Shown: piece after piece, positions 1-64,000 of the stretch
Position numbering within the stretch: position 1 is the stretch's first letter
Layout: each line of letters opens with the position of its first letter
The notes under the pieces: generated by a model
Databases searched by the model: none
Told to the model about the DNA's origin: nothing
The model's input: the letters and a program-made list of their open reading frames with translations, nothing else
Program-made: the position numbers and the translations under genes
Assembly (NCBI GenBank): GCA_015068245.1
Contig: SVKU01000005.1
Location: 14,847 to 78,846, forward strand
Reading direction: 5' to 3'
DNA length: 64,000 nucleotides
Source of the DNA: Oscillospiraceae bacterium
GTDB taxonomy: Bacteria > Bacillota > Clostridia > Oscillospirales > Oscillospiraceae

Positions 1-462
1 AATGATAACACCATGGGCACCTGCACACTCAGCGGTTCGTATGATGGCACCAAGATTGTGGGGATCGCTGAGTTCATCGCAAACCACGATCAATGGCTTT
101 TCACCTTTATCGGCAGCATTTTGGAGTATGTCGTCAACGGTAACATATTCATGGGCAGCTACAACCGCCACAACGCCCTGATGAGCCTTTGTCCGGCTCA
201 TGGCGTCCAGCTTGCGTCTGTCTGCCTCAACCACTGCCGCTCCGGCTTCCTTTGCTTTGGAAGCTATGAACGACAGGTTTTTGTCCGTTTCACCTTTGGC
301 AATGTAAACTTTATCAATAACCCGTCCGGCACGCAAAGCCTCGATTATTGCGTTGCGGCCTTCAATTATATCATCGTCAAAAGCCTCTATGGGTCTGGCA
401 GTATCTTCACTGACCCCTCGGCCTTCACGATATGCGGCAGGTCTTCTCTTCTTATCCATCAT
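1..462 (-). CDS. rlmB: 23S rRNA (guanosine-2'-O)-methyltransferase, RlmB/TrmH (SpoU) family; N-terminal 154 codons only, 3' end lies beyond the window edge
   Basis: Not in the ORF track because it runs off the edge. My translation of the minus strand from the ATG at 462 gives MMDKKRRPAAYREGRG...IIEGRNAIIEALRAGRVIDKVYIAKG...HQGVVAVVAAHEYV...PLIVVCDELSDPHNLGAIIRTAECAGAHGVII. This is a SpoU substrate-binding domain plus SpoU methylase motif 1. The listed + ORF 13..579 is its antisense shadow. Confidence 0.75.
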   Translation of the reverse strand, partial: MMDKKRRPAAYREGRGVSEDTARPIEAFDDDIIEGRNAIIEALRAGRVIDKVYIAKGETDKNLSFIASKAKEAGAAVVEADRRKLDAMSRTKAHQGVVAVVAAHEYVTVDDILQNAADKGEKPLIVVCDELSDPHNLGAIIRTAECAGAHGVII

Positions 463-649
463 TTTATCTCCAAATTCAATTCGAATATATTATGTCAATT
501 TATTATATCACAGCTAACACTGTGTGGGCAAGTGCAATATATGAAAATTGAGTCGAAACAAAAAATTTACATTCCATAAACAACTCATTAACCAAGGTTG
601 TTGGCACATAATATATTATAACCGCAAACACTGAACGGAGATTTAACCC

Positions 650-2497
650 ATGGACAAAAAGAAAAAGCCCGCCGAAAACAAAGACAAAGCAAAAACGCTG
701 CTGCCTTTTCTGGCTGCAGCGCTGGTTATAACCGTATTATTCAACGCCCTTATCAACTCATACAAGGCCTCTTTGCAGGAAGAAATAAGCTACAATGATT
801 TTATTTCAATGGTTGAAAACGGTGAAGTGGAGTCAGTTGAGATCCAGCCTGACAGGCTGATGATAAAGCCCGCTGCCGGCGATGGCTCCAATGTTGTGTA
901 TTTCACCGGTCTGGTAGATGACCCGGAGCTGACAGGTGTTCTTTTGGAAAACAACGTGGAGTTTTACCGTGCCACAACAGAGCAGATGTCTCCCTTTGTA
1001 TCTTTTCTGATGGCATACGTTTTGCCCATCGTTGTTATGTATTTGCTGTTCTCTCTTCTGATGAAAAGTGCTTCAAAGAAAATGGGAGGTACCATGTCCT
1101 TTGGTCAAAGCCGGGCAAAGGTGTATGTGGAAAAACAGACCGGCGTGACCTTTGCCGATGTGGCCGGACAGGACGAGGCCAAGGAAAGTCTGCAGGAGAT
1201 AATTGATTTTCTCCACAATCCGCAGAAATACGCTCAGATAGGTGCAAAGCTTCCCAAGGGTGCGCTGTTGGTGGGTTCTCCCGGCACAGGCAAAACCCTG
1301 CTGGCAAAAGCAGTGGCAGGTGAAGCAAATGTTCCGTTCTTCTTTATATCAGGCTCGGATTTTGTCGAAATGTTCGTGGGTGTTGGTGCCTCCAGAGTGC
1401 GTGACCTGTTTCAACAGGCCAGCAAACAGGCACCATGTATCATATTCATCGACGAAATAGATGCCATCGGCAAAAGCCGTGATTCAAAGTACGGCAGCAA
1501 CGACGAGCGCGAGCAGACTCTGAACCAGCTGTTGGCTGAAATTGACGGTTTTGACTCCTCCAAGGGTGTTGTTATACTGGCAGCCACAAACCGTCCCGAA
1601 ACGCTGGATAAGGCTTTGCTGCGAGCAGGTAGATTCGACCGCCGCATAACGGTGGATCGCCCTAACTTCTCCGGCAGGCTTAAAACGCTGCAGGTGCACA
1701 CCAGAAACATACGTCTTTCGGAAGACGTTGACCTTGAAAAAATTGCTCAGGCAACAGCCGGTGCGGTAGGTGCAGACCTGGCAAATCTGGTAAACGAAGC
1801 CGCACTTCGGGCTGTGCGGTTGGGCAGGAATGCTGTCAATCAGGAAGATCTGATGACCTCATTTGAAATGGTAATTGCCGGCAGTGAGAAAAAAGGTACG
1901 GTTCTGACGGAAACCGAAAAACGACTTGTATCATATCACGAAGTGGGTCACGCTCTGGTTGCTGCTTTGCAGAAGCACTCCAAGCCCGTGGCAAAGATAA
2001 CCATCGTTCCTCACACCTCCGGTGCTCTGGGTTATACCATGCAAATGCCCGAGGAAGAAAGATTTCTGGCCTCCAAAGAAGAACTTATAACGGAACTGAC
2101 CACACTGCTGGCAGGGCGTGCGGCGGAACAGCTTGTATTCGGCACCCAAACCACCGGCGCATCAAATGATATTCAAAAGGCTACAGAACTGGGTCGCCGT
2201 ATGATAACCCAGTACGGTATGTCGGACAGATTTGGTCTTATGGCTCTCAGCGAAGAAGGCAACCGTTTTCTTGACGGCAACTCAATGATGAACTGCGCCG
2301 ATGCCACCGCCGCTGCTGCTGACAACGAGCTCGTAAAGCTGCTTGACAGCTGCTACAACAAAGCTCTGGAGCTGCTGCGCCGCAACCGTGGTCTGCTGGA
2401 CGAAATCGCTCTTTTCCTGCTGCAAAAGGAAACCATCACAGGCGACGAGATGATGGCAATTATCGAGCATCCTGATACCCCGGCATTGCCGGCATGA
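650..2497 (+). CDS. ftsH: ATP-dependent zinc metalloprotease FtsH
   Basis: N-terminal TM segments, Walker A GSPGTGKT, Walker B IIFIDEID, and zinc motif HEVGHA. Confidence 0.97.
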
Positions 2498-2600
2498 AGC
2501 AAAAAAGGGGCTGTAAAAACTCACAACTGTCATTGCAGCCATCGAATATGGCGTAGCAATCCGTTTACTTTTGGTTCGAAATCCGCAAAAGTAATAGATT

Positions 2601-2645
2601 CTAAGGACGCGGTCGGTCAGCAGAGCTGACTGACCGCGTCCTTAG
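2601..2645. repeat. 45-nt near-perfect palindrome between the convergent ftsH and lysC stops (possible bidirectional terminator)
   Basis: Sequence is ctaaggacgcggtcggtcag-cagag-ctgactgaccgcgtccttag, with 20-nt arms and 1 mismatch. There is no U-tract on either side. The inner GTCAGC..GCTGAC module recurs at 19670, 39357 and 56794. Confidence 0.5.
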
Positions 2646-2682
2646 AATGACTAAAAGGAGTTTCTTTACAGTCCCTTCTGAT

Positions 2683-3897
2683 TTACTGCATTATATTGAA
2701 GAACTTGTCGTGAACCACCTGCATTGCTTTTTCGGAATCCTCTTCATCGATCAGGACGGAGACCTTTATCTCGCTGGTGGATATCATATGTATGTTGATA
2801 TTGGCTTCGTAAAGAGCCTCGAACATCAGTGCCGCTACGCCGGAGTTGTTTGCCATACCCGCTCCAACGATGCTGACCTTGGAAATAGTGTCGGTTGTAT
2901 TCATATGGTCAAAACCGATAAGGTGTTTCTTTTCTTCCAGAATACGGGCAGCTTCTGCAAGATTGTCTTTTTCCACGGTGAAGCTGATGTCTTTGGTGTT
3001 GCCTCGGCCGATGGACTGGAGAATGATATCAACGTTGATTTTTTCCTTTGCCAGCATGGAGAAAATTCGGTATGCGATACCGGGTTTGTCCTGCAAACCT
3101 ACCAGTGCTATACGGGCAATATTCTTATCGCAGGCTACGCCGCTTACATGTGTCTTTTCCAATTTTGCATCCTCCTTGACTATCGTACCCGGCTTTCCGG
3201 TAAAGCTGGAAAGCACCTCCAGGTTCATATTGTATGTTTTCGCCATTTCGACGGATCTGTTGTGAAGTACCTTTGCGCCCAGGGTGGCCAGTTCAAGCAT
3301 CTCATCGTGAGTTATCTCGTCCAGCTTTCTGGCATTTTTGATAACTCTGGGGTCGGCAGTGTAAACGCCGTCTACATCGGTGTAGATCTGGCACAGGTCT
3401 GCCTTAAGAGCAACCGCCAGAGCAACGGCTGTGGTATCGGAACCGCCGCGGCCGAGAGTTGTAACATCGTCGTATTTATTGACACCCTGGAAGCCGCAGA
3501 CCAGAACAATTTTGTTTCTGTCCAGCTCTTCCTGAATTCTGGTGCCGGAAACCTTTTTGATACGGGCGTTGCCGTAATGAGAACTGGTTTCCATACCCAC
3601 CTGCCAGCCGGTAAGGGATACAACCGGGAATCCCATTCTGCCGATGGCCATGGCCATAAGGGCTACGGATATCTGTTCACCGGTGGAAAGCAGCATATCC
3701 ATCTCACGTTTTGATGCTTTGGGATTTATTTCATTGGCCTTTTCAATAAGGTCATCTGTGGTGTCGCCCTGGGCAGACAAAACAACAACGACCTGATTCC
3801 CGGCCTTATATGTATTGGTTATGATTTCGGCAACGTGGTTTACCCGCTCCGCATTGGCTACAGATGAACCGCCGAACTTTTGGACTATCAGTCCCAT
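2683..3897 (-). CDS. lysC: aspartate kinase
   Basis: N-terminus MGLIVQKFGGSSVANAERV is the aspartokinase signature. The C-terminal half has tandem ACT-like regions. Last gene of the ACT-hom-lysC string. Confidence 0.93.
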   Translation of the reverse strand: MGLIVQKFGGSSVANAERVNHVAEIITNTYKAGNQVVVVLSAQGDTTDDLIEKANEINPKASKREMDMLLSTGEQISVALMAMAIGRMGFPVVSLTGWQVGMETSSHYGNARIKKVSGTRIQEELDRNKIVLVCGFQGVNKYDDVTTLGRGGSDTTAVALAVALKADLCQIYTDVDGVYTADPRVIKNARKLDEITHDEMLELATLGAKVLHNRSVEMAKTYNMNLEVLSSFTGKPGTIVKEDAKLEKTHVSGVACDKNIARIALVGLQDKPGIAYRIFSMLAKEKINVDIILQSIGRGNTKDISFTVEKDNLAEAARILEEKKHLIGFDHMNTTDTISKVSIVGAGMANNSGVAALMFEALYEANINIHMISTSEIKVSVLIDEEDSEKAMQVVHDKFFNIMQ

Positions 3898-3948
3898 ATC
3901 GTATATCCTTCCTTCCTTGTTTGGAGTACACTACTATTATATTCTCAC

Positions 3949-5154
3949 TCAATCAAGCACGCTAATAACCGACAGCACTTCGCAGCCTTCGGACGCCGCA
4001 TTGATACCGTATCTGCTGACAGGCTCGGTAATAAACCCGATCTGCCCTTCGGTCTGGTGAGGAATAACGGTTATTTTCCCGAATTTTGCCCTTGCCTCGT
4101 CTTCAGTCATAGCTGCTCTCACGAACCATCTCATAGGATAAGCGTCGGCATCGGCAACATAATCGTCGTTTCCGTCGACCCAATGGATGTACTTTCTGGA
4201 TTCGGCATGCTTGCTGGCATCGATAACATCAGCCACAACAGCGGACGCTGTAGGCAGTTTGCCTGCGCCTTTTCCGTAAAACATGACATCACCTATGGCA
4301 TCGCCTTTGACGATGATTGCATTGAACACGTCCTCAACATTTGCCAGCTGGTTTTCCTCGTCCATCAGGTGAGGAGCAACGTATATTATCAGCTTGCCTT
4401 CCTCATTCAGCATGGCACGACCAAGGAGTTTTACTCTCATTCCTGCGGCAGATGCAAAAGCAATATCTTCTGCTGTAATTTGGGTTATACCTACAGTTTT
4501 GACCTGTCGGGGATAAACATGCTTTCCAAAGGACAGTGCTGCCAGAATGCAAATTTTGCGGCAGGCATCAAAGCCTTCTATATCAGCAGTCGGGTCAGCC
4601 TCAGCATATCCTTTCTGCTGAGCATCTTTCAGCACCTCATCAAAAGGCAGCCCATGACGAATCATTTTGGTCAGTATATAATTTGTGGTGCCGTTAAGAA
4701 TACCATAAACCTCGGTAAGCTCATTGGCCGCAAGGCACTGGTTCAGCGGCCGAAGAATGGGTATTCCTCCGCCCACACTGGCTTCAAACAAAAGGTTCAG
4801 GTTCCGTTCCTTTGCCAGCGACAGCAGTTCGCAGCCGTGTTCCGCAATCAGTTCCTTGTTGGAAGTGACCACACTTTTCCCCGACTTCAATGCCCGGCGA
4901 ACATACTCAAGAGCCGCACCGCAGCCACCGATACATTCAGCCACAATTGTGATCTCGGGGTCATTCTCTATTACAGAAAAATCTTTTACAATGAGTTCTT
5001 CAAAGGGATCTCCGGGATAGTCACGCCGGGTGAGGATATATTTGACCTCAAGATCCGCCCTTGTTTTGCCGGCTATGGTACGTCCGTTTTTGTGTATTAC
5101 TTCCACAACACCGGAGCCTACTACGCCATAGCCCAGCACAGCTATTTTTGCCAT
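3949..5154 (-). CDS. hom: homoserine dehydrogenase
   Basis: Rossmann motif VLGYGVVGSGV at the N-terminus, a homoserine dehydrogenase core, and a C-terminal ACT-like tail. Adjacent to lysC. Confidence 0.93.
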   Translation of the reverse strand: MAKIAVLGYGVVGSGVVEVIHKNGRTIAGKTRADLEVKYILTRRDYPGDPFEELIVKDFSVIENDPEITIVAECIGGCGAALEYVRRALKSGKSVVTSNKELIAEHGCELLSLAKERNLNLLFEASVGGGIPILRPLNQCLAANELTEVYGILNGTTNYILTKMIRHGLPFDEVLKDAQQKGYAEADPTADIEGFDACRKICILAALSFGKHVYPRQVKTVGITQITAEDIAFASAAGMRVKLLGRAMLNEEGKLIIYVAPHLMDEENQLANVEDVFNAIIVKGDAIGDVMFYGKGAGKLPTASAVVADVIDASKHAESRKYIHWVDGNDDYVADADAYPMRWFVRAAMTEDEARAKFGKITVIPHQTEGQIGFITEPVSRYGINAASEGCEVLSVISVLD

Positions 5155-5223
5155 ACTACTTCCTTATGATGCCGGAGCATTCCTTTCTTGCAACCTGATA
5201 TTTTTAATCTTCAAAGCAGTTCA

Positions 5224-5664
5224 TCAACCACCGGGTATCTCAGCTTTCACAACGCCGGCAATTTTGCCAACACTTTCCAGCAGTTCTTCTATTGTAACAC
5301 TCATGGATCGTGTCTCTGCCGAAATGCTGACAGATGCGCAGCCGTTGGTAGGTATGCTTTGATTTATAGTCAGAATATTTGCTTCGCACATGGCAAACAG
5401 CGAAAGAATGGAGGACAATACTCCGGGTTCGTCTTTCAGAACCAGGTGGAATGTCATTATGCGCCCGGCCGTCAGGTCCTGAAACGGCATAATGCTGTCG
5501 CGATATTTATAATATGCGCTGCGGCTGATGCCTGTCATCAAGGCGGCCTGATGAATGGTCTTGACCTCTCCTGTTTCCAACAGCCGTTTTGCTTCTGCCA
5601 CCTTAAGGAAAACTTCAGGCAGAGCCTTTGCTTCAACCAGATAATACTTCGGCAGTTTGTCCAT
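5224..5664 (-). CDS. ACT domain-containing protein, UPF0735 (PheB-like)
   Basis: N-terminal HTH-like segment ...ISRSAYYKYRDSIMPF followed by an ACT domain. From memory it resembles B. subtilis PheB/UPF0735. It sits upstream of hom, as in many Firmicutes. Confidence 0.7.
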   Translation of the reverse strand: MDKLPKYYLVEAKALPEVFLKVAEAKRLLETGEVKTIHQAALMTGISRSAYYKYRDSIMPFQDLTAGRIMTFHLVLKDEPGVLSSILSLFAMCEANILTINQSIPTNGCASVSISAETRSMSVTIEELLESVGKIAGVVKAEIPGG

Positions 5665-5717
5665 AGATAAACCCCTTTCGTCTATAACCAGTGGGCATTT
5701 GTTTTTGTGATGTCAAC

Positions 5718-5746
5718 ATTTTAACACGATAATTGTATTATTTCAA
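5718..5746 (-). promoter_or_regulatory. candidate sigma-A promoter of the ACT-hom-lysC operon
   Basis: Minus strand reads TTGAAA (5746..5741), 17 nt, TAAAAT (5723..5718), about 55 nt upstream of the ATG at 5664. Confidence 0.35.
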
Positions 5747-5808
5747 CGTGGAATAATATACAAAAACAAACTGCCGGTATTGCCGGCAGTTGTAAAGTTT
5801 TCGATATT

Positions 5809-6249
5809 TCAGCTATGCTGCTTTTCGTTGTACCCTGCAAAGGTATCTTTCATGAGTTCCAGATGCTCTGCAAGCTTGTCTATCTTTTCTTCGGAAAGGC
5901 TGCCGAGAAACTCGCTGTAAAACGCGTCGATCTCCTCATGGAACATCTCTGCTCTCTGATATCCTTCTTCAGTAAGATATATCTTCTGGACTCTGCCATC
6001 GCTTCCCGATATTTCTCTTCTCAAAAGGCCGCTCTTTTCCATGTTTCGCACAGATACGGAAAGACTGGGCATACCTATACCGCATATGTCTGATAGTTCG
6101 GAAAGCGTACAGCCTTCGTTGAATTTAAGAATGGTCAATACACGGGGCTGACCGCTGTAAAGCCCTGCATTGGAAGACATTTTCCTTTCCATCTTGGAAA
6201 ACTCGTACATCAATGAAAAGATAAGGCTTCCGAATTGGATCCTGTTCAT
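5809..6249 (-). CDS. MarR family transcriptional regulator
   Basis: 146 aa with a winged-HTH MarR pattern (...LTILKFNEGCTLSELSDICGIGMPSLSVSVRNMEKSGLLRRE...DGRV). Confidence 0.8.
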   Translation of the reverse strand: MNRIQFGSLIFSLMYEFSKMERKMSSNAGLYSGQPRVLTILKFNEGCTLSELSDICGIGMPSLSVSVRNMEKSGLLRREISGSDGRVQKIYLTEEGYQRAEMFHEEIDAFYSEFLGSLSEEKIDKLAEHLELMKDTFAGYNEKQHS

Positions 6250-6264
6250 TATAATCGCCCTCTG

Positions 6265-6720
6265 TTACTTCTGCTCTATGTTGCTGCTGACCTTCTGCAG
6301 CAGATCTGCCAGACTGTCGATCTGTGCCTCGCTGATACCGGCGGTAAGAGCTTCTTCGATCTCGATACAAAGCCCATCCAGCTGCTGCTGCACAGCCAAA
6401 CCTTTTTCGGTAAGAGTAATGCTTTTATTGCGGGCGTCTGCAGCCCTGCGCTTGCACTCTACAAACCCCTTGTTTTCGAGGTTGCGAACAAGGCTGGAAA
6501 TAGACGATGCTTTGATGCCAAGCGCACTTTCCAGATCTCTCTGGTTAACATCGCCCTTGTCCTGCTGGCGAATGAGATATGCCATTACTCTGGACTGCGG
6601 AAACGTGATATCGTACTGTTCAAATGCTCTGTTGAAGCACTGTGTAATGGAATGGGAAACCTGAGTTACAAGGAAACCTATACCCCTATTGCTGTGCAAC
6701 ACATCTCTCTTCTCGCTCAT
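6265..6720 (-). CDS. MarR family transcriptional regulator (tandem paralogue)
   Basis: 151 aa with a MarR wHTH (...DLESALGIKASSISSLVRNLENKGFVECKR...DARNK). It ends 15 nt upstream of the next marR-like gene. Confidence 0.8.
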   Translation of the reverse strand: MSEKRDVLHSNRGIGFLVTQVSHSITQCFNRAFEQYDITFPQSRVMAYLIRQQDKGDVNQRDLESALGIKASSISSLVRNLENKGFVECKRRAADARNKSITLTEKGLAVQQQLDGLCIEIEEALTAGISEAQIDSLADLLQKVSSNIEQK

Positions 6721-6922
6721 TGTTTCTCCTCCGTAAAAATTATTTAGATGGTTAAAATATACACCAAACTATCATATTTCGTCAACCAATAAAATGGAAA
6801 GACACAAATCGACCACTAAAAAACACCATACACGCACAATAAGCACGTTTTGTATTGGTATTTCACACAATTTGGCACTATACTATTTATATATATAAAC
6901 TAATCATCAAGGAGTTGAGGTC

Positions 6923-7741
6923 ATGGGTTTCTTAAGCTCCGGGGTAAAAACCATCAGAAAGTTTTGTAAACTCTTCAGCGATATGCAGATCCCCGCATTT
7001 TCCGCATATACTGCTTTTTTCGTTATCCTTGCGATTTTTCCCACAATTATGCTTTTGCTGTATCTCGTCAGGCTCACACCTGTCTCTGAGCAGGAGCTGC
7101 TGACTATAGTAAACCAACTCTCTCCGGAGGTCATTCGTCCTCTGCTTTCTCTGGCATCCACCGAGTTGTACTCCGGACTGTCCGGCACTTTCATCGGCGC
7201 AACAGGCTTTACCCTTATATGGTCAGCTTCACGGTGTATGGTCGGGCTTATTAATGGTCTTAATTCCGTATATCATGTCAACGAATCCCGCAACTATTTC
7301 GTCAAGCGGTTTATTGCGTTCTTTTACATGATACTTTTTATCATAGCCCTGATGCTGCTTTTGTTATTCCACGTTTTCTGGAACTTTGTTTTAACAATGT
7401 TAAAGCAGCGCATTTCTCTGCCTTATCCTTTGCCGCTGAACCTCCTTCGTTATGTGGTGATTCTGTTCTTTCTTTCTCTGCTGTTCATGCTGGTTTTCAA
7501 GGTTTTTCCAAACAGGAAAGCCAGGTTCCGCTCCCAGTTTCCCGGAGCAGCTTTCGCTGCCGTCGGTTGGGTGGTCTTCACCTGGCTGTTCTCCGTGTAT
7601 GTCAATAATTTTTCAAATTACACCTATCTTTACGGAAGTCTTACGGTTATTGTGCTTGCCATGCTGTGGATGTATTTCTGCATGATGATACTGTTCGTGG
7701 GCGGTGCAATAAATGTATATCTGGAACATCGTGATATTTAA
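6923..7741 (+). CDS. YihY/BrkB family membrane protein
   Basis: Polytopic membrane protein. N-terminal region SAYTAFFVILAIFPTIMLL and the overall length fit the YihY/virulence factor BrkB family. Confidence 0.75.
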   Translation: MGFLSSGVKTIRKFCKLFSDMQIPAFSAYTAFFVILAIFPTIMLLLYLVRLTPVSEQELLTIVNQLSPEVIRPLLSLASTELYSGLSGTFIGATGFTLIWSASRCMVGLINGLNSVYHVNESRNYFVKRFIAFFYMILFIIALMLLLLFHVFWNFVLTMLKQRISLPYPLPLNLLRYVVILFFLSLLFMLVFKVFPNRKARFRSQFPGAAFAAVGWVVFTWLFSVYVNNFSNYTYLYGSLTVIVLAMLWMYFCMMILFVGGAINVYLEHRDI

Positions 7742-8634
7742 GCATACTCTGTCTTTACCCAGTTACAGACATATTCTGCAAAACTCCTTGTGGCAGGACT
7801 GTCGTCAGATGAGGTCGCCATGGCAAGCCCGATGGTGCGGCTGCATGGAGGCTCCAGTTCCAAAGCCTTAAGCCTTCCGTCACGACCTTTGAGGAGCAGC
7901 TCGGGCATTATCGAGATACCCAATCCCTGTTCTACCATTGCGATAATAGCGTAGTCATCTTTTGTGGTGAATCTGATATTCGGCTTCACACCTGCTGCGT
8001 CCAGTGCACGCCGTGAATCATGGTCGGAGCTTTCAAGCAGAGTTATAAATGCCTCATTTTCCGCCAGTTCCACCGGGAACTTTTCCAAAGACGCATGTTT
8101 ATGGTCTTTGGGCAGCACAGCAAGAAGTCTGTCATCCATTAACGGAATACATCTGCAGCTCAAGTCGTTGGGCATGGCAACAAATCCAATGTCAACAGAC
8201 CCTTCATTAAGCCACTGTTCAACGTCGTGATAATCTCCGTTCAGCAGCTTAAACTCGATATTGGGGTGTTTTTCCTGGAAGCCTTTTATCATTCCGGGAA
8301 GCCAATGCACAGCTACAGATGTAAACGCTCCCACTCTGACTGTACCGGAGTCTAACCCGTGAATCGAATCCACTATCTGTTTCAGTTGTTCCGAGCAATT
8401 CACAATACTGCGCATAACAGGAAGTACCCGCTCTCCTTCGTCAGTAAGGCGAACACCGCCCCTGCCACGGATAAGCAAAGTGAAACCAAAATCTTCCTCA
8501 ATGCCATTTATAATGTGGCTCACACCAGACTGAGTCATACCCAAAGCCTCTGCAGCTTTTGTAAGGCTGCCCAGTTCAACCACCTTAACAAAGGTTTCAT
8601 ATTTCCTTATACTCATATTCATCGCCTCATACAT
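7738..8634 (-). CDS. LysR family transcriptional regulator
   Basis: N-terminal HTH (MSIRKYETFVKVVELGSLTKAAEALGMTQSGVSHII) plus a LysR substrate-binding domain. Divergent from putP. Confidence 0.9.
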   Translation of the reverse strand: MYEAMNMSIRKYETFVKVVELGSLTKAAEALGMTQSGVSHIINGIEEDFGFTLLIRGRGGVRLTDEGERVLPVMRSIVNCSEQLKQIVDSIHGLDSGTVRVGAFTSVAVHWLPGMIKGFQEKHPNIEFKLLNGDYHDVEQWLNEGSVDIGFVAMPNDLSCRCIPLMDDRLLAVLPKDHKHASLEKFPVELAENEAFITLLESSDHDSRRALDAAGVKPNIRFTTKDDYAIIAMVEQGLGISIMPELLLKGRDGRLKALELEPPCSRTIGLAMATSSDDSPATRSFAEYVCNWVKTEYA

Positions 8635-8776
8635 TAAACATTTTCATGTATAATAGAGATTTACGTTATCAATTCTATTATACATGAATTTTTCTAATGT
8701 TCAATACAAGTTTTTGTAATTTTGGGGCTTGATTTTACTGAACATTTTAAGTATAATGCAGTTATAAATTTGATAT

Positions 8777-8795
8777 TGTAATGGAATGCATTACA
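8777..8795. promoter_or_regulatory. candidate LysR-type operator (inverted repeat)
   Basis: TGTAATG-gaatg-CATTACA is a perfect 7-bp inverted repeat in the divergent lysR/putP gap, 26 nt upstream of the putP ATG. Confidence 0.3.
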
Positions 8796-8820
8796 TTTAT
8801 TCATGCAAAGGAGAAGGAAT

Positions 8821-10275
8821 ATGAATTATAGTGAACTTGCGGTATTTATAATATATCTGCTTTTCATGGTAGGTATAGGCGTGTTCTTCTTTATCCGCTC
8901 CAAGGGCGGAAATGAAAAGGACTACTTCCTTGGCGGTCGTCAGATGGGCGCATGGGTTTCGGCTCTTTCCGCCGGCGCTTCCGATATGAGCGCATGGGTG
9001 CTTATGGGTCTTCCCGCCTCCATTTATGCTTACGGTATGGGGCAGACCTGGATAGCAATCGGTCTCGGCATTGGTTACGCTTTGAGTTGGATCTATGAAG
9101 CTCCCAGACTCCGCAAATTTTCAATCAGAGCCAACGACTCCATCACCATTCCCCAGTATCTTACCAACCGCTTTTTGTCCTCCAGCATGGCTCTGCAGAT
9201 AATCTGCGCTGTCATCTTCCTGTTTGCCTACACGATTTATGCAGCCTCCTCCATCAAAGCCTGCGGTACTCTGTTCAACACCGTTATAGGCATTGATGCA
9301 ACCACAGCAATGTACATTGCCGCTGTAATTATCATTGTATACACTTTCCTTGGCGGCTTCAGTGCCGTTTGCTGGACCGACTTCTTCCAGGGTCTGTTAA
9401 TGTTGGGTGCTCTCCTTATCGCCCCCATCTTTGCTGTGTTCGCTCTGGATACCACCGCTGCAAACACCGCCATGCCTGAAGGCTATTGGAACCTGTTCAC
9501 CAACTGGAAGGAGGTTATATCCGGTCTCGGCTGGGGTCTCGGTTACTTCGGTATGCCCCATATCATTATCCGCTTCATGTCCCTCAAGTCCGATAAGGAA
9601 CTGAAAAAATCTGCTAAAATCGGTATCAGCTGGACTGTTCTTATCCTTATATTCTCCGTAGCTGCCGGCTGCATCGGCCGCATGTTCCTGGGCTTTGACC
9701 AGGCCACTGCCGATAATTCTCTCGTATTCATCACCATGGTAAGAAAGATATTCCCCGGTGTTATCTCCGGCGTTCTTCTTTCCGCCATTCTGGCTGCTGC
9801 CATGAGCACTGCAGACTCTCAGCTGCTGGCTTCCGCCTCCGCTTTTGCCAACGACGTTTACAAGCCCGTTATCCGTAAAAACCAGTCCTCCGACAAAGAA
9901 ATGCTTTGGGCAGGACGTATCGTTGTTCTCATAATCGCAATCGTAGCCGTTATCATCGCTTCCAACCCCAATGCCGGCTCCATCATGGATCTGGTTTCCA
10001 ATGCCTGGGGCGTATTCGGCGCAGCATTTGGCCCTGCCATTATGCTGTCCCTGTTCTGGAAACGCTTCACTTTCGGCGGTGCTGTTGCAGGCATCATTGC
10101 AGGCGCTGCAGTTGATATTCTGTGGCTTGCTTTCCTTGCCGGTACCGGAATCTATGAGATTATCCCCGGTTTCATTGCCGGTCTGGTTGCCGCTGTAATT
10201 GTTTCCAAGCTCAGCAAGGCTCCCGGCAAAGACGTTGAGCAGCTCTTCGACGAAGCTGTTGCTCTGGAAGATTAA
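8821..10275 (+). CDS. putP: sodium:solute symporter family transporter, PutP-like (sodium/proline symporter)
   Basis: About 13 TM segments and SSF-family sequence. Start re-called to the ATG at 8821 (MNYSELAV...), which follows SD AAAGGAGAAGG. The track ATG at 8803 lies inside that SD. Confidence 0.85.
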   Translation: MNYSELAVFIIYLLFMVGIGVFFFIRSKGGNEKDYFLGGRQMGAWVSALSAGASDMSAWVLMGLPASIYAYGMGQTWIAIGLGIGYALSWIYEAPRLRKFSIRANDSITIPQYLTNRFLSSSMALQIICAVIFLFAYTIYAASSIKACGTLFNTVIGIDATTAMYIAAVIIIVYTFLGGFSAVCWTDFFQGLLMLGALLIAPIFAVFALDTTAANTAMPEGYWNLFTNWKEVISGLGWGLGYFGMPHIIIRFMSLKSDKELKKSAKIGISWTVLILIFSVAAGCIGRMFLGFDQATADNSLVFITMVRKIFPGVISGVLLSAILAAAMSTADSQLLASASAFANDVYKPVIRKNQSSDKEMLWAGRIVVLIIAIVAVIIASNPNAGSIMDLVSNAWGVFGAAFGPAIMLSLFWKRFTFGGAVAGIIAGAAVDILWLAFLAGTGIYEIIPGFIAGLVAAVIVSKLSKAPGKDVEQLFDEAVALED

Positions 10276-10288
10276 CCAAATACATAAC

Positions 10289-10330
10289 AAAAACTGCCGT
10301 TCCGGAAGAGTTTCCGGAACGGCAGTTTTT
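10289..10330. terminator. bidirectional intrinsic terminator
   Basis: aaaaactgccgttccggaa-gagt-ttccggaacggcagttttt has a long perfect stem flanked by A/T runs. It lies between convergent genes. Confidence 0.85.
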
Positions 10331-10339
10331 TTATCTGTT

Positions 10340-11128
10340 TCATTTAAATTCGTCGCTGAATTCGTCTATCTCGCTGAGGTCTTTCTTTCCTGCACGGAGC
10401 TTGCCGATAACAAACCATCCGCCTACCAGTACCACAACAACAATAAGAGGTACAACAACCTTTGCAAAGCTGAAACCGCTTTCCTCCAGTTCCTCGGCAA
10501 CGGTAGCACTGGGTTCAGGCTCCGGCTCCGGTGTGGCATTTGCTTTCTTTTCTTCTATCTCGGCATAGACTTGATCCTGATTCTTCAGAACCTCGGTGTC
10601 TTCCTCATCGACAAAGTAAATATAAACGCCGTCACCAAACCCCAAAGTACTGAAGTATTCAAGTATTTCCTCCAGAGTATCGGGTTCCGCAAACATATAA
10701 ACATCAACACGGTTTTCTGCGGGATTAATTTCATAGCGCTTGGTCTTGTACAGATTTATTATAACATACTGTGTTGAAACATGGCGGGCACCGATGGTGA
10801 TATAATACTGCATCAGTGTGGAATACGGAAGTTCAACCACTTCCCAGACCAATCCGTCATCAGAACCGAAAAAGTCGATGTATTCCTGCCTGTTTTCCGG
10901 GGTATCCTCTGTCAGGCAAACAACAATATTGTTGCTTTCGTCAACATACATGCCGCCAAAGGCTTCGGGATACACCTGCGCCTGACCGGACTCATCTTCC
11001 TCGTCCATAGGCAGGGATGCCATGTATTCGTCTATCTTTGCCTGTGCAGCCTCTGCGCTGTCGAACGCAGCAAACGCAGCGACAGGCATCATAAGCAGAA
11101 CAAGCAGCAAACAAATTACTCTTTTCAC
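10340..11128 (-). CDS. hypothetical secreted protein with a C-terminal membrane anchor
   Basis: Signal peptide MKRVICLLLVLLMMPVAAFA, an acidic TPEPEPEP linker, and a C-terminal TM (VVVPLIVVVVLVGGWFVIG). No family recognised. Confidence 0.6.
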   Translation of the reverse strand: MKRVICLLLVLLMMPVAAFAAFDSAEAAQAKIDEYMASLPMDEEDESGQAQVYPEAFGGMYVDESNNIVVCLTEDTPENRQEYIDFFGSDDGLVWEVVELPYSTLMQYYITIGARHVSTQYVIINLYKTKRYEINPAENRVDVYMFAEPDTLEEILEYFSTLGFGDGVYIYFVDEEDTEVLKNQDQVYAEIEEKKANATPEPEPEPSATVAEELEESGFSFAKVVVPLIVVVVLVGGWFVIGKLRAGKKDLSEIDEFSDEFK

Positions 11129-11186
11129 TTGTCACACTCCATCCGTAATAATCTGATTTCCATGATATACCAAATTATGTTGTATG

Positions 11187-12569
11187 TCAATCAAGATGGG
11201 AGAAAGCGTAACCGTCGCCAAATCCTTCAATAGTATCCAGAATTCTGGGCAGGAAGCCGTTCTCTTCGTCATAAGTCCAGTAGTGAACACCGTCCTCTGT
11301 TCTCATGCCGCAATAGTTAAAGTCTATCGTGGGGTGGAAGAACAGACTCATAAGCTGTCCGTTATTGTGGGCATATTCAAGACGATCCCAAATCGTGGTG
11401 TCGTAAGCACTGTAAACATAGTCAGGAGGGGTTGGTACATATCTTACGGTCTTCCCGTCACGTTCAACAGTTTCAATCTGAGCTGAAACCGCCGGGCCGT
11501 ACTGATAAATGACATCGAATTTCTCTTCTGCAAGAGCTCTGGAACTCTCGATAAGAGCATAGTGGGGGAACTCAAAGATATCATGCTCATAACCGAGTAT
11601 TTTAGCCATTTCAATGGCCTTGTCCATTCGTTCTCCCATCTGCTCAACGGTATATTCGGTATCACCGCCAAATTCGTTGCCGACACTGCTGATGGTATCA
11701 AACTGTTGGTGGGTGTAGCCGTGGAGTACGATGCTGCCGCCATGAATACGGAGCCAGTCAAGACTGTAAATAAAGTCTGCATTGTACAGGCATTCGTTTT
11801 CTATCACGTTGTTCACCACGCCTCTTGTGGGGTCAACGTAAACGGGTATCCATGCTATGTAGAACTTGTGTCCGCGGCTTGAAAGGTATTCGCCCATGGA
11901 ACGAAACTTTTCCAGGTTATAGCTTGAATATGTGGCATCATAATAGTAAACGCCGTCATTATATGCACCGTCTGCCATAACGTCCTCAAGACGAATGTAG
12001 CCTTTGGTTTCTCCGGCAGTTCCACGGTATTCAACAGGCTTGGCATCATACAGTTTGATGACTTTATTAACCGCATCGCATGACATGGAAATGTCATACT
12101 GCAGTGAAATATCCGCCATTGAAATGCAGCCGTCGATTTCGGGAAGATATGCTTCCTCGCCATTGGGAGTTTTGCCGGTAGCTTCTTCGATCTCACTGCG
12201 GCTGATGTAGATACGGCCATTCTCATAGAACATGCAGCCGATATCGGCAGGCTCATCTTTGTAAGTCACAGTAATACCTACGCCAATGTGCTCGTGAGGA
12301 GGTTCAACAGGTTCCTCTTCCGGCTCTTCAACAGGCACTTCGGGTTCCGCTGATGGTTGGATATCCTCCGCCTGAACAGGCTCTTCCTCAGGTTCGCCAA
12401 CAACCACAACAAAATCGTTGGTCTCAGGCTGAACAGATTCTTCAACGATCTGTTCGGGCGTAGTTTCCGGTGCGGGAGAGACTGCTTCTTCCGACTCATT
12501 ATTCGAGCAGGCACACATCGTCAGCAGCAGCAAAAACACTGCGACAAGCATTGCAATAGTCTTTTTCAT
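11187..12569 (-). CDS. lipoprotein, DUF2334 / polysaccharide-deacetylase-like domain
   Basis: Lipobox LLLTMCAC and an acidic low-complexity linker. The C-terminal domain has LHGYTHQ and FEFPHYA motifs that, from memory, are typical of DUF2334. Confidence 0.55.
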   Translation of the reverse strand: MKKTIAMLVAVFLLLLTMCACSNNESEEAVSPAPETTPEQIVEESVQPETNDFVVVVGEPEEEPVQAEDIQPSAEPEVPVEEPEEEPVEPPHEHIGVGITVTYKDEPADIGCMFYENGRIYISRSEIEEATGKTPNGEEAYLPEIDGCISMADISLQYDISMSCDAVNKVIKLYDAKPVEYRGTAGETKGYIRLEDVMADGAYNDGVYYYDATYSSYNLEKFRSMGEYLSSRGHKFYIAWIPVYVDPTRGVVNNVIENECLYNADFIYSLDWLRIHGGSIVLHGYTHQQFDTISSVGNEFGGDTEYTVEQMGERMDKAIEMAKILGYEHDIFEFPHYALIESSRALAEEKFDVIYQYGPAVSAQIETVERDGKTVRYVPTPPDYVYSAYDTTIWDRLEYAHNNGQLMSLFFHPTIDFNYCGMRTEDGVHYWTYDEENGFLPRILDTIEGFGDGYAFSHLD

Positions 12570-12626
12570 GTTAGATTTCTCCTGTAAAATGTTCTCATAT
12601 TACTTTACATAATATCAGAATGCTTG

Positions 12627-13487
12627 TCAACAATAATTCGACAGGATATCAACTTTTTCTCCTGTTACAGGGTGGTTAAAGGTCAGCTTTTTTGCCGTAA
12701 GTTCCTGTTCTGCCAATCCAAGTTCTTCGTTCAGTACTTGAGTCTCCGGGGAACAGTACATAGGATCACCTAAAAGCGGCCACCCCATCGCCTGACAGTG
12801 TACACGTATTTGATGGGTCCTGCCGGTTCTCAGTCTAAACTGCACAACATTGAGTTTTTCGCCCAGAAACCAGAGACTTTTCACCACTTTATACTCAGTA
12901 ACTGCATTTTGGCCGTCCTCGCGCACCACTCTATACATTGAAGCCGGGTCAACTCTGGCTATTGGCAGGTCTATTTCCCCACTTCGCTGTTTCATCTCAC
13001 CGCAGGTTATCCCGGAATATATCTTTTCCATTTCTATCTGCCCCATCAATGCCCGGGCATATGAATTCTTAGCAAAAAGTGTTACTCCTCTTGTATCTCT
13101 GTCCAGTCTTGTTACAACATGAACAGCCATGCCATCAAGGTATCCTGATACAAAGTTGGTCAGAGTTCCCGAAAACCTGCTGCGTGACGGGTGAACCAAT
13201 ATTCCCGCCGGTTTATCCACCGCTATAAACAACTCGTCCTCGTACAATACGGTGAGGTTGCCTTTTTCCACAGGGTATTCCGGCGGTGCTTCGTCGGGCA
13301 GGCGCACCGTTATCTCATCTCCGGGAGACACGACAGCATTCATATATCTGGCCTCTCCATTAACCATAACAAGGCTTTCCGCCTTCAGTTTTTTAATCAT
13401 TGAGTTGGATATATTAAGTTGTTTCATCAGCACTACAGACAACCGTTTGGCTTCTGACTGCTGTGGTAAAGTGTAGTGAATATTCAT
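12627..13487 (-). CDS. RluA family pseudouridine synthase
   Basis: S4-like N-terminus, catalytic region HVVTRLDRDTRGVTLF, and GRTHQIRVH motif. Confidence 0.85.
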   Translation of the reverse strand: MNIHYTLPQQSEAKRLSVVLMKQLNISNSMIKKLKAESLVMVNGEARYMNAVVSPGDEITVRLPDEAPPEYPVEKGNLTVLYEDELFIAVDKPAGILVHPSRSRFSGTLTNFVSGYLDGMAVHVVTRLDRDTRGVTLFAKNSYARALMGQIEMEKIYSGITCGEMKQRSGEIDLPIARVDPASMYRVVREDGQNAVTEYKVVKSLWFLGEKLNVVQFRLRTGRTHQIRVHCQAMGWPLLGDPMYCSPETQVLNEELGLAEQELTAKKLTFNHPVTGEKVDILSNYC

Positions 13488-13503
13488 AGAAAAATATAAA
13501 ACT

Positions 13504-13531
13504 CAAGCCCTCTGCGGTTGCAGAGGGCTTG
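13504..13531 (-). terminator. intrinsic terminator after rplT
   Basis: Minus strand reads caagccctctgc-aacc-gcagagggcttg followed by agttttatattttt. Confidence 0.8.
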
Positions 13532-13542
13532 CATTGTCCAAA

Positions 13543-13899
13543 TTAAGCAATAGCCTTCTTGGCAGTCTCAACCAGAGCTGCGAAAGCTTCTGGCTCGTTG
13601 ATAGCCAGTTCGGAGATCATCTTACGGTTCATGTCAACACCGGCCTGCTTCAGACCATACATGAAACGGGAGTAGTTGATGCCGTAGGGAGCTACTGCAG
13701 CGGAGATACGGGTGATCCACAGACGGCGGTAATCTCTCTTCTTCAGCTTACGGCCAACATATGCGTAAGTGCCGGATTTATAAACGGCCTGTTTGGCCAT
13801 CTTAAAATGCTTGGATTTTGCACCCCAATAGCCTTTGGCCATTTTCAGGGTTTTATTTCTTCTTTTGCGCGTCATCATTGCGCCTTTGACTCTTGCCAT
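13543..13899 (-). CDS. rplT: 50S ribosomal protein L20
   Basis: MARVKGAMMTRKRRNKTLKMAKGYWGAKSK... is a canonical L20. Confidence 0.97.
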   Translation of the reverse strand: MARVKGAMMTRKRRNKTLKMAKGYWGAKSKHFKMAKQAVYKSGTYAYVGRKLKKRDYRRLWITRISAAVAPYGINYSRFMYGLKQAGVDMNRKMISELAINEPEAFAALVETAKKAIA

Positions 13900-13936
13900 T
13901 TTATTGCCTCCTATTTATACTGAGGGTAGTCCTCGA

Positions 13937-14134
13937 TTATTTGTAAGGGATCATCTGCTTGATAGCAGCGGTGTTGGTAACATCGGCATAAACTCCCTGA
14001 CGGAGGCCTCTTTTACGTTTTCTGTCTTTCTTGGTAAGGATGTGGCTCTTATAAGCCTGGGCTCTTTTGACCTTACCGGTCTTGGTGAGATTGAATCTCT
14101 TTTTCGCGCCACTGTGGGTTTTGATCTTGGGCAT
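13937..14134 (-). CDS. rpmI: 50S ribosomal protein L35
   Basis: [24 protein letters not shown]... is a canonical L35. Confidence 0.97.
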
Positions 14135-14173
14135 GATGTGAACTCCTTCCGTAACAGCTTTTGCTGAAATTTA

Positions 14174-14704
14174 TTAGTCTTTCTGGTTCTTAGTAGCCTT
14201 TGGGGACAGGAACATGGTCATATGACGTCCATCCAGCTTGGGATTTTTTTCGACGGTTGCGATCTGAGAACACTCCTGGCCAAACTTGACGAGCAGCTGC
14301 TCACCGATATTGGTATGAGCCATCTCACGGCCACGGAAACGCACAGTGACTTTTACTCTGTCGCCATCGGCGAGGAACTTCTGAGCGTTCTTAAGTTTGA
14401 CATTAAAGTCGTTGGTGTCGATACCGGGAGACATTCTGATCTCCTTAACTTCAACAACCTTCTGGTTCTTCCGGGCTTCTTTTTCCTTTTTGGCCTGTTC
14501 GAAGCGGAATTTGCCATAGTCCATGATCTTGCAAACCGGCGGATTTGCTCCGGGAGCGATCTTAACAAGGTCCAGATCCTGCTCTTCAGCCAGCTTGAGT
14601 GCTTCCTGAGAAGACATGACTCCCAGCTGCTGACCGGCACTGTCTATTACTCTGACTTCCTTGTCGCGGATCTCTTCATTGATCTGATGGTCCTGTTTAC
14701 TGAT
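14174..14704 (-). CDS. infC: translation initiation factor IF-3, with a non-AUG (ATC) start
   Basis: IF-3 sequence (..INEEIRDKEVRVIDSAGQQLGVMS...PPVCKIMDYGKFRFEQ..). SD GGAGGTG (14717..14711) is followed after 6 nt by an in-frame ATC at 14704..14702. From memory, (M)SKQDHQINEEIR aligns with the B. subtilis IF-3 N-terminus MSKDQLVNEGIR. The track start (GTG at 14764) lies inside the leader terminator stem. Confidence 0.88.
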   Translation of the reverse strand: MSKQDHQINEEIRDKEVRVIDSAGQQLGVMSSQEALKLAEEQDLDLVKIAPGANPPVCKIMDYGKFRFEQAKKEKEARKNQKVVEVKEIRMSPGIDTNDFNVKLKNAQKFLADGDRVKVTVRFRGREMAHTNIGEQLLVKFGQECSQIATVEKNPKLDGRHMTMFLSPKATKNQKD

Positions 14705-14864
14705 ACTAAGCACCTCCAAATTGGTCTGTGCGTCAGCGCACAAAAAAACGCGTGTGCCAGGCACCCGCGCAATAACAGCAAAGCAAGACCGCCATGCGGT
14801 CGGCTTGTTATTGACCCCTTAGCGTTAGCCGGAGGTGAGGTGCCACAGCTCCTTCTTCATTTAC
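14705..14864 (-). promoter_or_regulatory. infC-rpmI-rplT leader with a transcription attenuator (L20-leader-like)
   Basis: The leader lies between the promoter at 14871..14899 and the infC SD. It contains an intrinsic terminator, cgcgggtgcc-tg-gcacacgcg plus T7 (14769..14742, minus strand), just upstream of the SD. Class is assigned from context (L20 autoregulation in Firmicutes), not from alignment. Confidence 0.45.
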
Positions 14865-14870
14865 CCGAGT

Positions 14871-14899
14871 ATTCTATCACATGGTTTGGGTGTTGTCAA
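14871..14899 (-). promoter_or_regulatory. sigma-A promoter of the infC operon
   Basis: Minus strand reads TTGACA (14899..14894), 17 nt, TAGAAT (14876..14871), with a TG extended -10. Confidence 0.6.
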
Positions 14900-14985
14900 C
14901 AGTGATTTTTCAGAAAAAAACTTGTCTTTTACATTTATTAATTAGTTATTGTAATATATTTGATTATTTGCAAATCTAAACGCTA

Positions 14986-15014
14986 TTGAATATACGTTTT
15001 TTTTGATGTATAAT
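14986..15014 (+). promoter_or_regulatory. sigma-A promoter of the sugar ABC operon
   Basis: TTGAAT (14986-14991), 17 nt, TATAAT (15009-15014), with an upstream TG. Confidence 0.5.
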
Positions 15015-15052
15015 GTTTTTTACTAAAGGCATTTAATGAACGGAGGCCTGAT

Positions 15053-16570
15053 ATGGAAGCCAAAACCTTTATCGAGCTTCACGGTATAACCAAGGTTTTT
15101 CCCGGCGTCATAGCCCTGTCAGACGTCAATTTCGACATTCGCGAAGGCGAAGTTCACGCCCTTTGCGGTGAGAACGGTGCGGGAAAATCAACCCTGATCA
15201 AGGTCATGACCGGCGCTCACAAGCAAGACGGCGGTGAGTATCTCATCGACGGCACTTCTGTCGACATCAGCTCTACCAATGAGGGTATCGCTCTGGGTGT
15301 ATCCTGCGTATACCAGGAGCTTTCCATTGCCCCTCAGCTTGATGTTGCACAAAATCTTTTTATCGGCAATCTCCCCACCAAAGGCGGTCTTATAGACCAC
15401 AAAACGCTGTATGCGAAAACCGCAGAGATCCTTGCGGAACTGGAGGTAGATTCTTCCATCACTCCAAAAACTATCGCAGGCGACCTTTCCGTAGGTCAGC
15501 AGCAGATGATCGAAATAGGCAGAGCGTTGACCCGTAATGCCCGCTGCATCATCATGGATGAACCCACCTCGTCCCTCAGCGAGAAGGAAACAGATACCCT
15601 TTTCAAACTCATCAAAAAGCTGCAGTCCAAGAACATTGCCATCGTGTACATATCCCACAAGCTGGACGAGGTCATGTATCTGGCTGACCGCATAACCGTT
15701 ATCCGCGACGGTCAGAACATTATCACCATGAACAAGGAAGACACCACTCAGGACGAACTTATCGCCCACATGATCGGTCGAAGCCTTGAAAACCTGTACC
15801 AGAAAACTCCCGCTCAGCAGGGTGACGCTGTTCTGGAGGTACATAACCTCTCCCGTGAAAGCGTGTTTTCCGACATTTCCTTCTCTGTCAACAAAGGTGA
15901 AGTTCTCGGTTTCTTTGGTCTGGTCGGTGCAGGCCGTTCCGAAATCATGCGCGCCGTATTTGGTGTTGATAAGTACAATTCCGGTGAAGTTATATTGGAC
16001 GGCAAAAAGCTTAAATCCGGCAATCCTGCCCTGTCGATCGACAGCGGCATGGGTTTCTGTACCGAAGACAGAAAAAAAGAAGGTCTTATGCTCAGGCTTT
16101 CAATTCTTCTGAACATGACCCTTGTTAAGCTGCCAAAGATAAGCTCAATGGGTGTTATCAACCGCAAGACTCAGGCATCTCTGGCCAGCGAATACGTTAA
16201 CACCATCTCCATTAAAACACCTTCGGTCAACCAGTTGGCAGGAAACCTTTCCGGCGGCAACCAGCAGAAAGTTGTTCTGGCAAAATGGCTTATGACCGAT
16301 CCCAAGGTTCTTATTGTTGACGAACCCACAAGAGGTATCGACGTCGGCTCCAAATCCGAGATATATGGTTTGATCTCAGAACTTGCCCAACAGGGCGTTG
16401 CTGTTATCGTGGTTTCCTCCGAAATTGAAGAAATCATGGGTATCTGCGACCGTGTCATTACCATATGTGAAGGCAAACTCACCGCAAGTTTCCCCACCAA
16501 AGGCACAAGCACCGAAACTATCCTTGCTGCTGCTCTTGGCAAAACCGTTGCAGGAGGTGACGCACAGTGA
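15053..16570 (+). CDS. sugar ABC transporter ATP-binding protein (duplicated ABC cassette, RbsA/MglA-like)
   Basis: Two ABC domains: Walker A GENGAGKST, signature LSVGQQQ and LSGGNQQK, and Walker B IIMDEPT / LIVDEPT. Confidence 0.92.
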   Translation: MEAKTFIELHGITKVFPGVIALSDVNFDIREGEVHALCGENGAGKSTLIKVMTGAHKQDGGEYLIDGTSVDISSTNEGIALGVSCVYQELSIAPQLDVAQNLFIGNLPTKGGLIDHKTLYAKTAEILAELEVDSSITPKTIAGDLSVGQQQMIEIGRALTRNARCIIMDEPTSSLSEKETDTLFKLIKKLQSKNIAIVYISHKLDEVMYLADRITVIRDGQNIITMNKEDTTQDELIAHMIGRSLENLYQKTPAQQGDAVLEVHNLSRESVFSDISFSVNKGEVLGFFGLVGAGRSEIMRAVFGVDKYNSGEVILDGKKLKSGNPALSIDSGMGFCTEDRKKEGLMLRLSILLNMTLVKLPKISSMGVINRKTQASLASEYVNTISIKTPSVNQLAGNLSGGNQQKVVLAKWLMTDPKVLIVDEPTRGIDVGSKSEIYGLISELAQQGVAVIVVSSEIEEIMGICDRVITICEGKLTASFPTKGTSTETILAAALGKTVAGGDAQ

Positions 16571-17568
16571 GTGAAAAGAAAAGCTTTAAAAGCTATTGGA
16601 GCAAGTTCATGTCCCTGAACGGAAGCGGCGTTTTTCTGGCTCTTGTAGCTTTCATAATTCTCGTTTCCATCCTCGCTCCCCGGATAACAGGCGGTCAGTT
16701 TCTGACATGGACGAATATTATCCAGATTTTCCGCCAGCAGACCTATATCGGCATCATCGCCTGCGGCATGACTCTTGTTATCATCACCGGCAACATCGAC
16801 CTTTCCGTTGGCTCTCAGCTGACCCTGCTCACCGTACTTTGTGCACAGATGAGTAAAACCATGGGCAACCTGGCAATACCTGCCACTTTGGCTCTCGGTT
16901 TCCTGCTCGGTCTTGTAAACGGTCTGTTTGTCAGCGGACTTAAACTCAATTCTTTCATAACCACCCTTGGCACCTCATCCATGTATGGTGCGCTGGCACT
17001 GATACTGGTGTCCGGTCACACTGTACGCGGCGACTCAGCCCTTTTTGACTGGATAGGTTCCGGTTCTCTTTTTGGCGTACTGCCAATCCCCGTTGTTATC
17101 ATGCTGGTCGTGGTTCTCATTTTCGCTTTTGTATCGAAGCGCACCATCTTTGGTCAGCGACTTTACGCCATTGGTGCCAACCCCACAGCTGCACGCTTCT
17201 CCGGTATCAAATCCGGCAGAGATATCTGCATCACCTATATTCTTTGCGGTCTGTGCTGCGCATTGGCAGCGGTTGTGCTTATCGCCCGTTCCGTTTCCGC
17301 CAACCCTCAGGCAGCGGCCGGCAAGGAAATGGACATCATTCTGGCTGTCGTTCTTGGCGGCACCAGCGTTCTTGGCGGAAAAGGCTCCATCTGGGGTTCC
17401 GTCATTGGCTTCCTGTTCATAGGCTTCGCATCCTCGGGCTTTACTTTCCTTGGATTCGACCAGTATATCCAGTGGATCGTCATGGGCGTAATACTTCTTG
17501 TTGCCCTGGCATCTGACGTTTTCAGTGAAAGGGGGATCTCGATTTGGAAATCAAGAAAAGCAAAGTAA
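16567..17568 (+). CDS. sugar ABC transporter permease (RbsC/AraH family)
   Basis: Polytopic, with the conserved TGNIDLSVGS motif. The GTG start overlaps the upstream stop (GTGA). Confidence 0.88.
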   Translation: MSEKKSFKSYWSKFMSLNGSGVFLALVAFIILVSILAPRITGGQFLTWTNIIQIFRQQTYIGIIACGMTLVIITGNIDLSVGSQLTLLTVLCAQMSKTMGNLAIPATLALGFLLGLVNGLFVSGLKLNSFITTLGTSSMYGALALILVSGHTVRGDSALFDWIGSGSLFGVLPIPVVIMLVVVLIFAFVSKRTIFGQRLYAIGANPTAARFSGIKSGRDICITYILCGLCCALAAVVLIARSVSANPQAAAGKEMDIILAVVLGGTSVLGGKGSIWGSVIGFLFIGFASSGFTFLGFDQYIQWIVMGVILLVALASDVFSERGISIWKSRKAK

Positions 17569-18527
17569 ACGCCGGCAGCGTCAAACGCTTCCTGCTTAGC
17601 TATAACTCCATCGTTATCTTCCTGCTGCTGCTTATCTTCGCAACCTTTTTCGTAGGCAAGTTCACCAAGAACTATGATACCATAGTTGTTGAAGCCAGCC
17701 TTTACGGCTTTATAGCCATCGGTCTGGCGTTGGTAATGATAACAGGCAATATTGACCTGTCGGTCGGTTTCCAGCTGGCAGCCGCATCTGTTATTACCGT
17801 GGTTGTGCTGGACAGTACCGGCAGCCTTCCCCTTGCCTGCGCAGCAGCAATCCTGTCCGGTGCCCTGATGGGTGCCATCAACGGTATGGCTGTTACAAAA
17901 CTTGGCATCAGCCCGCTGATAGCAACAATTGCCACCAACTATATTTACAAAGGCTTTGTTTACTTTTTCACCAAAGACGGTTCTTTCTATCCCGAAGGTG
18001 AACTTCGCAACACACTGAAAGAAAGCATAGCCGGCGTAGAGTTTTTCGGCAGCGAGTTCCTTGCTCTGACCGTTATCATCTTTATTGCGGCACTGGTTAT
18101 TCTGTTCTTTGTGCTGCGTAAAACCAAATTCGGCGTCAGCCTGTACATTTCCGGCGACAACGCCGAAGCCGGTCAGCTTGCAGGCATCAACATAAGCCGT
18201 GTTCAGTTCTGGGCATACGTTCTTTGCGGCATCTGCTGCGGTATTGCAGGTATGTTCTTTGCTTCCAAGTCCGGTGCGGCAGTTTATACTCAGGGTGAAG
18301 GCCGTGACGTATTTGCCATCTCCGCCTGTGTTATAGGCGGCATAAAGATGGCCGGCGGCAAAGGCACCATGGTCAATGTGCTTCTGGGTATTCTCATTAT
18401 GCGTATTATCTCCACAGGCATGAACCTGATGCTGATCCCCGCAGCGTGGGTAGACTTTGTTTCCGGCGCAATGCTGGTGGGCGTGCTTATTATCGACCGC
18501 TTTACCACTTTGAAAAAAGAGAATTAA
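17544..18527 (+). CDS. sugar ABC transporter permease (second RbsC-like subunit)
   Basis: Polytopic, with the TGNIDLSVGF motif. It overlaps the upstream permease by 25 nt, so the start is uncertain. Confidence 0.85.
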   Translation: MEIKKSKVNAGSVKRFLLSYNSIVIFLLLLIFATFFVGKFTKNYDTIVVEASLYGFIAIGLALVMITGNIDLSVGFQLAAASVITVVVLDSTGSLPLACAAAILSGALMGAINGMAVTKLGISPLIATIATNYIYKGFVYFFTKDGSFYPEGELRNTLKESIAGVEFFGSEFLALTVIIFIAALVILFFVLRKTKFGVSLYISGDNAEAGQLAGINISRVQFWAYVLCGICCGIAGMFFASKSGAAVYTQGEGRDVFAISACVIGGIKMAGGKGTMVNVLLGILIMRIISTGMNLMLIPAAWVDFVSGAMLVGVLIIDRFTTLKKEN

Positions 18528-18591
18528 ATTTTATTTCAGTGATTACCCGTAAGGGTTCACATATTACTAAAACTCGAAAGGAAAACACACC

Positions 18592-19578
18592 ATGAAAAAG
18601 CTTATCGCACTTCTCCTCGCTCTCGTGATGTGCCTCTGCCTGGCTGCCTGCGGCGCCACTGAAGAAGCTCCCGCTGAGCAGGAAGCAGAAGCTGCAGCTC
18701 CTGCTGAAGACATCACCATCGCTTATTCCGCCATCGCTTACTCCATCGCAGTTCTGCCCCAGTCCCTGCACGACAACATCAAGGCTGAATGCGACGAACG
18801 CGGCTGGGAATTCATCTCTCTGGCAGCCGAAGGCGACGCTGAAAAGCAGTCCGAACAGATCGATCAGCTGATCGACCAGGAACCCGACGTTCTGGTTCTC
18901 TTCCCCGCTGACCCCGTCCTCGCTGACGACTGGGTAAAGAGAGTTGAAGAAGCCGGTATCCCCTGCGTTTGCGTATGGACTGACGTAAGCACCGCTCAGT
19001 CCTCCGTTGAATGCTATGTCGGTCCCGACAACTATCAGCTGGGTTACAACCTCGCTCAGGCTTTCATCGATGCCAACGGCAAGGACGCCGGTCTGAAGCT
19101 TGTCCGTATCGGCGGTGTTCCCGTACAGTCTGACTACATTGCCCGTAACCAGGGTGTTGAAGACTGCATCGCTGCAAACTCCAACTACGAGATCCTCGGC
19201 GACGTAGCATGGGCATTCTCTTCCCGTGCCGACGCTCAGGCTATGATGGAAGATTTCATCGCCACCTATGGTGACGACATCGACGCTCTGCTCGGTTACG
19301 ACGACGACCTTACCCTCGGCGGCGTAAACGCTCTGCAGGAAGCCGGCATGACCGACGTTCAGGTTTACTCCATCACCGGCCAGAAGGAAGCTCTTACCGC
19401 CATCAAGGAAGGCAAGATGACCCTGACCGCTCATTACACCACTCTTGAAACTGCTGACATCGTAGCTTCCGCTCTGGATTCCATCGTTGCCGGCGAAGAA
19501 GTTGGCGATTACTACAAGTACATCACCGTTACCAACATCACCAGCGAAAACGCTGAAGGTGTTGAAGGCGAATTCTAA
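18592..19578 (+). CDS. sugar ABC transporter substrate-binding lipoprotein (periplasmic-binding-protein type I)
   Basis: Lipobox LCLAACG, an acidic linker, and an RbsB-like fold sequence. Confidence 0.85.
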   Translation: MKKLIALLLALVMCLCLAACGATEEAPAEQEAEAAAPAEDITIAYSAIAYSIAVLPQSLHDNIKAECDERGWEFISLAAEGDAEKQSEQIDQLIDQEPDVLVLFPADPVLADDWVKRVEEAGIPCVCVWTDVSTAQSSVECYVGPDNYQLGYNLAQAFIDANGKDAGLKLVRIGGVPVQSDYIARNQGVEDCIAANSNYEILGDVAWAFSSRADAQAMMEDFIATYGDDIDALLGYDDDLTLGGVNALQEAGMTDVQVYSITGQKEALTAIKEGKMTLTAHYTTLETADIVASALDSIVAGEEVGDYYKYITVTNITSENAEGVEGEF

Positions 19579-19594
19579 TCCCTGATTAGACGCA

Positions 19595-19627
19595 AAACAT
19601 CCCGGATGATTTCATCCGGGATGTTTT
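19595..19627 (+). terminator. intrinsic terminator after the ABC operon
   Basis: aaaacatcccggatga-tt-tcatccgggatgttttt. Confidence 0.85.
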
Positions 19628-19809
19628 TGCTGTCAAAATGGGTTTCCTCTGCGATAGCACTTATGTAAGGGGTCAGCCTCGCTGACCCGACCAATCTCAA
19701 AGTTTACCCAAAGCAGAGCCTGTATTGCAAAACGGAAAAGCGACCGAAGGATCTTTTCATGCCTGCCGGCGACCATACTTTCTGATGTCAGAAAGCATGC
19801 AAAGGCCAC

Positions 19810-20140
19810 AAAGGGGGAAATGGATTTCGATTTTCCTTTCCCCCTTTGGAACCCCCAATCCTTAAAACGACCAAGGGGGAACCATTGGTTCCCCCATTGG
19901 ATCCTCCTCCTTGTCCAGCCGGACATTGGTCTAATTATAATGTGACATTGCAAAATTTGTTACATGATTTGGATTTTCTTTGTTAGAACATCCCCATCGG
20001 GGGAGTATCCAATAGAGGGGGCTCGCAAGCCCCCTCTTTGGTCGTTTTAGGGGTGGGATTCTAAAGGGCGGGGGAATCGAAACCCCCGCCCTTTAGTGCG
20101 TTCTTTTGGTTACTTTTCTGTCGCACAACAGAAAAGTAAC
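19810..20140. repeat. cluster of six G/C-tract hairpins, with an 11-bp long-range inverted repeat
   Basis: Hairpins at 19810-19847, 19875-19895 (perfect palindrome gggggaacca-t-tggttccccc), 19991-20004, 20014-20037, 20061-20096 and 20109-20140. aaaacgaccaa (19864-19874) is the exact inverse of ttggtcgtttt (20038-20048). Confidence 0.8.
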
Positions 20141-20159
20141 ACAATCAAATCGAGCCTAA

Positions 20160-20801
20160 TTACCTCAACACCTCATCATCTTCAGCTGCATCAAACTCTG
20201 CTAAAGCAGGATGATTCGTGAGTCGCTTCAATATCCGATATCCATCTCGACTTTCTTCGGCATTATCTTTCGTTGGTCTGAATCCAAAATCCAAATAAAT
20301 CTTGCAAGCGACCCAAGTCGTTGTCTGCGTGGGAATTATCGCTTTTGTATATCCCAGTGTTTTCAGCTGATTTAACACATAAGATATCATTGGCTTAGAC
20401 AATCCAAGTCCCTGATACTCCCTTTTTATCGCCACCCAATGCAGCCAACCGTCACCGGAATTGTCTTTTCCAATGACGTCATAATAAGCCGTTGCCGTAC
20501 CAATCTTTTCTCCAGAATCTGTTACAAGAAAAATCAAGCGGTCATATAGTTCCGCTTCATTTCTGCCATAATACCGTTCCCATACCTCAACACCCTGTTC
20601 ATAGTTTCTTAATTCTTTGGCACTTCGTTCAATCTCAATCCATGCATCACGGTCACCATCTTGATAGAATTCAAAATGGTATCCGACCGGAAGTTCATAC
20701 TCTGGTATATCTTCAAGACACCGCTGCAAGCGAAATTCAAAATACCTGATCCTTCGATCAATGTTTTCAAAAACCGGCAGATTGTTTGCGTTGTCTTTCA
20801 T
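20160..20801 (-). CDS. GNAT family N-acetyltransferase
   Basis: Acetyl-CoA motif A region WVAIKREYQGLGLSKPMISYVL; 213 aa. Confidence 0.8.
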   Translation of the reverse strand: MKDNANNLPVFENIDRRIRYFEFRLQRCLEDIPEYELPVGYHFEFYQDGDRDAWIEIERSAKELRNYEQGVEVWERYYGRNEAELYDRLIFLVTDSGEKIGTATAYYDVIGKDNSGDGWLHWVAIKREYQGLGLSKPMISYVLNQLKTLGYTKAIIPTQTTTWVACKIYLDFGFRPTKDNAEESRDGYRILKRLTNHPALAEFDAAEDDEVLR

Positions 20802-21289
20802 TCTTTCCTATCCTTATACGCCAAATAATGGGGCGTTGCTATGGCTTCCTCGCAATACTGCTCGATTCCAACTTCACGGATACGCTGGTTGCCTTTTTCC
20901 CATGCAGCCAAAACAATGGGGCTGAACACTTCCTCATTGACTTTATTGCAGGTGAATTCAGTGCAATCGGCACAGAATTCCACGCCGTGGCTGATGGCAC
21001 ATTCATTGATGAAACAACCCTTGATACAGCATTTGCCATGCTCACCGCTGCGGCAGCCTGCGCACATTCTGGTGGTGTATTTTGCCAGTCTGTCGGTCAT
21101 GCGCTTTGTCTTTTCCGTGTAGGTTTGAAACTCCTGCGGCAGGGTATCTCGGTTGAATTCGTAGTAGCCTTCAAAATAGTGCAGCAGCTTTTTCGCCGTT
21201 TCCTCTATAACACCGCCCTGTTTAGCCGAGCATGTATAGCAGCACAACGAACATGGTGCGATATATTCAAGGATTTTTGAGTTTTCCAT
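20798..21289 (-). CDS. DUF3795 domain-containing Cys-rich protein
   Basis: IAPCSLCCYTCSAKQGG at the N-terminus plus further CxxC/CxGC clusters. Its stop overlaps the GNAT start by 4 nt. Confidence 0.6.
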   Translation of the reverse strand: MENSKILEYIAPCSLCCYTCSAKQGGVIEETAKKLLHYFEGYYEFNRDTLPQEFQTYTEKTKRMTDRLAKYTTRMCAGCRSGEHGKCCIKGCFINECAISHGVEFCADCTEFTCNKVNEEVFSPIVLAAWEKGNQRIREVGIEQYCEEAIATPHYLAYKDRKE

Positions 21290-21488
21290 CTTGTTTCACC
21301 GTCATTATATTTTAAAAAAGTTGTCGCGAACGATAGGTCATCCGCAACGAAAACAGCTGACTTCTGGCAGCCGCGCCGATTGGCGCGCCAATTCAATTTT
21401 CATAGGCAGAATTCACTTCCGCCGTAAAATGTAAAATGGTACGAGGTCAGCAAGGTCAGCTTTGCTGATCTTTCTCTGACCGAAGTCC

Positions 21489-21525
21489 AAAAATAAAGCC
21501 GGTTTTAAAAAACCGGCTTTATTTT
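21489..21525 (-). terminator. intrinsic terminator directly after tRNA-Thr
   Basis: aaaaataaagccggtttt-aaaa-aaccggctttattttt is symmetric, so it could act bidirectionally. Confidence 0.8.
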
Positions 21526-21601
21526 TGGAGCTAGTAACGTGACTTGAACACGCGACCTGCTGATTACGAATCAGCTGCTCTACCAACTGAGCTATACTAG
21601 C
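21526..21601 (-). tRNA. tRNA-Thr (anticodon CGU), CCA encoded
   Basis: Minus strand reads GCTAGTA-TA-GCTC-AGTTGGTA-GAGC-A-GCTGA-TTCGTAA-TCAGC-AGGTC-GCGTG-TTCAAGT-CACGT-TACTAGC-T-CCA. This is a full 76-nt cloverleaf. Confidence 0.93.
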
Positions 21602-21613
21602 ATCTGCCTGGAT

Positions 21614-21642
21614 ATTTTATCATAACCCCAATTTCAAGTCAA
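21614..21642 (-). promoter_or_regulatory. sigma-A promoter of tRNA-Thr
   Basis: Minus strand reads TTGACT (21642..21637), 17 nt, TAAAAT (21619..21614), 12 nt before the mature 5' end. Confidence 0.6.
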
Positions 21643-21922
21643 TCGAATTTTGCCTGTCCGTGATCAACAATTGTTTCATCAAACCAACTATTGAATACAA
21701 TTCGTAATGACGAACTCTAATGATTGGAAAGTTTCAAATCCTTCCTGCATACATTCAGCATATTCCGACATTCCCTGCAAGCTTCTGTTTATCATACACG
21801 GCAACGCAATGTTCTACTTGTCCAATCGTGATGCAATTTGTGACCATTCCCGGTTGGAATCTGAATGTGATTCAAATATTTATGTTTACATAATTATTAA
21901 AAATAACTATCAATACGGACAG

Positions 21923-21952
21923 TTATACACATTTTCCACAGAGTTTTCCACA
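21923..21952 (+). promoter_or_regulatory. three tandem DnaA-box-like 9-mers
   Basis: TTATACACA (21923-21931), TTTTCCACA (21932-21940) and TTTTCCACA (21944-21952), compared with the consensus TTATNCACA. They sit in a roughly 520-bp AT-rich gap with no credible ORF. Confidence 0.4.
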
Positions 21953-22143
21953 CGCTATTTTACCTTATATTTCGTAACTTTTTGAGTTTTTCCCTTTTTT
22001 TGTAAAGCGCTGAAAGCCAATTCAGTGGAATTCTGCTATATCGAATTTTGTTTACATAAAGCAACTTGTTGGAATAATGTGCCAAATTGAATATTATTCA
22101 CCGGTTTTTTGCAGGAATAGATTCCGGAATTGCACAAGATAAA

Positions 22144-22181
22144 AACAGGTGTTAAACGCGGCTGTGCGTTCAACACCTGTT
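22144..22181 (-). terminator. intrinsic terminator after tsaD
   Basis: Minus strand reads aacaggtgttgaacgc-acagcc-gcgtttaacacctgtt followed by tttat. Confidence 0.75.
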
Positions 22182-22184
22182 TGA

Positions 22185-23192
22185 TTATTTTTCTACACTC
22201 AATGTTGCGATAGCGTTCAGCTCCGGCCCGGCAAGGTTTCCCGCCAAATACTCATAGTAAGCCTGTGCGCCTATCATAGCACCGTTGTCTCCGCAGAGGC
22301 TCAATGGCGGAGCATAAAGAACTGCACCCATTCGGGCTGTGGCAGCCTCAAAGTCACCACGGATGCGGGAGTTGGCAGCAACACCGCCTGCAATAACCAG
22401 CTTTTTGTAGCCGGTCTGCTTCAGCGCTTCCATGGTTCTTGGCACAAGGGTGTCGCTGACAGCAGCCTGAAACGATGCACACAGCGAAGGCTCGTCTACC
22501 TGCTCACCCTTTTGGGAAGCATTGTGCAGAATATTCAACACAGCTGTTTTTAGTCCGGAAAAAGACATATCGAGCGGTGCACCATCAATTTTGCTCCTGG
22601 GCAAAACATATTTTGTTTCATCACCGGATTTTGCAAGAGCGTCAAGAGCTTTTCCGCCGGGATATCCCATACCCATGACACGGGCAACCTTGTCGAAACA
22701 TTCACCTGCAGCGTCGTCACGGGTGCTTCCCATGACCTTCATTTTGGTGTAATCCTGAACGTCCACTATCAGGCTGTGACCTCCGGACACCACCAGCGCA
22801 AGAAAAGGAGGTTCAAGGTCCGGGAAAGCGATATAGTTGGCTGCAATGTGTCCACGGATATGGTGTACGGGTATCAGCGGCAGATCCATAGCCAGTGCCG
22901 CTGCTTTAGCAAATCCCACGCCCACCAGAAGCGCACCGATGAGGCCGGGCGCATAGGTGACTGCGATGGCATCTATGTCTTTTTTTGTAATTCCAGCCTG
23001 AGAAAGAGCCGTATCTGCCAGCGAATATATGGCTTCAACGTGCTTTCGGGAAGCTATTTCGGGCACAACTCCGCCGTAAATCTCGTGCATGTCTGCCTGA
23101 GAGAGAATTGCGTCCGACAGCACAGTTCTGCCGTCTTTAACAACAGCTACGGCTGTTTCGTCGCAGGAGCTTTCAATAGCAAGTATGTTCAT
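22185..23192 (-). CDS. tsaD: tRNA N6-adenosine threonylcarbamoyltransferase TsaD
   Basis: MNILAIESSCDETAVAVV..., a Kae1/TsaD family signature with the HHxxGH metal site (VHHIRGH). Confidence 0.96.
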   Translation of the reverse strand: MNILAIESSCDETAVAVVKDGRTVLSDAILSQADMHEIYGGVVPEIASRKHVEAIYSLADTALSQAGITKKDIDAIAVTYAPGLIGALLVGVGFAKAAALAMDLPLIPVHHIRGHIAANYIAFPDLEPPFLALVVSGGHSLIVDVQDYTKMKVMGSTRDDAAGECFDKVARVMGMGYPGGKALDALAKSGDETKYVLPRSKIDGAPLDMSFSGLKTAVLNILHNASQKGEQVDEPSLCASFQAAVSDTLVPRTMEALKQTGYKKLVIAGGVAANSRIRGDFEAATARMGAVLYAPPLSLCGDNGAMIGAQAYYEYLAGNLAGPELNAIATLSVEK

Positions 23193-23641
23193 TGATGTTC
23201 CTCCTTGAACAGCAGTGTCATTATAAGTGCGTCCTCTTTAGGCTCGGTGTAATAGTTTCTGCGTTTTCCAAGCACTTCGAAACCAAAAGAGCGGTAAAGC
23301 CCCAACGCAGGCTCGTTACTTTCACGAACCTCAAGCGTCAGAAGAGTACATTCTGTGGCTTTACAGTGGTCTACAAGTGCCTGCATCAATAAAGTTGATA
23401 CACCCCTGCCCCGATAGTTTGGGTGAACCGCTACGTTCATCACGCAGGCTTCACCAAGCACCGTTTGGCTGCCGATATAACCTGCAACCACATCCCCGTC
23501 CAGAGCCACAAAATAAGCTGCAAGAGGATTTTCCAATTCGTCAAGTATCTGCTTTTCTGACCAAGGCGTGGAAAAACACAGTTTTTCAATTTCTGCCAGC
23601 TGGGAACTATGCTCAGCGAGCATTTGCGTTATGTTAACCAT
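23189..23641 (-). CDS. rimI: ribosomal-protein-alanine N-acetyltransferase RimI
   Basis: 150-aa GNAT (VHPNYRGRGVSTLLMQAL) overlapping tsaD by 4 nt, the classical rimI-tsaD pairing. Confidence 0.85.
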   Translation of the reverse strand: MVNITQMLAEHSSQLAEIEKLCFSTPWSEKQILDELENPLAAYFVALDGDVVAGYIGSQTVLGEACVMNVAVHPNYRGRGVSTLLMQALVDHCKATECTLLTLEVRESNEPALGLYRSFGFEVLGKRRNYYTEPKEDALIMTLLFKEEHQ

Positions 23642-24077
23642 TTTCCTGTTCCTTCATATCAAGCAGCAGTTTTTTTACGGCAGAGATTATCTGAACTGCA
23701 GCCAGATCATAGTCGTTTGCAGTGCCGCCGTAAGGGTCTGCTATACCATCATTATCCAACAGTTCCAATGTTCCGGTATATTGAGGAAACATTGCCTTGA
23801 CAGCCGACAGAACGGAATCGGTCATGCAGTATACCGCATCTGCCTGCTCAATTATCTCCGCCGTCAGCTGCCGTGAAATGTGTTTTGTTATGTCAACTCC
23901 ATAGTTGTCCATGGTCTGAACAGCCAAAGCTGATGCCGGGCTTGGAGCATATACAGCCACACCGGCGGAAAATGCCGCAGCAGCAACAGGAAGCTGAGGT
24001 GCCAATTCATTGAACACAGCCTCTGCCATCGGGCTGCGGCAGGTATTCCCTGCACATACAAATAGAATTCTCTTCAT
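23634..24077 (-). CDS. low-molecular-weight protein phosphatase (Tyr/Arg)
   Basis: P-loop CAGNTCRS (CX5R-S/T) at residues 8-15 and a conserved DP near the C-terminus. Confidence 0.85.
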   Translation of the reverse strand: MKRILFVCAGNTCRSPMAEAVFNELAPQLPVAAAAFSAGVAVYAPSPASALAVQTMDNYGVDITKHISRQLTAEIIEQADAVYCMTDSVLSAVKAMFPQYTGTLELLDNDGIADPYGGTANDYDLAAVQIISAVKKLLLDMKEQENG

Positions 24078-24100
24078 ATAAATTACCAGATTATGTTAAC

Positions 24101-26743
24101 TTATTTTGCGTCATACCAGCTTCTGCCGGTTTTAGCTTCCGCCACAAGGGGTGCTTTAAGCTCAGCAACCTTGCTCATCTGCTCAGTAAGGATCTCCATC
24201 ACCGCAGCCGCTTCTTCCGCAGGAGCTTCAATGATAAGTTCGTCGTGGACCTGTAGCACAAGTTTTGCTTTCAGACCCTGTTTTTTAAGTGCCGAATGTA
24301 CCCTTATCATGGCAAGCTTGATGATGTCGGCAGCTGTGCCCTGAATGGGGCTGTTCATCGCCATGCGTTCTGCTGCACTTCTGATGTTGAAGTTGCCGGA
24401 CTTAAGCTCGGGCAGCCAGCGTTTGCGGCCAAAGAGGGTGGAAACGTAACCTGTCTCTTTGGCATCTGACACAACATTTTTCATAAAAGAAGCTACACCG
24501 GAGTAGTTTTGAAGATAGCTCTCAATATACTTCTTTGCTTCACCAAAGGTCACACCCAGATCTTCAGACAGAGAAAACTCCGAAATGCCGTAGACAATGC
24601 CGAAGTTTACAGCCTTGGCACTTCTTCTCATGTCGGCTGTAACTTCTTCGGGATCAACTCCGAATACCTGTGCAGCAGTTGCTCTGTGGATATCCTCACC
24701 GGAATTGAATGCAGCTATCATATGCTCATCGTCTGAAATATGAGCCAGCACACGCAGCTCTATCTGAGAATAGTCGGCGTCAACAAGCACCTTACCGGGT
24801 GCTGCAACAAACATCTTTCTCAGTTCAGCACCAAGCTCAGTTCGAACGGGAATATTCTGCAGATTAGGCTCGGTAGAACTGAGGCGTCCTGTTGCTGTTG
24901 CTGTCATGTTGAAGTTGGTGTGGATACGACCATCATCGCTGATAACTTTCAGCAAACCGTCTGCGTATGTGGACTTCAGTTTGGTAAGGGTTCGATACTC
25001 GAGGATAAGCTCGATTATGGGGTGTTTGCCCTTGAGCTTGTTCAGCACGTCCACATTGGTTGAATAACCGGTCTTTGTTTTCTTAACAGGCGGCAGTCCA
25101 AGATCCTCAAACAAAACAGTACCCAGCTGCTTGGTGGAATTGATGTTAAAACTTCCACCGGCGTGTTCCCAGATAGCGTTCTGCAGGTCATCAATACGAA
25201 TCGACAACGCCTGACCAAAGGTAATAAGCTCCGCTCTGTCAACCAGAACTCCCTCATATTCCATTTCTGCAAGGACCTTACAAAGGGGCATTTCAATGGA
25301 TTCAAACAGCTGAAGCATGCCTTCCTGCTCCAGTCTGGGTTTGAGTTCTCCGGCAAGAAGATCAATAATTCCAACATGGGTGGAAAATGCCTTCAGCATA
25401 ACTGTTCTGTCTGCCAGCAGCGAGGACGCTTCCTCCTGAGTGTAATCCTTTTCAGCAGGGATCTCGGTTTTGAAATATGACATTGCCAGCTTTTCAAGGC
25501 TGTAACTGTTGGCAGCAGGATCCAGAAGATATGCCGCCAAAGCTGTATCAAAAACAAATCCGTCTGTGGGCAGCCCCTTTTTCAACAGCTGACCCATAAG
25601 ATGCTTTACATCATACGCGTTCTTTTTAATGCGGATAGAGAAAAGCTCAGACAGGAACTTTTCATACTCATTTGCCAGGTTTTCTGCAAAAACAAACCAC
25701 AAATTGCAATCATGACACAGTGCCACCGCTTCTAAATCGGGAGTTGTCAGCACAGAAACGGAGTCCAGCTTCTCAAGCTCTGTCAAAAGTTCAGCCGCAC
25801 GCTGAGGGCTTTGGATATCTTCGGACACTATCTCAGCGGTGTAGGTTTCCGTATCTTCGCACTGAGCATCATCAGCGCAAAGACCGTATTTTTCTATCAT
25901 CTTGGAAAATTCCAGCTGCATGAAAAGCTCGTACAGAGCTTTTCTGTCGATAGTTCGAGACACAGTGTCATCAGCATTGAATTCCATGGGAGCTTCCAGG
26001 CATATCTCTGCCAGTTCGTAGGACATATATGCGCTGTCTTTACCGGCAGTGAGCTTTTTGCGAACAGAATCTTTGATGTCTGCACTGTTGATATTGTCAT
26101 AAACAGCGTTCAGCGAACCGAACTTGACCATAAGGTCTTTGGCTGTTTTTTCACCCACACCGGGAACACCGGGAATATTGTCGGAACTGTCGCCCATAAG
26201 GGCTTTCAGATCGATCAAACCATCGGGAGCAAAACCGTACTCCTCCGTAAACCGCTGTGGGTCATACATCTCAGTCAGTGTCTGGCTGCCCTTGGTCCGC
26301 ACCAGCAAAACGGAGGTTTTGTCGGTAATGAGCTGCAGACTGTCACGATCGCCGGTGACCGCAACGCACTCGTATCCCGACTGCTCGCATCTGCGGCTGA
26401 TAGTGCCGATAAGGTCATCCGCCTCATAACCCGGCAGTTCATAAATGGGTATGCCGAGAGCAGTAAGCACCTGCTTCATCACTGGCATCTGAACTGCCAG
26501 TTCATCAGGCATGCCGCTGCGGGTAGCTTTATATCCCTCGTAACGCTGATGGCGAAATGTTGGTTCTCTGCGATCGAAGGTCACGCAAATACCGTCAGGC
26601 TTATACTCGTCGATAATGCGGTGCATGATGGTTAAAAAACCGTAGACTGCGTTGGTGTATAGTCCATCTCTTGTGGAAAGCAGACGAATTCCGTAAAACG
26701 CACGGTTTATGATACTGTTGCCATCGATGACCATTATTCTCAT
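24101..26743 (-). CDS. polA: DNA polymerase I
   Basis: 880 aa with a 5'-3' exonuclease N-terminus, pol motif A (DYSQIELR) and motif B (RRSAKAVNFGIVYG), and LQVHDE. Confidence 0.97.
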   Translation of the reverse strand: MRIMVIDGNSIINRAFYGIRLLSTRDGLYTNAVYGFLTIMHRIIDEYKPDGICVTFDRREPTFRHQRYEGYKATRSGMPDELAVQMPVMKQVLTALGIPIYELPGYEADDLIGTISRRCEQSGYECVAVTGDRDSLQLITDKTSVLLVRTKGSQTLTEMYDPQRFTEEYGFAPDGLIDLKALMGDSSDNIPGVPGVGEKTAKDLMVKFGSLNAVYDNINSADIKDSVRKKLTAGKDSAYMSYELAEICLEAPMEFNADDTVSRTIDRKALYELFMQLEFSKMIEKYGLCADDAQCEDTETYTAEIVSEDIQSPQRAAELLTELEKLDSVSVLTTPDLEAVALCHDCNLWFVFAENLANEYEKFLSELFSIRIKKNAYDVKHLMGQLLKKGLPTDGFVFDTALAAYLLDPAANSYSLEKLAMSYFKTEIPAEKDYTQEEASSLLADRTVMLKAFSTHVGIIDLLAGELKPRLEQEGMLQLFESIEMPLCKVLAEMEYEGVLVDRAELITFGQALSIRIDDLQNAIWEHAGGSFNINSTKQLGTVLFEDLGLPPVKKTKTGYSTNVDVLNKLKGKHPIIELILEYRTLTKLKSTYADGLLKVISDDGRIHTNFNMTATATGRLSSTEPNLQNIPVRTELGAELRKMFVAAPGKVLVDADYSQIELRVLAHISDDEHMIAAFNSGEDIHRATAAQVFGVDPEEVTADMRRSAKAVNFGIVYGISEFSLSEDLGVTFGEAKKYIESYLQNYSGVASFMKNVVSDAKETGYVSTLFGRKRWLPELKSGNFNIRSAAERMAMNSPIQGTAADIIKLAMIRVHSALKKQGLKAKLVLQVHDELIIEAPAEEAAAVMEILTEQMSKVAELKAPLVAEAKTGRSWYDAK

Positions 26744-28128
26744 ACTGATAACTCCTCTGCTGTTTGACGTTCAAGAGACTTCATTTCACGCCAAACGGTA
26801 AAGTACATGGTAACTGCACATGCGGTGCTGCCTACCACATCGGAAACAAGCTCAGCAATAAATACGCCGTCAACCCCAAATCCAATCCTTGGGAGAATAA
26901 GCGTAAGGGGCGCAACAATAAAAGTTTTTCTGAGCATGGAGAAGAAGATTGCGTGCTTCGATCTGCCAAGAGACACAAAGGCCGACTGACCGCCAATTTG
27001 CAGCCCCATCATAAAAAACGCACAGAAATACAGCCTCATGGCAGGAACGCCGGCAGCAAGCATCTGTTCTTCACTGTTATAAATCTTTATCAGAAGTTCA
27101 GGGAACACAAGCGCTATAACCGTTACCACAGAAGCAAACACCAATCCGGTGACAAGCATAAACCGTATGCCTTCCCGGACTCTGCGATATTCCCTTGCTC
27201 CGTAGTTGTATCCGATAACAGGTTCCGCACCGCCGGAAATGCCCTGCATAGGCAGCATAAACACCTCACGCACAGAGCTGATGATGGTCATAATGCCAAC
27301 ATAGAGGTCGCCGCCAAAAAGCTGCAGTGTGGTGTTGGCCACGGTCTGAACAATGCTGTTGGTCAGTGCCATGCAAAAACCCATGGCTCCCATAGAAAGT
27401 ATTCTGCCCACTCTTTTGATATCCAACACCATGTTTTTAAGCCGGATACGCAGCAGCGTCCGTTTGCCCAGCAGAAATACCATTACCCAAACAGCTGAGA
27501 AAAACTGGGCGATAACTGTTGCCAAAGCTGCTCCCCTGACACCCATATCAAGGGCGAAAATGAATATTGGATCTAATATTATGTTAACTATTGCGCCAAG
27601 CATGGTGGTAAACATACCCACCTTGCCAAAACCCTGACAGTTGATATAACCGTTAAGTCCCAGGCTGAGCATAACAAACAGTGTGCCCACAAGGTAAATG
27701 GATATGTAATCCATGGCATATACGATGGTAACATCGCTGGCGCCAAAAAAGTATAGCAGTGGTTCCTTGAAAATCAAGCCCAGAACAGTTATCACAACGC
27801 TGACAATAAGCAACATGGTGACGGAATGTCCGATTATGGCCTCGGCCTCATCATCGTTTCCCATGCCGCGCTGAATTGAACAAAGGGGAACACCGCCCAG
27901 CCCGCAAAGACGGGCGAAGGCGGTAATCAGTGTTATAAGCGGCAGAGTTATTCCCACACCGGTGAGGGCAAGACTGCCCACACCCGGCATACGTCCCAAA
28001 AACATACGATCCACTATGTTATACATTATGTTAACCACTTGGGCAATCATCATGGGAACGCCGATCGACAGTATGTTATGGGGTATACTCCCCTGAGAAA
28101 AGTCGTTTTGCTTTATGCCTTTTTCCAT
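26740..28128 (-). CDS. MATE family efflux transporter
   Basis: 12 TM segments. The N-terminus (..HNILSIGVPMMIAQVVNIMYNIVDRMFLGR) is typical of MATE/NorM. It overlaps cysS by 16 nt and polA by 4 nt. Confidence 0.88.
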   Translation of the reverse strand: MEKGIKQNDFSQGSIPHNILSIGVPMMIAQVVNIMYNIVDRMFLGRMPGVGSLALTGVGITLPLITLITAFARLCGLGGVPLCSIQRGMGNDDEAEAIIGHSVTMLLIVSVVITVLGLIFKEPLLYFFGASDVTIVYAMDYISIYLVGTLFVMLSLGLNGYINCQGFGKVGMFTTMLGAIVNIILDPIFIFALDMGVRGAALATVIAQFFSAVWVMVFLLGKRTLLRIRLKNMVLDIKRVGRILSMGAMGFCMALTNSIVQTVANTTLQLFGGDLYVGIMTIISSVREVFMLPMQGISGGAEPVIGYNYGAREYRRVREGIRFMLVTGLVFASVVTVIALVFPELLIKIYNSEEQMLAAGVPAMRLYFCAFFMMGLQIGGQSAFVSLGRSKHAIFFSMLRKTFIVAPLTLILPRIGFGVDGVFIAELVSDVVGSTACAVTMYFTVWREMKSLERQTAEELSV

Positions 28129-29498
28129 TTCACACCCTGAGGAGTATCTTCAAGAATGATATTCATAGCTTTCAGTTCGTCTCTGATTCGGTCAGCTTCA
28201 GCAAAATTCTTTGCCTTTCTTGCTTCCTGACGAGCCTGAATCATGGCCTCGACCTTTTCGTCCAGGCTTTCCTCTTCAGCCTTGGCAGAGAGAATACCCA
28301 GAATGTCTGCCAGTTCCATCAGTCTGTCATAACAGGCCATGGCAAGAGCCTTAGTAGGCTGTTCGGCAGTCATGGTGTTGATCTTTCTGACCATTTCGAA
28401 CAGTGCGCCGATTGCATCGGCAGTATTAAAGTCGTCGTCCATGGCTTCGATGAACTTGTCACGATATACGTCCAGTTCTTTTTTGCCGTTATCGGAACCG
28501 TCTTCACCGTTCTTGATAAGGAATTCAAGGTTGGTTTTTGCAGTGTACAGACGGTCGAGAGCAGCTTTTGCCTGAATGAGAGAATCCTCAGAGTAGTTCA
28601 ACGGGCTGCGGTAATGGGCAGAAATGAGGAACATACGCAGAGTTTCGTAACCATAGGCTGCAGCTGCGTCACGAATAAGGGTAAAGTTGCCCAGGGACTT
28701 GGACATTTTTACATTGTCAACGCTAAGGAAGCCGTTGTGTACCCAGTAGTTGACAAACTTGCAGCCATTGGCGCACTCGGACTGGGCGATCTCGTTTTCG
28801 TGATGGGGGAAAGTCAGGTCCTGACCCCCGCCATGAATATCGATGGTTTTGCCAAGATGCTTGACGCTCATGGCAGAGCACTCAATGTGCCAGCCGGGAC
28901 GGCCTTTGCCCCAGGGGGATTCCCAGTAGGGCTCGCCGGGCTTGGCAGCCTTCCACAGAGCAAAATCTGCAGGAGATTCTTTAATGTCGTTTACGTCAAC
29001 ACGTGCGCCTGCTTCCAAATCTTCCAAAGGCAGTTTGGAGAGTCCGCCGTACTGAGGATAGCTGTGAGCACGGAAATATACATCACCATTAACCTCATAA
29101 GCGTGACCCTTTTCCACAAGGATGCTGACCATTTCGATTATCTCGCCAATGGTCTCTGTTGCCTTGGGATGGACAGTGGCGTCACGGACACCCAGACCGT
29201 GGGCATCGGTGAAATACTCTTCGATATACTTTTTGGCGACCTCCTCGGAGGTAATACCTTCTTCTTTGGCACGGTTGATAATTTTGTCGTCCACGTCAGT
29301 GAAGTTCTGAACAAACTTGACGTTGTAGCCACGGTACTCAAGGTAGCGGCGGATAACGTCGAAAGCAACTATCTGGCGACCGTTGCCAACATGAATAAAG
29401 TTGTATACAGTAGGGCCGCAGGCATACATTTTGATTTCGCCGGGGCTGATGGGAACAAATTCCTCTTTTTTGTTGGTCATACTGTTGTAGATCTGCAT
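28113..29498 (-). CDS. cysS: cysteine--tRNA ligase
   Basis: HIGH-region variant (HVGNGR) and KMSKS present. Full-length class I CysRS, preceded by a UGC-specifier T-box. Confidence 0.96.
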
Positions 29499-29555
29499 AA
29501 ATAATTAGGCTCCTTTATATAGACATGGTTGTTTTAACAAAATGGTTGGGTATCT

Positions 29556-29642
29556 AATTAATAATTAATAGTTAATAATTAATATTGTAATGCGCAGCAT
29601 CCGAACATCCGAAACTATTAATTATTCATTATTAATTATTAA
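29556..29642. repeat. AT-rich inverted pair of heptamer arrays in the cysS leader
   Basis: The left arm is TAATTAA TAATTAA TAGTTAA TAATTAA (29556-29583). The right arm is its near-exact inverse (29615-29642). The central loop carries CATCCGAA x2 (29598-29613). A 20-mer, ctattaattattcattatta, is repeated exactly at 56895-56914. Confidence 0.85.
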
Positions 29643-29654
29643 CTGAAATAAATA

Positions 29655-29845
29655 CAGCCCGCCTCCGGCTTTCGCAAGAGGCGGGCATAATCGCTCGCGG
29701 TTCCACTCTCATTTATCACTTGTTGCCGGTAGATCCGGCCGAAAAATCTGCTCCGGGACGCACTTTCACTCTGTCCTCCGCAGGAACGCTTCCAGCCAAC
29801 GACGTTCCTTCTCTGTCCGGTTTCAATGAGTTACTCTTTCCCTTC
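29655..29845 (-). promoter_or_regulatory. T-box riboswitch leader, Cys (UGC) specifier, controlling cysS
   Basis: On the minus strand: an AGAGA element, a specifier-loop context GAAAG-UGC-G (codon at 29762..29760), and the T-box sequence AGAGTGGAACCGCGAG (29709..29694). The terminator is gcccgcctc-ttgcgaaagccg-gaggcgggc (29686..29657) plus tgtatttattt. Confidence 0.8.
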
Positions 29846-29896
29846 ATTGCAGTATATTCAATTCTGAAACAATCTTAGCATATTGTTAATTTTGTG

Positions 29897-30436
29897 TCAA
29901 CCCAAATCCAGAACATCATTGTTTTTGATAAAGTACTCAACCCCTGACCAGACAGTAGTCACCACCATGACAGCAACGCAGATCCAGTTCAGGTCAATGG
30001 GGCCAATTGCAATAAGTCCAACGTCTGTCAGCATTATGCAAATACACACCATAGACGAAAATGTCTTTACCTTACCGGACAAACCGGCAGCGATAACTCT
30101 GTTTTTACCGACGGCTACAAGGCGCAGTCCCGTAACAGCAAACTCACGGGTCAGGATCACCATGGCTGCCCATGCCGGCATGAGTCCGCTTTGAACGAAA
30201 ATAAGCAATGCGGCAAACACCAAAAGCTTGTCGGCCAGCGGATCTATGAATTTGCCGAAATCTGTTATCTGGTCATAGTGTCTTGCGATGTACCCATCCA
30301 CAAAGTCAGTAACGCTGGCAATAATAAAAATTGCCAGAGCTATGTAGTTGGCATAAGGCAGATCCGACAGCAGCACGATCATAAAAACCGGCACCATCAG
30401 CACCCGCAAAACGGTAATTTTACTGGCTGTAGTCAT
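29897..30436 (-). CDS. pgsA: CDP-diacylglycerol--glycerol-3-phosphate 3-phosphatidyltransferase
   Basis: CDP-alcohol phosphatidyltransferase motif DxxDGxxAR...G...D...D (DFVDGYIARHY..FGKFIDPLADK). Confidence 0.92.
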   Translation of the reverse strand: MTTASKITVLRVLMVPVFMIVLLSDLPYANYIALAIFIIASVTDFVDGYIARHYDQITDFGKFIDPLADKLLVFAALLIFVQSGLMPAWAAMVILTREFAVTGLRLVAVGKNRVIAAGLSGKVKTFSSMVCICIMLTDVGLIAIGPIDLNWICVAVMVVTTVWSGVEYFIKNNDVLDLG

Positions 30437-30439
30437 ATT

Positions 30440-31792
30440 TTAGTCCTCTGCCTGTTCTTCTTCCTCGATCTGTGCTTCGCCCACAAGATCACCATCGAGA
30501 GTATCTGTTATCAGTACATTGACAAACTGACCTTCATAGAGCTTTTCTTCGGAGGTGAAGAACACCTTTCCGTCAACATCGGGAGAGTCGGCATAGGTGC
30601 GGCCGAAGTAACACTCGGCATAACGGTCGAAGCCTTCGCAGATAACTTCCATAACAGTACCCATTCTTGCATCGTTGTAATCGTCCATGATGCGGGATTG
30701 GATGTCTGTAATTATGTCAACTCGACGCATAGCTTCCTCACTGTCGCAGCCGGGTTCCATCTCGGCAGCGGGAGTGCCCTCTTCGGGAGAGAATGCGAAT
30801 ACTCCCACACGCTCAAGACGATGCTTGCGCAGGAAGTCGCAAAGCTCCTCGAACTCTGCTTCACCTTCGCCGGGCAGGCCACAGATAAGGCTGGTTCGCA
30901 GCACAAGGCCGGGAATACGCTGACGCAGCTTGGTGAACAGGTTCTCCAGAACCTCCTTGCTGCCGCGACGATTCATGGCTTTAAGTATTTTATCGTTGGC
31001 ATGCTGGATTGGAATATCCAGATACTTTACGATCTTTTCCTCTGTTGCCAGAACGTCGATAAGCTCATCGGAAATTTCATCGGGGTACATATAATGAACT
31101 CTGACCCATTTGATTCCGCCTATGGCACACAGCTGAGGAAGCAGTTCTGCCAGCTTGCGCTCGCCGTAAAGGTCAAGACCGTAACGGCTAGTATCCTGCG
31201 CCACAACGATAAGCTCTTTAACGCCCATCTGAGCCAGTTCTCTGGCTTCCGCCACGATTTCTTCCATCTTTCTGCTGCGATAACGGCCACGGAGAGAAGG
31301 AATCACGCAGTAGGAGCAGCGGTTGTCGCAGCCCTCGGCAATTTTGAGATATGCGTAATACTCGGGAGTTGTAAGTACACGGCTAATCTCGGGCAGTTCG
31401 GCGTTAATGTCACCCATGGCAATGGGATTCTCTCCGTTGAGGGTATCCTCCACAACGCCAACGATCTCGTGGTAGCTGCCGCAGCCTACCACTGCATCAA
31501 CCTCAGGCAGCTCGGTACGAAGCTCGTCGGCATATCGCTGGGCAAGGCAGCCGGTAACAATAATTTTTCCGATCTTGCCTTCGTCTTTCAATGCAGCCAA
31601 CTCCAGAATTTCGGCAATCGCCTCGCTCTTGGCACTTTCAATAAAGCCGCAGGTATTGACGATAACGGCATCGGTGTTTTCCACGTTGGTGGTTATCTCG
31701 TATCCAGCGGTATGCAGCTGATACAGCATCTGTTCACTGTTGACCTGGTTCTTGGCGCAGCCAAGGGAAACCATTCCGATTTTTTGAGACAT
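30440..31792 (-). CDS. rimO: ribosomal protein S12 methylthiotransferase RimO
   Basis: UPF0004 N-terminal Cys triad (LGCAKN..), a radical SAM CDNRCSYC motif, and a TRAM C-terminus. Confidence 0.92.
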   Translation of the reverse strand: MSQKIGMVSLGCAKNQVNSEQMLYQLHTAGYEITTNVENTDAVIVNTCGFIESAKSEAIAEILELAALKDEGKIGKIIVTGCLAQRYADELRTELPEVDAVVGCGSYHEIVGVVEDTLNGENPIAMGDINAELPEISRVLTTPEYYAYLKIAEGCDNRCSYCVIPSLRGRYRSRKMEEIVAEARELAQMGVKELIVVAQDTSRYGLDLYGERKLAELLPQLCAIGGIKWVRVHYMYPDEISDELIDVLATEEKIVKYLDIPIQHANDKILKAMNRRGSKEVLENLFTKLRQRIPGLVLRTSLICGLPGEGEAEFEELCDFLRKHRLERVGVFAFSPEEGTPAAEMEPGCDSEEAMRRVDIITDIQSRIMDDYNDARMGTVMEVICEGFDRYAECYFGRTYADSPDVDGKVFFTSEEKLYEGQFVNVLITDTLDGDLVGEAQIEEEEQAED

Positions 31793-31827
31793 ATTATGTC
31801 AACCTCGATTCGATGTAATGCAGATTT

Positions 31828-32442
31828 TTATTCTTCGCCTACTTCTATTTCGTACCTCAGCAGGGCCGAGCGGATATCTTCCCAGCCAAAGCCACGGCGA
31901 TACAGGGCATCGGTGATTTTTTTCAGTTCTTTTCGGTCGGGAGTTTTTCCGGACAGTTTTGAACGCAAAAAAGCGTCTATCTTGTCTGCCGGATCTTCCA
32001 GCCTGTCAAGGGCATCGTCCCAGTATTCCCGGGGCACTCCCCTGCTGTACAGCTCGTTTTTTATCCGTGTACGGCCGTATCCTTTTTCGCTGTATTTGCG
32101 CACAAGGTACTCGGCATACTGCTCATCGTTGATAAAACCAAGCTGTTCCATGCGTTCGGCGGCATCTTCGGCGTTGTCTGCCGATTCGCCTTTTTCTTTC
32201 AACTTCTTTACCAGTTCCTTTTTGGAGAGGGGCCGTCTGCCTATCATATTGGCCGCCCGCTGATTTGTACGGGCAACGGCTATTCGCTCCATAAGCTGCT
32301 GCGCCTTTTCCTCGTCCAGTTCCATACCTGAGTGCAGACCAAAATCAGCAACAACCGCAGAAGTTGTCTTTGCAGATGAACCGTCGTCAAAGGTCAGGCG
32401 GAATCCGCCGTACTGCATGGGTTCAAGTTTTGTTATTTTCAT
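31828..32442 (-). CDS. recX: recombination regulator RecX
   Basis: 204 aa of helical repeats, immediately downstream of recA. Confidence 0.85.
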   Translation of the reverse strand: MKITKLEPMQYGGFRLTFDDGSSAKTTSAVVADFGLHSGMELDEEKAQQLMERIAVARTNQRAANMIGRRPLSKKELVKKLKEKGESADNAEDAAERMEQLGFINDEQYAEYLVRKYSEKGYGRTRIKNELYSRGVPREYWDDALDRLEDPADKIDAFLRSKLSGKTPDRKELKKITDALYRRGFGWEDIRSALLRYEIEVGEE

Positions 32443-32450
32443 CAGGTTCC

Positions 32451-33557
32451 TTATTCGTCATCAAAATCCTCAGCGGTAACGTCCACAGCTTTAGATGCTG
32501 CGGCAGCTGCAGAGGTCTTTTTGACAGGATTCAGCTTAGCCATGTTTTCACGAATATCGGCTTCCAGTTTGGCGTAGGCATCGGGATTTTCAAGCAGGTA
32601 ATTTTTAACACTGTCTCGGCCCTGACCGATTCTGGTGTCTCCCATGGAGAACCATGAACCGCTCTTTTCAATCAGATCAAGCTTTACACCAAGATCCACC
32701 ATCTCGCCCAGTTTGGAGATGCCTTCACCGTAAAGAATATCAAACTCTGCTTCACGGAAAGGAGGTGCCACCTTGTTTTTGATGACCTTGGCTCTTGTTC
32801 TGTTGCCTATAACTTCGCCGCCCTGCTTGATGGACTCAATTCTTCTGATATCGATACGGACGGAAGCATAGAACTTCAGCGCACGACCACCGGTGGTGGT
32901 TTCGCTGCTGCCATAAACAACGCCGATCTTGTCGCGGATCTGGTTGATGAAAATTACAATGCAGTTGGTTTTTGAGATGGAGCCTGCCAGCTTTCTCAGT
33001 GCCTGAGACATAAGACGGGCATGAACGCCCATAAAGCTGTCGCCCATGTCGCCCTCTATTTCGGCACGGGGTACCAGGGCTGCAACGGAGTCCACAACCA
33101 CAGCGTCAACCGCACCGGAACGCACCAGAGCTTCGGTTATCTCCAGAGCCTGCTCACCGGTGTCGGGCTGAGCCACCAGCAGTTCTTCGATGTTTACGCC
33201 CAGATTGGCAGCATACTGCGGGTCAAGAGCGTGTTCGGCGTCTACAAAAGCAACTTCACCGCCCAGCTTCTGAGTTTCTGCCAGGACGTGCAGTGCCAGC
33301 GTGGTCTTACCGGAGGATTCAGGTCCATATATCTCAATGATACGTCCTTTGGGCAGGCCACCGATACCGAGAGCGATGTCAAGAGAAAGGGAGCCGGTGG
33401 ATACGCTCTCAACTTTAATTCCGCTGTTTTCACCAAGGCGCATGATGGAGCCTTTGCCAAAGTCCTTTTCTATCTGGGACAGTGCTGTCTCCAGAGCTTT
33501 TTTCTTATCACTGGCGGGACCAACAGGGGCTACGGTGCTGTTTTTCTTCTTATCCAT
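32451..33557 (-). CDS. recA: recombinase RecA
   Basis: Walker [10 protein letters not shown]; the canonical RecA sequence throughout. Confidence 0.98.
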
Positions 33558-33627
33558 TTATTACCGTTCCTTTCATTTGGGGTAATCGATGTCATCGCTT
33601 ACCCCGGAATAATTTACAGTTTTTGGC

Positions 33628-33652
33628 GGAACGGTCAAGACCGTTCCCTACA
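33628..33652 (-). repeat. GTAG-headed hairpin repeat (REP-like singlet, C-type)
   Basis: Minus strand reads tGTAG-GGAACGGTC-TT-GACCGTTCC. The same unit occurs at 42901-42924 and as a doublet at 62143-62207. Confidence 0.8.
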
Positions 33653-33679
33653 ATACTGTTTGAGTTAACAGTTAACTGC

Positions 33680-34543
33680 TCACATGGTTTCCGCTATGAC
33701 AGCACGGTCAATGCCTCCGCTGTCACGCCCAATTCCAATAACGCCGATACCCTCGGCTCGCAGCATATCCAAAATCGGTTCAGCCTGGTCAATACCCATT
33801 TCAAATATCAGCTTTCCGCCGGTTTTCAGAGCCGGAAGCCAGTTTTTCAAAATAGCGCGGTAGAAATCCAACCCATCTTCACCGCCGTGAAGGGCTATAT
33901 TGGGCTCGAAATCTTTGACAGATCTGTCCAGCGTCTGCATATCCGCAGAGGTTATGTACGGCGGGTTGGACACTATTATATCAAACTTACCAAGGTAAGC
34001 CGGAGGCGGCTGCATAACATCCGCCTTAACGTGGATAGCTCTGTTGGACAGTCCCAGATCCGTTGCGTTCTTGTGGCATATAGCCAATGCTTCATCGGAA
34101 ATGTCTGCCATTACCACCCTTGCCGCAGGCACTTTTTTTGCCACCGCAAGACCGATACAACCACTGCCGCAGCACAGGTCCAGCACCTTTGGATCGTTAT
34201 CCGCCATATCATCAGCGGCTTTGATCGCCAGAGATGCAGCAATTTCGGTATCGTCTCTGGGAATAAGAACTCCGGGGCCGACAGTCAGGGTCATGCCCAT
34301 GAACTCCCACTGACCCAGAATGTATCCCAGAGGTTCGCCTGACACACGACGGGCGCACAGCTCCATGGCTTTATTTGCCACATCGGTAGGTGCGTAAATG
34401 TTATAGTCAGCGAGCAGTTGCTCCTTGCTTTTTCCCGAAGCTGCACATACCAGTTCCCTGGCTGTCATAGTCGGGTTACCGTCACCGGCAGTTATCAGCT
34501 GACGGCGAATGTCTATACACAGGTCGTTATACTTAACTGCCAT
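33680..34543 (-). CDS. prmC: peptide chain release factor N(5)-glutamine methyltransferase
   Basis: SAM motif VLDLCCGSGCIG and the catalytic NPPY (SNPPYI). Confidence 0.93.
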   Translation of the reverse strand: MAVKYNDLCIDIRRQLITAGDGNPTMTARELVCAASGKSKEQLLADYNIYAPTDVANKAMELCARRVSGEPLGYILGQWEFMGMTLTVGPGVLIPRDDTEIAASLAIKAADDMADNDPKVLDLCCGSGCIGLAVAKKVPAARVVMADISDEALAICHKNATDLGLSNRAIHVKADVMQPPPAYLGKFDIIVSNPPYITSADMQTLDRSVKDFEPNIALHGGEDGLDFYRAILKNWLPALKTGGKLIFEMGIDQAEPILDMLRAEGIGVIGIGRDSGGIDRAVIAETM

Positions 34544-34555
34544 TTAATTCTCCTT

Positions 34556-34590
34556 TTAGGTTTCAGGGATCAGGGTTCAGAGGTCAGGGA
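34556..34590 (-). repeat. heptamer array, 5 units, each ending in a stop triplet
   Basis: Minus strand reads TCCCTGA CCTCTGA ACCCTGA TCCCTGA AACCTAA and abuts the prmC SD (AAGGAG). Confidence 0.85.
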
Positions 34591-34646
34591 AATGCATCGA
34601 CTTCGTCGATGATTGAATTTGTTTGCAAATCACAGATTTATAAACT

Positions 34647-34667
34647 CATATCACTGACTACTGACTA
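34647..34667 (-). repeat. heptamer array, 3 units, directly after the DUF1385 gene stop
   Basis: Minus strand reads TAA-tttgg-TAGTCAG TAGTCAG TGATATG. Confidence 0.8.
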
Positions 34668-34672
34668 CCAAA

Positions 34673-35620
34673 TTACCACTCGTCCTCGCCTTCCACTTCG
34701 GGCAGGACAAGTTTTACAGCTTCTATACCCACTTCGATCATGGAATCGTCGGGCTCGTTGGTGGTGAACCTCTGGAACCACAAGCCGGGAGCCACCAGTG
34801 CTCTGGTAAACTTGTTGTCGTGGCGGCCTACGAAACGGTTTATCTCATAGCTTATGCCAACAACTACCGGCAAAAGTGCCAGTCTCAGTGCCATGCGGAT
34901 AAAGGGGTTGGACCAACGAACCACACTGAACACCAGTATGCTGATTATCATAACAACAAACAGAAAACTGGTACCGCAGCGGGGGTGGAATCTTGTCTGC
35001 TGACGGACGTTTTCCACCGTCAGAGGCAGACCAGCTTCATAGCAGGCGATAGTCTTATGTTCGGCACCGTGGTAGGAAAAGACACGTTTCATGTCTTTCA
35101 TTCTGGACACGGCGATCATGTAGATCACAAACAGAGTTATTCTTATGGCGCCTTCCACCAGATTGCGCAGCACACCGCTGCCTATCCAGGGAGACACAAA
35201 ACCTGCCAGCAAAGTGGGCAGCAGGATGAACAGCCCAACAGAGAACATGATGCCCAGGAATACCGCAATATAGATTATTGCCTGCTGAGCTTTTTCCTCT
35301 TCAAGATGTTCTTCAAGCCACAAATCTATCTTTGAGGGTTTTTCCGGCTCCACGCCTTCCTCCTCGGGATAGTAGTCTGCTGAGAACATCAGCGCCTTAA
35401 CGCCGTTGACCATGGAAGAACCGAAGTTCACAACACCGCGGATAAACGGCCAGCCAAGGATAGGATATTTATCTTTGATGAACTTTCTGTCTTCCACCTG
35501 AGTCACAAGACCTTCGGGGCCTCTGACCACGATGGCCTTTTTCTTGGGACCCATCATCATAATGCCTTCGATGAGGGCCTGTCCACCTATTGATGTGCGG
35601 AACTGATTATCTTTTGCCAT
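34673..35620 (-). CDS. DUF1385 domain-containing membrane protein (YqhQ-like)
   Basis: N-terminal IGGQALIEGIMMMGP and the YHGAEHKTI motif. The prmC neighbourhood is typical for this family. Confidence 0.85.
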   Translation of the reverse strand: MAKDNQFRTSIGGQALIEGIMMMGPKKKAIVVRGPEGLVTQVEDRKFIKDKYPILGWPFIRGVVNFGSSMVNGVKALMFSADYYPEEEGVEPEKPSKIDLWLEEHLEEEKAQQAIIYIAVFLGIMFSVGLFILLPTLLAGFVSPWIGSGVLRNLVEGAIRITLFVIYMIAVSRMKDMKRVFSYHGAEHKTIACYEAGLPLTVENVRQQTRFHPRCGTSFLFVVMIISILVFSVVRWSNPFIRMALRLALLPVVVGISYEINRFVGRHDNKFTRALVAPGLWFQRFTTNEPDDSMIEVGIEAVKLVLPEVEGEDEW

Positions 35621-35645
35621 TGAAATTTCCTTTCGGGTAAATACA

Positions 35646-37076
35646 TTAACTGTTTAAGGGCAGAAGTATGGATACAAGTGTGCCGCCGCCTTCTGCGTTT
35701 TCTATTATAAGCCAACCATTGTGCATTGAAACGATCTCGTCGCACACTGCAAGACCTATGCCGTTGCCTCGCTCTTTTGAACTGCCTTTATAGAACTTCT
35801 TTTTGACGAAGGGAAGTTCCTCTTCCGGTATGCCGGGGCCAAAATCACGAATTTTAATGGCAATACAGCCGTCCTCAATACCTATCTGAGCAGTGATTCT
35901 CCGACCTTCCTTGCCGTGCTTGGCAGCGTTGTCGAGAATGTTCAGAAACACCTGTTTAAGTCTTGCTCCGTCTGCCGGAATGTTTGGTATCTCCTCATCG
36001 TTATCAAGATACTCAAGCTCAATGTTTTCCTTGCGCAGCCTGCTGCCATACATGAAAACCGTGTCCTCAAACTCAGATCGGATATCGCAGTCCTCTATAC
36101 TAAGTTTGAACCTGCCGTCCTGCATTCTTGAAAACTCAAGCAGTTCTTCCACAAGGGTGGTCAGCCGATGTGCTTCCTTGAGCATGATGCCTATGCCGCG
36201 CTTGGTTTCTGCCGGGTCTGAAAAATCATCATACAGCAGTGTTTCGCCCCAGCCGGAAATCGCTGTCAGCGGAGTTCGCAGTTCGTGAGATACCGAGGTG
36301 ACAAACTCGCTTTGGGTCTTTTCTGCCTGGTCTATGCGGATAGACATATTGTTTATGGTGTCTGCCAGTTCGCCTATCTCGTCGTCAAATTCTTTTTCTA
36401 TCTGAATTCCATAGCTGCCTGCCGCTATGCGCTTTGCAGTTTCGGTTATCTGACCTACCGGTCCGATTATTGAGCGAATGAAATAAAGGTTTGAGAAAAT
36501 GACAAACAGAACTATGGCAAACCCAGCACACAGCGCCACTGCTACAGCAAGCATTATCTGCCGGTCTACGTTTCGCAGACTGGTGACGTAGCGCATTACA
36601 CCAATAACGTCTCCCGAGGAGTATATCATGGGGCTGGATACAGCCATAATATGCTCTCCGGTTGCAGGGTCATTACCCATGAATACGCTTATCTGCTGAG
36701 TGTCCATAGCCTTGGTTATATCATCGGTACCCGGTGACATGCCTGCGGTAAGACCGAAAGAGGACACAATTATCCTGCCGTTGGAATTGACAAATTGCAG
36801 CTCCAGCGTGTTTTTTTCGTCAAAATTCTCAATGAATCTATACGCACTGAGATAATACTCGTTGTAGCTTTGATTCATGTAGCTGGAAAAGAAGTCGCTG
36901 GCCGTTTTTGCTTTGGCTTCCAAACCGTTACGGACAGAAGAATAGTAATAGCTGGCAAACACGGTGGAAAACGCTGCCACTGCCAGCAGAACCACAACGA
37001 TAACGATGCTCATGCAGTTCAGCAGCCATCTTTTCCTTATGCCCGTGGGCATAAAGTTCTTCTTTACGCTCCCCAT
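35646..37076 (-). CDS. sensor histidine kinase (TM-sensor-TM-HAMP-HisKA-HATPase)
   Basis: H-box SHELRTPL plus N, G1 (DFGPGI) and G2 (GNGIGL) boxes. It overlaps the response regulator stop by 13 nt. Confidence 0.92.
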   Translation of the reverse strand: MGSVKKNFMPTGIRKRWLLNCMSIVIVVVLLAVAAFSTVFASYYYSSVRNGLEAKAKTASDFFSSYMNQSYNEYYLSAYRFIENFDEKNTLELQFVNSNGRIIVSSFGLTAGMSPGTDDITKAMDTQQISVFMGNDPATGEHIMAVSSPMIYSSGDVIGVMRYVTSLRNVDRQIMLAVAVALCAGFAIVLFVIFSNLYFIRSIIGPVGQITETAKRIAAGSYGIQIEKEFDDEIGELADTINNMSIRIDQAEKTQSEFVTSVSHELRTPLTAISGWGETLLYDDFSDPAETKRGIGIMLKEAHRLTTLVEELLEFSRMQDGRFKLSIEDCDIRSEFEDTVFMYGSRLRKENIELEYLDNDEEIPNIPADGARLKQVFLNILDNAAKHGKEGRRITAQIGIEDGCIAIKIRDFGPGIPEEELPFVKKKFYKGSSKERGNGIGLAVCDEIVSMHNGWLIIENAEGGGTLVSILLPLNS

Positions 37077-37750
37077 TTATAGCCAAAGCCCCATACGGTG
37101 GTGATGTAAATGGGATTTGCGGTGTCGTCCTCAATTTTTATGCGCAGGCGGCGGATATTGACGTCCACTATTTTCAGCTCGCCGCAGTAGTCTCTACCCC
37201 AGACATTCTGGAGCACATCTTCACGAGACAGTGCTCTGCCGGGGTTTTGCATAAACAGCTTCATAATGGCGTATTCCACCTGGGTAAGCTTGATGCGCTG
37301 ACCGTTTTTCTCCAAAGTTCTGTTACGTGTGTTCAGTACAAAGGGTCCCTGCTTCAGTTCATTGGAATCCTCATTGATCTCGCCGCCGGTACGGCGGTAA
37401 AGAGCGTCGATACGGGCGGTAAGTTCCGCAGGAGAGAAGGGTTTTGTAACATAGTCGTCGGCACCTGTCATAAGTCCGGTGACCTTGTCCATCTCCTGAG
37501 TTTTTGCGGTAAGCATTATAATACCTATCTGACTGTCGGTGGCACGAATGGTGCGGCAAACCTCAAACCCGTCGATATCGGGCAGCATAATGTCAAGTAT
37601 TGCCACACGGATATCGGGATTCTGGCGCAGTTTTTCCAGTGCTTCCATGCCGGTGCCGGCTTCGATGGCTTCATAACCCGCTCTTTTTAGGTTGATGACT
37701 ACAAAGCTTCTGATGCTGACTTCGTCTTCCAGTATCAGTACCTTTTTCAT
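37064..37750 (-). CDS. OmpR/PhoB-family response regulator
   Basis: Receiver domain (LILEDE..., D in ILDIMLPDIDG) plus a winged-helix trans_reg_C domain (..TVWGFGYKW). Confidence 0.93.
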   Translation of the reverse strand: MKKVLILEDEVSIRSFVVINLKRAGYEAIEAGTGMEALEKLRQNPDIRVAILDIMLPDIDGFEVCRTIRATDSQIGIIMLTAKTQEMDKVTGLMTGADDYVTKPFSPAELTARIDALYRRTGGEINEDSNELKQGPFVLNTRNRTLEKNGQRIKLTQVEYAIMKLFMQNPGRALSREDVLQNVWGRDYCGELKIVDVNIRRLRIKIEDDTANPIYITTVWGFGYKWGA

Positions 37751-37775
37751 TGGCTCAGTTTCCTTTCGTATATGT

Positions 37776-37803
37776 TTAGGTTTCAGGGTACAGGGATCAG
37801 GTT
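37776..37803 (-). repeat. heptamer array, 4 units, same family as 34556-34590
   Basis: Minus strand reads AACCTGA TCCCTGT ACCCTGA AACCTAA, about 25 nt upstream of the response-regulator ATG. It shares CCCTGAAACCTAAA with the prmC copy. Confidence 0.8.
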
Positions 37804-37874
37804 AAAGAGTGTTGGTGTTCTTTTGCTTGGTGGTTACCGAAATTAACAATTAACTGCATCAGCAAAGCGATTGC

Positions 37875-39302
37875 CTATACTTCACCGGTATTCCATTCTG
37901 TTCGAATGGGTTTGAATCCGGCAAGAATTTCTTCCATGGTAAGCATTTGCTCCCAGCTGTCGGCCCCGGGTGTGATCTCTGCACAGTAAATGACTTCTCC
38001 CTTGGTGTACAGCACAAAACGTCCGTCCTTTTCAGCCAGCTGCTGACGGTGGTCACCTGTCAGGGAATAAATGGTAAACAGCGGTTGTGGTTCGCCTTCA
38101 CCGTCGTATCGGTAAAAGGTCAATGCCTTACCTTCGGTACTGTCTGTTCGTGAAACAGAGATGTTTCCCTCCCACTGCTCGGGAATTATAAAATACCAGC
38201 TTTCGGAATAATTGTGGTATGTGGACAGTTTTTTCAGAAAATTTCCGTCGATATTCTGGCTATACCAGCTGATGGTGTAGTATGCCTCGGTGGAACCGTC
38301 CATTACGGGCATCTGTACAGGGCGAGCCAGTTCCACAACACCATCGCTGTCAACATCGGTGGGGTAAATTATATAGTTCCTTATAGCCTGCAGACTCACT
38401 TCCGCACCATCGGGCATGGCAACATTTACCAGTTGCCTGTCCCGCACAGCAAACACATCCGTAACCAACCCCGTGGACTGATATGTTCCTGACACGAATA
38501 CGGCATGAACTCCGTCTTCTATATAGCTGCTGCTTTTAATGCGTTTGATGGACTCCATTCCCAGCGACAACGGCACTGTGTTGACGAGCTTATACTCTCC
38601 GTCACAGTAATCGTAATAATCTGCGGTACCTGCAGTTTCGGGAGAATCCAGCTTAAACAGCAGCATTTCCACTGCACCATCGCGGTCGAGGTCGGCTGTT
38701 TTATACTCAGTGTAGCTGCCTGCAGTAATAAGTGTCAGTGAAAATCCGTCCGAAATGTCATAGACTCCCACATACTGCAGCACCTGGTCGCTCATCTGGA
38801 ATCCCAGTATTATCTCCAGAACACCATCGCCGTCCACATCTGAGTATTCCACACAGTCGAAAGCAGCACCGTCGCCGGATATCTCCGCAGCACGGGCATA
38901 CTCGCCCTCCATATTCTTGCTGAGCAGATATACCCTCATGGGTTTTTCACCGGTGACCGTCATAAAAGCCAGGGCTTCCTGAACTCCGTCACCGTTCAGA
39001 TCCACCAGCTGCACTGCCTGACGGTTGCTGCCCGAAACAGGGCCTGCATACCGGGCACCCTCTGCCAGCAGTACATCTATGCAGCTTTGCAGGTCGATAT
39101 AGTCGTCAGGTGCTTTTGGCAGGCTGTACAGCCCGTCTCCGCTTTCAGAAAAACAGCCGGAAAAGCACAGACACATCAAGGCGGCAAGTATGAAAATTTT
39201 AATAAATCGGCGTTTCAGACCGACCGCCCTCCTTTCGATTATTTCAACAATATATTGTAGCATATTCTTAGCCATTGCGCAACATGAAGTACGCGCTGTC
39301 AT
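37875..39302 (-). CDS. lipoprotein with FG-GAP/VCBS-like Ca-binding repeats (start uncertain)
   Basis: Repeated DxDGDGxxE motifs (DLNGDGVQE, DVDGDGVLE, DLDRDGAVE, DVDSDGVVE). Signal peptide KRRFIKIFILAALMCLCFSGC. The track ATG at 39302 lies inside repeat 39295-39384, so the real start is probably downstream (ATG at 39263, or CTG at 39218 after SD AAAGGAGGG). Confidence 0.7.
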   Translation of the reverse strand: MTARTSCCAMAKNMLQYIVEIIERRAVGLKRRFIKIFILAALMCLCFSGCFSESGDGLYSLPKAPDDYIDLQSCIDVLLAEGARYAGPVSGSNRQAVQLVDLNGDGVQEALAFMTVTGEKPMRVYLLSKNMEGEYARAAEISGDGAAFDCVEYSDVDGDGVLEIILGFQMSDQVLQYVGVYDISDGFSLTLITAGSYTEYKTADLDRDGAVEMLLFKLDSPETAGTADYYDYCDGEYKLVNTVPLSLGMESIKRIKSSSYIEDGVHAVFVSGTYQSTGLVTDVFAVRDRQLVNVAMPDGAEVSLQAIRNYIIYPTDVDSDGVVELARPVQMPVMDGSTEAYYTISWYSQNIDGNFLKKLSTYHNYSESWYFIIPEQWEGNISVSRTDSTEGKALTFYRYDGEGEPQPLFTIYSLTGDHRQQLAEKDGRFVLYTKGEVIYCAEITPGADSWEQMLTMEEILAGFKPIRTEWNTGEV

Positions 39303-39384
39303 ACTGAGCCTGCGAGGCAGGCGTGAGGATCCCCTGCAAAAGATGGGGATTTCTCCGTCAGCAAGCTGACGTTCGGAATGACAG
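39295..39384. repeat. cloverleaf-type intergenic element, copy A1
   Basis: Arms gctgtcatactgagc / gttcggaatgacag. Hairpins are cctgc-gag-gcagg, gaggatcccc-N9-ggggatttctcc and gtcagc-aa-gctgac. Confidence 0.8.
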
Positions 39385-39392
39385 TATGTCCG

Positions 39393-42300
39393 CTATTTTA
39401 CAACTACGTTTTCGTTGCCCAGTCGCTGCTTCAGTTCTTCCACAAGCGCATCATGGATACTGCAGGCAGTACCCAACTGTTTGCCCGTTGATTCGATGTA
39501 CAGCACGGTTTTTTCTGTACCCGGGAACATATTGATGGTGGCTTTTACCTTTCGGAACAGCTCATCATCCGCATTTTTGAGTTTTACAAAAAGCTTTCTT
39601 GCTTCCTTTGGCTTTGACGGCGGAGCAGCCGTCAGCTGGCTCAGAGGCAGCACTCCGGAAGCCAGCATTTGGGGGTCTTTTTCATCTCTTACGGAGATTT
39701 TTCCGCTGATGAGAACCGGAAGTCCGGCCGCAATATAGGCTCCGTCCTTTTCAAGCACTCTGGCAAAGCAAAGTATCTCCATTGACGCAGTGTCATCTTC
39801 CAGTGTTACATATGCCATGAGCGTATTGTTCTTCGTCATCTTGGTTTTTACAGCTGCTATTATACCCGCCACCGAAACAGTGGTTCCGTCTTTGTAAACC
39901 ACAGGGCCGTCACCGGAATGATCCGCCATAATGGCAGCTATGGAAGCTGCTCCCGAATGCTTGAGTATGTCACGATAGTCGTCCAGTGGATGACCTGACA
40001 TATACAGTCCGGTTATCTCCTTTTCCAGTGTCATAAGTTCCCGTGAACTCAACTCCGGGATGTTCGGCATGGTGATAGTGCCGAGAGCGGTCTGCTGCTC
40101 TTCCATAATGTCGAAAAAGCCCATTTGACCTTCAAGATTCTTTTTCCTGATATTAGCAATATCGTCCATGGCTTTTTCATATACCATGAGCAGCTGAGAA
40201 CGCTTGTGACCAAAGCAGTCGAAGGCTCCGCATTTTATCAGACTTTCAACGGCACGCTTATTCATATCGCCGCCGTACATACGCTCAATAAAATCCTCAA
40301 AGCTCTTGAACTTTCCGCCCTTTTCACGCTCTGCAACCAGAGTTTGGATCAGCCCTCTGCCCACGTTTTTGACCGCAGCCATACCAAACCGTATAGCCTC
40401 ACCGCTGACGGTGAAGTCCACTCCGGATTCGTTAACGTCCGGGGGCAGCACCTGTATGCCCATATCTTTGCATTCGTTGATGTATTCGGCGATCTTGGCT
40501 GTGCTGTCCAGCAAAGAGGTCATCAATGCTGCCATATACTGGCGAGGCCAGTGGCATTTCAGGTAAGCCGTTTCGTAAGCTACAATGGCATAGCAAACGG
40601 CATGAGATTTGTTGAAGGCGTAGTTTGCAAAGTCCAGTATCTCGTCATAGATGCTTTCGGCTATGGCCTTGTCCACGCCATTCTTAGCCGCACCGGATAC
40701 GAAATTTTCACGCTCCGCCAGAATTACCGCCTGCTTTTTTTTGCTCATGGCACGGCGCACATTATCCGCCGCACCTCGTGAGAATCCGCCTAGCTTACGA
40801 AGCACCTCGATAACCTGCTCCTGATACACTATGCAGCCGTAGGTGTAGCCCAGTATATCTTTCAAAAGAGGGTGCTTATACGACACCTTGGCAGGATCGT
40901 TTTTGCTGGCAGTAAATTTCGGTATTGAATCCATGGGACCCGGACGATACAGGGCAACGATTGCCGTAAGGTCCTCAATGCTTCTTGCCCGGAAGCTGAC
41001 ACACAGGTTGGTCATGCCGGCAGATTCCATCTGGAACACGCCGGAGGTACGACCCTCTGCCAGCATTTTAAAGGTGGCTTCATCATCGTCCGGTACGTTT
41101 TTGATGTTGAAATCCGGTTCTATTTCCCGGATGCTTTTTTGAGCATCATCTATGACCGTCAGGTTGCGCAGACCCAAAAAGTCCATTTTCAGCAGACCCA
41201 GCTCTTCAAGAGTGGTCATGGGATACTGGGTAACAACGGAGTCCTCGTTTTTCGACAGGGGCACATAGTTGTGTACCGGCAGCTTTGTTATAACAACGCC
41301 TGCTGCGTGGGTGGATGCGTGACGGGGCATTCCTTCCAGCGATTTTGCCACGTTGATGAGTTTCCTGATCCGCTCATCGCTTTCGTACATCTCTTTCAGC
41401 TGAGGAGATGCGGAAAGTGCGCTTTCAAGGGTGATGTGCAGCGTTGACGGAACAGCCTTTGCCACCACGTCACATTCGGCATAGGTGTAGTTCAACGCCC
41501 GACCCACGTCTCGGATAGCGTTTCTGGCTGCCAGGGTACCGAAGGTGACTATCTGCGCCACATGGTCGGAACCGTATTTGCGGCACACATAGTCAATGAC
41601 CTCCTGCCGTCTTCTTACACAGAAGTCAATATCGAAGTCGGGCATGGTAACACGTTCCGGGTTAAGGAAGCGTTCAAACAGCAGGTCGTATTTCATCGGG
41701 TCGGCATCGGTTATCTCGAGGCAGTAGGCAGCCATGGAGCCTGCACCGGAACCTCTGCCGGGTCCCACCGGGATATCCTGACTCTTGGCATATGCTATGA
41801 AGTCTGAAACTATAAGGAAGTAGTCCACAAACCCCATCTTTTGTATCATGCCCAGTTCCATTTCAAGCCTGTCATGGTAACCGTCCGGGTTGGTGGGATA
41901 ACGCTTTCTGTATCCCTGTTCGCACAGGTCAACGAGATATTCGGTGGCTTCCCTGCCCTCGGGCAATTTGAATTCCGGCAGATGATAGTGACCGAACTCA
42001 AAATCCATATTGCACATTTCGGCTATTTTCGCCGTGTTTTCTATAGCCTCGGGGCAGTTGGGGAAGATCTCCAGCATCTGCTGTTCTGATTTTATATAAA
42101 ACTCCTCGGTTTCAAAGCGCATTCTGTTTTCGTCTTCCACGGTCTTACCGGTCTGGATGCACATCAAAACGTCCTGAGCGTAAGCGTCCTCTTTTTTCAG
42201 GTAATGGCAGTCGTTAGTGGCCACCAGAGGGATGCCTGTCTCGTCGCTTATGCGGATAAGGGCAGAATTGACCTCACGTTGACTTGAAATGTTGTGATCC

Positions 42301-42824
42301 TGCAGCTCAAGGTAATAGTTTCCCCTGCCGAACAGAGCGTCGTATTGGATAGCTGTCTGCTTTGCCTTGTCGTAATTGCCTGCCATAATGAGTTTAGGTA
42401 TCTCGCCGCCAAGGCAGGCAGAAAGGCAGATAAGCCCTTCGTGGTATTGCCGGAGCAGTTCCATATCGATACGGGGTTTTTGATAAAAGCCCTCGGTAAA
42501 GGCCATGGACACCATGTAAGACAGGTTTTTGTAGCCTGTTTCGTTCTTGCAAAGCAGCACAAGATGCCTTGGTTCACCATCGGTGGTGCGGCCTCTGTCG
42601 TGGCGGCTGCCGGGAGCTACATACACCTCGCAGCCGATTATGGGTTTGATCCCTTCGGCCTTGCATGCCCGGTAAAAGTCCACGCAGCCGTACATAACAC
42701 CGTGGTCAGTGATGGCTACAGCAGTCTGTCCAAGTTCTTTGACCCGCGGCACAAGCCCGCTTATACGGCATGCGCCGTCCAGCAGGCTGAATTCGGTATG
42801 AACATGAAGGTGGACAAAAGACAT
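39393..42824 (-). CDS. dnaE: DNA polymerase III subunit alpha (DnaE type)
   Basis: 1143 aa with an N-terminal PHP domain (FVHLHVHTEFSLLDGA), a pol III alpha core, and an OB fold. Confidence 0.97.
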   Translation of the reverse strand: MSFVHLHVHTEFSLLDGACRISGLVPRVKELGQTAVAITDHGVMYGCVDFYRACKAEGIKPIIGCEVYVAPGSRHDRGRTTDGEPRHLVLLCKNETGYKNLSYMVSMAFTEGFYQKPRIDMELLRQYHEGLICLSACLGGEIPKLIMAGNYDKAKQTAIQYDALFGRGNYYLELQDHNISSQREVNSALIRISDETGIPLVATNDCHYLKKEDAYAQDVLMCIQTGKTVEDENRMRFETEEFYIKSEQQMLEIFPNCPEAIENTAKIAEMCNMDFEFGHYHLPEFKLPEGREATEYLVDLCEQGYRKRYPTNPDGYHDRLEMELGMIQKMGFVDYFLIVSDFIAYAKSQDIPVGPGRGSGAGSMAAYCLEITDADPMKYDLLFERFLNPERVTMPDFDIDFCVRRRQEVIDYVCRKYGSDHVAQIVTFGTLAARNAIRDVGRALNYTYAECDVVAKAVPSTLHITLESALSASPQLKEMYESDERIRKLINVAKSLEGMPRHASTHAAGVVITKLPVHNYVPLSKNEDSVVTQYPMTTLEELGLLKMDFLGLRNLTVIDDAQKSIREIEPDFNIKNVPDDDEATFKMLAEGRTSGVFQMESAGMTNLCVSFRARSIEDLTAIVALYRPGPMDSIPKFTASKNDPAKVSYKHPLLKDILGYTYGCIVYQEQVIEVLRKLGGFSRGAADNVRRAMSKKKQAVILAERENFVSGAAKNGVDKAIAESIYDEILDFANYAFNKSHAVCYAIVAYETAYLKCHWPRQYMAALMTSLLDSTAKIAEYINECKDMGIQVLPPDVNESGVDFTVSGEAIRFGMAAVKNVGRGLIQTLVAEREKGGKFKSFEDFIERMYGGDMNKRAVESLIKCGAFDCFGHKRSQLLMVYEKAMDDIANIRKKNLEGQMGFFDIMEEQQTALGTITMPNIPELSSRELMTLEKEITGLYMSGHPLDDYRDILKHSGAASIAAIMADHSGDGPVVYKDGTTVSVAGIIAAVKTKMTKNNTLMAYVTLEDDTASMEILCFARVLEKDGAYIAAGLPVLISGKISVRDEKDPQMLASGVLPLSQLTAAPPSKPKEARKLFVKLKNADDELFRKVKATINMFPGTEKTVLYIESTGKQLGTACSIHDALVEELKQRLGNENVVVK

Positions 42825-42865
42825 ATTATATACCTCATTGGCAGTTAACAGTTAACAGTTATTGA

Positions 42866-42890
42866 GTTTTCAAATCTTCAATTTGAAAAC
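42866..42890. repeat. conserved 25-nt hairpin GTTTTCAAAT-N5-ATTTGAAAAC, copy 1
   Basis: 10-bp perfect stem with loop cttca. The second copy at 63057-63081 has an identical stem and loop cagcg. Confidence 0.85.
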
Positions 42891-42900
42891 TATTCCACAA

Positions 42901-42924
42901 GGAACGGTCAAGACCGTTCCCTAC
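42901..42924 (-). repeat. GTAG-headed hairpin repeat (REP-like singlet, C-type)
   Basis: Minus strand reads GTAG-GGAACGGTC-TT-GACCGTTCC, identical to the copy at 33628-33651. Confidence 0.8.
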
Positions 42925-42990
42925 GTTACAATAGGACAGAAAAGTGCAAAATTGATAGCCAACTGTTCACTGTTCATTGTTAACTGTTAA

Positions 42991-43893
42991 CTATTCAATT
43001 TCCTCCGCCAGCTGGACTATTTTCCTCAGCCGGTGGTTCAGAGTTGACTTTGTAATGGGAGGATCTGCCAAAGCAGCAAGTTCCGCTAATGATGCTTCGG
43101 GGTTTGCCATGCGCAGCAAAGCCGTTTCGTACAATTTTTCCGGCAGGCTGTCCAGTCCCTGAATCTTATGGATCTTGCTGATGGCCTGCATATGCTCGGC
43201 AGATGCGGCGATAGCCTTGTCGATATTGGCAGTCTCGCAGTTTACCCGGCGATTTACGTCGTTGATAAGTTCCTTTTCCAGCTTGGTGTTCATTATCTTC
43301 ATGGAGCTTACAGGTGCGCCGATAAGGGTAAGGATATCTTCGATATAATTGCTCTGCTTAAAGTAAGTTATCCTGCTGCCTGCCCGCTCCGTTTCCTTAG
43401 GCTCAAAGCCCATTTCCAGAAGCAGAGAATAAAGCTCACCGCTGACGCTTCTGTGGTTGGTCACAAGCTCCAGATGGTACCGCTTTTCCGGGTCGGTAAC
43501 GGAGCCTCCCGCAAGGAACACTCCCCTGAGAAAAGACACTTTGCAGCATTCGTCTTCAAGCATGGCAAGATTTATATGGTGGGACACATTTGTATCCCAG
43601 CTGTACCCAAAAGCCTGCAGGATCGCATCGTTTTTTTCTTTGTCGGTGACGGATACTATGAGCTTGCCGCCTTTCTTTTCGTCCGGCAGCGTGTCAGGCT
43701 CAAAGCCGAAAGCCTTTTTCATAAGCTTGGGCAGCCGTTCTGCAAAGGCACGGTTTTCGGTTATTATTTTGATCTCGTCTGATGTAAAGGTGTTACCATA
43801 GAGGAACGCTCCGTAGCATTCCGCAAGGGCACAGCACCTTTTATGGATGGCCACACGGCACATCTCGTCTTTTACTTCCGATGAAAATGACAT
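42991..43893 (-). CDS. whiA: DNA-binding protein WhiA
   Basis: 300 aa with a LAGLIDADG-like domain plus a C-terminal HTH (..KSTLNHRLRKI). Conserved rapZ-yvcK-whiA order. Confidence 0.93.
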   Translation of the reverse strand: MSFSSEVKDEMCRVAIHKRCCALAECYGAFLYGNTFTSDEIKIITENRAFAERLPKLMKKAFGFEPDTLPDEKKGGKLIVSVTDKEKNDAILQAFGYSWDTNVSHHINLAMLEDECCKVSFLRGVFLAGGSVTDPEKRYHLELVTNHRSVSGELYSLLLEMGFEPKETERAGSRITYFKQSNYIEDILTLIGAPVSSMKIMNTKLEKELINDVNRRVNCETANIDKAIAASAEHMQAISKIHKIQGLDSLPEKLYETALLRMANPEASLAELAALADPPITKSTLNHRLRKIVQLAEEIE

Positions 43894-43913
43894 TTGGTCA
43901 CCTCCGAGGGAAA

Positions 43914-44882
43914 TTAAATTATTTCCATTATTGCTCTGGCAAGAGCATCTTCGTCGTGGCGAACATAATCGCCCTCGTCAGCCACAAGAGGTTTGAGAAT
44001 AAGTTCAACGCCCATTTCCGCAAACTCTTTTTCGTCAGCCACAAGACGTTCGGCACCTTCAAGCTTATACTGAGCCTTCATTTCCTCTGAAATATCCTCG
44101 CAGTTAGCGATGCAGATATCCACCAGTCTAGGCACAGAATGCTTGTGAAGCGCTCTTATGTGGTCTGCAGCGGTATAGCCCTCAGTTTCCCCTTCCTGGC
44201 TCATCAGGTTGCAGGCGTAAACGCATTTCGCCTTTGACGCTGCTATGGCGTCTACCACTCCCTCAACCAAAAGGTTGGGAATGATGCTGGTATACAGGCT
44301 GCCCGGAGCGATGACTACCAGGTCGGCATCAAGGATCGCCTGCACTGCAGCAGGCAGTGCCTGAGGCTTTTCGGGCACAAGACGCACCTGCTTTATGCGG
44401 CATTTCTTGCGCTTTTTCTGGTCGAATATTTTATGTTCTCCCAGCACACGGCTGCCGTCCTCAAATTCGGCTTCGAGGAACACATCGTAATTCGTTACCG
44501 GCAGAACTCTGCCGCTGACACCCAGAACCTGACACATCTTCAAAACAGCTTCGTCAAAAGAGTCCGACATGCTGTTGAGAGCAGCCAGAAAAAGGTTTCC
44601 CAATGACTGACCGGACAGGGTTCCTTCGCTGAAACGAAAATCAAAAAGCTGTTCCAGCACAGGCTCCGTATTGGAAAGAGCCAGAATACAGCGGCGGATA
44701 TCTCCCGGAGGGAGCATACCCATATCGTGACGCAGCACTCCGCTGCCGCCTCCATCATCGGCCACCGTAACTATGGCGGTTATGTTGTCGGTATATTTTT
44801 TCAGCCCTCTGAGCATGGCAGACAGTCCGTGTCCGCCGCCAATGGCTGCGATTTTGGGTCCGTTGGTTTTATTGTTTGTCAT
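43914..44882 (-). CDS. yvcK: gluconeogenesis factor YvcK/GlmR family (UPF0052, CofD-like)
   Basis: KIAAIGGGHGLS N-terminus, 322 aa, located between rapZ and whiA. Confidence 0.9.
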   Translation of the reverse strand: MTNNKTNGPKIAAIGGGHGLSAMLRGLKKYTDNITAIVTVADDGGGSGVLRHDMGMLPPGDIRRCILALSNTEPVLEQLFDFRFSEGTLSGQSLGNLFLAALNSMSDSFDEAVLKMCQVLGVSGRVLPVTNYDVFLEAEFEDGSRVLGEHKIFDQKKRKKCRIKQVRLVPEKPQALPAAVQAILDADLVVIAPGSLYTSIIPNLLVEGVVDAIAASKAKCVYACNLMSQEGETEGYTAADHIRALHKHSVPRLVDICIANCEDISEEMKAQYKLEGAERLVADEKEFAEMGVELILKPLVADEGDYVRHDEDALARAIMEII

Positions 44883-44905
44883 ATATAACTTTCAACTTTC
44901 AGTTT

Positions 44906-45766
44906 TTAACTTCTCGAAAGGTCGCGATGGGTCACCGAGGTTTCGTAGCCACGTGATTTGATAAACGTTCCCAACTGAGAAGCTATGGTAACGCTGCGGT
45001 GATGACCTCCGGTACAGCCGATGGCGATAGTCAGCAGGCTTTTGCCCTCTTCGGTGTACAGTGGCAGCAGGAAGTTCAGCATATCCTTGAGCTTTTCCAG
45101 AAAATCGTTGGTCTGGGTGAAGGACATGACGAACTCATGGACAGGGGCGTCCAGCCCGCTCAAATCACGCATACTGTCGATATAGTAAGGGTTAGGCAAA
45201 AACCTTACATCAAACACCAGATCCGCATCAATGGGCACGCCGTATTTGAACCCAAAGGACGTGACGTTTACCGCCATGGTGCGTTCCCTTTGTTCGGAAG
45301 CAAAAAGCCTGATTATCTCACCCCGGAGTTTGCTTGTGGAAAAGGCGGTGGTGTCGATTATATGGTCGGCGCGGTCGCGCACAGGGTGCAGTATCTCCCG
45401 TTCACGGCGAACAGCGTCCACAAGGCTGGTGCCATCTATGGTAAGCGGGTGCTTTCTGCGGGTTTCTTTATAGCGGTTGATTATGGTTTCTTCGGAGGCT
45501 TCCACGAAAACTATCTTATAGTCGCAAGCTGACTTTTCCAGTTCTTTCAAAGACTGGAAAAGAGACTCAAAGTTCTGCCCTCCTCTGACATCGGTAACCA
45601 ATGCTACCCTGTCGTACCTGCCCTTGGTGGCAAGGCACACGCCTGCCAGCTGAGGAATAAGATCCACAGGCATATTATCCACGCAGTAGAAACCAAGGTC
45701 CTCAAGATTTGATGCGACTTTACTTTTTCCCGCTCCGGACAAGCCGGAGATTATCAGAAATTTCAT
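44906..45766 (-). CDS. rapZ: RNase adapter protein RapZ (YvcJ)
   Basis: Walker A SGLSGAGKS at the N-terminus, and C-terminal CTGGHHRSV. Confidence 0.93.
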   Translation of the reverse strand: MKFLIISGLSGAGKSKVASNLEDLGFYCVDNMPVDLIPQLAGVCLATKGRYDRVALVTDVRGGQNFESLFQSLKELEKSACDYKIVFVEASEETIINRYKETRRKHPLTIDGTSLVDAVRREREILHPVRDRADHIIDTTAFSTSKLRGEIIRLFASEQRERTMAVNVTSFGFKYGVPIDADLVFDVRFLPNPYYIDSMRDLSGLDAPVHEFVMSFTQTNDFLEKLKDMLNFLLPLYTEEGKSLLTIAIGCTGGHHRSVTIASQLGTFIKSRGYETSVTHRDLSRS

Positions 45767-45781
45767 TGGTACTCCTTTTTA

Positions 45782-46693
45782 TTAACCCAGCAGCCTTACC
45801 TCCGGCTCTATCCGGATACCGTGGGTTTCAAACACTTTCTTTTGTATCTGCTCAACCAGTTCAAGCACGTCGGCACAGGTAGCTCCGCCGGTATTGACCA
45901 CAAACCCTGCATGTTTATCCGAAACCTGTGCTCCGCCCACGGCAAAGCCTTTCAGCCCCGCTTCATCGATAAGTGCGGCGGCATATCCTCCCACCGGTCT
46001 TTTAAACGTGCTTCCGGCAGAAGGCATATCCAAAGGCTGAGACGCTCTCCTTTTGGCCGCCAGTTCGTTCATTCTCGCCTGTATTTCTTCAGTGTTTCCG
46101 GGTATGAGCCGAAAATCTGCCGAAAGTATCAGTCCGCCCTCCCTGGAAAAACGGCTTTCACGGTAGGAAAAATGCGCCTCCTCAACGGCAACATCAACAA
46201 TTTCGCCGTCTTTTTTTATCCATCGGACAGACACACAGACGTCCTTCAGTTCGCCGCCGTATGCCCCTGCGTTCATCAGAACACCGCCGCCAACAGAACC
46301 GGGAATGCCATGGGCAAATTCAAGGCCGCCGTAACCCTCTTTTGCGGCAGTCTGGGCAAGCCGAGCCAGAGTAGCTCCGCAATCCGCTCTGAAAAGTCCG
46401 TTTCCAAGGTGCTTTATCGTATTGACTCCCCTGGTCAGAATCACTAATCTGTTCAGCCCTTCGTCGGGAGCAAGTACATTGGTGCCGCTGCCCAAAAACA
46501 CAGGCTGAACATTTTCTTCAAGACAAAGCTCCGAAATTTTCAGCAATTCGTCCATGTTTTGGGGCCGCACAAGCAGTGATGCAGGCCCTCCGATGGAAAA
46601 GGAAGTATGGCGGCTGAGAGGTTCACCTTTCACCGGTTTCAGACCGGGAATGTGTTTTTCAAGTAAGCTTTCAAATTTTGAAAGGTCGGTCAT
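45782..46693 (-). CDS. murB: UDP-N-acetylenolpyruvoylglucosamine reductase
   Basis: FAD-binding PCMH domain (..FSIGGPA..) and the MurB C-terminus. Start re-called to the ATG at 46693 (MTDLSKFE..) after SD GAGGT. The longer track ORF would overlap hprK by 83 nt. Confidence 0.9.
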   Translation of the reverse strand: MTDLSKFESLLEKHIPGLKPVKGEPLSRHTSFSIGGPASLLVRPQNMDELLKISELCLEENVQPVFLGSGTNVLAPDEGLNRLVILTRGVNTIKHLGNGLFRADCGATLARLAQTAAKEGYGGLEFAHGIPGSVGGGVLMNAGAYGGELKDVCVSVRWIKKDGEIVDVAVEEAHFSYRESRFSREGGLILSADFRLIPGNTEEIQARMNELAAKRRASQPLDMPSAGSTFKRPVGGYAAALIDEAGLKGFAVGGAQVSDKHAGFVVNTGGATCADVLELVEQIQKKVFETHGIRIEPEVRLLG

Positions 46694-46700
46694 AACTACC

Positions 46701-47660
46701 TCACTGTTCGGATTCATCATCACCGGTTCCCAGAACCGCATCAAAATGACGGTTGATCTGGTTGGTGAATTCAAGCGCTGCATTATATCCCATCTTTTTC
46801 TGACGGTTGTTCATAGCTGCAATTTCCAGGATAACCGCCAGGTTTCGGCCGGGCTTGACAGGCACGGTCACTGTGGGCACCATTACGCCCATAATGTCCA
46901 TATACTGGCTTTCGATGCCAAGGCGGTCATAGGCAGTGTTCTCGTTCCAGTCCTCAAGCTGGACCACCAGATCAAGCTCTGCCGAATCCTTAACGGCACC
47001 CATACCAAACAGACGACGGACGTCGATAACGCCGATACCGCGAATCTCGATATAGTGGCGGATAAGCTCGGGAGCAGAACCCACGATGGAATGGGCGGTA
47101 ACTTTTTTCAGTTCCACCGCATCGTCGGCAATAAGACGGTGACCACGGTTGACCAGTTCGATAGCGGTCTCGCTTTTGCCAACGCCGCTTTCGCCCATGA
47201 TAAGTACGCCTTCACCGGCAACTTCAACAAATACGCCGTGACGTGTTATCTTTGGGGACAGATAAACCTTCAGCGTGGCTATCAGGGTAGACAGTATTTC
47301 ACTGGTACTTTGCTGGCTGCGCATGACCGTTACGTCGTTCTCTCTGGCAGCGGTGATACACTCAGGCTGAGCCTGCTGACCTCTGGCAATGATAAGACCG
47401 GGAATACCATGGGCAAACAGATTGTTGTAGGCGTTATATCTGCCAAACTCGGTCTGGCCGCTGAGATATGAAGTCTCTACAAGGCCTATTACCTGCAAAC
47501 GATCATTGGAAAAGTGGTTGTAAAAACCCGCAAGCTGCAAACCGGGACGATTCACATCATCTACGGTTATCATAATTTTTTCAAAATCGCTGGATCTGTA
47601 CAAAATCTCCAGTTCAAATTCTTCCACTATCTGGGAAAGAGGTACTCCGTTTACTGCCAT
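46701..47660 (-). CDS. hprK: HPr kinase/phosphorylase
   Basis: Walker A GESGVGKSE and the HPrK signature. Start re-called to the ATG at 47660 (MAVNGVPL..), 10 nt after SD GGAGG. The track start at 47699 has no SD. Confidence 0.92.
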   Translation of the reverse strand: MAVNGVPLSQIVEEFELEILYRSSDFEKIMITVDDVNRPGLQLAGFYNHFSNDRLQVIGLVETSYLSGQTEFGRYNAYNNLFAHGIPGLIIARGQQAQPECITAARENDVTVMRSQQSTSEILSTLIATLKVYLSPKITRHGVFVEVAGEGVLIMGESGVGKSETAIELVNRGHRLIADDAVELKKVTAHSIVGSAPELIRHYIEIRGIGVIDVRRLFGMGAVKDSAELDLVVQLEDWNENTAYDRLGIESQYMDIMGVMVPTVTVPVKPGRNLAVILEIAAMNNRQKKMGYNAALEFTNQINRHFDAVLGTGDDESEQ

Positions 47661-47826
47661 GAGTATGTTTCCTCCGAATCTATTTGTCATTAAATTCATG
47701 CTATCACTTTATTATATACAATATAAGTATTTTTTGCAACCAATCCGTAACTTTTCCGTAAATTTTATCTGAAAAACGGTTTGAAAAAATAATAGGAAAA
47801 TATCGATTATTTTCTAAAAATAATGC

Positions 47827-47855
47827 TTGCATTTTTTCCAAAAGTCTGGTAGTAT
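47827..47855 (+). promoter_or_regulatory. candidate sigma-A promoter of rpmB
   Basis: TTGCAT (47827-47832), 17 nt, TAGTAT (47850-47855). Confidence 0.45.
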
Positions 47856-47906
47856 AGTCTCTGCGCTATTTTGCGATTCATTATCACAGGCGAGGAGGTG
47901 CAGCAA

Positions 47907-48095
47907 ATGGCAAAATGTGATGTTTGCGGAAAGGGCGTTTCCTTCGGCATTAAGGTCTCCCATTCCCACAGGCGTTCCAACAGAACCTGGAAGCCCAACG
48001 TCAAGCGCGTCAAAGCTATCGTGGACGGTACTCCGCGCCATGTATATGTCTGTACACGGTGCCTTCGCTCCAACAAGGTTGAACGCGCTGTCTAA
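47907..48095 (+). CDS. rpmB: 50S ribosomal protein L28
   Basis: MAKCDVCGKGVSFGIKVSHSHRRSNRTWKPNV... is a canonical L28. SD GAGGAGGTG precedes the ATG at 47907. The track TTG at 47871 is an over-extension. Confidence 0.95.
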   Translation: MAKCDVCGKGVSFGIKVSHSHRRSNRTWKPNVKRVKAIVDGTPRHVYVCTRCLRSNKVERAV

Positions 48096-48108
48096 TCTTA
48101 TAACATTT

Positions 48109-48139
48109 CCGGTCTGCTGATGCAGACCGGTTTGTTTTT
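48109..48139 (+). terminator. intrinsic terminator after rpmB
   Basis: ccggtctgc-tgat-gcagaccgg followed by tttgttttt. Confidence 0.85.
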
Positions 48140-48200
48140 GCGGCAAACCATGACCCACAGCAAAAAACGCCAAAAGGCCAATATCATTAAGCAAAAGAAA

Positions 48201-48293
48201 GCTGTCATTCCGAACATTGCGCAAGCAATGGAGGAATCCCCATCATATGCAGGGGATCTCTCCGTCGGCTCCGCCGACGTTCGAGATGACAGC
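48201..48293. repeat. cloverleaf-type intergenic element, copy A2
   Basis: Arms gctgtcattccgaac / gttcgagatgacagc. Hairpins are cattgc-gcaa-gcaatg, gaggaatcccc-N9-ggggatctctcc and gtcgg-ctccg-ccgac. Confidence 0.85.
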
Positions 48294-48326
48294 TTATCTT
48301 AACGACCTTGCCTTTTGGCCTTCTTT

Positions 48327-49322
48327 TTACATCCAATAGCTTTCGTTTTCGTGGCGTTTTTCTCTTGTCATAAGATCACTTACCACCGTTTGGGGATCTT
48401 TGCCCTCATACAGCACATGGTATATCTCAGCGGTAATAGGTATCTCAACGCCGGTTTTCTGTGCCAGCTCCATGGCGGATTTGGCAGCATAATAGCCCTC
48501 AACCACTGCACCTACTTCTTTCATAGCCTGCTGAACCTCAACACCCTGTCCGATCAGCAAGCCGCAGGTGCGGTTTCTGGAATGGCGTGAGGTGCAGGTT
48601 ACTATCAAGTCACCCACTCCGCTCAAACCGGAAAATGTCTCGGCTCTTGCACCGAGGGCAACGCCAAGTCTGGCAGTTTCTTTGAGTCCACGAGTCATCA
48701 GCAAAGCCTTGGCATTGTCGCCGCAGTCCATACCATCGCTGATACCGGCTGCCAGGGCAATAATATTTTTAAATGCGGAACCCAGCTCCACACCGATGAT
48801 ATCGCTGCTGGAATAAACCCTGAACCTGTCGTTCATAAAAGCGTCCTGAACAGCGCAGGACAGTTCGTCACTCGTTGCCGCGGCAACACAGCCGGTAGGC
48901 TTTCCTCTGCCCACTTCCTCGGCATGGGAAGGTCCAAGCAAAACCGCACATTCCAGCCCGGTGACACTCTGTATCACCTGAGAAAGGCGCATAGAAGTGC
49001 CTTTTTCGATACCTTTTGACGCACATACGATAATAGGCTTGTTGCCAAGATAAGCTTTGATGGCCTCCGCCGATTCCCGCACGGCGAAAGACGGAGTTGC
49101 CATTACTATCATGCCGCTGTCTGTCACAGTTGACAAATCAGAGGTCAGTTCAAGTTCTTTGGGCAAGGGCACATCTTTCAAGCGGGCATTGAAGCCCGTT
49201 TCCTTCATCTGTGCAACCCGCTGGGGGCTTCTGTTCCACATGGTTACCCGGTGGCCGTTGCTGCACAGCAGAATCGCCAGAGCCGTACCCCAGCTTCCGC
49301 TGCCGATAACACTGATCTTCAC
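48327..49322 (-). CDS. gpsA: NAD(P)H-dependent glycerol-3-phosphate dehydrogenase
   Basis: (M)KISVIGSGSWGTALA Rossmann N-terminus. GTG start after SD AAAGGAG. Confidence 0.95.
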   Translation of the reverse strand: MKISVIGSGSWGTALAILLCSNGHRVTMWNRSPQRVAQMKETGFNARLKDVPLPKELELTSDLSTVTDSGMIVMATPSFAVRESAEAIKAYLGNKPIIVCASKGIEKGTSMRLSQVIQSVTGLECAVLLGPSHAEEVGRGKPTGCVAAATSDELSCAVQDAFMNDRFRVYSSSDIIGVELGSAFKNIIALAAGISDGMDCGDNAKALLMTRGLKETARLGVALGARAETFSGLSGVGDLIVTCTSRHSRNRTCGLLIGQGVEVQQAMKEVGAVVEGYYAAKSAMELAQKTGVEIPITAEIYHVLYEGKDPQTVVSDLMTREKRHENESYWM

Positions 49323-49369
49323 TGTTAATCTCCTTTATGGGGCATATCATTTAAGTTAAACAGCACCTT

Positions 49370-49448
49370 GTCATTCTGAGGAGCGAAGCGACGTGAGAAT
49401 CCGTTATGAACAACACGGATTGCCACGTCGGTCAAAGATGACCTCCTC
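49370..49448. repeat. bulged long-hairpin element related to the cloverleaf family (variant A3)
   Basis: It starts with gtcattctgagg (compare gtcattccgaac). Nested stems are gaggag/ctcctc, cgacgtg/cacgtcg and aatccgt/acggatt. Confidence 0.65.
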
Positions 49449-49491
49449 GCAATAACGGGGAATTCCGGCTTAAGTACTTTATCTTTATGGA

Positions 49492-50118
49492 TCATTGTTT
49501 TCGGAACTGATCCATGGTAAGTCGGTTTTCTTCACCCTTAATTATCCTTGCGATGTTGCCACGGTGCATAAAAATGACCATAGATGCCATTATCGTGGTT
49601 ATGACCAGCACCGCTGTACCACCTATGTCAAACAGGACACACGACAGCGGAAACCCTGTAGCTGCCAGGACAGAACCGACGGAAACGATACGGCTAAATG
49701 CTGTTCCGAGAATGAAAATGATCAGAATAGTCACAAGAATACGCCAGTCTATCATCAGTCCCACGGCCGCACCTGTCATTATGCCTTTGCCGCCTTTGAA
49801 TCCGTAATACACCGGGAACATATGGCCAAGGATAACGAACAAGCCTCCAAGAGCACGACCCTCTATGCCGTAACCCAACTGCGACAGCAGCAACCCGCCT
49901 ATAACGCAGGCAGCAACACCTTTAAGAAAATCTATACCGATAACACCTGCTGCCCAGGCTCGTCCAAAGGCACGCATAAAGTTGGTAAGTCCGGCGTTGC
50001 CGCTGCCAAATGTGCGGACGTCCTTTTTGAATATGTGTTTTGAAATGATTATTGCGCCGTTGATGCCTCCCAGCAGATAGGCAGCCACTGCTGTAAGGAC
50101 AATGCTTATGATCAACAT
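49492..50118 (-). CDS. plsY: glycerol-3-phosphate acyltransferase PlsY
   Basis: MLIISIVLTAVAAYLLGGINGAIIISK...SGNAGLTN is a canonical PlsY. Start re-called to the ATG at 50118. The 62-codon track extension would overlap der. Confidence 0.92.
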   Translation of the reverse strand: MLIISIVLTAVAAYLLGGINGAIIISKHIFKKDVRTFGSGNAGLTNFMRAFGRAWAAGVIGIDFLKGVAACVIGGLLLSQLGYGIEGRALGGLFVILGHMFPVYYGFKGGKGIMTGAAVGLMIDWRILVTILIIFILGTAFSRIVSVGSVLAATGFPLSCVLFDIGGTAVLVITTIMASMVIFMHRGNIARIIKGEENRLTMDQFRKQ

Positions 50119-50167
50119 AGTTTTAAAATTCCTTTTTTCAAACCTTACAGGTTCCTGCCCCGCAGGC

Positions 50168-51493
50168 TTATTCGTTGTCTCCCTTTTGACGAATGACCAT
50201 GCGGATAGGTGTGCCTTCAAGTCCAAACACTGCACGTATCTGATTCTCAATGTAACGCTGATACGAAAAATGGAACAGCTTTGCATCGTTGCAGAAGCAG
50301 ACAAAGTTGGGCGGACGGATACCCGTCTGTGTCATGTAATATACCTTCAGGCGGCGTCCCTTATCTGTTGGCGGCTGAACTCTTGCGGTGGCGTCTGCCA
50401 GAACATTATTGAGCATACCTGTGGTAATGCGCATTGAACTCTGGTCATAAACGTAATTGATAAGTTCGAACAGCCTTTCCACACGCTGACCGGTCAACGC
50501 AGAAATGAACAGTACGGGCGCATACGTCATGTAACTCAGACCCTGACGCACTTTTTCACGCATGATATCCATGGTTTTTCCATCTTTTTCGATTGAGTCC
50601 CATTTATTCACAACGATGATGCAGGCTTTGCCCGCTTCGTGAGCAAGGCCGGCAACCTTGGTATCCTGCTCGGTAACGCCTTCGTTGGCATCTATCATAA
50701 TAAGGCAGACATCGCTGCGCTCGATAGCCATGGTGGTTCGCAGATTTGAATAGCGTTCTATCTGGTCGTCCACCTTGGACTTTTTGCGCATACCTGCGGT
50801 ATCGATAAACAGATAGCTGCCGTGTTCGTTTTCAAATCTTGTGTCAATAGCATCACGGGTAGTACCCGCGACATTGCTTACTATAACACGCTGTTCACCG
50901 AGAATTTTGTTGACAAGGGAGGATTTTCCCACGTTGGGTTTGCCGATAACGGCTACCTTGATAACGTCATCGTCATCTTCAAACTCCTCTTCGGGAGGGA
51001 AGTACTTCACGCACTCGTCAAGCAGATCACCGGTACCATGACCGTGGACAGCGGAAACGGGTATTGGATCACCCAGACCCAAGCCGTAAAACTCGTAAAT
51101 ATCAGCGTCTATGGAGCCTACGGAGTCGCACTTGTTGACTGCCAGCACCACAGGCTTTTTGCTTCGCAGAAGCATAGACGCAACATCACTGTCGGCAGCG
51201 GTAAGACCGGTTCGGATATCGCATACCATAACGATAACATGAGCGGAAGCAATGGCTATTTCAGCCTGACGGCGCATGAACTGCAGCATCTCGTCATCGG
51301 TTTTGGGCTCAATACCGCCGGTATCCACGATGCTGAAATCTCTGCCGTTCCAGTCGCAGTCGCCGTAAATGCGGTCGCGGGTAACGCCGGGAGTATCTTC
51401 AACTATAGCTGTGCGCTTGCCCGTAAGCTTATTGAAAAGCAGGGACTTGCCCACGTTGGGTCTGCCAACTATGGCAACAAGAGGTTTGGACAT
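50168..51493 (-). CDS. der: ribosome biogenesis GTPase Der (EngA)
   Basis: Two GTPase domains (GRPNVGKS and GKPNVGKS) plus a KH-like C-terminus. Confidence 0.97.
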   Translation of the reverse strand: MSKPLVAIVGRPNVGKSLLFNKLTGKRTAIVEDTPGVTRDRIYGDCDWNGRDFSIVDTGGIEPKTDDEMLQFMRRQAEIAIASAHVIVMVCDIRTGLTAADSDVASMLLRSKKPVVLAVNKCDSVGSIDADIYEFYGLGLGDPIPVSAVHGHGTGDLLDECVKYFPPEEEFEDDDDVIKVAVIGKPNVGKSSLVNKILGEQRVIVSNVAGTTRDAIDTRFENEHGSYLFIDTAGMRKKSKVDDQIERYSNLRTTMAIERSDVCLIMIDANEGVTEQDTKVAGLAHEAGKACIIVVNKWDSIEKDGKTMDIMREKVRQGLSYMTYAPVLFISALTGQRVERLFELINYVYDQSSMRITTGMLNNVLADATARVQPPTDKGRRLKVYYMTQTGIRPPNFVCFCNDAKLFHFSYQRYIENQIRAVFGLEGTPIRMVIRQKGDNE

Positions 51494-51533
51494 GGCATGA
51501 CCATTCCTTTCTTTTGTGTAAATTAATAATCAT

Positions 51534-51590
51534 GCTGTCATTTCGAACCGGTGCTCACACCGGTGAGAAATCCCCATCTTACGAAAGGTT
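51534..51590. repeat. decayed or truncated cloverleaf-type element, copy A4
   Basis: It keeps the left arm gctgtcatttcgaac, the first hairpin ccggtg-ctca-caccgg, and the 5' half of the central hairpin gagaaatccccatctt. The 3' half is degenerate. Confidence 0.6.
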
Positions 51591-51606
51591 TTTGTTCAGC
51601 ACGCCC

Positions 51607-51678
51607 GTAGGGGGCGGCGACCACGACGCCCCGCAACAGCCGAAACAAAAACGGGCTGTCGAGGACGCCAGCCCCTAC
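51607..51678. repeat. inverted doublet of GTAG-headed GC hairpins (REPIN-like, G-type)
   Basis: GTAGGGGGCGGCGACCACGACGCCCCGC, an 18-nt spacer, then GGGCTGTCGAGGACGCCAGCCCCTAC. The two halves differ, but each keeps its own stem (ggggcg/cgcccc versus gggctg/cagccc). Confidence 0.7.
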
Positions 51679-51718
51679 AATTATCCCTGTTTCGGTTTCG
51701 GCAAATATTAATTCTTAA

Positions 51719-53029
51719 TTATTGATTGGTTTTAATGATTTCATCCAGCAAGGCTCCGCCATCGCAGGGCACAACGGTTATCTCAACATTCAGCTGCGCT
51801 TCCACGTCGGAAACGTGCATGTCGTCGAGGAAAACATCTTCCCCGCTGCGGAGCATATTTTCAGGTATCAGCATACGTTTGGGCAGTTTTTTTCCGTTCA
51901 GCTGACGGACAATATCTCCGCCGGTGACAAGCCCCGCCACCGTAATGCTGTGGCCAAAAAAGTCGTTTTCAATGGCATAAACCTCAGCAGAAATATTATG
52001 CCATTTTTCATTTGCCAGGTCAACAAGCTCCTGCAGATAGGGTGCTGCCGCCTGACCGGTGACTATTGCCGCCGGCAGCGGAGATCCTTCCGGTTCTTCA
52101 AACTTCAGTGCGGCAACAAATTCCTCTTTTAACAGGCGGAGCATACCAACACCGTTTTCAAGGTGATTGTAGCCCTCATAGTATTCCTCATCCGGCAGAG
52201 GCATACCGGCTTTGATATAAAATTCGTCGGAGCAGTAGAAGATCCTGTCTCCGTAATAATTCTTGCATTTTGTTCCGAAATCGTCCACAAGTTCCACTGT
52301 ATTCCGTGCTGACACAGCGTCAAAAGGTTCAATTTCAGTTAGTCCTTCACGATGGTCGGTCATGCCGAAAGGCACTATTGAGCAGCCCTCCACCATAGGA
52401 TGAAGTGTTGCCAGATCATGCATGGAGTTGAGCAATGCGATACCATCGTTCCATCCCGGGCAGACGACTATCTGGGCGTTCATTCGGATACCGGCTTCGG
52501 CAAATTTCTGCATCAGCTCGAAACCACGGCCGGCAAACCTGTTGCCCAGCATTTTGCAGCGAAGCTCCGGGTCGGTGGTGTGGATAGACACATTCACAGG
52601 ACTTATGCGCAGGTCGATTATGCGCTGTATTTCACGCTCTGACAGATTAGTCATTGTGATGTAATTTCCCAGCAGGAAAGACAGCCGGGAATCGTCATCT
52701 TTAAAGTATATGGACTCACGCATTCCCTTGGGATTCTGGTCGATAAAGCAAAAGATGCAGTTGTTGGAGCATCTGCGGGCCTTGTCCATCAGGTACGTTT
52801 CAAAATTGAGGCCAAGTTCCTGCCCTTCACGTTTGGCAATATGGAGCATGCGTTTTCCGCCGTCGGACGTTTCCAGCTCAAGCTCCAGTTTGGGGTCGTA
52901 GCAATAGAACTTGTAATCCAGCACATCCACAATAGGCTTACCGTTTACCGATATTAACTTTTCACCGGCAGCTATGCCTGCTTTTTCAGCAGGGCTGCCG
53001 TGATCGATAGATGTTATTACTGTACTCAC
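51719..53029 (-). CDS. DUF512 radical-SAM-like protein with an N-terminal PDZ domain
   Basis: PDZ (GSPAEKAGIAAGEKLISVNGKPI), a CSNNCIFC cluster (CX3CX2C), and a DUF512 tail. It is the usual upstream neighbour of der in Clostridia. GTG start. Confidence 0.85.
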   Translation of the reverse strand: MSTVITSIDHGSPAEKAGIAAGEKLISVNGKPIVDVLDYKFYCYDPKLELELETSDGGKRMLHIAKREGQELGLNFETYLMDKARRCSNNCIFCFIDQNPKGMRESIYFKDDDSRLSFLLGNYITMTNLSEREIQRIIDLRISPVNVSIHTTDPELRCKMLGNRFAGRGFELMQKFAEAGIRMNAQIVVCPGWNDGIALLNSMHDLATLHPMVEGCSIVPFGMTDHREGLTEIEPFDAVSARNTVELVDDFGTKCKNYYGDRIFYCSDEFYIKAGMPLPDEEYYEGYNHLENGVGMLRLLKEEFVAALKFEEPEGSPLPAAIVTGQAAAPYLQELVDLANEKWHNISAEVYAIENDFFGHSITVAGLVTGGDIVRQLNGKKLPKRMLIPENMLRSGEDVFLDDMHVSDVEAQLNVEITVVPCDGGALLDEIIKTNQ

Positions 53030-53141
53030 TTTTTGACCTCATTAAAATGATGTTTGCAGACAATCCCCCAGTCACGGCAATGCCGTGACAGCCCCCTTTG
53101 CACAAGGGGGCCTTCAATGCGGATTCTGCCTAAAAATGACG

Positions 53142-53182
53142 AAATCCTCTAAACGATGCCTACGGCGTCCTTTAGAGGATTT
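53142..53182 (-). terminator. probable terminator hairpin after rpmF
   Basis: The 12-bp stem aaatcctctaaa / tttagaggattt encloses an inner stem. The U-tract on the minus strand is weak (tttcgtcattttt). Confidence 0.45.
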
Positions 53183-53221
53183 TTCGCCAGTGTTGCACCG
53201 GCTAAACGGTTGAACCGCAAA

Positions 53222-53407
53222 TTATTCAGCCTTGACCGCAATGACTTCACGTCCGTTGTAAGTTCCGCAAGCCTTGCAGGCTCTGTGGGGCAGACGATAT
53301 TCGCCGCACTTGGGGCATGCTACGAGGCCGGGCATGTCAAGCTTCCAGTGGGAGCTTCTTCTCTTGTCACGTCTTGCCTTCGATACTTTATTCTTTGGAA
53401 CCGCCAT
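53222..53407 (-). CDS. rpmF: 50S ribosomal protein L32
   Basis: [23 protein letters not shown]... with a CPKC...CKAC zinc ribbon. SD AAGGAGGTG precedes the ATG at 53407. Confidence 0.95.
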
Positions 53408-53456
53408 GTTGACACCTCCTTGGTCATAGCTGCCCATAGGGCATTAATCTACAAAA

Positions 53457-53963
53457 TTAATCGTCGGATCTATCCTTCAAAAGCTGCGAGAGGGCAGCTA
53501 AACGTGGATCAATCTCTTTTTCACAGCGGCAGGGTTCGTGGTTCAGATCCACCCCGCAGCCCGGGCACAGGCCAAGGCAATCTTCGCTGCAAAGGTTCTT
53601 GCTGTCCAGATTCAGGACAAAGGTAGTGGCTACTATCTCTTCCAGATCTATCTTGCCATCTTCGATGGGAAACAGGCTGCCGTCATCGTCGTCGGGCAGC
53701 TCGGTGGCAACCACGGCATCGATGGGAATGCTGACCTGCTTATCAAACAGCTGAGCACACCTGTCGCATCGGGGATGCATAACAGTCTTGATTTCGCCCT
53801 GAACCACCAGTGCTCCGGCTCGGTTGATAACCTCGCCTTTTGCCGAAACCGGTTCGGAGGCGGAATGCTCGCCGTAAAAATCGAAGTCGGAAAAATCGAA
53901 TTGTGCGCTGAAGGGGACTCGTCCGCCATCAACAAAAATGATAGAAGAAATATCCAGTAACAT
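53457..53963 (-). CDS. yceD: YceD family (DUF177) protein
   Basis: C-terminal CxxxCxGLCxxCGxxLNxxxCxC motif (CSEDCLGLCPGCGVDLNHEPCRC). Classical yceD-rpmF pair. Confidence 0.88.
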   Translation of the reverse strand: MLLDISSIIFVDGGRVPFSAQFDFSDFDFYGEHSASEPVSAKGEVINRAGALVVQGEIKTVMHPRCDRCAQLFDKQVSIPIDAVVATELPDDDDGSLFPIEDGKIDLEEIVATTFVLNLDSKNLCSEDCLGLCPGCGVDLNHEPCRCEKEIDPRLAALSQLLKDRSDD

Positions 53964-53989
53964 TTATCTGTCTCCAGTCGTGCCTACCT

Positions 53990-54018
53990 ATTATATTGGA
54001 AATGGTGCTCAATGTCAA
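53990..54018 (-). promoter_or_regulatory. consensus sigma-A promoter of yceD-rpmF
   Basis: Minus strand reads TTGACA (54018..54013), 17 nt, TATAAT (53995..53990). Confidence 0.65.
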
Positions 54019-54048
54019 ACACTATTTTCATTTTTTTGCATTAATTTT

Positions 54049-54312
54049 TCAGCGTTTCAAAGCATCTGTGGCCACTTCAGCCAGCTTTTGAACAATATCG
54101 ATGTTTCTTGCGCACAGCAGCTTGCACTGACGGCAGCGGATACAGCGGTCCGGCTTGACCTCCAGTTCGTCATAACGGCGCAGAAAGCTTTCCCGATCGC
54201 CGGTCATGACATAGCTGTTCCAGATGGCAAAAACCTGAGAGATGGGAATATTCTGAGTACACTTGATGCACCACGCGCAATTGCCGCATGGTATGATGTG
54301 TTTTACGTCCAT
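54049..54312 (-). CDS. small 2x[4Fe-4S]-motif protein resembling the C-terminal Fe-S domain of Fe-S aldo/keto reductases (possible gene remnant)
   Basis: CGNCAWCIKC (CX2CX2CX2C) and CIRCRQCKLLC (CX2CX2CX3C), separated by about 40 aa; 87 aa in total. Confidence 0.5.
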   Translation of the reverse strand: MDVKHIIPCGNCAWCIKCTQNIPISQVFAIWNSYVMTGDRESFLRRYDELEVKPDRCIRCRQCKLLCARNIDIVQKLAEVATDALKR

Positions 54313-54393
54313 GGTTTTATATTTCCTTTACTTGTGTCGTTCTGATATGATATCATATTATTGTTTAATTAACAATCTTTGTTTTATCCCAAT

Positions 54394-54464
54394 GTAGGGC
54401 GGGGGCTTGCTCCCGCCGAGAAAACCCAATTGTCGAACACGGCGGGAGCAAGCCCCCGCCCTAC
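54394..54464. repeat. perfect inverted doublet of GTAG-headed hairpins (REPIN-like, B-type)
   Basis: GTAGGGCGGGGGCTTGCTCCCGCC (54394-54417), a 23-nt spacer, then the exact reverse complement (54441-54464). Confidence 0.85.
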
Positions 54465-54500
54465 ACCATGCAACACAATAAACAACAGGAGCAATCGCCA

Positions 54501-55454
54501 ATGAAAGCTTTTACTATAAAAAAGAACGACGCCGACCAGCGGCTTGACCGTTTTGTTGCCAAGTCCGTGCCGTCGCTTCCCTCTTCCCTGCTGCAGAAAT
54601 ATATCCGCTTAAAGCGTATCAAGGTCAACGGCAAAGGCAGCAAGCGTGATTACCGTATGGTGGAAGGCGACCTGGTTGAAATGTACATCAACGATGAGTT
54701 TTTTGAGCAGCCCTCGGAAGAAAACGCATATCTTAGAGTGGAGAAGCCCGGGGTTGACATAATATACGAAGACGAGAACATTCTGCTGGCCGATAAGCGT
54801 CCGGGTCTTGTGGTTCACCCCGACGAAAACGAAAAGCAGAATACGCTCATAACCCACATTCAGTCCTACCTTTACCAAAAGCGTGAATGGCGTCCCAGAG
54901 AGGAAAATTCTTTCACCCCGGCACTGTGTAACCGCATCGACCGCAACACCGGCGGCATTGTTATTTGCGCCAAAAATGCAGAAGCTTTGCGCATAATGAA
55001 CCAGAAGATAAAGGACAGGGAGATGGAGAAGTATTACCTTTGCATCGTCCACGGCAAAATGACCCCTGCCGAGGGCAAACTGGAAGGCTTCATTTTTAAG
55101 GACGAGGTGAAAAAACAGGTTTACGTAACGCAGAAACCTCAGCCCGGTGCCAAGACCGCTGTTACCCTGTATAAGACCCTGAAAACCAACGGCAAGCTGT
55201 CGCTGCTGGAGTGCGAGCTGATAACAGGCCGCACCCACCAGATACGCGCCATGTTTGCTTCTGCAGGCCACCCCCTTCTGGGTGACGGCAAGTATGGCAA
55301 TCAGGCCAAGGACAAGCCTTACGGCAGAAAGTATCAGGCACTGTATTCCTATCGCCTGAAGTTTGCTTTCACCACCGATGCCGGTGCGCTGGAATACCTC
55401 AACGGCATGGAGTTCCGGGCGCCAAAGGTGGACTTTGAGGATATGTATTTTTGA
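54501..55454 (+). CDS. RluA family pseudouridine synthase
   Basis: S4 domain, catalytic NRIDRNTGGIVI, and GRTHQIR. Start re-called to the ATG at 54501 after SD AGGAG. The track ATG at 54468 abuts the repeat. Confidence 0.88.
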   Translation: MKAFTIKKNDADQRLDRFVAKSVPSLPSSLLQKYIRLKRIKVNGKGSKRDYRMVEGDLVEMYINDEFFEQPSEENAYLRVEKPGVDIIYEDENILLADKRPGLVVHPDENEKQNTLITHIQSYLYQKREWRPREENSFTPALCNRIDRNTGGIVICAKNAEALRIMNQKIKDREMEKYYLCIVHGKMTPAEGKLEGFIFKDEVKKQVYVTQKPQPGAKTAVTLYKTLKTNGKLSLLECELITGRTHQIRAMFASAGHPLLGDGKYGNQAKDKPYGRKYQALYSYRLKFAFTTDAGALEYLNGMEFRAPKVDFEDMYF

Positions 55455-55561
55455 TGGAATGCTGTCAAAACCGACGCTGAAAACGACAGTTGAGACGCTG
55501 ATATGTATAATTCAGCCGTTTGGTATTGCGGATTTGGAAATGTGAGGTATGATTGCAATAG

Positions 55562-55647
55562 GCTCTCCCTTTGGGAGAGCTGTTATCGAAGATGACTGAG
55601 AGGGCCCTCTCCGGCGACTTTGTCGCCACCTCTCCCAGAGGGAGAGG
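55562..55647. repeat. four consecutive hairpins built from the word CTCTCCC/GGGAGAG
   Basis: gctctccc-ttt-gggagagc (55562-55580), gagaggg-ccctctc (55598-55611), ggcgac-ttt-gtcgcc (55613-55627), and cctctccc-aga-gggagagg (55629-55647) followed by cttttcg. Confidence 0.75.
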
Positions 55648-55678
55648 CTTTTCGAAAATCTTACAAGGAGGTATCACC

Positions 55679-56683
55679 GTGGACGACAACAAGAACAAGC
55701 TGGCCTCTCTGGGTAAGCACATGACAGACAGCGCAAACCTGCTGAATCCCGAAGATAAATATCTCCCCGAAGGCATTGACGGAATAAAACGCACTCATGC
55801 CAACACCACCAAATATCATGCAGCCGCCATGGCCGTTTCCGATGCGGCAGACGATACTCATGTTACTTATTCCGACGAAGAGCTGAAATACAAAATGTCC
55901 GCCAAGCAGTTTCTTGTGGCCATTCTAATAACGGCAGTGCTGATAGGTATTCTCCAGCTGATCCCCTTTGCCGCTGAACTGATTTATCCCGATTTTGTCG
56001 AAAACACTCAGTATGAGTTCGATACAAAAGCCAACGTTGCCTACAATGTATCCTATCTGGAATCTCTGGGCATTGACATGGACGTTGCCGCAGTGGATGA
56101 GCCTATTACCTTTACTTACCGAAACAGCATCGGCCCTATAAAGGCCATTTTCGGGAACAAATGGATTTCCATCCATGCGGTCAGAAGCTTTGGAAACATG
56201 ACAATCTTGTCAAACGGCGACGAGATAAGCTGCAACTTCCGTTCCTATCCCGCTCCCTCCGGGACAGGAAATTCAAGCCGCTATGTTGTTATAACCGTCA
56301 ATGGCAAGGAAGTAAGAGGTTATATTTCAGAAAAGAATCTGCTGCAGCTGTACAAAACCGCTTTGAAACGCAACGACCTGAAAGACGAGTTCAAAAAAGA
56401 AAGCGGCATGCTTTTTATGAACGCCTCACTGCGCAAAGAGCTGACAAAGGCAGACAGGCAGATTTTTGAAAAAGGCATCTACCGCCCTTACGGTTATCCA
56501 TATCATACAGAAAAGCTTGACGTCACCTGCAATTATCTCAGTATCGCAGCCTTCTTTGTTGTCCTCATTGCCTTTACCGCCGTGAACCTGATGCGCAAAA
56601 AGAAAGCCAACGACGCTTATCTGAAAAAATGGAACGAGGAAAGCAAACGCCGCTGGGAAGAAAAACAGTTGAATAAGGAATGA
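55679..56683 (+). CDS. hypothetical membrane protein
   Basis: GTG at 55679, 7 nt after SD AAGGAGG. Two predicted TM segments (..FLVAILITAVLIGILQLIPF.. and ..IAAFFVVLIAFTAVNLM..). The track TTG at 55571 lies inside the hairpin cluster. No family recognised. Confidence 0.6.
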   Translation: MDDNKNKLASLGKHMTDSANLLNPEDKYLPEGIDGIKRTHANTTKYHAAAMAVSDAADDTHVTYSDEELKYKMSAKQFLVAILITAVLIGILQLIPFAAELIYPDFVENTQYEFDTKANVAYNVSYLESLGIDMDVAAVDEPITFTYRNSIGPIKAIFGNKWISIHAVRSFGNMTILSNGDEISCNFRSYPAPSGTGNSSRYVVITVNGKEVRGYISEKNLLQLYKTALKRNDLKDEFKKESGMLFMNASLRKELTKADRQIFEKGIYRPYGYPYHTEKLDVTCNYLSIAAFFVVLIAFTAVNLMRKKKANDAYLKKWNEESKRRWEEKQLNKE

Positions 56684-56720
56684 AATAAGACTCCCTCTGA
56701 TGAGCAATATCATTAAGTTA

Positions 56721-56832
56721 AGCTGTCATCTCGAACGCCGACCTTGTCGGCGGAGAGATCCCCATCTTAAGAAGGGGATTTCTCCCTCGCTCCGGTCAGC
56801 AAGCTGACCGACCTCGGTTCGAAATGGCAGCT
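56721..56832. repeat. cloverleaf-type intergenic element, copy A5 (best preserved)
   Basis: Arms agctgtcatctcgaac / gttcgaaatggcagct. Hairpins are gccgac-cttg-tcggc, ggagagatcccc-N9-aggggatttctcc and ggtcagc-aa-gctgacc. Confidence 0.85.
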
Positions 56833-56890
56833 TCTTCTTATCTTAATATCATTGCTCTGATGATGGGGCTTTTCGCTTTCTCCCTTGGCT

Positions 56891-56925
56891 TTATCTATTA
56901 ATTATTCATTATTATCTATTAATTA
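56891..56925. repeat. AT-rich heptamer array (21-nt super-period)
   Basis: TTATCTA TTAATTA TTCATTA TTATCTA TTAATTA. It shares an exact 20-mer with 29615-29634. Confidence 0.8.
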
Positions 56926-56972
56926 TACATATCCATACATCAAAATTTGTACCCCTAAATACAGTATTATTA

Positions 56973-57001
56973 TTGACAAAATGTGCAAAACAATATAATA
57001 T
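56973..57001 (+). promoter_or_regulatory. candidate sigma-A promoter of potABCD
   Basis: TTGACA (56973-56978), 17 nt, TAATAT (56996-57001), leaving a leader of about 90 nt. Confidence 0.5.
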
Positions 57002-57098
57002 TCAATCATAACATGGAACCCGTCCGCCCTGCGGTTGGGAAATCGGTTCATCAGGGTGTCGGATGACCTTCGGCGCCTGCATCTGAGGAGGAGGATAA

Positions 57099-58139
57099 AT
57101 GTCCAAAGAGCTCATACGCCTGCGCAACTGCGTTATGGCGTTTGACGGTGAAGTTGTTTTAAACAATATCAATCTGTACATCAACGATCATGAATTCCTT
57201 ACTCTGCTGGGTCCCTCGGGATGCGGCAAAACTACCACGCTCCGCATACTTGGCGGTTTTGAGACCCCCACCTCCGGCGACGTGCTTTTCGACGGCGTAA
57301 GGATAAATGATGTTCCGCCGCATAAGCGGCATATAAATACGGTATTTCAGAAGTACGCTCTTTTTACTCACATGAATGTTTATGACAACATAGCATTCGG
57401 TCTGCGCATCAAAAAGGTGCCGGAGGACGAGATCAAAAAGAGGGTCAGTGAAGTATTGTCATTAGTCAACCTTCCCGGCTATGAAAAGCGTATGGCCACC
57501 GCCCTTTCGGGTGGTCAACAGCAGCGAATAGCCATCGCCCGGGCCATAGTGAACAATCCCCGGGTACTTCTTTTGGACGAACCTCTGGGTGCTCTCGACC
57601 TGAAGCTCCGCAAGGATATGCAGGTGGAACTAAAGCGTATCCATGAGCAGGTGGGCATCACCTTTATTTACGTCACCCACGATCAGGAGGAAGCACTGAC
57701 CATGAGCGATACCATCGTTGTTATGAACGGCGGTGTTATCCAGCAAATAGGCTCTCCCGTGGATATTTATAACGAACCGAAGAACGCTTTCGTTGCCGAC
57801 TTTATCGGCGAAAGCAACATCATCGACGGCGTTATGGAACGTGATCTGGTGGTCACCTTTGCCAAGCACACCTTCGACTGCCTCGACTCCGGATTTGGCG
57901 AAAACGCCCCGGTAGACGTGGTAGTGCGTCCCGAGGACATCAAGCTGGTAGCTCCCGACAAAGGTCAGCTGACAGGCATTGTCCGTTCCGTTACGTTCAA
58001 AGGCGTCCATTACGAAATGGTTATCGAGTCCGACGGTTACGACTGGCTGGTCCATTCCACCCTGTGTGAGCCCGTAGGCACTCTTGTGGGTATGTATTTG
58101 ATCCCCGATGACATACATATCATGAAAAAGGGAGGTTGA
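57099..58139 (+). CDS. potA: spermidine/putrescine ABC transporter ATP-binding protein
   Basis: Walker [10 protein letters not shown], signature LSGGQQQR, Walker B LLLDEPL, and a C-terminal TOBE-like domain. Confidence 0.93.
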
Positions 58140-58145
58140 CCGCCA

Positions 58146-58958
58146 ATGAAAGGTAAAGCGATCGCCATCCCATACACCATATGGATGGCGATTTTCGTTG
58201 TTGCGCCTCTTGTGCTGGTGGTCATCTATGCATTTACCACCGCCGACGGCGCATTTACGCTGGAGAATTTCAGCCATATGGGTGATTACACCACCGTTTT
58301 CGTAAAAAGCTTTCTGTTGGCGCTGATAGCTACTGCCATTTGTCTGCTGATCGGCTATCCCTTTGCCTACATAATCACCAAACAGTCCGAGGTTTTTAAG
58401 CAGGTTGCCATGCTGCTTATCATGCTGCCCATGTGGATGAACTTTCTGCTGCGCACCTATGCATGGATGTCCATTCTTGAAAACAACGGTCTGCTGAACA
58501 GGCTGCTGAGTTTTATCGGTCTGCCAACCATCAGCATAATCAACACAGACGCTGCCGTGGTGCTGGGTATGGTATACAATTTCCTGCCTTTCATGGTTCT
58601 GCCTATCTATTCCGTTATCGACAAGATAGACAAAAGCGTCATCGAAGCCGCTCAGGACCTGGGTGCCAATTCCGGCATGGTGTTCCGCAAGGTCATCTTC
58701 CCTCTTTCCCTGCCCGGTGTTCTTTCCGGCATAACCATGGTGTTTGTGCCGTCGGTTTCCACCTTTATAATTTCCAAGCTGCTGGGCGGCGGTTCCAGTC
58801 TGATGCTGGGCGACCTTATTGAAATGCAGTTCCTCGGCAATGCTTACAACCCCCACCTTGGCTCGGCCATAAGCCTTGTGATGATGGTCATTGTTATCAT
58901 CTGCATGGCTGTGATGAACCGCTTCGGCGACGGAGAAAGTGAGGCGGTGCTGCTGTGA
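58146..58958 (+). CDS. potB: spermidine/putrescine ABC transporter permease
   Basis: 6-TM BPD_transp_1 permease with an EAA loop (IEAAQDLGAN). Confidence 0.9.
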   Translation: MKGKAIAIPYTIWMAIFVVAPLVLVVIYAFTTADGAFTLENFSHMGDYTTVFVKSFLLALIATAICLLIGYPFAYIITKQSEVFKQVAMLLIMLPMWMNFLLRTYAWMSILENNGLLNRLLSFIGLPTISIINTDAAVVLGMVYNFLPFMVLPIYSVIDKIDKSVIEAAQDLGANSGMVFRKVIFPLSLPGVLSGITMVFVPSVSTFIISKLLGGGSSLMLGDLIEMQFLGNAYNPHLGSAISLVMMVIVIICMAVMNRFGDGESEAVLL

Positions 58959-59806
58959 AAAAGTCCGGTATCCTTTCCAAAATATTCATCGGTCTTGTTT
59001 TCCTGTTTCTCTACGCTCCCATCGCCGTGCTGATAGTTTTCTCTTTCAACGCTTCCAAAAGCCGCACCGTTTGGGCAGGCTTTACCCTGGACTGGTACGT
59101 TGAACTGTTTTCCGACTCTGCGGTAATGGAAGCCTTTGGCACCACCATTCTGGTGTCCGTTCTGGCCGCCATTATTGCCACCGTTCTCGGAACCGTAACG
59201 GCAGTGGGTCTGAACCAGATGGGCAAACGCTCCCGGAATTTCCTGCTGGGGGTCAACAACATCCCGGTAATGAACTCCGAAATAATCACCGGCGTATCGC
59301 TGATGCTGCTGTTTCTGACCATCGGCAACGTACTGCGCACACGGCTGGGTTTCGGCACCCTGCTGCTGTCCCATATCACCTTTGACACGCCTTACGTTAT
59401 CCTGTCGGTCATGCCCAAGCTGCGGCAGATGGACAAAAACATGTTTGAAGCAGCTCAGGATCTGGGCGCCACAAAGATACAGTCATTTTTCAAGGTGGTG
59501 CTGCCTCAGATACGCTCCGGCGTTGTCAACGGTATGCTTATCGCCTTTACCCTTTCGCTGGACGATTTCGTTATCAGCTACTTCACTTCCGGCACAGATG
59601 TGCAGACCCTGTCCATGCTGATCTATTCCATGACAAGAAAGCGCATCAGCCCGAAGATAAACGCACTTTCGACCATATTGTTCGTGGCAGTGCTTGCACT
59701 TCTGGTTATCGTTAACGTCCGCCAGTTCCGTCAGGAAAAGGCTCAGGCGAAAAAAGAAGCTGCGCTGGATCCCGACATCCCTGATATTGAACCGGAGGAA
59801 ATATGA
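58955..59806 (+). CDS. potC: spermidine/putrescine ABC transporter permease
   Basis: 6-TM permease with an EAA loop (FEAAQDLGAT). It overlaps potB by 4 nt. Confidence 0.9.
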   Translation: MKKSGILSKIFIGLVFLFLYAPIAVLIVFSFNASKSRTVWAGFTLDWYVELFSDSAVMEAFGTTILVSVLAAIIATVLGTVTAVGLNQMGKRSRNFLLGVNNIPVMNSEIITGVSLMLLFLTIGNVLRTRLGFGTLLLSHITFDTPYVILSVMPKLRQMDKNMFEAAQDLGATKIQSFFKVVLPQIRSGVVNGMLIAFTLSLDDFVISYFTSGTDVQTLSMLIYSMTRKRISPKINALSTILFVAVLALLVIVNVRQFRQEKAQAKKEAALDPDIPDIEPEEI

Positions 59807-59807
59807 A

Positions 59808-60851
59808 TTGAAGAAAGTATCCTGTATTGTTCTTGCCGCAGCTATGCTGCTTGCTGTACTTTCCGGCTGCTCCTCTGACAGCGGAGAAAAGAGAGTAGTC
59901 AACGTATACAACTGGGGCGAATACATCGACATGGATGTGCTGGACATGTTTGAAGATCAGACCGGCATTGAAGTCAACTACAAGACCTTTGAAAACAACG
60001 AAGCCATGTACGCTGTGCTCAAGTCCGGCGGCGCCAATTACGACGTTGTCATCCCCTCCGATTACATGATTTCCCGCATGATCGACGAGGATATGCTCCA
60101 GCCCATCAATTTTGAAAATGTCCCCAACTACGACCTGCTGGATGAAAGCTATCTCGGTCTGGAATTCGACCCCGACAATACCTATTCCGTGCCCTATACC
60201 TGGGGTACCGTAGGTCTTATCTACAACACCACCATGGTGGGCGAGGAAATAACCAGCTGGAAAAGCCTGTTTGACGAAAAGTACGCAGGTCAGATCCTGA
60301 TGTTCGACAACTCCCGCGACGCTTTCGGCATAGCTCTGAAGATTCTGGGCTACAGCTTCAATACCACCGATGAATCTCAGATAAACGAAGCCTACGATCT
60401 GTTGGAGCAGCAGAAGCCTCTGGTTCAGGCATATGTAATGGACCAGATATTCGACAAAATGTGCGGCGGTGAAGCTGCCATAGCCCCCTACTATGCAGGC
60501 GACTATCTGACCATGGTGGCAGAGAATCCCGACCTTGCCTACTGCGCACCCGTCGAGGGCGCCAACATCTTTGTTGACAGCATGTGTATTCCCAAAAGTG
60601 CAGAGAACAAGGACGAAGCTGAGGAGTTCATCAACTTCATGTGTTCCACCGAAGTAGCTCTGATGAACAGCGAGTTCACCGGCTACGGCACCCCCTCTGC
60701 CGACGCTTACGCTCAGCTGGACGAGGAATCCCGCAACAACACCGTACTGTACCCCACCGATGACGTTATCTCCAATTGCGAATCCTTCCTGAACCTGCCG
60801 GAAGAGATCTTGAAGCTGTATAACGACCTTTGGGTAAAGCTGAAATCCTAA
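59808..60851 (+). CDS. potD: spermidine/putrescine ABC transporter substrate-binding lipoprotein
   Basis: TTG at 59808, 9 nt after GGAGG, gives (M)KKVSCIVLAAAMLLAVLSGC with a lipobox. PotD-like body (..VYNWGEYI..). The track start at 59694 lies inside potC. Confidence 0.9.
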   Translation: MKKVSCIVLAAAMLLAVLSGCSSDSGEKRVVNVYNWGEYIDMDVLDMFEDQTGIEVNYKTFENNEAMYAVLKSGGANYDVVIPSDYMISRMIDEDMLQPINFENVPNYDLLDESYLGLEFDPDNTYSVPYTWGTVGLIYNTTMVGEEITSWKSLFDEKYAGQILMFDNSRDAFGIALKILGYSFNTTDESQINEAYDLLEQQKPLVQAYVMDQIFDKMCGGEAAIAPYYAGDYLTMVAENPDLAYCAPVEGANIFVDSMCIPKSAENKDEAEEFINFMCSTEVALMNSEFTGYGTPSADAYAQLDEESRNNTVLYPTDDVISNCESFLNLPEEILKLYNDLWVKLKS

Positions 60852-60884
60852 AACAAAAGCGCGGCAATGCCGCGCTTTTGTTTT
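60850..60884 (+). terminator. intrinsic terminator after potD
   Basis: aaaacaaaagcgcggc-aa-tgccgcgcttttgtttt. Confidence 0.88.
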
Positions 60885-60891
60885 AGAATAG

Positions 60892-60919
60892 GGGTTAGGA
60901 TTTAGGGATGAGGGGTTAG
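60892..60919 (+). repeat. heptamer array, 4 units, each ending in a stop triplet
   Basis: GGGTTAG GATTTAG GGATGAG GGGTTAG. Confidence 0.75.
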
Positions 60920-60922
60920 CGG

Positions 60923-60950
60923 AAAGCCTTCCCCTTGAGGGGAAGGCTTT
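60923..60950 (+). terminator. second hairpin or terminator downstream of potD
   Basis: aaagccttcccc-ttga-ggggaaggcttt followed by ttc. Confidence 0.5.
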
Positions 60951-60953
60951 TTC

Positions 60954-61008
60954 TTGACACACCTCGAACTTCAAGGTATAATCAAACTATACTTTGAACA
61001 TCGAGGTG
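60954..61008 (+). promoter_or_regulatory. consensus sigma-A promoter overlapped by a 49-bp palindrome (candidate PadR operator)
   Basis: TTGACA (60954-60959), 17 nt, TATAAT (60977-60982). The palindrome is cacctcgaacttcaaggtata-atcaaac-tatactttgaacatcgaggtg (60960-61008), with 18 of 21 arm positions complementary. The right arm includes the padR SD. Confidence 0.6.
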
Positions 61009-61013
61009 TTATT

Positions 61014-61355
61014 ATGAACTTCGACAAAAACCTTATGGGCAGCAGTTCCGAGATGCTGCTGTTGAGTTTGCTCAGCACTCAGGACATGTACGGTTATCAG
61101 ATGATAAAGGAGCTAAAGTCCCGCAGCGACGATTCCTTTGATTTCAAAGAAGGCACCCTCTACCCTATCCTGCACAAAATGGAGAGCAAAGGTCTGGTGC
61201 GTTCCTATGAGCAGGTGGCTGAAAACGGGCGAAACCGCACTTATTATGCCATCACCGACGAAGGTCGGAACAAATATCGGGAGCAGCTTGCCCAGTGGGA
61301 AGAGTTTTCCCGTTCAGTAGACAAGGTTGTTTCCGCTCAGCCTGCTATGGCCTAG
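61014..61355 (+). CDS. PadR family transcriptional regulator
   Basis: MNFDKNLMGSSSEMLLLSLLSTQDMYGYQMIKEL...EGTLYPILHKMESKGLV is the PadR wHTH signature. Start at the ATG at 61014 after GAGGTG. Confidence 0.9.
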   Translation: MNFDKNLMGSSSEMLLLSLLSTQDMYGYQMIKELKSRSDDSFDFKEGTLYPILHKMESKGLVRSYEQVAENGRNRTYYAITDEGRNKYREQLAQWEEFSRSVDKVVSAQPAMA

Positions 61356-61366
61356 GAGGTGCGGCT

Positions 61367-62080
61367 ATGAACACCGAATCCAACAGGCTCATGGAGCTTT
61401 ACATACGCAAGGTGCTTCGGGAAGTACAGGCAGGTAAGCCCACGAAAAACAAGATACGCAGCCAGCTGGAGGACCATATTCTCTGCGCTGTGGAGGATTC
61501 CCATCTGCCGCCGGAAAAGGCAGTCAAGCAGGCGGTGAAAGGTCTTGGCGATCCGATAACCATTGGCAAGGAGTATAACAGAACTTACGCCATACATATG
61601 GGTTTTGCCGACTGGGCAAGGCTGATGGGTCCATGGCTTGTGGCACCACTGTTTGCGCTGGCGTTTATACTTGATCTCATTGAATACAACATTATTTTTT
61701 CATCATGGGTACTGCTGTCAAAATCCGGTCTTTACGCACTGATTACCGGTACTTTTATCGGTGAGCGATTCAGCAAAAAGACACTTTGCATTTACTCTTG
61801 CATTCTGCCGCCGATAGTTTTTCTGGCTGCGGTTGCGGCTGCCCATTATGCCACTTATGTGCTGCACAGCGGAGCTTTTAATGTTTTGCGGATAATGTCC
61901 AGAGATTTGGAAACCATCATCGGAGCAGTTCTGTGGGTATTTATCTTTTCGATGTCCTGCCTGTGGCAATACAGCGAAATAGCTTTCACCACCCACAAAA
62001 GGAAAACCTTTCAAAGCCTGGTGTTGGTGATTCTCGTATCACTGATGTGCGTATTTCTCGGTTTGAGTCTGAAACGCTAA
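61367..62080 (+). CDS. membrane protein with a DUF1700-like N-terminal domain (PadR-associated)
   Basis: ATG at 61367 after GGAGGTG. The N-terminus is (..YIRKVLREV....IRSQLEDHI...GDPITIGKEY), followed by about 5 TM segments. This is the usual partner gene downstream of padR. Confidence 0.65.
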   Translation: MNTESNRLMELYIRKVLREVQAGKPTKNKIRSQLEDHILCAVEDSHLPPEKAVKQAVKGLGDPITIGKEYNRTYAIHMGFADWARLMGPWLVAPLFALAFILDLIEYNIIFSSWVLLSKSGLYALITGTFIGERFSKKTLCIYSCILPPIVFLAAVAAAHYATYVLHSGAFNVLRIMSRDLETIIGAVLWVFIFSMSCLWQYSEIAFTTHKRKTFQSLVLVILVSLMCVFLGLSLKR

Positions 62081-62142
62081 GCAGTCAAACACGTGTCACC
62101 GTGGGCAGCTTCCATACAATTTATATTCAATCCCTTTGTTTT

Positions 62143-62207
62143 GTAGGGAACGGCCTTGACCGTTCCTCCTGCTGACAAAAATCGGAACGGTCAAGGCCGT
62201 TCCCTAC
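62143..62207. repeat. perfect inverted doublet of GTAG-headed hairpins (REPIN-like, C-type)
   Basis: GTAGGGAACGGCCTTGACCGTTCC (62143-62166), a 17-nt spacer, then the exact reverse complement (62184-62207). Confidence 0.85.
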
Positions 62208-62232
62208 GATATAGTTTTCAATCTCAAAAAGC

Positions 62233-62255
62233 GGCGGGAGAAGCCCCCGCCCTAC
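62233..62255 (-). repeat. GTAG-headed hairpin repeat (REP-like singlet, B-type)
   Basis: Minus strand reads GTAGGGCGGGGGCTTCTCCCGCC, one nucleotide shorter than the halves of the doublet at 54394-54464. Confidence 0.75.
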
Positions 62256-62282
62256 ACCTATTACTACTTCAGGAAACAAAAC

Positions 62283-63020
62283 ATGAAAAACTACAAACTT
62301 ACAATACAATATGACGGCAGTCGGTACAACGGCTGGCAGGTTCAAGGAAACACTGACAACACTGTTCAGGGCAAGATTCAAAATGTTCTGAGCCGTATGG
62401 ATGACCGTGAGGTGGAAGTCCACGGTTCCGGCCGCACCGATGCAGGCGTCCACGCCAGAGGTCAGATAGCCAATGTGAAGCTGCAAACCGAACCCACCTG
62501 CGCAGAAATTCTGGCTTACTGCGCCCAATACCTGCCCACGGATATTGCCGTCATCGCCGTTGAGGAAGCCTCGGAACGCTTCCACGCAAGGCTCAATGCG
62601 CAGAAAAAGTGCTACGTTTACCGTATCCACAACAGCCCCGTGCCAAACGTGTTTGAAAGAAAATACCTGTATCAGATGACCGGCTGCTTTGACCTGAATG
62701 CCATGAAAAGTGCCGCACGGCATCTCGTGGGCACCCACGATTTCCGCTCTTTCTGCGGTCTGCGGCGGTTCAAAAAGTCCACCGTCAGGACGGTGTATTC
62801 CATCGACATTGACAAAATCGGTGACGAAATACGCATAACCTATGTTGGCAATGGGTTTCTGAACCTTATGGTCAGAATTATGACAGGCACTTTGGTCGAA
62901 GTGGGTCTCGGTCAGCGAAATGCAGATGATATACCCGCCGTTCTTGCCGCCCTTGACCGCGATGCCGCAGGCATTACCATGCCGCCGGAAGGGCTGTGTT
63001 TGCAATGGGTGGAGTATTAA
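62283..63020 (+). CDS. truA: tRNA pseudouridine(38-40) synthase TruA
   Basis: MKNYKLTIQYDGSRYNGWQVQ... with the catalytic GRTDAGVHA. Confidence 0.95.
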   Translation: MKNYKLTIQYDGSRYNGWQVQGNTDNTVQGKIQNVLSRMDDREVEVHGSGRTDAGVHARGQIANVKLQTEPTCAEILAYCAQYLPTDIAVIAVEEASERFHARLNAQKKCYVYRIHNSPVPNVFERKYLYQMTGCFDLNAMKSAARHLVGTHDFRSFCGLRRFKKSTVRTVYSIDIDKIGDEIRITYVGNGFLNLMVRIMTGTLVEVGLGQRNADDIPAVLAALDRDAAGITMPPEGLCLQWVEY

Positions 63021-63055
63021 AGTAATAAGTAATAGTGAATAGTGAAGAAGTGAGG
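63021..63055 (+). repeat. heptamer array, 5 units, starting at the first nucleotide after the truA stop
   Basis: TAA|AGTAATA AGTAATA GTGAATA GTGAAGA AGTGAGG. Every unit contains TAA or TGA, and all three frames are closed within 22 nt. Confidence 0.85.
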
Positions 63056-63056
63056 T

Positions 63057-63081
63057 GTTTTCAAATCAGCGATTTGAAAAC
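63057..63081. repeat. conserved 25-nt hairpin GTTTTCAAAT-N5-ATTTGAAAAC, copy 2
   Basis: The stem is identical to 42866-42890; the loop is cagcg. Confidence 0.85.
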
Positions 63082-63122
63082 AAAACTAAATGGGTCTCGC
63101 GCAACACCACAGAACTTTGCCG

Positions 63123-63157
63123 CCCTGATCCCTGATCCCTGATCCCTGATCCCCTAT
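63123..63157 (+). repeat. perfect heptamer microsatellite CCCTGAT x4 plus one degenerate unit
   Basis: ccctgat x4 (63123-63150), then cccctat. It is the reverse-complement family of 34556-34590 and 37776-37803. Confidence 0.9.
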
Positions 63158-63162
63158 GTAAT

Positions 63163-63205
63163 AAAAATCCGCACTGATCGCAAAGCGAATCAGCGCGGAT
63201 TTTTA
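63163..63205. terminator. bidirectional intrinsic terminator (thrS / truA)
   Basis: aaaaatccgcactgatcgc-aaa-gcgaatcagcgcggattttt. The T-run abuts the thrS stop. Confidence 0.8.
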
Positions 63206-64000
63206 TTACATGACTTTATTGTCGATTTCTTCTTTGATCTTTGCCATGAAGTCGGCAAGTTCCATGGTGCCTTCGTCTCCGCCTGCACGGGTACGGACAG
63301 CTACGGTACCGGCTTCGGCTTCCTTATCGCCCACAACCAGCATGTAGGGGATCTTCTGGCCGATAGCTTCACGGAGCTTGTAGCCAAGCTTTTCGCTGCG
63401 GTAGTCGCCTTCGACACGGATATTGGCAGCGTCAAGTGCAGCTTCAACCTTTTTGGCATACTCGTGAGCACGGTCGGTGATAGGAACGACCTTTACCTGT
63501 ACAGGAGCCAGCCAGGTGGGGAATGCGCCGGCAAAATGCTCGGTCATAACGCCGATAAAGCGTTCGATGGAACCGTAAACAACACGGTGGATCATAACAG
63601 GACGATGCTTCTGACCGTCTGCACCGGTGTATTCCAGTTCGAAACGCTCGGGCATCTGGAAGTCCAGCTGGATGGTACCGCACTGCCATGTACGGCCAAG
63701 GCAGTCTTTCAGATGGAAGTCGATCTTGGGACCATAAAATGCACCGTCGCCGGGGTTAAGGATATACTCAATGTTTCTGGCTTCCAGCACGCTCTTAAGG
63801 GTGTTTTCGGAGAACTCTCTCATTTCTTCGCTGCCGATGAAATCTTCGGGACAGGTGGACAGCTCGACCATGTATTCAAAACCGAAAGCGGAATAGACCT
63901 TGTCGATCAGGTCGATGACCTTGCCGATTTCTTCTTCGGTCTGCTCAGCGGTCATGAAGATGTGAGCGTCGTCCTGAGTGAAGCAGCGGACACGGAACAG
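63206..64000 (-). CDS. thrS: threonine--tRNA ligase, C-terminal part (5' end beyond the window)
   Basis: The frame stays open to position 64000 (..LFRVRCFTQDDAHIFMTAEQ..), which is class II motif 2/3 territory. A C-terminal anticodon-binding domain follows (..VPITDRAHEYAKKV..). The M at 63955 in the track is internal. Confidence 0.93.
   Translation of the reverse strand: MFRVRCFTQDDAHIFMTAEQTEEEIGKVIDLIDKVYSAFGFEYMVELSTCPEDFIGSEEMREFSENTLKSVLEARNIEYILNPGDGAFYGPKIDFHLKDCLGRTWQCGTIQLDFQMPERFELEYTGADGQKHRPVMIHRVVYGSIERFIGVMTEHFAGAFPTWLAPVQVKVVPITDRAHEYAKKVEAALDAANIRVEGDYRSEKLGYKLREAIGQKIPYMLVVGDKEAEAGTVAVRTRAGGDEGTMELADFMAKIKEEIDNKVM

Follow-up and report, generated by a model that had tools for sequence, protein, structure and literature searches.

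REPs that carry a CGTC or TGTC tag form a superfamily that includes dRS3 of Neisseria and RPE-4 and RPE-6 of Rickettsia (Di Nocera, 2013; PMC3733652). The tag occurs as CGTC, TGTC or CCTC, the stem starts with A-T and is followed by a short tail with the published consensus CCA, and the described families have stems of 8–9 bp and loops of 4–5 nt. These repeats are intergenic, dimers are common, and at the time of their description they were known from five phyla, without Bacillota, Chloroflexota and Acidobacteriota, and no dedicated enzyme had been found (PMC3733652). A description of the Ssn/SRM system followed only in 2025, with four proteobacterial enzymes characterized biochemically (Chenal, 2025; PMC11893778). 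Ssn proteins are GIY-YIG nucleases that bind and cut hairpins only as single-stranded DNA, and the characterized nuclease does not bind RNA. Binding depends critically on the C that follows the palindrome and cutting on the three nucleotides that precede it; the loop of the substrate is not needed, and arbitrary or complementary extensions can take its place (PMC11893778).

Here we analyze a repeat found in five copies in a stretch of 64,000 nucleotides from an Oscillospiraceae bacterium (referred to as the window throughout). A sequence-only reading had proposed a conserved four-stem cloverleaf, in the form of folded RNA or single-stranded DNA, that it could not assign to a known RNA family or MITE class. 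Rather than a cloverleaf RNA, the element is a mobile DNA repeat of short length that represents an unusual variant of a described repeat family, and it fits among the CGTC/TGTC-tagged REPs (PMC3733652) and the hairpin repeats related to Ssn (PMC11893778).

Copies and anatomy of the repeat

All five copies were recovered at the coordinates given by the sequence-only reading, which was also right in describing a dispersed, non-coding and structure-forming repeat and in the side hairpin sequences it listed (Table 1). Its central hairpin is present as well but has a loop of 10 instead of nine nucleotides. The copy at 51534, considered decayed, is a complete single unit that forms a perfect hairpin of ATTTC/GAAAT and CCGGTG/CACCGG (DNA minimum free energy -10.5, z -3.75), followed at most by a degenerate second half, which the bases up to ~51600 may represent, and the variant reported at 49370–49448 extends to 49456. 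In public gene calls the copies are intergenic with the exception of two, across which ORFs of 60 and 56 amino acids without Pfam match were placed, as had been predicted for repeats of this kind. The neighboring genes are housekeeping genes (dnaE, gpsA, plsY, der, potA). Palindrome pairs of another family, tagged GTAG, coexist in the window and one of them adjoins the 51534 unit; the only matches in Rfam, all of them weak, fall on such an unrelated GTAG palindrome.

Table 1. Repeat units, dimers, inserted segments and flanking duplications in the window
Feature	Position	Strand	Description
Inverted dimer	56721..56832	none	Minimum free energy fold as RNA and DNA, unit scan
Left unit of 56721 dimer	56725-56763	+	GTCATCTCGAAC-(GCCGAC/GTCGGC hairpin)-GAGAGATCCCC; stem ATCTC/GAGAT or ATTTC/GAAAT, differs from that of the right unit
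Right unit of 56721 dimer	56774-56828	-	GCCATTTCGAAC-(GGTCAGC/GCTGACC hairpin)-GAGAAATCCCC
Spacer between units of 56721 dimer			10 nt
Composite inserted segment around 56721 dimer	56704..56854	+	Ends GCAATATCATTAAG ... CTTAATATCATTG
Candidate 9-bp target-site duplication, left copy	56695..56703	+	CTCTGATGA
Candidate 9-bp target-site duplication, right copy	56855..56863	+	CTCTGATGA
Inverted dimer	48201..48293	none	Folding, unit scan
Unit of 48201 dimer	48204-48241	+	Stem ATTCC/GGAAT, apical ATTGC/GCAAT
Unit of 48201 dimer	48252-48290	-	Stem ATCTC/GAGAT, apical GTCGGC/GCCGAC
Composite around 48201 dimer, approximate	48178..48310	+	CCAATATCATTAAG ... CTTAACGACCTTG
Bare inverted dimer, without ATATCATTAAG/CTTAA ends	39295..39385	none	Folding, unit scan
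Unit of 39295 dimer	39298-39334	+	Stem ATACT/AGGAT, one mismatch
Unit of 39295 dimer	39345-39382	-	
Inverted dimer, sister subfamily	49370..49456	none	ATTCT and ATTGC stems
Unit of 49370 dimer	49370-49403	+	GTCATTCTGAGGAGCGAAGCGACGTGAGAATCCG
Unit of 49370 dimer	49416-49456	-	GTTATTGCGAGGAGGTCATCTTTGACCGACGTGGCAATCCG
Proven inserted segment, 142 nt	49341..49482	+	GGCATATCATTTAAG...(dimer)...CTTAAGTACTTTAT; filled-versus-empty alignment
8-bp target-site duplication, left copy	49333..49340	+	CTTTATGG; single copy in empty site
8-bp target-site duplication, right copy	49483..49490	+	CTTTATGG
Single unit	51534..51575	+	GCTGTCATTTCGAAC-(CCGGTG/CACCGG)-GAGAAATCCCC

The building block of the element is a unit of ~38 nucleotides with the consensus (C)TGTC-ATYYC-GAAC-(variable hairpin)-GGAG-RRAT-CCCC, which can also be written GTCATYYCGAAC...GAGRRATCCCC, and this unit occurs alone, as at 51534, or as an inverted pair. 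Its parts are a (C)TGTC tag at the 5' end that stays unpaired, a basal stem of 5 bp, ATYYC/GRRAT, a conserved purine internal loop with GAA opposite GGA, an apical hairpin that is free in sequence and length (insert of 6–44 nt) and, immediately after the stem on the 3' side, a C that never varies; the tail is CCC(C). In dimers the tags point outward and the CCCC tails face each other. The arm GCTGTCATYYCGAAC recurs with no more than one mismatch at 48201(+), 48279(-), 51534(+), 56722(+), 56817(-) and 39371(-), and three of the copies have additional conserved flanks, ATATCATT(T)AAG ... CTTAA (ends also summarized as GSMATATCATTWAAG), which are part of the inserted DNA.

Among 39 dimers the tag is TGTC or CGTC, with G4 and T5 conserved in at least 90% and C6 invariant, and A7, T8, A22, T23 and C24 are the same in all 39; position -1 is occupied by T in 73% of the 237 units found in a wider scan. 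The side hairpins are freely replaceable, as had been claimed, with 156 distinct inserts in 186 good units, 74% of them forming hairpins. Most units are singlets outside dimers.

Distribution and association with GIY-YIG nuclease genes

The scan, which left the YY and RR positions of the stem independent of each other, found these 237 units in more than 112 loci of many phyla, including Bacteroidota, Chloroflexota, Bacillota, Acidobacteriota, Hydrogenedentota, Kapaibacteria, Verrucomicrobiota and Alphaproteobacteria. The units are depleted in ORFs, with 26% inside as compared to an ORF coverage of 82%, and have no preferred orientation with respect to genes (13:11 and 6:6). A scan of 2.9 million viral contigs returned two matches, arguing that the repeats are not phage-borne, and a literature search with the raw sequence strings retrieved primers only.

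Which enzyme could act on such a repeat? In other genomes the units bracket genes for single-domain GIY-YIG nucleases of ~96 amino acids. In six of the 112 loci selected by pattern, among the matches listed, a gene for a PF01541 protein of ~96–100 amino acids is tightly flanked by the same unit subfamily, and all-versus-all clustering of the ORFs of these 112 loci revealed no transposase, GIY-YIG being the only recurrent small family. The association was also observed among 80 metagenome loci selected by homology of the GIY-YIG protein alone: in 50 of them a unit lies no more than 300 nt away from the gene, and 24 have units on both sides. A strict detector found 163 units at the GIY-YIG loci versus three in shuffled sequences, concentrated within ±250 nt. 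Upstream units lie mostly on the strand of the gene (47:16) and downstream units are mostly inverted (41:19), and compact unit-gene-unit cassettes measure 363–457 nt. A protein of A. lipoferum that belongs to the same family (40% identity, pairwise E 1.5e-26) has canonical SRM dimers, CGTCATCCCCGCGAAGGCGGGGATCCAG, on both sides of its gene. NCBIfam holds no model for the flanked proteins, and the nearest solved structures are those of UPF0213 proteins. Within the 64-kb window and the Oscillospiraceae loci examined no gene for a GIY-YIG protein, a RAYT or a transposase was found.

The units of the window share with SRM such as the NTS/dRS3 repeats of Neisseria the unpaired 5' (C/T)GTC tag, the A-T start of the stem (ATTCC.../...GGAAT), the essential C after the stem, a variable apical part, and an intergenic, multi-copy and often inverted arrangement. 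In addition, the bracketing of ~96-residue GIY-YIG genes by the unit subfamily of the window elsewhere creates an IS-like unit-gene-unit layout like that of SRM and Ssn. However, SRM have a stem of 8–9 bp and a loop of 0–5 nt, whereas the window units have a stem of 5 bp, the GAA/GGA internal loop and an apical insert of 6–44 nt, the host is an Oscillospiraceae-like member of the Clostridia, and three copies lie inside composites, one of them flanked by a proven and one by a likely target-site duplication. The published SRM pattern, HGTCWYN(0-2)YYVSBRHN(0-5)WNVSBRGN(0-2)RNCYNB, matches the A. lipoferum control repeats but nothing in the window, none of the 237 units and only four of the 80 GIY-YIG loci, marking the window units as a variant. 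With CGTC-tagged REPs they have in common the CGTC/TGTC tag, A and T at the first stem positions, a short C-rich tail, frequent inverted dimers including heterodimers with different stems, and the extragenic location, but not the stem of 8–9 bp with a loop of 4–5 nt, and their tail is CCC(C) instead of CCA. Tag, stem and C thus follow the same logic in a hairpin that is bipartite and has a free apical arm, a form found in at least eight phyla. The element is probably best understood as an inverted pair of ~38-nt hairpin units that belongs to the CGTC/TGTC-tagged REP superfamily, that is to the SRM, and presents putative Ssn sites.

Gain and loss of copies among relatives

An empty site at the level of strains provides evidence that dimers of this kind still move. 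The segment 49341–49482 is present in the window and in the related loci L202 and L203 and absent from L204, L205, L206 and L207; the filled L203 and the empty L204 encode the same GpsA protein. The empty site contains the target in a single copy, demonstrating directly that the insertion was accompanied by a duplication of 8 bp. Similarly, the segment 56704–56854, the boundaries of which are those of the proven insertion within 1 nt, is missing from L205, a relative with 85% identity. The 48201 dimer is present in L202 (95% GpsA) and absent from L205, and the 51534 unit is absent together with the adjacent GTAG-type palindrome pair from L205 and L206. A look-up of the exact Der protein of the window retrieved only identical strains and no polymorphism. 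The 39295 dimer is kept at the orthologous site downstream of dnaE in L089, in genomes of ~85% identity, where it differs by seven substitutions, all of them in loops or at YY/RR positions, and both local stems are perfect.

These data bear on a second explanation, namely that the three copies with ATATCATT(T)AAG ... CTTAA ends are MITEs that were moved in trans by a DDE transposase making staggered cuts of 8–9 bp, with the dimer as cargo or nested insertion. The 8-bp duplication proven by the empty site, the 9-bp direct repeat at the equivalent boundaries of the 56721 copy, the occurrence of these ends around dimers of two different subfamilies and their confinement to this species and its closest relatives all fit such a vehicle. 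Moreover, the repeat resembles MITEs like Correia/NEMIS, RUP and Nezha in being short, non-coding and intergenic, with a long palindrome and insertion polymorphism with target-site duplication. MITEs, however, have transposase-binding ends, whereas here the inverted repeats at the termini show little strength (TTAAG and partial matches), the sequences examined contain neither a transposase nor a parent IS with ATATCATTAAG ends, and the core is a hairpin for putative nuclease recognition found across phyla. Defined termini with a target-site duplication are found at 49341–49482 and likely at 56704–56854, and at these two copies the element shows the MITE features that the sequence-only reading had named as refuting its own proposal; the composite around the 48201 dimer has no duplication at its flanks and the 39295 dimer lacks such ends. 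In dimers of other phyla flanking repeats are not enriched (13 duplicated 7-mers observed, 10.2 expected from mismatched flanks), so that target-site duplications are not a general property of the family. The MITE explanation, which we judge possible but on balance doubtful, would account for the vehicle only and not for the cross-phylum unit or its association with a nuclease.

Alternatively, the hairpins might have been exapted as terminators or mRNA stabilizers and be kept because they protect transcripts or stop read-through. Every copy is located between two genes, and REPs are found mainly downstream of ORFs (PMC3733652). The 48201 copy has the convergent genes gpsA and rpmB on either side and is enclosed by flanks, GCCAAAAGGC/GCCTTTTGGC plus a T-run, that look like a split terminator stem, and the conserved site and untouched stems of the 39295 copy would agree with such a function. 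However, no T-run follows the elements themselves, a terminator scan does not call them, and close relatives have empty sites with nothing in their place. We therefore consider this explanation unlikely; it would describe a secondary consequence at best and leave origin and conserved tag unexplained.

Hairpin pairs versus four-way junction

The minimum free energy fold of the 56721, 48201 and 39295 copies is exactly the four-way junction of the sequence-only reading, on both strands. RNA folds of the three full copies have z-scores of -4.7 to -7.9 and none of 200 shuffled sequences is as stable; the DNA folds reach -32.1, -27.6 and -22.3 kcal/mol (z -6.0, -6.5 and -4.4). As single-stranded DNA the junction of the full dimer is favored over two separate hairpins by ~9–13 kcal/mol and may thus have consequences of its own.

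Covariation nevertheless places the conserved structure within the unit. Among the 237 units, in which YY and RR could vary independently, complementary combinations dominate (TC/GA 85, TT/AA 74, CC/GG 20, CT/AG 17, GT/AC 3). In 39 dimers the local stems are paired to 97.9% and contain 47 double-change cells as compared to 15.2 in shuffles, none of 500 shuffles reaching 47, whereas the outer and central pairs of the junction, evaluated at the same columns, fail to pair in 26 of 156 cells and contain many wobbles. In 12 of the 40 dimers the two units, each internally perfect, are not alike, and the 'outer' and 'central' stems are consequently broken. The stems of the 56721 dimer itself, ATCTC/GAGAT and ATTTC/GAAAT, also differ between its two units, and each is complementary within its unit. 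The local stems thus outdo those of the junction at the informative columns, and the cloverleaf as a conserved entity does not hold up. The four-way junction is an alternative, thermodynamically favored fold open to any inverted pair of such units, a consequence of the dimer layout and not a selected structure.

By the same token, a structured non-coding RNA that acts as a cloverleaf or four-way junction is largely refuted and now very improbable. Its appeal lay in the stability of the RNA folds, in side hairpins that are swapped with pairing kept, and in the outermost three nucleotides of the two halves, which are complementary in 23–37 of 39 dimers. But the element is palindromic and for that reason folds alike on both strands, the discriminating positions favor pairing within the unit, and most units occur without a partner. 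Furthermore, the units show no orientation bias, Rfam returned nothing on the elements at the gathering threshold or at E<=1, copies are gained and lost among close relatives, units flank a nuclease gene in inverted orientation, and the characterized Ssn binds no RNA (PMC11893778). From the earlier alternative of RNA or single-stranded DNA, it is the DNA form that appears relevant.

A classical REPIN mobilized by a RAYT, an HUH tyrosine transposase, is just as hard to sustain. REPIN-RAYT systems (Bertels and Rainey, 2011; PMC3116915; Nunvar, 2010; Ton-Hoang, 2012) share the logic of palindromic units replicating as inverted doublets between genes, a nuclease gene flanked by units and a mostly vertical persistence, to which the 39295 copy in genomes of ~85% identity may be compared, and GTAG-tagged pairs do occur in the window. 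However, they have a GTAG tag and a Y1 transposase and no target-site duplication is expected, whereas here the tag is TGTC, the gene bracketed in other genomes encodes a GIY-YIG protein (PF01541) and not Y1_Tnp, and two copies are flanked by duplications of 8–9 bp; the study of CGTC-type repeats found no RAYT flanked by them (PMC3733652), and none is found in the window.

Integron attC sites, which are likewise imperfect palindromes functioning as folded single-stranded DNA with conserved ends and a variable center or terminal structure, and whose R'/R'' cores GTTCG/CGAAC vaguely resemble, are rejected on anatomy, as CGAAC/GTTCG lies at the inner and not the outer end of the outer stem, R/L boxes, extrahelical bases and cassette arrays are lacking, most units are singlets without partner core, the neighbors are housekeeping genes and not cassettes, and the window contains no integrase. 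A k-turn-like reading was also rejected on anatomy.

Implications for single-stranded DNA and the SRM family

How might these repeats act as putative Ssn sites? We infer that a cognate Ssn from elsewhere in this genome acts on the copies of the window. Whenever the DNA becomes single-stranded, as in the lagging-strand template or during entry by transformation or conjugation, each unit would fold alone. The nuclease, a small Ssn-family protein with a single GIY-YIG domain whose gene would lie in another part of the genome, would then bind the basal stem and the 3' C and nick a few nucleotides 5' of the tag. By analogy to the characterized Ssn enzymes (PMC11893778), cleavage would be restricted to single-stranded DNA, dependent on tag and C and independent of the loop. 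The apical part would not be read by the protein and whole side hairpins would therefore be swappable. The repeats, which are elements of the DNA level, would modulate the fate of single-stranded DNA and spread within genomes.

Duplications of 8–9 bp are not expected from a single-strand nickase and point to another mobilizing activity for the two copies concerned. It could also be imagined, albeit with rather low probability, that the dimers transpose actively with duplications of 8–9 bp in this lineage, which, if driven by Ssn together with host repair and not by a borrowed DDE transposase, would constitute an undescribed pathway of GIY-YIG transposition and, if true, the first direct evidence for mobility of SRM/CGTC repeats. 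A linked possibility is that the four-way-junction fold buries the tag in the outer stem and switches Ssn cleavage off, in which case the switched-off dimer would be a regulated or protected state. In any case, the empty site and the target-site duplication make the spread of CGTC-type repeats, an open question since 2013, testable.

For annotation, the elements should be masked, as public gene calls place 'hypothetical proteins' of 56–60 amino acids on them. Finally, the published SRM pattern misses the repeats found here, yet they bracket GIY-YIG genes as tightly as the published form. Since this variant form brackets such genes and occurs in at least eight phyla, the published motif probably gives far too small a picture of the SRM family and of the catalogue of pairs of enzyme and site, which are of interest as tools for single-stranded DNA.

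Copies and folding

The copies lie where a reading of the sequence alone had placed them, with the sequences it described, in a window whose genes form a housekeeping cluster from dnaE through potABCD. The host belongs to Clostridia and is Oscillospiraceae-like; the closest named relatives of its GpsA are from Flavonifractor (61%). Six matches to the 15-nt arm, none with more than one mismatch, are present in the window, all at the named sites, and a relaxed unit scan detected seven units, as compared to 1.1 in shuffles, at those five sites only. The four-way junction drawn in the sequence-only reading is indeed the minimum free energy (MFE) fold of the three full copies on either strand, with z scores of -4.7 to -7.9 for RNA and energies of -32.1, -27.6 and -22.3 kcal/mol (z -6.0 to -4.4) for DNA. 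The central loop, however, has 10 nt instead of nine, the 51534 copy is a complete single unit and not simply decayed, and the 49370 variant is an inverted dimer that belongs to a sister subfamily. As suspected for such repeats, public calls put small hypothetical proteins directly over the 48201 and 49370 elements, both without Pfam match.

Features of the window and of compared loci
Feature	Position	Strand	Remark
Inverted dimer, full copy	56721-56832		MFE fold
Inverted dimer, full copy	48201-48293		MFE fold
Inverted dimer, full copy	39295-39385		MFE fold
Single unit, perfect hairpin	51534-51575		
Inverted dimer, sister subfamily	49370-49456		
Mis-annotated ORF, 60 aa	48120-48302		L193 13192-13374
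Mis-annotated ORF, 56 aa	~49330-49500		L193 11999-12169
Promoter-like pair	48208-48180	-	composite copy
Promoter-like pair	49374-49346	-	composite copy
Promoter-like pair	56824-56852	+	composite copy
GTAG-tagged palindromes	62143-62207; 54393-54465; ~51607-51680; 33625-33661; 42896-42941		
97-aa GIY-YIG gene, SRM inverted dimers both sides	L213 897-1405		Azospirillum lipoferum 4B plasmid AZO_p3, sufB/sufC

The conserved structure

Each element consists of two ~38-nt units in inverted orientation, with the layout (C)TGTC-ATYYC-GAAC-(variable insert)-GGAG-RRAT-CCCC. A scan of one genome per species with the pattern GTCATYYCGAAC-N(8-38)-GAGRRATCCCC, which leaves YY and RR independent, found at least 112 loci, the matches listed coming from Bacteroidota, Chloroflexota, Bacillota, Acidobacteriota, Hydrogenedentota, Kapaibacteria, Verrucomicrobiota and Alphaproteobacteria. 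Complementary YY/RR combinations prevail in the 237 units of these matches (TC/GA 85, TT/AA 74, CC/GG 20, CT/AG 17, GT/AC 3). Just 40 strict dimers are found among the matches listed, so most units are solitary or next to a diverged partner, and in 12 of the 40 the two units differ in their stems while each is internally perfect.

When the conserved segments of 39 dimers were aligned, within-unit stems were 97.9% paired, with 47 double-change cells versus 15.2 in shuffles, whereas the outer and central pairs of the junction were, at the same variable columns, unpaired in 8, 7, 2 and 9 sequences and wobble pairs in many more; C6, A7, T8, A22, T23 and C24 are invariant. Moreover, the 39295 copy has an ortholog in L089, a relative with ~85% identity, that differs from it at seven positions, each of them either a loop or a YY/RR position; the local stems are both perfect in L089 and slightly decayed in the window. 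Covariation, heterodimers and this comparison indicate that the unit hairpin is the selected structure, and the four-stem junction does not hold up as the conserved one. When the DNA is fully single-stranded, the junction is more stable than a pair of separate hairpins by ~9-13 kcal/mol and is thus a real thermodynamic possibility, though not a conserved feature: it is a fold that two such units can also form.

Within the unit, tag, basal stem, GAA/GGA purine loop and 3' C stay constant. The 186 units whose basal stem is perfect carry 156 different apical inserts of 6-44 nt, 74% of which fold into a hairpin with 3 bp or more (mean MFE -6.0 kcal/mol versus -3.5 in shuffles), and some window inserts are linked by compensatory changes (GCCGAC/GTCGGC versus GTCGGC/GCCGAC). 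Side hairpins are thus exchangeable with pairing kept, as had been proposed, and insert diversity together with the compensatory changes suggests that the apical arm is tolerated with any sequence.

Insertion and composite ends

Orthologous sites fetched from relatives via GpsA homologues provide direct evidence for recent insertion. The plsY-gpsA spacer with the 49370 element measures 169-172 nt in the window and in two relatives (L202, 95%; L203, 92%) and 13-22 nt in L204, L205, L206 and L207; L204 and L203 have identical GpsA proteins, yet only L203 carries the element. Alignment of filled and empty sites reveals the empty-site polymorphism that had been named as a sign of mobility: the 142 nt of 49341-49482 are inserted between the two copies of an 8-bp duplication, CTTTATGG, that is single-copy at the empty sites (L204-L207). 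The insert exceeds the dimer and ends in GGCATATCATTTAAG ... CTTAAGTACTTTAT. Near-identical ends surround the 56721 copy, which has a 9-bp direct repeat CTCTGATGA at the equivalent boundaries and is missing in L205; the 48201 copy, found in L202 and not in L205, has the same ends and no duplication. The 51534 singlet and a neighbouring GTAG-type palindrome pair are both missing in L205 and L206. Composite ends occur only in the host species and its closest relatives, and flanking direct repeats around dimers are not enriched across phyla. Together, these results indicate that in this lineage the dimers travel within a MITE-like composite.

A further presence/absence difference, with boundaries that are not alignable, concerns a single unit at L089 2953-3080 (GTCACTTCAAGC...GGAGAAATCCCC), whose window counterpart (37753-37790) consists of unrelated CAGGGAT-type repeats. 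In the composites, an outward-facing pair that resembles -35 and -10 boxes at a 17-nt spacing is made up of the unit end ATGACA (ATGGCA at 56824) and the conserved ATATCATT terminus. At 49.3 kb this pair is directed into gpsA; in empty-site relatives, plsY and gpsA are just 13-22 nt apart.

Other repeats are also present in the window. An unrelated second family consists of GTAG-tagged REP-like palindromes (e.g., GTAGGGAACGGCCTTGACCGTTCC, TGTAGGGCGGGGGCTTGCTCCCGCCG), in perfect inverted pairs and singles, typical of RAYT-type REPINs, in a window without a RAYT gene. An overlapping palindrome rich in GGGAGAG/CTCTCCC (55557-55652; 51-nt arms, 75% complementary) lies between an rluD-like gene and the next ORF. 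Short CAGGGAT/TCAGGG-type repeats occur in both orientations in several intergenic spacers (34555-34590, 37775-37800, 60894-60919, 63123-63149), and AT-rich TAATTAATAATT-type repeats are common to intergenic 29555-29642 and 56895-56925, the latter just downstream of the 56721 element.

The associated GIY-YIG gene

When all ORFs of the 112 pattern-selected loci listed by the scan were clustered, no transposase emerged, and the sole recurrent small ORF family was a ~96-100-aa single-domain GIY-YIG protein (PF01541), whose gene is tightly bracketed by units of the window's own subfamily in Bacteroidota and Acidobacteriota. In an unbiased set of 80 metagenome loci chosen by protein alone, 50 have a unit within 300 nt of the gene. 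A strict generic detector (GTC-X5-GA...rc(X5)-CYY) found 163 units there versus 3 in shuffles, clustered within +/-250 nt of the gene, chiefly gene-strand upstream (47:16) and inverted downstream (41:19), with both in 24 loci. Compact unit-gene-unit cassettes are 363-457 nt long, with a median of 6 nt between the stop codon and the start of the downstream unit, and cassettes ~80% identical have unit-gene-unit alone in common, flanking synteny being absent. Among solved structures, those of UPF0213 proteins come nearest. The protein from Bacteroidales shares 40% identity (E 1.5e-26) with that of A. lipoferum, by which the two appear to be the same protein family; the A. lipoferum gene lies between sufB and sufC with canonical Ssn-related motif (SRM) dimers on either side.

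The A. lipoferum locus has the appearance of a cassette inserted into an operon. In a Bacteroidales MAG (L082, OY781105.1, 3745-5170) a unit, the GIY-YIG gene and three inverted units are tandemly duplicated (96% identical over 675 nt), and in several metagenome loci, among them L146, L155 and L185, the nuclease gene sits inside long arrays of ~150-nt repeats. GIY-YIG, RAYT and transposase genes are absent from the 64-kb window and the related loci compared.

Relation to known repeats

CGTC-tagged REPs, including Neisseria dRS3 and Rickettsia RPE-4/6, carry a CGTC/TGTC tag, a stem starting A-T and a short tail, are extragenic, frequently form inverted dimers, heterodimers included, and, as the authors stress, lack a dedicated transposase (Di Nocera et al., 2013; PMC3733652). 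Their partner was found to be the Ssn family of single-domain GIY-YIG proteins (cd10448), whose genes have flanking SRMs in 71% of cases, 42% having them on either side of the gene (Chenal et al., 2025; PMC11893778). The enzyme of N. meningitidis, which restricts transforming ssDNA, binds the hairpin solely as ssDNA and neither dsDNA nor RNA, requires the C directly 3' of the palindrome for binding and three bases 5' for cutting, cuts a few nucleotides upstream, and accepts any loop, added complementary extensions too (PMC11893778). These properties correspond one-to-one with the anatomy of the window's units and account in particular for the exchangeable side hairpins. However, the degenerate search pattern published for SRMs matches no window unit, none of the 237 units and only 4 of the 80 GIY-YIG loci, whereas the A. 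lipoferum repeats do fit it; in contrast to the published SRM, the window variant combines a basal stem of 5 bp with a conserved internal loop of purines and a long, free apical arm.

The first proposal, a new cloverleaf RNA or an element outside the known classes, is not supported. No Rfam family matches the elements, even at E<=1; units are depleted from ORFs (26% inside versus 82% ORF coverage), are nearly absent from viral contigs and show no preferred orientation towards the neighbouring genes. Secondarily, the elements may serve as terminators, stabilisers or outward promoters. Each element probably pairs two units of a variant Ssn-type hairpin repeat (CGTC/TGTC-tagged) in inverted orientation and acts as DNA; in this genome the mechanism would be a cognate Ssn acting on the window copies.

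Follow-up and report, generated by a model that had tools for sequence, protein, structure and literature searches.

Characterisation of REP/RAYT systems has been confined almost entirely to the Proteobacteria, with surveys that extend to the Cyanobacteria and Bacteroidetes. The GTAG-type REPs and BIMEs of the Enterobacteria, Pseudomonas, and Stenotrophomonas carry GTAG at the foot of a 20- to 26-nt GC-rich palindrome (PMC3733652). Each genome has several classes of them and hundreds of copies, which are extragenic and enriched downstream of genes, and they form inverted pairs with fixed short linkers as well as the tandem mosaic arrays typical of E. coli BIMEs (Di Nocera 2013, PMC3733652; Ton-Hoang 2012 as cited in PMC6006769). 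The repeats described here share all of these properties, and their short perfect stem and 4-nt loop resemble those of the "group 3" REPs of Pseudomonas and Stenotrophomonas (PMC8266576). In contrast to the known GTAG-type REPs, they reside in a Clostridia-like host of the Bacillota, have a head extended to YY-GTAGGG, and comprise about 10 classes together with four RAYT genes within 2.4 Mb.

Bertels and Rainey (PMC3116915) defined REPINs as over-represented inverted doublets in which the doublet is the conserved unit and singlets are decaying. As in the REPINs of Pseudomonas fluorescens SBW25, inverted REPs separated by a short spacer form a long hairpin in our genome, and each RAYT gene is present once and is specific to a REP class. 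In SBW25 the doublet is conserved together with its spacer and the singlets are more diverged, whereas here the spacers are unrelated, the singlets are equally conserved, and pairs of different classes dominate.

TnpAREP enzymes bind folded single-stranded REPs in a strand-specific manner, then cleave and rejoin the strand beside the motif (PMC6006769, PMC8266576). The RAYTs of our genome share the HUH-Y1 fold with the transposases of the IS200/IS605 family (IS608, ISDra2), which occupy Foldseek ranks 2-29, and that family likewise has sub-terminal hairpins that are recognised on single-stranded DNA with the help of a 5' tetranucleotide guide. Unlike those insertion sequences, our RAYTs are single diverged copies (at most 51% identity) that lack a duplicated left-end/right-end structure, and the item that has multiplied is a 24-nt hairpin and not the gene.

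A text search of two surveys (PMC3733652, PMC6006769) returned no REPs reported from Firmicutes or Clostridia. Di Nocera 2013 (PMC3733652) leaves both unmentioned. Bertels 2017 placed Group 1 RAYTs in the Clostridia, with few associated repeats, and Quentin 2018 (PMC6006769) gave no REPs for subclass 2.1, the counterpart of Group 1, while describing in-frame REPs inside subclass 2.4 genes. A literature search combining RAYT with gut Clostridia family names found only unrelated microbiome papers. In the small Clostridia-like genome described here the REP/BIME system is rich, with several REP classes and four matched RAYT genes, and these two surveys report no such system from its lineage.

The doublet upstream of truA

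The window, by which we mean the whole 64,000-nt stretch of DNA that was analysed, is C39:14847-78846 of the draft genome. It contains a doublet of C-type REPs at 62143-62207, identified by pattern search and folding. The left half (62143-62166, plus strand) consists of the GTAG head and a hairpin in a rare GGCC variant. It is followed by the 17-nt spacer TCCTGCTGACAAAAATC (62167-62183) and by the right half (62184-62207, minus strand), which is the exact reverse complement of the left. A sequence-only reading of the window had described two 24-nt halves, exact reverse complements of each other around a 17-nt spacer, and the sequence agrees in every respect. That reading had also pointed to a T-to-C substitution common to both halves that leaves the stem between them perfect. 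This too is correct, both in the sequence (GGAACGG[C]CTTG, with T in the singlets at the bracketed position) and in the predicted fold.

When folded as single-stranded DNA, the consensus C-type singlet forms an 8-bp stem with a 4-nt loop (-8.3 kcal/mol), and the GGCC variant half forms a 7-bp stem with a 6-nt loop (-7.1 kcal/mol). The 24-nt units score a z of about -4.2. Folding of the entire doublet produces a perfect 24-bp stem of -30 kcal/mol (z = -12.3), the long hairpin expected of an inverted REP pair with a spacer. An Rfam search gave no family match; all that it returned were generic miRNA models of the long-hairpin type, which scored far under their gathering thresholds.

The doublet lies in a 202-nt intergenic region (62081-62282) between a membrane-protein gene and truA. 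This region holds three REPs, the third being a class-2 (B-type) REP, GTAGGGCGGGGGCTTCTCCCGCC, that adjoins the doublet at 62233-62255 on the minus strand and has a 1-nt deletion in the loop relative to the 24-nt consensus. The C-type pattern GTAGGGAACGGYCTTGACCGTTCC has four matches in the window, with none expected by chance (0 in 100 dinucleotide-preserving shuffles). Two are the halves of the doublet, and the others are singlets of consensus sequence, both on the minus strand, at 33628-33651 and 42901-42924. The sequence-only reading had extended the first of these singlets by 1 nt, to 33652; all of its other coordinates were exact. The second-class pattern GTAGGGCGGGGG matches at 54394 (plus), 54453 (minus), and 62244 (minus), and the window includes a convergent class-2 doublet at 54394-54464, in which a 23-nt spacer separates exact halves. 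A convergent class-1 doublet whose halves are different variants is found at 51607-51678.

Comparison with relatives uncovered the empty-site polymorphism that the sequence-only reading had proposed looking for between strains, in this case between congeneric species. In G001 (about 72% flank identity) the membrane-protein gene runs into truA as TGA, 9 nt, and ATG, a gap of 9 nt compared with 202 nt and three REPs here. In G002 (89% identity) the same gap has different hairpins. Elsewhere in G002 the rare C variant occurs as a singlet that is missing from the orthologous site in our genome, where the two sequences diverge directly after a shared GTAGG. These gaps were compared between species at 72-89% identity, a distance at which insertion and deletion are not strictly separable. 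Within ten public metagenome contigs that contain the truA locus, the sequence is 100% identical over 3.2 kb. The identical C-type 24-mer is absent from most of the closer relatives yet amplified in G028, a genome from a different family of the same order, with 51 copies. This patchy distribution argues for horizontal spread, in contrast to the REPINs of Proteobacteria, for which strictly vertical inheritance has been described.

REP classes and their arrangement in the genome

The draft genome (2.43 Mb, 48.9% GC, 43 contigs, 98% complete) has 40 copies of the exact C-type 24-mer and none of the reversed control. For the general census we required a GTAGG head, a hairpin, and membership in a sequence cluster of at least three copies, criteria that were tightened because a perfect-stem scan and a lax energy cut-off gave a high background whatever the 4-mer head. 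The count came to about 276 GTAGG-headed GC hairpins, in about 10 sequence classes and on 30 or more contigs. Classes 0 and 1 have 50 copies each, class 2 (the second class of the sequence-only reading) has 44, class 3 (the C-type) has 43, 39 of them identical, class 4 has 26, classes 5 and 6 have 18 each, and class 7 has 15. The ratio of singlets to doublets had been raised as a question by the sequence-only reading; 12 of the 43 C-type copies stand alone as singlets, more than 150 nt from any other REP.

In each unit a GTAG head, which two pyrimidines usually precede, leads into a short, near-perfect and GC-rich stem of about 8 bp closed by a 4-nt loop. Every class starts with GTAGG. Behind the constant GTAGGG head the hairpins vary, and their stems differ by compensatory changes. 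A de novo scan for perfect hairpins (stem 8 bp or longer) gave GTAG as the commonest 4-mer on the 5' side, with 156 occurrences compared to 72 for AAAA, and GTAG flanked one side of a hairpin only, never both. Both bases preceding GTAG are pyrimidines in 229 of the 276 copies. The identification of these repeats as GTAG-headed REP-type elements is therefore upheld, since the head is kept when all copies are aligned and is the top 5' flank found de novo. The REPs are largely extragenic: 270 of 286 (about 94%) fall outside called genes, as delimited by a crude home-made codon-usage gene finder whose calls cover 86% of the genome and leave 14% as non-coding.

Three-quarters of the REPs (75%) are found within 150 nt of another REP, and their spacing is rigid, with 2-6 nt between tail-to-tail copies, 25 nt between head-to-head copies, and 31 nt between copies in the same direction. 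Some modules of three or four different REP classes are repeated in tandem, as in the mosaic arrays at C6:4801-5423, with 14 REPs and a period of 189 bp, and at C15:35319-35584, with a period of 81 bp. The genome thus has the BIME layout of alternating inverted REP types, fixed linker lengths, and tandem repeats. C-type copies form two convergent same-class doublets (62143-62207 and C4:18516-18582) and two divergent ones. About 17 other pairs join a C-type REP to a class-1 REP through a conserved GAAAAC linker, which makes class 1 the most frequent partner of the C-type; this combination cannot form a long hairpin.

RAYT genes and their internal REPs

No Y1 transposase was found on the contig of the window. 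A search of the whole genome, which the sequence-only reading had suggested, identified four RAYT/TnpAREP-like HUH-Y1 ORFs on other contigs: RAYT-A (C19:11563-12120, plus strand), RAYT-B (C7:67401-67916, minus strand), RAYT-C (C32:32721-33197, plus strand, between uvrB and uvrA), and RAYT-D (C41:13370-13918, minus strand). Their pairwise identities are 36-51%. They are low in copy number and have no near-identical duplicates, unlike active insertion sequences. Given these four genes elsewhere in the genome, we regard the repeats as a new example of a known system and not as a new kind of element. None of the three outcomes that the sequence-only reading had named as refuting it was observed: RAYT homologues are present, the copies differ in presence between species, and the GTAG head is conserved.

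All four proteins pass the Pfam cut-off for Y1_Tnp (PF01797). Their best NCBIfam family is REP_Tyr_transpos (NF047646), with scores of 45-76 bits, below the curated cut-off of 80; the RAYTs are distant relatives of the model's seed sequences. The sole PDB sequence match is 4ER8, the E. coli TnpAREP, in an alignment that covers the HUH motif, the catalytic-tyrosine motif, and WQKSFYDHIIR versus WQPRFWEHAIR at equal spacing. A RAYT AlphaFold model (pLDDT 81) has as its top Foldseek match 4ER8, which contains a REP hairpin (E = 1e-8, TM 0.66), ranked ahead of ISDra2 and IS608. Among 36 RAYT homologues, H78, H80, and Y139 are invariant, as are W118, Q119, and R128, with D124 nearly so, and the GTAG-contact motif WQxxxxDHxxR is conserved. 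In the E. coli TnpAREP the residues contacting GTAG are W94, Q95, E/D100, H101, and R104 (PMC6006769).

Each of the four ORFs contains in-frame REP copies, and each set matches one abundant dispersed class. RAYT-A has GTAGGGCGGGGGCTTGCTCCCGCC and its complement (class 2), RAYT-B has a GTAGGGGCGGATATCATCCGCCCG pair (class 7), RAYT-C has a GTAGGGGCGACCTGCGGTCGCCCG pair and one copy upstream of the gene (class 0), and RAYT-D has one GTAGGGAACGCCGTCCCCGGCGTTCC in the ORF and one upstream copy (class 5-like). An inverted REP pair within the ORF was found in 57 of 83 rows of RAYT homologues (80 loci, mostly from Clostridia MAGs), about a dozen of which had no ORF to score. The pair encloses the HUH motif, with its outward-pointing heads 174-219 bp apart. 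Its copies differ from each other by 0-5 mismatches, and at least 10 different stems occur across the homologues. In-ORF pairs are near-identical within a gene and different between genes, and they follow the dispersed REP class that is abundant in the host. They offer a direct handle on how a RAYT enzyme is matched to its substrate class.

The in-ORF REPs occupy fixed positions, the beta1-alphaA and beta3-alphaC loops, where they encode residues V37-P44 and G90-T97 of the RAYT model. The upstream copy of the pair is read in two frames depending on lineage, giving VGANCVRP or RRGELCSP with a spacing of 189 or 188 nt. The DNA is unchanged between the two frames, which places the constraint on the DNA. 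In this arrangement the RAYTs resemble, by their traits, subclass 2.4 of Quentin et al. 2018 (PMC6006769), which equals RAYT Group 4 of Bertels 2017. That subclass also has in-frame REPs inside the gene, in the variable loop between the HUH strand and helix alpha-C, lacks a long C-terminal extension, and conserves the GTAG-contact residues (PMC6006769). The RAYTs described here differ from it in typically having two inverted, outward-headed copies around the HUH motif.

The congeneric genome G003 has a RAYT-C orthologue that lacks about 185 bp, a stretch that coincides to within a few nucleotides with the interval reaching from one in-ORF REP to the other. The loss takes out the HUH motif and inactivates the gene. 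In G001, uvrB and uvrA are separated by 19 nt and there is no RAYT between them. The in-ORF pair could conceivably be a functional part of the system, a suggestion that we make tentatively: it might serve as a master or template copy that couples the evolution of enzyme and substrate, or as a self-limiting switch. The idea of a switch comes from the G003 deletion, whose ends fall a few nucleotides from the outer ends of the pair.

The sequence-only reading had proposed a Y1 transposase flanked by units like those of the doublet. RAYTs associated with REPs do exist in this genome, but with other classes: no C-type REP was found inside or flanking any RAYT of the draft (43 contigs, 98% complete). 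The C-type may thus be cross-mobilised by another enzyme, may have been orphaned recently, or may depend on a gene that was not assembled. For cross-mobilisation RAYT-D would be the best candidate, as its own REP shares the GTAGGGAACG foot with the C-type. In G028, a RAYT gene is flanked by four C-type REPs and has a C-type variant inside its ORF.

Mode of spread and origin of the doublet

The REPs and the RAYTs constitute a genuine REP/BIME-RAYT system in a Clostridia-like genome. Within it, the doublet is probably two inverted C-type copies belonging to a multi-class REP/BIME family that is spread by RAYT/TnpAREP HUH-Y1 enzymes. By analogy with the TnpAREPs of E. coli, Stenotrophomonas, and Marinomonas, the hairpin would fold on single-stranded DNA. 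A RAYT would then bind the folded REP strand-specifically through the GTAG and the stem-loop, and would catalyse cutting and rejoining of the strand beside the motif. Single REP units would in this way be spread and reshuffled into intergenic DNA, preferably beside existing REPs at fixed distances, and may still be mobile today. Each of the four enzymes is tied to one REP class by its in-ORF copies, with RAYT-C and RAYT-D tied by their upstream copies as well. The conserved residues for catalysis and GTAG contact fit the TnpAREP mechanism, as do the YY-GTAG context and the matching of classes.

The REPs could instead be structural or regulatory elements selected by the host, for example to stabilise mRNA 3' ends, to terminate transcription, or to bind gyrase or nucleoid proteins, with the RAYTs as bystanders that contain the same repeats. 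The REP literature does assign such roles to REPs (PMC6006769, background), and REPs are enriched in convergent intergenic regions, 14% of which bear them compared to 5% of co-directional and 6% of divergent regions. We nevertheless consider this explanation improbable. The uniformity of the C-type copies could reflect selection, but host selection leaves unexplained both the identical 24-mers at about 40 unrelated loci and the GTAG head itself. A terminator scan gave only weak minus-strand matches, at the tails of two halves, which speak for a host role; the doublet, however, is upstream of truA and has no T-run on its plus strand. Nor would a host role explain why REP classes and in-RAYT copies correspond one to one, or account for the co-occurrence of RAYT with at least five matches of GTAGGGGCG-N6-10-CGCCC among 31 related genomes (6/3 versus 3/19, Fisher p = 0.007). 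An exception on which the host explanation can draw is G010 (88% complete), which has 163 matches of the REP pattern and no RAYT match at E <= 1e-5. A host function and a mode of spread are, moreover, not mutually exclusive.

A different account would make the doublet a true REPIN, as the sequence-only reading had proposed. The pair would then replicate together with its spacer, the singlets would be decayed remnants, and the halves would be kept identical by selection on the hairpin or by gene conversion. The layout of this proposal stands, with the perfect 24-bp stem between the halves, the variant that they share and that is found nowhere else in this genome, and the clustering of REPs described above; the doublet as the copied unit is not generally supported. 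Doublets of the same class have spacers of similar length (23-28 nt in class 2, 16-18 nt in the C-type) but unrelated sequence. This was the case for the six class-2 and two C-type doublets compared here, the spacer at 62167-62183 being unrelated to that of C4:18516-18582, and the eleven C-type doublets of G028 bracket unrelated sequences of roughly 60-210 nt. One class-1 divergent doublet has been duplicated as a unit, spacer included (C11:15005 and C40:28663). Singlets are as well conserved as clustered copies, with perfect sequences in 11 of 12 versus 28 of 31 for the C-type and 16 of 17 versus 25 of 27 for class 2, figures to be read with the fact that detection itself demands near-consensus copies. 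Most C-type copies pair with class 1, a partner with which no long hairpin can form. In favor of the REPIN, identical halves in same-class inverted pairs are slightly in excess (13 versus 9.9 expected from random draws, P = 0.04). On balance, a true REPIN is quite improbable. The unrelated spacers and the equally conserved singlets suggest that the copied unit is a single hairpin or a mixed-class module.

It is also conceivable, at a very low probability, that the likeness to REPs is superficial and that another nuclease or transposon system is at work, either a MITE with terminal inverted repeats or small hairpin repeats of the GIY-YIG (Ssn) type. The genome does have several other families of hairpin repeats, and the outward-headed doublets resemble terminal inverted repeats. 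They enclose no conserved internal sequence, however, and pairs inspected by eye have no target-site duplication. Both the GTAG foot and the correspondence with copies in or next to RAYT genes are RAYT-specific features, and the Rfam search gave no family match.

The sequence-only reading had concluded that the halves evolve in concert, which does not hold generally: in five other doublets only one half has a private variant, 62143-62207 is the only one with such a variant in both, and the C variant occurs as a singlet in G002. Most likely, a REP that had already mutated underwent a local inverted duplication or served as the template for an inserted second copy. It is less likely that the halves are still evolving in concert. 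Loop positions matter when short perfect REPs are recognised (PMC8266576), so both halves, with their enlarged loop, may be poor substrates.

Two weak tblastn matches to RAYT-C, at C1:25067 and C23:1730, were considered as fragments of a fifth, C-type RAYT and proved to be translated REP arrays, not genes. In practice the REPs interrupt the assembly of MAGs and give rise to spurious small ORFs, whose peptides include VGATCGRP and GRPQVAPT.

REP copies within the RAYT genes

All four RAYT genes, the HUH-Y1 transposase-like ORFs of the source genome, lie outside the window: RAYT-A (C19:11563-12120), RAYT-B (C7:67401-67916), RAYT-C (C32:32721-33197) and RAYT-D (C41:13370-13918). Every one of them contains in-frame REP copies, usually as an inverted pair with outward heads, 174-219 bp apart and with the HUH motif in between. 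The two copies are near-identical within one gene and different from gene to gene, and the pair corresponds to an abundant dispersed REP class. Among the RAYT-homologue rows from the loci scanned (L003-L082), 57 of 83 had such a pair. The reading frame in which the upstream copy is translated differs between lineages, with two frames in all.

Comparison of orthologous sites

The RAYT-C orthologue upstream of uvrA in the congeneric genome G003 (L086, G003:C17) lacks about 185 bp when compared with the source locus (L002, 1551-1736). The missing stretch, which includes the HUH motif, equals within a few nucleotides the span of both in-ORF REPs from outer end to outer end, and a 12-nt remnant, TATGACCACAGG, remains. 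In G001, also congeneric, uvrB is followed after 19 nt by uvrA, with no RAYT gene there (L130, G001:C75:3650-3780). A search of the whole G001 genome gave no RAYT matches, and neither C-type nor GGGGCG-type REPs were found in it.

At the orthologous gap represented by C15:23293-23497 in the source genome and G002:C286:11563 in a third congener, the sequence is common through ...ATATAGTAGG and diverges completely directly after, continuing as a C-variant REP in G002 and as unrelated sequence in the source genome.

REPs in more distant relatives

The identical C-type 24-mer occurs in 51 copies in G028, a member of a different family of the same order that has about eight RAYT-like genes, and in only two of the 29 other relatives, at one to three copies each. 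This patchy distribution suggests that RAYT-REP pairs spread horizontally. Many of the G028 copies form outward-headed pairs around whole intergenic regions with unrelated contents (L090, L114-L125).

In the same-family genome G010, an 88% complete MAG, the pattern GTAGGGGCG-N6-10-CGCCC was matched 163 times, the majority form being GCGAGGCTTGCCTCGC; no RAYT match was obtained at E <= 1e-5. Either G010 holds an orphaned REP population or a RAYT gene escaped detection in a fragmented assembly.

Mosaic arrays and neighbouring repeats

Three to four REP classes are combined in tandem in mosaic arrays at C6:4801-5423, C15:35319-35584, C23:1-1200 and C1:22800-25419; the repeat period is 189, 81 or about 240 bp. 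Since several of these arrays stop at contig edges, they probably break the assembly. A separate repeated module of ~90 nt (…AGCCCCCCTTGTGTAAAGGGGGGTGATTTTTG.GACGCAAAAATCGGGGGGATTGT.AAC…), with two G6/C6 hairpins, recurs beside REP arrays (C1:25290-25380; three copies in C23; C33:4278; C7:50436; G002:C286:11600-11690). Within the window, both C-type singlets are adjoined by heptamer arrays of AGTTAAC / CAGTTAA (33660-33680, 42842-42862 and 42963-42990), a repeat family distinct from the REPs.

Follow-up and report, generated by a model that had tools for sequence, protein, structure and literature searches.

The question raised by this locus is whether the stop triplets that recur in the short heptanucleotide arrays of its intergenic gaps were selected to end translation, or whether they result from how and where such repeats arise. 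An earlier note on the window (i.e., the whole stretch of 64,000 nucleotides analysed) had proposed the arrays as candidate all-frame stop cassettes. All the arrays it listed were found at the positions and with the units it gave, their placement relative to the truA, whiA, DUF1385, prmC and potD genes is as it described, and both of the exceptions it named are real (the unit TCCCTGT at 37790-37796, and the array at 56891-56925); one array, at 44885-44912, was missing from its list. The arrays, with the strand on which their units are read, are as follows:

29556-29583, minus strand: ATTAATT ATTAACT ATTAATT ATTAATT; right foldback arm, 57 nt upstream of the cysS start
29615-29642, minus strand: TTAATAA TTAATAA TGAATAA TTAATAG; left foldback arm in the cysS leader, just past the T-box terminator
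33664-33677, minus strand: two units, AGTTAAC TGTTAAC; 2 nt past the prmC stop, followed by the REP-like element 33628-33651
34556-34590, minus strand: TCCCTGA CCTCTGA ACCCTGA TCCCTGA AACCTAA; ends at the prmC ribosome-binding site
34647-34667, minus strand: TAGTCAG TAGTCAG TGATATG; 5 nt past the DUF1385 stop, abutting the hairpin 34621-34645
37776-37803, minus strand: AACCTGA TCCCTGT ACCCTGA AACCTAA; 25 nt upstream of a response-regulator start
37842-37855, minus strand: two units, AGTTAAT TGTTAAT; after an FG-GAP gene
42842-42862, minus strand: ATAACTG TTAACTG TTAACTG; right arm, in inverted orientation to 42963-42990, with the dnaE start 17 nt downstream
42963-42997, minus strand: TGAATAG (the whiA end with its stop), then TTAACAG TTAACAA TGAACAG TGAACAG; left foldback arm
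44885-44912, minus strand: AAGTTAA AAACTGA AAGTTGA AAGTTAT; fills the rapZ-yvcK gap, unit 1 being the rapZ 3' end including its TAA
56891-56925, plus strand: TTATCTA TTAATTA TTCATTA TTATCTA TTAATTA; most stops on the minus strand, 3' of a terminator-like site and 5' of a promoter-like site (56973-57001)
60892-60919, plus strand: GGGTTAG GATTTAG GGATGAG GGGTTAG; after potD, flanked by two terminator-like hairpins
63021-63055, plus strand: AGTAATA AGTAATA GTGAATA GTGAAGA AGTGAGG; first unit directly 3' of the truA TAA, other end abutting the hairpin 63057-63081
63123-63157, plus strand: four CCCTGAT units and CCCCTAT; adjoins the bidirectional truA/thrS terminator

The period of these repeats is specific. 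In 9.9 kb of intergenic DNA, perfect two-unit repeats occur 17 times at a lag of 7 vs 0.69 in shuffles (maximum 5 of 200), and the neighbouring lags give 1 vs 2.4 (lag 6) and 1 vs 0.12 (lag 8); the comparison with shuffled intergenic DNA and with periods 6 and 8 suggested in the earlier note thus yields an excess at 7 only. TRF finds 16 period-7 arrays in the window vs 0-3 at any other single period between 4 and 12, the period-7 arrays being arranged head-to-tail in 2-5 copies with 73-100% matches. Arrays of at least 2.8 copies number 7 in the 64-kb window vs 14 in 1.45 Mb (80 other loci); a genome-contig collection searched with DnaE, the best match being 57% identical and no close relative, served purely as background. 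Intergenic location holds for all 19 arrays with about three units or more, the only matches inside genes being two-unit ones of 14-15 nt. No Rfam family was matched by arrays or hairpins.

The units belong to about 7-9 families dispersed over loci, several of them with 2-4 copies. The “roughly ten independent arrays” on which the case for selection had been built are therefore a few dispersed families instead, with an effective sample of about 7-9. The array after truA has a 36-nt copy 4.6 kb away, outside the window (63019-63054 vs 67623-67658, 94% identical); 29615-29634 and 56895-56914 are identical at 20/20 positions; 34555-34568 equals 37775-37788, and the end of 37776-37803 (...CCCTGAAACCTAAA) is common to 34556-34590. 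The relationship also extends across strands, with 34556-34590 related to the reverse complement of 63123-63149, and 60892-60919 sharing its family with a stretch outside the window, the reverse complement of 69709-69740, which 60890-60914 resembles. Copies of a family at different loci keep the same order of internal variants.

The arrays differ between genomes. In relatives 80-86% identical, the orthologous gaps have either no arrays or different ones, i.e., arrays are gained, replaced and resized at this distance. The whiA-dnaE gap measures 166 nt here; in relative L090, where different arrays have taken the place of these, it is 259 nt long, and in L093 it is 44 nt long without any array; the DUF1385-prmC gap measures 129 nt here vs 39 nt without an array in L103. 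No period-7 arrays occur in L093 and L103, and none in 16.9 kb of a more distant relative (L109, 73%). Individually, 44885-44912 is absent in L093 and L090, 37776-37803 and 33664-33677 are absent in L103, and 56891-56925 has no counterpart in L105. Assembly GCA_964384255.1 has no arrays at six orthologous gaps, the absence being claimed for the six gaps compared; that this assembly is wholly array-free was ruled out, as L105 showed it to carry GGGTTAG/CCCTAA arrays at the potD and truA-thrS gaps.

The arrays common to relatives are only those at potD (orthologous arrays in L107 and L105), at truA-thrS (CCCCTAA/ATCCTAA in L108, CCCCTAA/TCCCTAA in L105) and behind the FG-GAP gene. At the first two, units vary between species; at the third, the trailing array has two units here and three in L090 (ATTTAAT AATTAAT AATTAAT), a slippage-type difference. 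An array identical to 63021-63055 occurs in L108, but its 100% identity was dropped as a sign of constraint, since this contig has 1.9x coverage and a mosaic identity of 64-100%, and is possibly chimeric or recombinant. Close relatives lack these arrays, or have others, at the orthologous gaps, so the genes work without them. Besides, the ancestral gaps are only 18-44 nt long, so that any insertion sparing the ribosome-binding site lands beside a stop codon, and enrichment of arrays right after stop codons, the positional test proposed earlier, is uninformative. For annotation, such gaps should be taken as repeat mosaics and not as conserved regulatory sequence.

With moderate confidence, we place the arrays, as tandem repeats of a heptanucleotide, in the STRR / long simple-sequence-repeat (SSR) class known from bacteria, and see them as recent colonists of non-coding gaps within a single narrow clade of uncultured Ruminococcaceae/Oscillospirales. 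For the most part, their stop codons look like a side effect of the way the repeats originate and of the places where they do so. A seed heptamer would become an array by 7-nt replication slippage or template switching, and pre-formed arrays and hairpin modules may spread jointly by copy-and-paste or recombination; arrays would survive solely outside open reading frames because a 7-nt change shifts the frame. Ongoing slippage is something we infer rather than observe, as more than 20 same-strain assemblies hold no copy-number polymorphism. Such an origin, in which gene ends seed the slippage and hairpin modules accompany the dispersal, is testable, and it leaves the exact period of 7 unaccounted for.

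For arrays in contact with a gene end, the last heptamer of the gene, including its stop, would have served as seed, as at whiA and rapZ. The terminal heptamer of whiA is in register with its array and 6/7 identical to it, while 0/73 other gene ends match as well; that of rapZ matches the array units at 6/7, equalled by only 2.7% of other gene ends. The truA terminal heptamer matches at 3/7, out of strict register with its array. That every unit carries a stop at whiA and rapZ is thus explained by descent, because the stop-bearing last heptamer of the gene is unit zero; at least two arrays visibly grew in this manner, and seeding at gene ends offers a cheap account of stop-rich units. Several families (TTAA, TAATTA, TTAGGG/CCCTAA) have stops on both strands by virtue of their sequence, and in a compact genome arrays beside coding ends may be tolerated only if they terminate translation. 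Closure of all three frames would then be a matter of arithmetic and not a selected function, because 7 is not a multiple of 3.

Dispersal may involve a second kind of element. Several arrays lie beside small hairpins:

34621-34645: degenerate H1 hairpin, GTTTGCAAATCacaGATTTATAAAC, with 3 mismatches
42866-42890: copy of hairpin H1, GTTTTCAAATCttcAATTTGAAAAC
42901-42924, minus strand: REP-like element, GTAGGGAACGGTCTTGACCGTTCC
63057-63081: hairpin H1, GTTTTCAAATCagcGATTTGAAAAC; only one of its flanks carries a heptamer array

H1, a hairpin predicted by folding, has three copies in the window vs 0 expected, and a compensated variant in L090 (GTTTTCGAATC..GATTCGAAAAC); an array flanks it on one side in 3/3 window copies, and also in L090, L108 and L101. 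The REP-like element has four copies (33628-33651, 42901-42924, 62143-62166 and 62184-62207; 0 expected), the last two forming an inverted doublet. The features that define a REP (small size, dispersal, extragenic position, palindromic sequence and a conserved 5' GTAG motif) were found in these neighbouring hairpins and not in the arrays. Under a strict definition, a hairpin lies within 5 nt of 26% of arrays vs 12% of random intergenic placements, which is not significant, and the association of arrays with hairpins is reported for H1 adjacency only. A search for the hairpin GTTTTCRAATCNNNGATTYGAAAAC in a set of metagenome contigs that excludes the metagenomes of the window itself returned only two unrelated loci, one of which (L101, an rRNA operon) served as comparison.

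The hairpins and the inverted arrangement of some arrays bear on a first alternative, in which the arrays are repeats at or near the ends of miniature mobile elements (foldback or MITE-like) and are recognised by a transposase or recombinase, solo arrays being remnants. Inverted left and right arrays do surround a core in the cysS leader and in the whiA-dnaE and tRNA-IVP gaps; in the predicted folds, 29615-29642 pairs with 29556-29583 (z = -5.0; 27 nt at 93%) and the arm 42963-42997 pairs with 42842-42862 (z = -6.3). In L105, two element copies in opposite orientations share a 66-nt core plus array arm at 88% identity, both bounded by inverted GGGTTAG/CCCTAA arrays, and filled vs empty sites are seen between species. 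However, unit sequences vary so widely between elements that a single binding protein is hard to fit, several left/right pairs are non-complementary (e.g., truA, FG-GAP-RR), no target-site duplications could be defined, and the rapZ array looks generated in place. The 82 kb examined contain no transposase gene or other dispersal machinery, the called genes being without a recorded transposase domain, and no RAYT gene was seen there either. We regard this alternative as unlikely.

The stop triplets themselves were counted against several expectations. On the sense strand, 62/78 units carry a stop vs 41.1 expected from within-unit permutation, and on the antisense strand 43/78 vs 40.9 under the same null, a count to be read with the caveat that units are not independent; inside the window, about 90% of units have a sense-strand stop. 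The chance figure of about one in five per heptamer given in the earlier note is too low: tandemised non-array intergenic heptamers carry a stop in 33% (sense) and 31% (antisense) of cases, and permuting the bases of each unit gives 53%. The property of closing all three frames does hold, for 11/19 arrays on the sense strand vs 4/19 on the antisense strand; among ordinary intergenic windows 21-35 nt long, the share is 1-7%. Six arrays have stops on the sense strand only, and three on the antisense strand only.

The claim that a stop is the only conserved feature of the units was not confirmed: mismatches amount to 12.7% in stop columns vs 16.8% in other columns (Fisher p=0.31), and of the variant triplets at the consensus stop position, 7 remain stops whereas 11 do not. 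Neither is the register constant, since it breaks in 63021-63055 and in unit 3 of 60892-60919. Beyond the window, stops in most sense units are found in only 2 of five arrays, and in heptamer arrays of other genomes sense stops appear in about 3/6 informative cases.

These counts bear on whether the arrays can be seen as selected all-frame stop cassettes, ending readthrough, frameshifted or spurious translation in any frame and insulating neighbouring cistrons. The sense excess and the three-frame closure favour such a role, as do the arrays judged to lie within mRNA, all with a stop-bearing consensus. Orthologue comparison adds interconversion of TGA, TAA and TAG in the truA-thrS array and a TAG-to-TGA change in the third unit of the potD array, and the rRNA-spacer arrays of L101 lack sense stops. 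The four sense-stop-poor arrays all lie outside mRNAs, as a translation-linked constraint would predict; this counts against the by-product reading, and so does the fact that seeding and family structure explain the sense-stop excess only partly.

Against selection, the families are few and non-independent, stop columns are no better conserved than others, out-of-sample arrays comply as poorly as described, close relatives do without arrays in the orthologous gaps, and the stop codon as seed accounts for the gene-end pattern. Moreover, a systematic study of bacteria detected no selection for extra stop codons (PMC6764699), and the classic repeats GGGAATC, GGGGATT and CCCCAGT have no stops, nor has the STRR1 unit. 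Of the retention of stops claimed by the earlier note, the excess over a composition-matched null on the sense strand stands, and its attribution to selection does not, given the few families and stop columns that drift like the rest. The idea is thus weakened and not refuted, because a residual sense bias is left unexplained, and the case for selection on stops is weak. We consider stop cassettes unlikely to quite unlikely, and the narrower version, in which in-transcript arrays are selected for sense stops as frame-independent terminators or insulators and those out of transcripts are free to lose them, quite unlikely. If true, the idea would be important, giving STRR-like repeats a role in terminating translation or insulating cistrons from each other; the present evidence is not strong enough to bear it out.

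Still less probable is that, as multivalent sites in the mRNA, the arrays are bound by a protein of the S1, Csp or CsrA-like kind, which would tune translation or stability, by analogy with the proposal made for the TAACTGA repeats of Beggiatoaceae (MacGregor 2015, PMC4679880). Many arrays do lie inside transcripts, 0-25 nt from start or stop codons, and the TTAACTG arrays match TAACTGA at 6/7; yet there are at least seven unrelated unit families, arrays also lie outside transcripts and on either strand, close relatives with the same genes have none, and the flanking genes share no common function. Very improbable, finally, is an action of the G-tract families (TCAGGG, TTAGGG) through a G-quadruplex or i-motif, by analogy with a suggestion made for GGGAATC and GGGGAYT repeats: the minus strand of 63123-63157 (four ATCAGGG units, a G-tract array) has one G3-4 tract per heptamer over at least four units, with five G3-4 tracts at 4-nt spacing, and the orientation at 34556, 37776 and 60892 fits the reported preference (PMC4692102), but such an action would cover at most 4-5/19 arrays, most of which have fewer than four G3 tracts (three each in 34556-34590 and 60892-60919, the other arrays falling short of a G4-type pattern), and no function was found even in Xanthomonas (PMC4692102).

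The STRR / SSR reading places the window within a phenomenon that is long noticed and unexplained, as heptanucleotide tandem repeats are known from cyanobacteria, Xanthomonas, Burkholderia and Beggiatoaceae. The STRR heptanucleotides of heterocystous cyanobacteria were reportedly described by Mazel in 1990, and we know of no function proposed and established for STRR-like repeats since then. Like STRR and long SSRs, the present arrays consist of 7-nt tandem units forming short arrays, with several families per genome and many intergenic loci, and, as in long SSRs, it is period 7 that is singled out for over-representation. Unlike STRR, they are very short (2-6 units), with AT- and TNA-rich units, and often form inverted arms around REP-like hairpins. 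As cited in PMC4679880 and PMC4692102, Mrazek 2007 found that heptamers outnumber every other class of long SSR in many prokaryotes, and proposed polymerase slippage as their origin.

The closest single parallel in sequence is offered by the TAACTGA repeats of marine Beggiatoaceae, cyanobacteria and Bacteroidetes (MacGregor 2015, PMC4679880), which share with our arrays the heptameric unit, the 2-6 copies and the intergenic location, and which often lie just 5' of start codons. In forward orientation, TAACTGA repeats close every reading frame with a stop, a limit on their location that was pointed out by the author (PMC4679880). The window unit TTAACTG matches TAACTGA at six of seven positions; exact TAACTGA in tandem was not found, the best tandem matches having 2 mismatches in 14 nt (TAACTGTTAACTGT). 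The systems differ in that many unit families occur here vs one there; of our arrays, 4-5 lie 12-25 nt upstream of starts, and equally many just past stops.

The G-rich heptamers GGGAATC of Xanthomonas and GGGGA(C/T)T of Nostoc (Rehm 2015, PMC4692102) are likewise intergenic, near open reading frames and sometimes in inverted pairs. Their G-rich strand is the non-coding strand upstream of genes and the coding strand downstream, and their length and sequence vary among related species (PMC4692102). Their units, however, have no stop triplet on either strand, unlike the window arrays, and only the TCAGGG and TTAGGG families resemble them, most arrays here having too few G3 tracts.

REP, BIME and REPIN elements are short, extragenic and palindromic, and carry a 5' GTAG(G) motif (PMC3116915). 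The window hairpins are like them in being dispersed, sometimes as inverted doublets (62143-62207), within intergenic mosaics with other small motifs; REPs are not tandem heptamers, unlike the arrays, and the link between arrays and hairpins is one of adjacency only. Fail-safe stop codons and the ambush hypothesis embody the same idea as the stop cassettes, namely that extra stops in or out of frame cut the cost of readthrough or frameshift, but these are statistical tendencies of ordinary sequence and not repeat cassettes. Clostridia are not among the heptamer-repeat hosts named in PMC4679880 or PMC4692102, and the window extends the phenomenon to an uncultured, Ruminococcaceae-like lineage of this class.

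All arrays described in the earlier note were recovered with their units at the coordinates given, in the gene contexts it had assigned (truA, whiA, DUF1385, prmC and a potD-like binding protein), and one that had been overlooked was added:

44885-44912, minus strand, AAGTTAA AAACTGA AAGTTGA AAGTTAT, filling the rapZ-yvcK gap

At a low TRF threshold the window contains 16 period-7 arrays, whereas the other periods between 4 and 12 yield 0-3 apiece; with at least 2.8 copies required, there are 7 arrays in these 64 kb versus 14 in 1.45 Mb from 80 loci of other genomes. The comparison with shuffled intergenic DNA and periods 6 and 8, which the earlier note had proposed, gave a specific excess: in 9.9 kb of intergenic DNA there are 17 perfect two-unit repeats at lag 7 versus 0.69 in shuffles (maximum 5 of 200), 1 versus 2.4 at lag 6 and 1 versus 0.12 at lag 8. 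An assembly artefact is excluded, since the window sequence recurs at 99.97-100% identity in more than 20 assemblies from JGI and ENA. The host belongs to uncultured Clostridia (best DnaE match among GTDB species representatives, only 57% identical); an identical TruA is filed at NCBI under 'Ruminococcaceae bacterium'. Through contigs encoding window proteins, the sequence was extended to coordinates -9350 to 73020 with called genes; here, each of the 19 arrays with about three units or more lies between genes, and inside genes only two-unit matches (14-15 nt) occur. The arrays are a period-7-specific, non-coding class of tandem repeat. Five arrays lie outside the window and served as an out-of-sample set, unseen when the earlier note was made:

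-9064 to -9027, array
65219-65241, array
67567-67601, array
67622-67663, array
69709-69740, array

When intergenic DNA was compared all-against-all for array copies, the recurring ones were found to keep the same order of internal variants:

63019-63054 and 67623-67658, 94% identical over 36 nt
29615-29634 and 56895-56914, 20/20 identical, odd unit TTATTCA included
60890-60914, matching the reverse complement of 69709-69740
34563-34589, matching the reverse complement of 63123-63149
Arrays preceding prmC and the response-regulator gene, common end ...CCCTGAAACCTAAA

The arrays therefore form about 7-9 families with dispersed copies, and not ten or more independent events. In intergenic mosaics, these few families stand alongside REP-like hairpins. 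Other small repeats share the array-bearing gaps: hairpin GTTTTCAAATCnnnGATTTGAAAAC occurs in three copies, all flanked on one side by an array, and a REP-like element in four, two of which form a REPIN-like inverted doublet upstream of truA; variants of this element (GTAGGGTCACGGCGTGCCGTGACC) occur in the relative L090 and near 67230, outside the window. A structured, MITE-like repeat, roughly 100 nt long and bounded by inverted ends (TGTCATTTCGAAC...GAGAAATCCCCATCTT / AAGATGGGGATT...GTTCGGAATGACA), is dispersed in at least seven copies over 82 kb, and the copy at 65197-65306 holds the array CTGCCCC CTGCAAC CTGCCCC in its central loop.

33628-33651, 42901-42924, 62143-62166 and 62184-62207, REP-like element GTAGGGAACGG(T/C)CTTGACCGTTCC, 5' GTAGGG and then a hairpin
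39328-39384, 48198-48302, 51532-51580 and 56713-56833, approximately 100-nt repeat, in the window
-2658 to -2558, 65197-65306 and 72457-72516, approximately 100-nt repeat, outside the window

Left and right array pairs are frequent around such hairpin or repeat cores. In the cysS leader and in the whiA-dnaE gap, the left arm is an inverted repeat of the right one, and structure prediction pairs the two as the closing stem of a foldback (z = -5.0 and -6.3, respectively); the two arrays of the tRNA-IVP gap are mutually inverted. The cysS foldback sits between the cysS start codon and the terminator of a T-box leader (29674-29856, minus strand; 65.5 bits, E = 4.5e-14), which is missed at the gathering threshold because the curated Rfam cut-off is 93. 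Elsewhere, a further intergenic short repeat family (54393-54418, 54440-54467 and 62232-62258; 26-28 nt, 96-100% identity, one pair inverted) was observed, as well as a perfect 21-bp inverted repeat with a 2-nt loop (TCCAAAAATAAAGCCGGTTTT / AAAACCGGCTTTATTTTTGGA, 21486-21529), directly adjoining the tRNA gene at 21529-21601 (minus strand).

Relatives were compared at about 86% nucleotide identity (L090; WhiA 94%), at about 80% (L093, L103 and L105, contigs of one MAG, GCA_964384255.1) and at intermediate values (L107 and L108). The whiA-dnaE gap, 166 nt long here, holds other arrays and hairpins in L090, where it spans 259 nt; in L093 it spans 44 nt and holds none. The DUF1385-prmC gap measures 129 nt here versus 39 nt in the MAG, which has no arrays in its FG-GAP-response regulator, rapZ-yvcK and post-prmC gaps. 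No period-7 array was found in 16.9 kb of L109, a 73% relative. Three arrays are common to several species and vary in their units or in how many copies they have:

Downstream of the FG-GAP gene, 2 units here versus 3 in L090
After potD, GGGTTAG GATTTAG GGATGAG GGGTTAG here; variants in L107 and L105
Before the truA/thrS terminator, CCCTGAT x4 here; CCCCTAA/ATCCTAA in L108; CCCCTAA/TCCCTAA in L105

As arrays are missing, different or resized in the gaps of relatives, they are lineage-specific with rapid turnover, acquired and reshaped inside a narrow clade, and the flanking genes work without them in sister species. L105 also contains two copies of an element in opposite orientations (8640-8930 and 10739-10972), sharing a 66-nt core plus array arm at 88% identity and each flanked by inverted GGGTTAG/CCCTAA arrays; it resembles a foldback or MITE-like element ending in heptamer arrays. 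As a general account, arrays as ends of mobile elements recognised by a protein are unlikely.

In 50-nt steps along L108, identity to window positions 61700-63400 swings between 64% and 100%: near-identity is seen in the gaps and in the array-bearing truA 3' end, and about 85% in the truA body. This contig (1.9x coverage) may be recombinant or chimeric. The promoter and roughly 100-nt leader of the potABCD-like operon (56973-57098) are almost identical in L105, versus about 80-84% for coding DNA; possible compensatory changes are present, no Rfam match was obtained at E <= 0.1, and the leader is a candidate for an unrecognised cis-regulatory RNA.

The earlier note had read the arrays as candidate stop cassettes closing all frames, with a stop retention that looked selected. 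In the direction of the flanking gene (sense), 62 of 78 units hold a stop triplet versus 41.1 predicted by within-unit base permutation, and on the opposite strand 43 versus 40.9. All three frames are closed in 11/19 arrays in sense versus 4/19 in antisense; the figure for ordinary intergenic windows of 21-35 nt is 1-7%. The sense excess stands; the statistics put forward for selection were too optimistic. The chance of a stop per heptamer, put at 20%, is actually 33% in sense and 31% in antisense among tandemised real non-array intergenic heptamers of this genome. Nor is the stop kept while other positions drift, as had been claimed: mismatches to array consensus amount to 12.7% in stop columns and 16.8% in the others (p=0.31), and variant triplets at the consensus stop position are still stops in 7 cases and not in 11. 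Several families (TTAA, TAATTA, TTAGGG/CCCTAA, TAGTCAG) have stops on both strands, and single-strand stops are in sense in six arrays and in antisense in three. Two of the five out-of-sample arrays obey the stop rule (67622, 69709) and three do not; heptamer arrays of other genomes show sense stops in about 3 of 6 informative cases, and a consensus-level sense stop was found in 0/4 spacer arrays checked in L101, an unrelated metagenomic rRNA operon. A systematic study that detected no selection for extra stops in bacteria (PMC6764699) lowers the prior for such a role, and we consider selected cassettes decidedly unlikely. The remaining point for a link to translation is post hoc: the stop-poor arrays lie outside mRNAs in 4/4 cases, families not being collapsed.

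56891-56925, upstream of a promoter-like site
-9064, upstream of a promoter-like site
67567-67601, downstream of two tRNA genes plus a terminator hairpin
65219-65241, inside another repeat

Every rRNA-operon spacer of L101 (tRNA, 23S and 5S genes) contains heptamer arrays, and the hairpin that flanks arrays in the window, GTTTTCAAATCtgcGATTTGAAAAC, lies there too, at 3747-3771, directly upstream of 5S rRNA and with an (N)CAAAG(N) array ahead of it.

62-93, 181-213, 430-451, 3431-3458 and 3714-3742, heptamer arrays of L101

Gene ends may themselves have supplied stops. The last heptamer of whiA, TGAATAG, is in register with the following array and 6/7 identical to its units, a fit equalled by 0/73 other gene ends; terminal AAGTTAA of rapZ is likewise in register and 6/7 identical (a fit shared by 2.7% of the other gene ends), and L093 rapZ has the same C-terminus and stop before an ordinary 18-nt gap. 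The stop codon is thus unit zero of both arrays, and later units would carry a stop because they were copied from it. The truA end fits in only 3/7 positions, outside strict register; its array is one of the copies of a dispersed family. The proteins are as long as their homologues (TruA 245 aa, PrmC 287 aa, DUF1385 315 aa; WhiA is one residue shorter), so the arrays neither truncated nor extended proteins. Ancestral gaps were only 18-44 nt, so any insertion leaving the RBS intact has to fall beside the stop codon, and the abutment can be explained with no targeting.

On balance, we lean towards slippage-grown, hairpin-dispersed repeats whose all-frame closure is arithmetic, as it follows whenever a unit holds one stop. 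A seed heptamer would grow by 7-nt slippage or template switching; inverted arms may be element termini or products of template switching across a hairpin, and ready-made arrays would spread together with hairpin modules. A 7-nt change shifts the frame, which would confine arrays to non-coding DNA. Sites for an RNA-binding protein are a very improbable alternative, and G-quadruplex or i-motif effects of the G-tract families are most improbable of all.

The arrays are best filed in the known heptanucleotide-repeat class, here in a Clostridia lineage. The cyanobacterial short tandemly repeated repetitive sequences (STRRs) reportedly comprise three heptanucleotide families in Calothrix (a 1990 description by Mazel), and very small hairpin repeats are said, by Elhai et al. 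in 2008, to be embedded in Nostoc heptamer repeats. Among the long SSRs of many prokaryotes, heptamers are reported to be the most abundant class, and slippage of the polymerase has been proposed as the cause (Mrazek 2007, as cited in PMC4679880 and PMC4692102). TAACTGA repeats of Beggiatoaceae, cyanobacteria and Bacteroidetes have 2-6 copies, mostly just upstream of starts; their author noted that forward repeats place stops in all frames, restricting possible positions, which is the closest published statement to the cassette idea, although as a constraint and not a function (PMC4679880). The exact TAACTGA unit was not found here, the nearest being TAACTGT. GGGAATC/GGGGA(C/T)T repeats of Xanthomonas and Nostoc, without stops or known function, share with the TCAGGG/TTAGGG families closeness to ORFs, occasional inverted pairs, orientation preference and between-species variation (PMC4692102). 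Within this class, the present arrays are useful because their gain, loss and turnover are visible between close relatives, two incorporate the stop-bearing last heptamer of a gene, and a residual sense-strand stop bias is present.
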